Assembly (NCBI GenBank): GCA_038526075.1 | Contig: JBCBHC010000001.1 | Span: forward strand, 1-25,418 | Source: Bacteroidota bacterium | GTDB taxonomy: Bacteria > Bacteroidota > Bacteroidia > Cytophagales > Amoebophilaceae | Length of the DNA stretch: 25,418 nt | Reading direction: 5' to 3' | In this document: in pieces, positions 1 to 25,418 of the stretch | How the letters are laid out: every line of letters starts with the position of its first letter | How positions within the stretch are numbered: the stretch's first letter is position 1 | Notes under the pieces: model-generated | The model's input: only the letters and a program-made list of their open reading frames with translations | Told to the model about the DNA's origin: nothing | Databases searched by the model: none | Translations under genes and position numbers: made by a program

Positions 1-7512: not shown

Positions 7513-8655
7513 TTGTTGTTAAACCGCCGATTTGCCCGCACCAAGGCGCTACAAAACCTATATGCATTCTATGTAGCTAAACGGGCTAATCAAGACTATG
7601 CGAAGAAGCAGCTACGAGAGCTGCTCACGCCGCACGTGTTCGAAACGGTGCTGCCATCTCCAGCGCAGCTTAGCCAAGAGCAAGAACAAGCGCAAGCATT
7701 ACTCTCGAAAGTATTGAGTAACCCTCTCGCTAAAACCGAAGCGCTTATAGCAGCCTCCAGCCAGCATCGTGTACAAGCCGCGGTACAGGAATCCCTAAAT
7801 AGCTACAAGCAAGCAATGGCTAAGGACGAGGAACACCTACGGCAGGGATTCCGTGAAGCCATTAGAGAAATAGACCAGGCTAGTGCGCGTGTTGTGCAGC
7901 TATTAGTGGCATGGGCGCACGTAGCGCAGCAACGGGCAGACAAGCCAAGACTACGCCAAGCAGCCAATCCTACTCCCACGCTAGGCCTCCATCAGAATGC
8001 CACTTTACAGTGGCTACAGACTGACCCGGCTTGGGCACAACATGTACGAACGCACGCAGCAAGCTGGACAAAAGACCAACACTTGGTGGAAAGCTGGTAT
8101 CACCAGTTGATAAAAAAGGATCCACAAGTAACTCGCCTCCTCACAGAGGCACCAGAGCAGTTATTAACTTATTTGGTAGACAATATTATCTGGAAGCAGA
8201 CGCCTATTCAAGACTTTTTTGAAGAACATTACTCGGGCTGGTTTGCGCATCAGCATATCGTCAAAAAGATGTTGCGAAATACCCTGCGTGCAAAAGCACA
8301 GTATGGTGCCAAGGACAGTAAGTTATATTGTCAAAGTGTGGCAGCGGAGGCGAGATCCTACCAGGAATTTTATGCTTCTTTGGTAGAAGAGGCATTGACG
8401 CGAGATGCACACATAGAAGTAGCCATTGCACAGCACGCGAGGAACTGGTCTATTGACCGCCTAGTGCTCATAGACAAAATCATCATGAAGTTGGCCGTGT
8501 GTGAGATGTTGTATGCTGAAGACGTACCCACGAAAGTGACTATCAACGAATACATAGAATTATCCAAGCTGTACAGTACCCCTAAGAGCAGCCAGTTTGT
8601 TAATGGGCTTTTGGATGCAGTAGCCCGCCAATGTAATCCTGCGAATAAATCATAG
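7513..8655 (+). CDS. nusB: Transcription antitermination factor NusB (long Bacteroidota type)
   Basis: N-terminal LNRRFARTKALQNLY; C-terminal WSIDRLVLIDKIIMKLAVCEM...PTKVTINEYIELSKLYSTPKSSQFVNGLLD. There is an in-frame TAA at 7498 and no ATG, so the start is TTG 7513 or 7516. Confidence 0.92.
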   Translation: MLLNRRFARTKALQNLYAFYVAKRANQDYAKKQLRELLTPHVFETVLPSPAQLSQEQEQAQALLSKVLSNPLAKTEALIAASSQHRVQAAVQESLNSYKQAMAKDEEHLRQGFREAIREIDQASARVVQLLVAWAHVAQQRADKPRLRQAANPTPTLGLHQNATLQWLQTDPAWAQHVRTHAASWTKDQHLVESWYHQLIKKDPQVTRLLTEAPEQLLTYLVDNIIWKQTPIQDFFEEHYSGWFAHQHIVKKMLRNTLRAKAQYGAKDSKLYCQSVAAEARSYQEFYASLVEEALTRDAHIEVAIAQHARNWSIDRLVLIDKIIMKLAVCEMLYAEDVPTKVTINEYIELSKLYSTPKSSQFVNGLLDAVARQCNPANKS

Positions 8656-8852
8656 GTTCCAAGCGTCATTGACACATGACGAAAAAATCTACTAACACTA
8701 CTATATCATTTGTGAGATTAGTCTGGAGTATTCCAATAAGTATCTCGCTTGCGTTAGCTCAGGGGATAAGCCTCGGGAGTAAGCTCGCTGTCAGCGTCAA
8801 AACGTATATAAGACGTGTCAACAAGTCTCTGGTCTTTTTAATAGATTCCGAT

Positions 8853-9389
8853 ATGCACCAACCCGATCATACCAAGGCGTCAAAAGCTTGGGGACTTAAG
8901 AGTCTCTGGAAGGGATTGCAGCTCACGTGGAAGCATTTTGCACAAACACTTCGCCGGCGTCGTTCGTCTGCAGACATCACTCAGCCCGACTACTTCCAGC
9001 AGCCAACAGGGGCAGTTACGTTACAGTATCCGCGTGAGCAACCAGTAGTACCCACACGCGGCCGATATAAGCTGCACAACGAGATAGACGACTGCATTCT
9101 GTGCGATAAGTGCGCTAGGATATGTCCCGTAGACTGTATAGAGATCGAGTCTATCAAATTCCCTGTTCCTATTGGTAAGACAAGCAATGGAATGACTAAG
9201 CGGCTGTATGCGGCCAAGTTCGATATAGATATGGCTAAGTGTTGCTTCTGTGGGTTATGTACTACAGTCTGCCCTACAGAATGCTTGACGATGACGCCTG
9301 AGTATGACTACAGCGTATTTGACTTGGCAGAGCACAAGATCTCTTTCGCCAACGCCACACCTCCTAAAGAGGCTGCTTCTCAATGCTGA
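8853..9389 (+). CDS. NuoI-like 2x[4Fe-4S] dicluster protein (complex I 23-kDa subunit family)
   Basis: LWKGLQLTWKHF, VTLQYPRE, RGRYKL, CILCDKCARICP and FDIDMAKCCFCGLCTTVCPTECLTMTPEYD. Start placed at ATG 8853; ATG 8676 is the alternative. Confidence 0.8.
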   Translation: MHQPDHTKASKAWGLKSLWKGLQLTWKHFAQTLRRRRSSADITQPDYFQQPTGAVTLQYPREQPVVPTRGRYKLHNEIDDCILCDKCARICPVDCIEIESIKFPVPIGKTSNGMTKRLYAAKFDIDMAKCCFCGLCTTVCPTECLTMTPEYDYSVFDLAEHKISFANATPPKEAASQC

Positions 9390-9392
9390 ACC

Positions 9393-9459
9393 TTAGGGAA
9401 TGCTCCTTTCGGGGAGAGTAGTGGCCGCGTGAACACTGGATTAACCGATACTTCCCTAA
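9393..9459. terminator. Possible RNA structure between convergent nuoI-like gene and trxA
   Basis: CTCCT-TTCG-GGGAG hairpin (9403-9416) inside an 8-bp outer stem TTAGGGAA (9393-9400)/TTCCCTAA (9452-9459). No strong U-tract. Confidence 0.3.
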
Positions 9460-9794
9460 TTGGTGTGCTCAGAGAGCGCTTCGTGCAGCGTTGCTTTGGT
9501 TTGCGCCCCGATCATCCGGGCTACTTCTTGTCCATCCTTGAAGATGATCACAGTAGGTACGGTCTTAATGCCATACTTTGCCGATGCCGCTGGATTCTTG
9601 TCTACGTCTAACTTGCCTATAGTAAACTTCTCAGCCACCTCCCCAGCCAATTCATCGACTACAGGCGTGAACATACGGCACGGTCCACACCACGTAGCCC
9701 AAAAGTCCACCAGCACTGGCTGTGTGCTTTGTATAGTCTGGTCGAAGTTAGCATCTGTAATTTCTAGCGCCTTACTAATATTTTTATCGTTCAT
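9456..9794 (-). CDS. trxA: Thioredoxin
   Basis: VLVDFWATWCGPCR, KLDVD, GIKTVPT; 112 aa. Confidence 0.96.
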   Translation of the reverse strand: MNDKNISKALEITDANFDQTIQSTQPVLVDFWATWCGPCRMFTPVVDELAGEVAEKFTIGKLDVDKNPAASAKYGIKTVPTVIIFKDGQEVARMIGAQTKATLHEALSEHTN

Positions 9795-10200
9795 ATGAAT
9801 AGAGTAAACGTTGATGATGTACTGTGCGTGACTTTAACTAGCCCCTGTTTCTTGTGTGATCCTCGCTAGACTTCCTACCCAGCTTCGGTTTATTGTACTG
9901 CTATTAGTATCCAGGTGACTAATTTGCCGTGCGAAGGTAGTACTTTCTTTGCAACTGCCTCAGCCGTGTGCAATACGTTGATCAAAGACTCGTTAATGTG
10001 TAAACGCAGAATTATGGTTGTGCAGGACGTAAAAAAACGAGCGAATATAAAAACGTGAGCAGACAGGAAGAGGCAAATAGCTGTGGAAAAGCATCTACGT
10101 ACTAGTTAGGTGCTTTATTAAAGTGTTTGGGTGGAAGAGAGCAGGGAGAGAGAGCATTACCTTACCTCAAACTTAGGTTGATATATTATTACAAAGCTGA

Positions 10201-10320
10201 CTAGACAATCAAGTCTTTTTGGTCATCCCAAGCTTTTCCCTGAGCAAAGCAAAAGTACTGTCGAAGCATTTCACAGAGTGTACATAGTCTGAAAGACATT
10301 TTGAAGTGCTTGTGGGCCAT
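10201..10320 (-). CDS. Possible 39-aa small ORF MAHKHFKMSFRLCTLCEMLRQYFCFAQGKAWDDQKDLIV
   Basis: ATG at 10320 and TAG at 10203-10201, with AGGAGGT 7 nt upstream. Below the ORF-track cutoff; no homology recognised. Confidence 0.2.
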   Translation of the reverse strand: MAHKHFKMSFRLCTLCEMLRQYFCFAQGKAWDDQKDLIV

Positions 10321-10360
10321 ACTCTGTACCTCCTATAACCACGACCTCAGTGGACTCCCT

Positions 10361-11050
10361 TCATCTATCTGCTGATGTGCTAGGCTTTCCACCAAAAGGC
10401 TTTAAGTAGATAGGGACAGCACTAGCCAGGTCTTCAAAGATACCCTGCTGGAACTTTTTCTGTGCTAGCTGGCCGATAGACTGTGCTGTAGGCGTAACAT
10501 CTTCTACAAAAGATGCATTGGAATGGCGCATTAAGAGTGGCCTGCATTTGGCTGCGCCATCTCCAAAGAACAGGACAGGAGTATGCTGTAGATATGCTTG
10601 GAAGCTTGCGTCGTCAACAACCATAGCGCAAAGCGGCATGAGCACGCGATCCTGTGCATCTACAAGCATGCAATATACTTCCATACGCCTCGCATCGATC
10701 ATGGGACATCGCAGTGCTTGCTCGGTATTGTAAGGCTGTATCCCATGTGCCATGGCCGACAGTGTGGGAATGGCTATCAATGGAAGCTCTAGTGCATAGC
10801 AGAGTCCTTTGGCAACAGAGAACCCTATACGCAGGCCCGTGTAGGATCCCGGTCCGTTAGATACTGCCACAGCTTCTAGGTCTTGAATTGTGCGTGCGCT
10901 TATCGCCAGCAAATGTTCTATGGTCTGATGTAGCATCTCAGCATGAGAGTTAGCTACATACAGTGTCTGGGTGGCCAGCAACTGTGTTTCGGTATGTAAG
11001 GCTACAGAGCATGTACGTGTGGCAGTCTCTATGCTTAAGATTAGCGACAT
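10361..11050 (-). CDS. tsaB: tRNA threonylcarbamoyladenosine biosynthesis protein TsaB
   Basis: MSLILSIETAT, HAEML, SNGPGSYTGLRIG, MIDARRMEVY, PIYLK. Start placed at ATG 11050. Confidence 0.93.
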   Translation of the reverse strand: MSLILSIETATRTCSVALHTETQLLATQTLYVANSHAEMLHQTIEHLLAISARTIQDLEAVAVSNGPGSYTGLRIGFSVAKGLCYALELPLIAIPTLSAMAHGIQPYNTEQALRCPMIDARRMEVYCMLVDAQDRVLMPLCAMVVDDASFQAYLQHTPVLFFGDGAAKCRPLLMRHSNASFVEDVTPTAQSIGQLAQKKFQQGIFEDLASAVPIYLKPFGGKPSTSADR

Positions 11051-11124
11051 ATGGTAGGCATAGGTTATAACAAGCTGTGTGAGCAGAGGTGTAGAAGAAG
11101 GCGGTACTTGAGCGGAATTATGCA

Positions 11125-11132
11125 CAAAGGTA
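11125..11132 (-). promoter_or_regulatory. Candidate -7 box (TACCTTTG) for tsaB
   Basis: Exact TAnnTTTG match 75 nt upstream of ATG 11050; it lies inside the track's longer ORF extension. Confidence 0.45.
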
Positions 11133-11281
11133 GTACTCTCTAAGCGCCCTGTGCCTCCTTGCAAAAGGAGGGGCTGACCGCGGGCCGGGACGGCAAGCGG
11201 GCGCATAGTCACATTCTCGGCGACACGTCACTTTTGGACGTCATGGCTAACACAAAAGCGATGCCATGTGCGCCGGTTATG

Positions 11282-11289
11282 TATATTTG
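11282..11289 (+). promoter_or_regulatory. Candidate -7 box (TATATTTG) for murG-murC
   Basis: Exact TAnnTTTG match ending 27 nt before ATG 11317. Confidence 0.45.
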
Positions 11290-11316
11290 TCAGCCCTAGC
11301 ACATCACACACTGTTT

Positions 11317-12708
11317 ATGAGAATTATTATCAGCGGAGGCGGCACGGGCGGACATATATACCCTGCGCTTACTATTGCAGATGCACTCAAGCGTCAAGAT
11401 ACTACCAATGAAATCTTGTTTGTGGGCGCTAATGGCAAAGCAGAGATGGAGCAGGTCCCCAAGGCAGGGTATGCTATTGAGGGATTGCCCATCAGGGGCT
11501 TGCAGAAAAACCGCATATGGGAGAATTTGGGGCTATTATTCAGGCTAGTGGCCAGCTTACGGAAGTCGAAAAGTATCCTCAAGCAATTCAAGCCCGATGT
11601 AGTAATAGGGACGGGCGGCTACACTAGCCTACCTATCCTTTACAAAGCAGCTAAGGCAGGGATCCCTACCCTTATTCAAGAACAGAATGCCCATGCCGGT
11701 CTAACCAATGAAATCTTGTTTGTGGGCGCTAATGGCAAAGCAGAGATGGAGCAGGTCCCCAAGGCAGGGTATGCTATTGAGGGATTGCCCATCAGGGGCT
11801 TGCAGAAAAACCGCATATGGGAGAATTTGGGGCTATTATTCAGGCTAGTGGCCAGCTTACGGAAGTCGAAAAGTATCCTCAAGCAATTCAAGCCCGATGT
11901 AGTAATAGGGACGGGCGGCTACACTAGCCTACCTATCCTTTACAAAGCAGCTAAGGCAGGGATCCCTACCCTTATTCAAGAACAGAATGCCCATGCCGGT
12001 CTAACCAATGTAGTCCTAGGCAGGATAGTGGACAAAGTATGCGTGGCTTACACCGACATGGAAAAATATTTCCCTGTTAAGAAGTTGGTCATTACCGGTA
12101 ACCCCGTGAGAGACTCTATTCGGCAGCCACCAGCGGCGCAATCAGTAGCCCTCCAGCATTTTGGCTTAGAGCCAGGTAAGTGTGTACTCATACTAGGCGG
12201 TAGCCTGGGGGCTCAGAACATTAATAAATGTACCCTGAAGATGTTAGACGCGCTGGTGGAAGAGCGGATTCAGGTACTATGGTCTACAGGACCAGGATAT
12301 TATGAGCATGTGCAAGCGCAACTTACTCCTAAGCAAAGAAAGTGGGTGCGAATTTATCCATTCATAGAAGAGATGGCGCTCGCCTATGCAGCTGCCGACA
12401 TCGTGGTCTCGCGTGCAGGGGCGTTAGCTATCTCAGAGCTATGTGCTGCACAGAAAGCGAATATTTTTATTCCGTCCCCCAATGTAACAGCTGATCACCA
12501 GAGCAAGAATGTCAAACCACTGATTCAGCAAGGTGCCGCACTACTGGTAGAGGATGTTGAAGCACCGTATATACTGGACCAAGTGCTCCTCAAGTTAGTC
12601 AGCGACAAGGATAAGCAAGCCAAGCTTCGTAGAAACATGCGTCTATTCGATCGGCCCAATGCAGTAGCACATATTGTGCAGGAGATTGTCCGGCTCACCA
12701 AAGCGTAG
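11317..12708 (+). CDS. murG: MurG glycosyltransferase carrying an in-frame 100-aa internal duplication
   Basis: GGGTGGHIYP, GTGGY (twice), QEQNA (twice), TGNPVR, GGSLGA, SRAGA. It is 463 aa, or 363 aa (ordinary MurG size) once one repeat copy is removed. Confidence 0.93.
   Translation: MRIIISGGGTGGHIYPALTIADALKRQDTTNEILFVGANGKAEMEQVPKAGYAIEGLPIRGLQKNRIWENLGLLFRLVASLRKSKSILKQFKPDVVIGTGGYTSLPILYKAAKAGIPTLIQEQNAHAGLTNEILFVGANGKAEMEQVPKAGYAIEGLPIRGLQKNRIWENLGLLFRLVASLRKSKSILKQFKPDVVIGTGGYTSLPILYKAAKAGIPTLIQEQNAHAGLTNVVLGRIVDKVCVAYTDMEKYFPVKKLVITGNPVRDSIRQPPAAQSVALQHFGLEPGKCVLILGGSLGAQNINKCTLKMLDALVEERIQVLWSTGPGYYEHVQAQLTPKQRKWVRIYPFIEEMALAYAAADIVVSRAGALAISELCAAQKANIFIPSPNVTADHQSKNVKPLIQQGAALLVEDVEAPYILDQVLLKLVSDKDKQAKLRRNMRLFDRPNAVAHIVQEIVRLTKA
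11404..12010 (+). repeat. Exact 300-bp tandem duplication (11404-11703 and 11704-12003) with a 7-bp ACCAATG microhomology
   Basis: 11404-11710 is identical to 11704-12010 line by line. ACCAATG occurs at 11404, 11704 and 12004. Confidence 0.98.
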
Positions 12709-12714
12709 TATCCC

Positions 12715-14100
12715 ATGCTACAGTGCGAGTACATTTATCTTATAGGAGTAGGCGGCATTGGCATGAGCAGTATGGCCCAATGGTATCGTGCATTGGGAAA
12801 ACATGTCTTTGGTTATGATAGAACTCCCACCGCAATCACTGATTACTTAGCTACGAAAGGCATCAAGATTGTTTTCAATACTGACGAGCAGCACATCCCC
12901 CAAGAAATCATCAAAAACAAAGCGGAGAGCCTGATTATATATACTCCTGCCATTCCTGTAGAGCATCCACTATTACGATATTTCAATCGCCATGGCTACC
13001 GCGTTTGTAAACGCATAGATGTACTCGAACGCATTACACAACGTTACAAGACAGTAGCGGTGGCTGGTACGCACGGAAAGACGATTACTACTGCGCTCGT
13101 ATCACACATCTTGCATCAAGCAAACTGCCACATGGTGGCCTTCGTAGGCGGGGTTGTGAAGGGCTATGATGCTAACCTGCTCATGCATGGAAGCGACCAT
13201 GAAGATGTCATGTTAGTGATAGAAGCAGATGAGTACGATCGCTTCTTCTTACGGCTACACGCCGACATATGCGTCGTTACTTCTATGGATGCTGACCACT
13301 TAAATATCTATGGGGATGTACAACAGTATCAGGAGGCATTCAGACAGTTTGTTGCGTCAACTCCTCCCTATGGATACGCTGTAGTTCACGAAGCAGTAGC
13401 CCGTAGAATAGGTATCCATCATATGCCTGGGTCCCGAGCCAAGTACTATGCGCTAGAAGGCAAAGAAATACGTGCAGAGAATGTCTGCGTTGACCAAGGG
13501 CTTGTCTGCTTTGACTATGTTAGCAATGCCGTACGCATCGACGGCATTCAGTTGCCTTTGGTGGGCACCTACAACGTAGAGAACACACTCGCGGCCATTA
13601 CGACGTGTCATCGATTGGGCCTTGCGTCGGGAATTATCCGCGAAGGCATTCGTACATTCCAGGGAGTAGAGCGAAGGTTTGAATTCATCTTTCGTGACCA
13701 GCACACCGTCTTCATCAGCGACTATGCACACCATCCCGTAGAGATTACAGCTGCTTTGCGTGCTGCACGCGCCCTGTACCCGCATAAGCGCATCACCGCT
13801 GTATTTCAGCCCCATCTGTACAGCCGTACCCGAGATTTTGCCCGCGAGTTTGCGCAAAGCTTGGACTTAGCAGACCAGGTCTGCTTACTAGCCATCTATC
13901 CCGCCCGAGAGGAACCGATAGCTGGTGTAACTTCCGAATTGATTATGGATTACATGCAGGTTGCCGACAAAGCATTGTGTGCTTCGACAGAAGTCATCAA
14001 CCAGCTTACCCAGTGGGGTAAGCCCGAAGTATTGATGCTGATGGGTGCAGGTGATATTAATAAGCTGATAGATCCGTTGAAGGCATTCTTGAGCACTTAA
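12715..14100 (+). CDS. murC: UDP-N-acetylmuramate--L-alanine ligase
   Basis: IGVGGIGMS, GYD, AVAGTHGKT, EADEYD, DADHL, RRFE, DYAHHP, FQPHLYSRTRDF, MGAGDI. Confidence 0.96.
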   Translation: MLQCEYIYLIGVGGIGMSSMAQWYRALGKHVFGYDRTPTAITDYLATKGIKIVFNTDEQHIPQEIIKNKAESLIIYTPAIPVEHPLLRYFNRHGYRVCKRIDVLERITQRYKTVAVAGTHGKTITTALVSHILHQANCHMVAFVGGVVKGYDANLLMHGSDHEDVMLVIEADEYDRFFLRLHADICVVTSMDADHLNIYGDVQQYQEAFRQFVASTPPYGYAVVHEAVARRIGIHHMPGSRAKYYALEGKEIRAENVCVDQGLVCFDYVSNAVRIDGIQLPLVGTYNVENTLAAITTCHRLGLASGIIREGIRTFQGVERRFEFIFRDQHTVFISDYAHHPVEITAALRAARALYPHKRITAVFQPHLYSRTRDFAREFAQSLDLADQVCLLAIYPAREEPIAGVTSELIMDYMQVADKALCASTEVINQLTQWGKPEVLMLMGAGDINKLIDPLKAFLST

Positions 14101-14195
14101 TGTAACAGACACGGCAACTGTATCTGGCACAAAACCTTAGGGCTATTATCCTAGCGAAAGCAGAAAATACTGAATAATTGAGTGGCTGGGGGAGG

Positions 14196-14993
14196 TTAAG
14201 TGCCTTTATAATTTGTGACAGGGGTGCTACCTTCTTTTCTACCTTTCTTTTCTCTAGTAGCTAGCCCTTCTTTACGCTGATGTTATAGCCGGGAGGCTTC
14301 ATCGCGCGATTTCTTCAGCATCTGCTCATAGGTATGTATCTCTGTTTCGTTCCAATAGGCTTTGTCTAGCTCATGAAACGCCCGCTTCATGATTGGAAAG
14401 TTGGACACGAGCTTTTCATAGGCTGGCTCAACAGTCTCTGAAGCATGCTTGAGATAGTAGTACCAGCACTCTGCGTTGCTCTCAAGCTCATCTACACTCT
14501 TTTGGAACTTGGGCAGCTCTATAAACGTGAAGCAGAGATTATTTAAGTCGCGCTTCTTTGTGCCACTCCCCAGCATGAAGTGGTCTGACTTGACTTGCTT
14601 TTTTTCAGGGTAGAGCTCTACGTCTGCTATGGCCAGGAAGATCACTGCTTTGAGCGATTTGTATTTTCCGCCGGTCGCGATTTGAAGGCCATATGCTTGT
14701 GCAGTGTAGTAATGTGCCCTTTTGAGGAGGTGATTTGTATGGGTTAATTGCATCTTCACAATGTATTGAACACCCTGCTGGTCACGGCATAGAATGTCTA
14801 GCGTGCTTTCTGGCATTCTAGGGTTATTGATATCGGGGAGCAAGTCTACCATTGCAATCTGTCCTATATACTTATGGTCCAGGATATCATTGAGAAAGGC
14901 TATAAGAACATCTTTGTTCTGCTCATGGCCGAAGACGCGCTTGAATGCGTAATCATTTTTGGGATCTAGGAATCTGGTGTGATGTGCACTCAT
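14196..14993 (-). pseudogene. Rpn family (PD-(D/E)XK nuclease/putative transposase) gene, probably inactivated
   Basis: FLDPKNDYAFKRVFG, LDILC, FIELPKF and W-YYLK are Rpn hallmarks. The ExQ motif reads YIVKMQ (AAG at 14756-14754). The TAA at 14285-14283 precedes an in-frame Rpn-type tail HQRKEGLATREKKGRKEG that runs to TAA 14198-14196. Confidence 0.75.
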
Positions 14994-15014
14994 ACAGTAA
15001 TATTTAAACTCCTT

Positions 15015-15022
15015 CAAACATA
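15015..15022 (-). promoter_or_regulatory. Candidate -7 box (TATGTTTG) for the Rpn-like gene
   Basis: Exact TAnnTTTG match 21 nt upstream of ATG 14993; it overlaps the track's TTG 15017 start, arguing for ATG 14993. Confidence 0.4.
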
Positions 15023-15066
15023 TTAGATAGTAAAGAATACTTTAAGCTCTGTTCCAGAGGTTCCAC

Positions 15067-25418: not shown

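Follow-up and report, generated by a model that had tools for sequence, protein, structure and literature searches.

Tandem duplications with short junctions, which form across microhomology and independently of RecA, arise spontaneously in bacteria and provide one precedent for an exact repeat inside a bacterial gene. Another comes from the laboratory, where multiple displacement amplification (MDA) generates chimeric junctions at a frequency of about one per 10–22 kb of product, 85% of them inverted and 15% direct (Lasken & Stockwell 2007, PMC1855051). According to the same study, the joined ends share 2–21 nt of complementarity in more than 70% of cases – a proportion that exceeds 90% where the segments lie within 10 kb of each other – and within that distance 11 direct chimeras were counted against 337 inverted ones (PMC1855051). 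A 2023 review (PMC9984789) places the peak of overlap length at 7 nt, with most values at 5–8 nt, and the peak of chimeric distance at 250–300 nt; distances of 80 and 280 nt are preferred. All of these values were measured on inverted chimeras.

The locus discussed here is a murG gene in the window, that is, the whole 25,418-nt stretch of DNA analysed, which constitutes the whole of the largest contig in a 706-kb draft assembly (124 contigs, rated 70% complete). This murG contains a 300-nt unit twice, in tandem. The repeat is confirmed as truly present in the contig; as a feature of the organism, the duplication is most likely not real. We think it probable that it is a chimera of in vitro amplification that was written into the contig by the assembler and has no counterpart in the living genome.

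The gene product is recognised as MurG by the two GT28 domains that Pfam finds in it: the N-terminal domain (PF03033), matched in two stretches with 181.8 bits against a gathering cut-off of 26.2, and the C-terminal domain (PF04101), with 127.9 bits against a cut-off of 22. We take MurG to be the GT28-family UDP-GlcNAc:lipid I N-acetylglucosaminyltransferase. Because its relatives all begin at a conserved MRIIISGGG in the alignment, the start is placed at the ATG at 11317, so that murG as written in the contig occupies 11317–12708 on the plus strand, stop included, and encodes 463 aa, or 363 aa after deletion of one copy of the repeat. The longer open reading frame (11266–12708) would add 17 residues that are absent in the relatives. 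Upstream, on the opposite strand, the neighbouring gene is of the TsaD family (PF00814).

Two repeat finders, Tandem Repeats Finder among them, place the copies at 11404–11703 and 11704–12003 (both on the plus strand, in frame within murG), with 100% identity and no indels. The 7-mer ACCAATG at the start of each copy occurs a third time at 12004–12010, which sets the end of the array at 12010; on separate extension, the exact self-match at period 300 comes to 307 nt. The microhomology is exactly 7 nt, the bases that flank the 7-mers differing on both sides. The first-pass annotation had described just such an exact, in-frame 300-bp tandem duplication, bounded by ACCAATG at 11404, 11704 and 12004, and on both counts it is borne out. 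In the protein, the repeated segment corresponds to MurG residues 30–129, from TNEILFVGA to QEQNAHAGL – presumably β2 to β5 of the N-terminal Rossmann domain – and the motifs GTGGY and QEQNA are present in both copies; GGGTGGH, GTGGY and QEQN are invariant columns in a 47-sequence MurG alignment. Here, too, the earlier reading (about 100 aa of the N-terminal Rossmann domain including both motifs, with 363 aa left once one copy is removed) agrees with the residues found, and 363 aa is also the length of MurG in the nearest relative.

An exact repeat of 300 nt cannot arise by chance, and no other internal direct repeat in the 706-kb assembly is exact over more than 77 nt. In the single-copy gene of 1092 nt, ACCAATG stands at positions 88 and 388, and the 7-mer now at 12004–12010 (plus strand) is the downstream member of this direct repeat pair, 300 nt apart. 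Pairs of identical 7-mers are not rare in the gene (39 observed, 36 expected), and the murG site is therefore no special hotspot; what is informative is not the existence of such a pair but the fact that the junction falls exactly on one. This sole novel junction (11697–11716, plus strand), at which the end of the unit is joined to its start across the ACCAATG at 11704–11710, is spanned by k-mers found nowhere in the single-copy gene, and must therefore come from reads.

The draft bears the marks of its assembly: many contig ends overlap by exactly 77 nt, which indicates a de Bruijn graph with k=77, and contigs are as short as 510 nt. A purely computational origin of the repeat – contigs or edges overlapping by 300 nt and concatenated by a scaffolder, a gap-closer or a manual edit, or else a repeat mis-resolved with no junction read behind it – has to be considered: the joining of overlapping pieces is a known source of exact duplications, and one run of 10 N in the assembly shows that some scaffolding was done. 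Near the murG site, however, neither N runs nor other seams occur, and the repeat measures 300 nt against a graph overlap of 77 nt at seams. Pasting, moreover, needs no microhomology, and the third 7-mer would then be present by chance with a probability of only about 4^-7 = 6e-5. We regard such an origin as highly improbable. A repeat of 7 nt is too short to confuse a graph with k=77, or even one with k=21, so that the junction k-mers must stem from real DNA molecules. It thus appears that a polymerase switched template between two copies of ACCAATG, the question being whether it did so in the cell or in the tube. The same 7 nt would serve for switching in vivo and in vitro, and the first-pass annotation was right to say that the microhomology fits slippage without proving it.

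On this question, the rest of the draft is instructive. Fifteen contig termini, or sixteen if C80, whose arm starts 3 nt from the end, is included, are exact foldbacks (C4, C8, C14, C15, C30, C38, C41, C46, C50, C57, C67, C78, C80, C90, C108 and C114). Each has an outer arm of 33–76 nt, a length that never exceeds k, and this arm is matched exactly, in reverse complement, 11–346 nt inward; the spacers have a median of about 70 nt and cluster at 50–85 nt, and the intervening sequence is not itself a palindrome. Away from the termini, only two comparable inverted repeats occur. As no chromosome ends in fifteen hairpins, these termini are foldback chimeras, each a graph path that turns onto its own complementary strand. 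A natural family of terminal palindromes was also considered and rejected, since the arms match only themselves and are exact up to k.

Three further termini are direct self-loops. In C19 (L016), the period is 242, positions 1–77 being an exact copy of 243–319, at the start of gpmI (iPGM); in C76 (L015), it is 302, positions 1–69 being an exact copy of 303–371, inside mutL and out of frame; and in C52, it is 1445. C19 also has a 47-nt exact inverted repeat at 97–143/164–210, and in C76 the direct loop is followed by a small inverted repeat at about 67–117, which makes its 5' end a compound chimera; the N-terminal ATPase part of mutL is missing from this contig. C11 and C123 also end in direct repeats, but these are natural imperfect tandem repeats or microsatellites and were not counted; a split Pfam match on RodA (C67), taken up as a candidate hidden internal duplication, showed none in a self-BLAST.

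In all, besides the one in murG, the 706 kb of the draft contain some 18 chimeric junctions in this size class, and these – the 15–16 foldbacks and three direct loops – are mostly inverted, as in MDA. In the graph, the murG repeat takes the form seen in C19 and C76, a direct loop some 240–300 nt long, and differs from them in having both true flanks present, so that the assembler could apparently traverse the loop and go on. From this we infer that the library had been amplified and that the junction in murG is of one kind with the others in the draft. The values of the junction itself agree with such an origin and match those of the textbook: its overlap of 7 nt lies within the MDA range of 2–21 nt and at the reported mode, and the joined points, 300 nt (and hence less than 10 kb) apart, lie at the 250–300-nt peak, both modes being those of inverted chimeras. 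Next to the preferred distances of 80 and 280 nt stand the foldback spacers of the draft, clustered at 50–85 nt, and its direct loops, clustered at 242–302 nt. No independent occurrence of the repeat was found in the collections searched. Some considerations weigh on the other side: a repeat in frame is a one-in-three outcome for an artefact and a requirement for a viable in vivo allele of an essential gene; replication slippage in the cell would use the same 7-nt microhomology; and among MDA chimeras of nearby segments, the direct type is far outnumbered by the inverted.

How a template switch in the tube would lead to the deposited sequence can be reconstructed in outline. The setting would be phi29-type MDA or a comparable low-input library step, in which a growing 3' end, having just copied the terminal ACCAATG of the 300-nt segment, would be displaced, re-anneal on the same strand to the identical 7-mer 300 nt upstream, and be extended from there, giving molecules in which the end of the unit is joined to its start. 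In a de Bruijn graph with k=77, the k-mers of this junction would form a 300-nt self-loop: to the edges for entry, unit and exit, one extra edge would be added, leading from the end of the unit back to its start. The path through a single copy has no k-mer of its own, so an assembler could take the junction edge only with one passage through the loop, and the outcome would be exactly two perfect copies. An assembler handling loops in this way writes two copies both when the genome has one and the library contains chimeric reads, and when the genome has two, and the contig alone therefore cannot decide between them. The position of the junction inside the longest contig, unlike that of the others, indicates that its k-mers were well supported relative to local coverage, which counts against a chimera. 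Single-cell data are described in the exSPAnder paper as holding many chimeric reads, with support thresholds set low.

Among relatives, the gene is seen in single-copy form only. The best 119 of 8000 scored MurG homologues are all 337–384 aa long, none of these 119 contains the 100-residue repeat, and the 463-aa protein of the window forms a singleton cluster in the protein collection. The nearest relative, P0003 (a Logan assembly), has a single-copy MurG of exactly 363 aa, with 80% amino acid identity, between the same neighbours and with the same 6-nt spacing between murG and murC. With one copy removed, the murG of the window aligns to that of P0003 without gaps, both genes being 1092 nt long, at 75.5% nucleotide identity; P0003 has ACCAATG at neither position. 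The repeat is likewise absent from the 17 genomes of the family and 16 of the order that have murG, in which alignments span about 350–362 residues, that is, a single copy. In the collections reached, JGI metagenome contigs included, no sequence of the same species was found (45 pattern matches, none from a relative). Exact-protein look-ups with MurC and with the 463-aa MurG likewise yielded no entry in the collections reached.

A genuine and very young tandem duplication in the symbiont, fixed or polymorphic, would have to be reconciled with these observations. Such a duplication, formed by RecA-independent replication slippage or by template switching between the ACCAATG copies, would give a 463-aa MurG with one copy of residues 30–129 in the native domain and the other looped out, and it would be easily reversible by recombination between the 300-nt copies. 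The 7-nt direct repeats exactly at its boundaries are what this origin calls for; the length of the repeat is a multiple of three, so that the reading frame of the downstream domain is preserved, a point that shifts the odds about threefold in its favour; and the junction is internal to the longest contig and not terminal. The absence of any difference over 300 nt, on the other hand, requires an extremely recent event, no relative carries the repeat, and the roughly 18 chimeric junctions in the draft represent a far more frequent source of such a sequence than spontaneous duplication at one given locus. Overall, a real duplication appears unlikely.

What such an allele would mean for the cell depends on its pathway. 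Genomes of the family measure 0.6–2.7 Mb and those of the order 1.6–7.3 Mb, one of the latter alone being smaller than 2.6 Mb, and the window holds eukaryote-like genes, namely a UCH-type ubiquitin protease and a NACHT–HEAT protein; these sizes and genes are consistent with a reduced-genome symbiont. Strong drift in symbionts of this kind would help a duplicated allele to persist. The window nevertheless retains an intact murC (12715–14100, plus strand), 6 nt downstream of murG as in the nearest relative, and an intact murB near its end (24343–25368, plus strand); elsewhere in the genome, four further genes of the Mur-ligase family, mraY, two PBPs and FtsW/RodA have open frames. No second murG that might cover for a broken one was found in the contigs of this genome (70% complete), and a real duplication would thus hit the only murG of a genome with an otherwise intact pathway. 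With its pathway genes intact, the lineage thus continues to produce lipid II and should have a use for murG.

The first-pass annotation had called MurG essential, and the retention of the rest of the pathway agrees with this, subject to one caveat from the family. With a close MurG as query, murG was not found in seven of its 24 genomes (G002, G008, G009, G010, G017, G021 and G022; 87–96% complete), which could mean either that some reduced lineages have lost peptidoglycan synthesis or simply that the query has its limits. Insofar as peptidoglycan genes can be lost, this counts in favour of a real duplication.

Several other features of the window and its surroundings may be recorded. A PD-(D/E)XK-family transposase-like gene (PF12784; 14283–15017, minus strand) lies between murC and yidC, and the murG–murC pair stands apart from the usual cell-wall and division cluster, mraY being on C18 and ftsW/rodA on C73 and C67. 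At 87–169, close to the contig's 5' end, the 12-nt unit ACAAGGTATGCA is repeated in tandem (6.9 copies, 91% matches), upstream of a gene of the phosphoglucomutase/phosphomannomutase family (329–1711, minus strand). The NACHT–HEAT gene (19987–24195; 1402 aa) contains, in its HEAT-repeat part, an imperfect tandem repeat of 111 nt (37 aa) at 22969–23174, with 77% matches; this is natural repeat structure and not an artefact.

Whether a 463-aa MurG could fold has been considered with an AlphaFold2 model based on the 47-sequence alignment (mean pLDDT 84.6). Copy 1 is modelled in the native N-terminal domain, with pLDDT mostly above 90, and the C-terminal remainder, after residue 231, as a confident MurG fold. 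Copy 2 comes out as mostly disordered or of low confidence: its first 37 or so residues (129–165) fall below a pLDDT of 50, and residues 166–229 reach about 75. In topological terms a tandem repeat always permits a native fold, here with the extra half-domain looped out, which speaks for a real duplication, and nothing in the model suggests a stable new structure; an exposed half-Rossmann segment of 100 residues would probably destabilise the enzyme, which speaks against it. The model is best read as illustrative and does not discriminate between the hypotheses.

More specific still is the idea that living cells carry the in-frame duplication of a 100-residue partial domain, either as a first step in the loss of lipid II synthesis, a loss that some relatives may have undergone, or as a reversible on/off or attenuating switch that works through gain and loss of the 300-nt copy. 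We consider this improbable, more so than a young duplication as such. Any real duplication would offer a modest example of a partial-domain duplication arising in an essential symbiont enzyme under drift, and would even so be an ordinary mutational event.

For an in vitro template switch, the reading we prefer, the significance lies mainly in quality control. The deposited contig would mis-state murG, and gene callers will derive from it a protein of 463–480 aa. The roughly 18 chimeric contig ends call for caution in any analysis of this draft that draws on contig ends, small repeats or apparent gene disruptions: the last 50–450 nt or so of the foldback contigs are chimeric, and need to be trimmed before annotation. 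The first-pass annotation had framed the repeat as either a very recent slippage duplication or an assembly or chimera artefact. The framing holds, and the evidence now moves clearly towards a chimera, most likely in the form of a switch made in vitro at the level of DNA and not of a pure mis-join.

The locus may also be set beside the systems to which it is closest. Relative to MurG of other Cytophagales and of reduced-genome symbionts, it is an ordinary, ungapped 363-aa protein with the same gene spacing once one copy is removed, and differs by 100 extra residues, the repeated segment 30–129. With the k-length seam duplications of de Bruijn assemblers, in which 77-nt overlaps are left untrimmed, it has in common an exact tandem repeat in a k=77 assembly, and differs in its length of 300 instead of 77 nt and in its 7-nt microhomology. 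The short-junction tandem duplications of bacteria are similar in their head-to-tail arrangement, exact copies, boundaries at short direct repeats and expected reversibility by homologous recombination, whereas the murG case lies inside a single, normally essential gene and repeats half of a Rossmann domain. Compared with direct chimeras of MDA – a class that is rare among nearby segments, whose modes of overlap and distance are borrowed from inverted chimeras, and whose relevance here presupposes an amplification deduced from the draft – the murG junction differs in that a full second copy stands in the interior of a contig rather than at a dead end; it shares with them a short-overlap junction, joined points 300 nt apart on the same strand, and an excess of foldbacks in the same data set.
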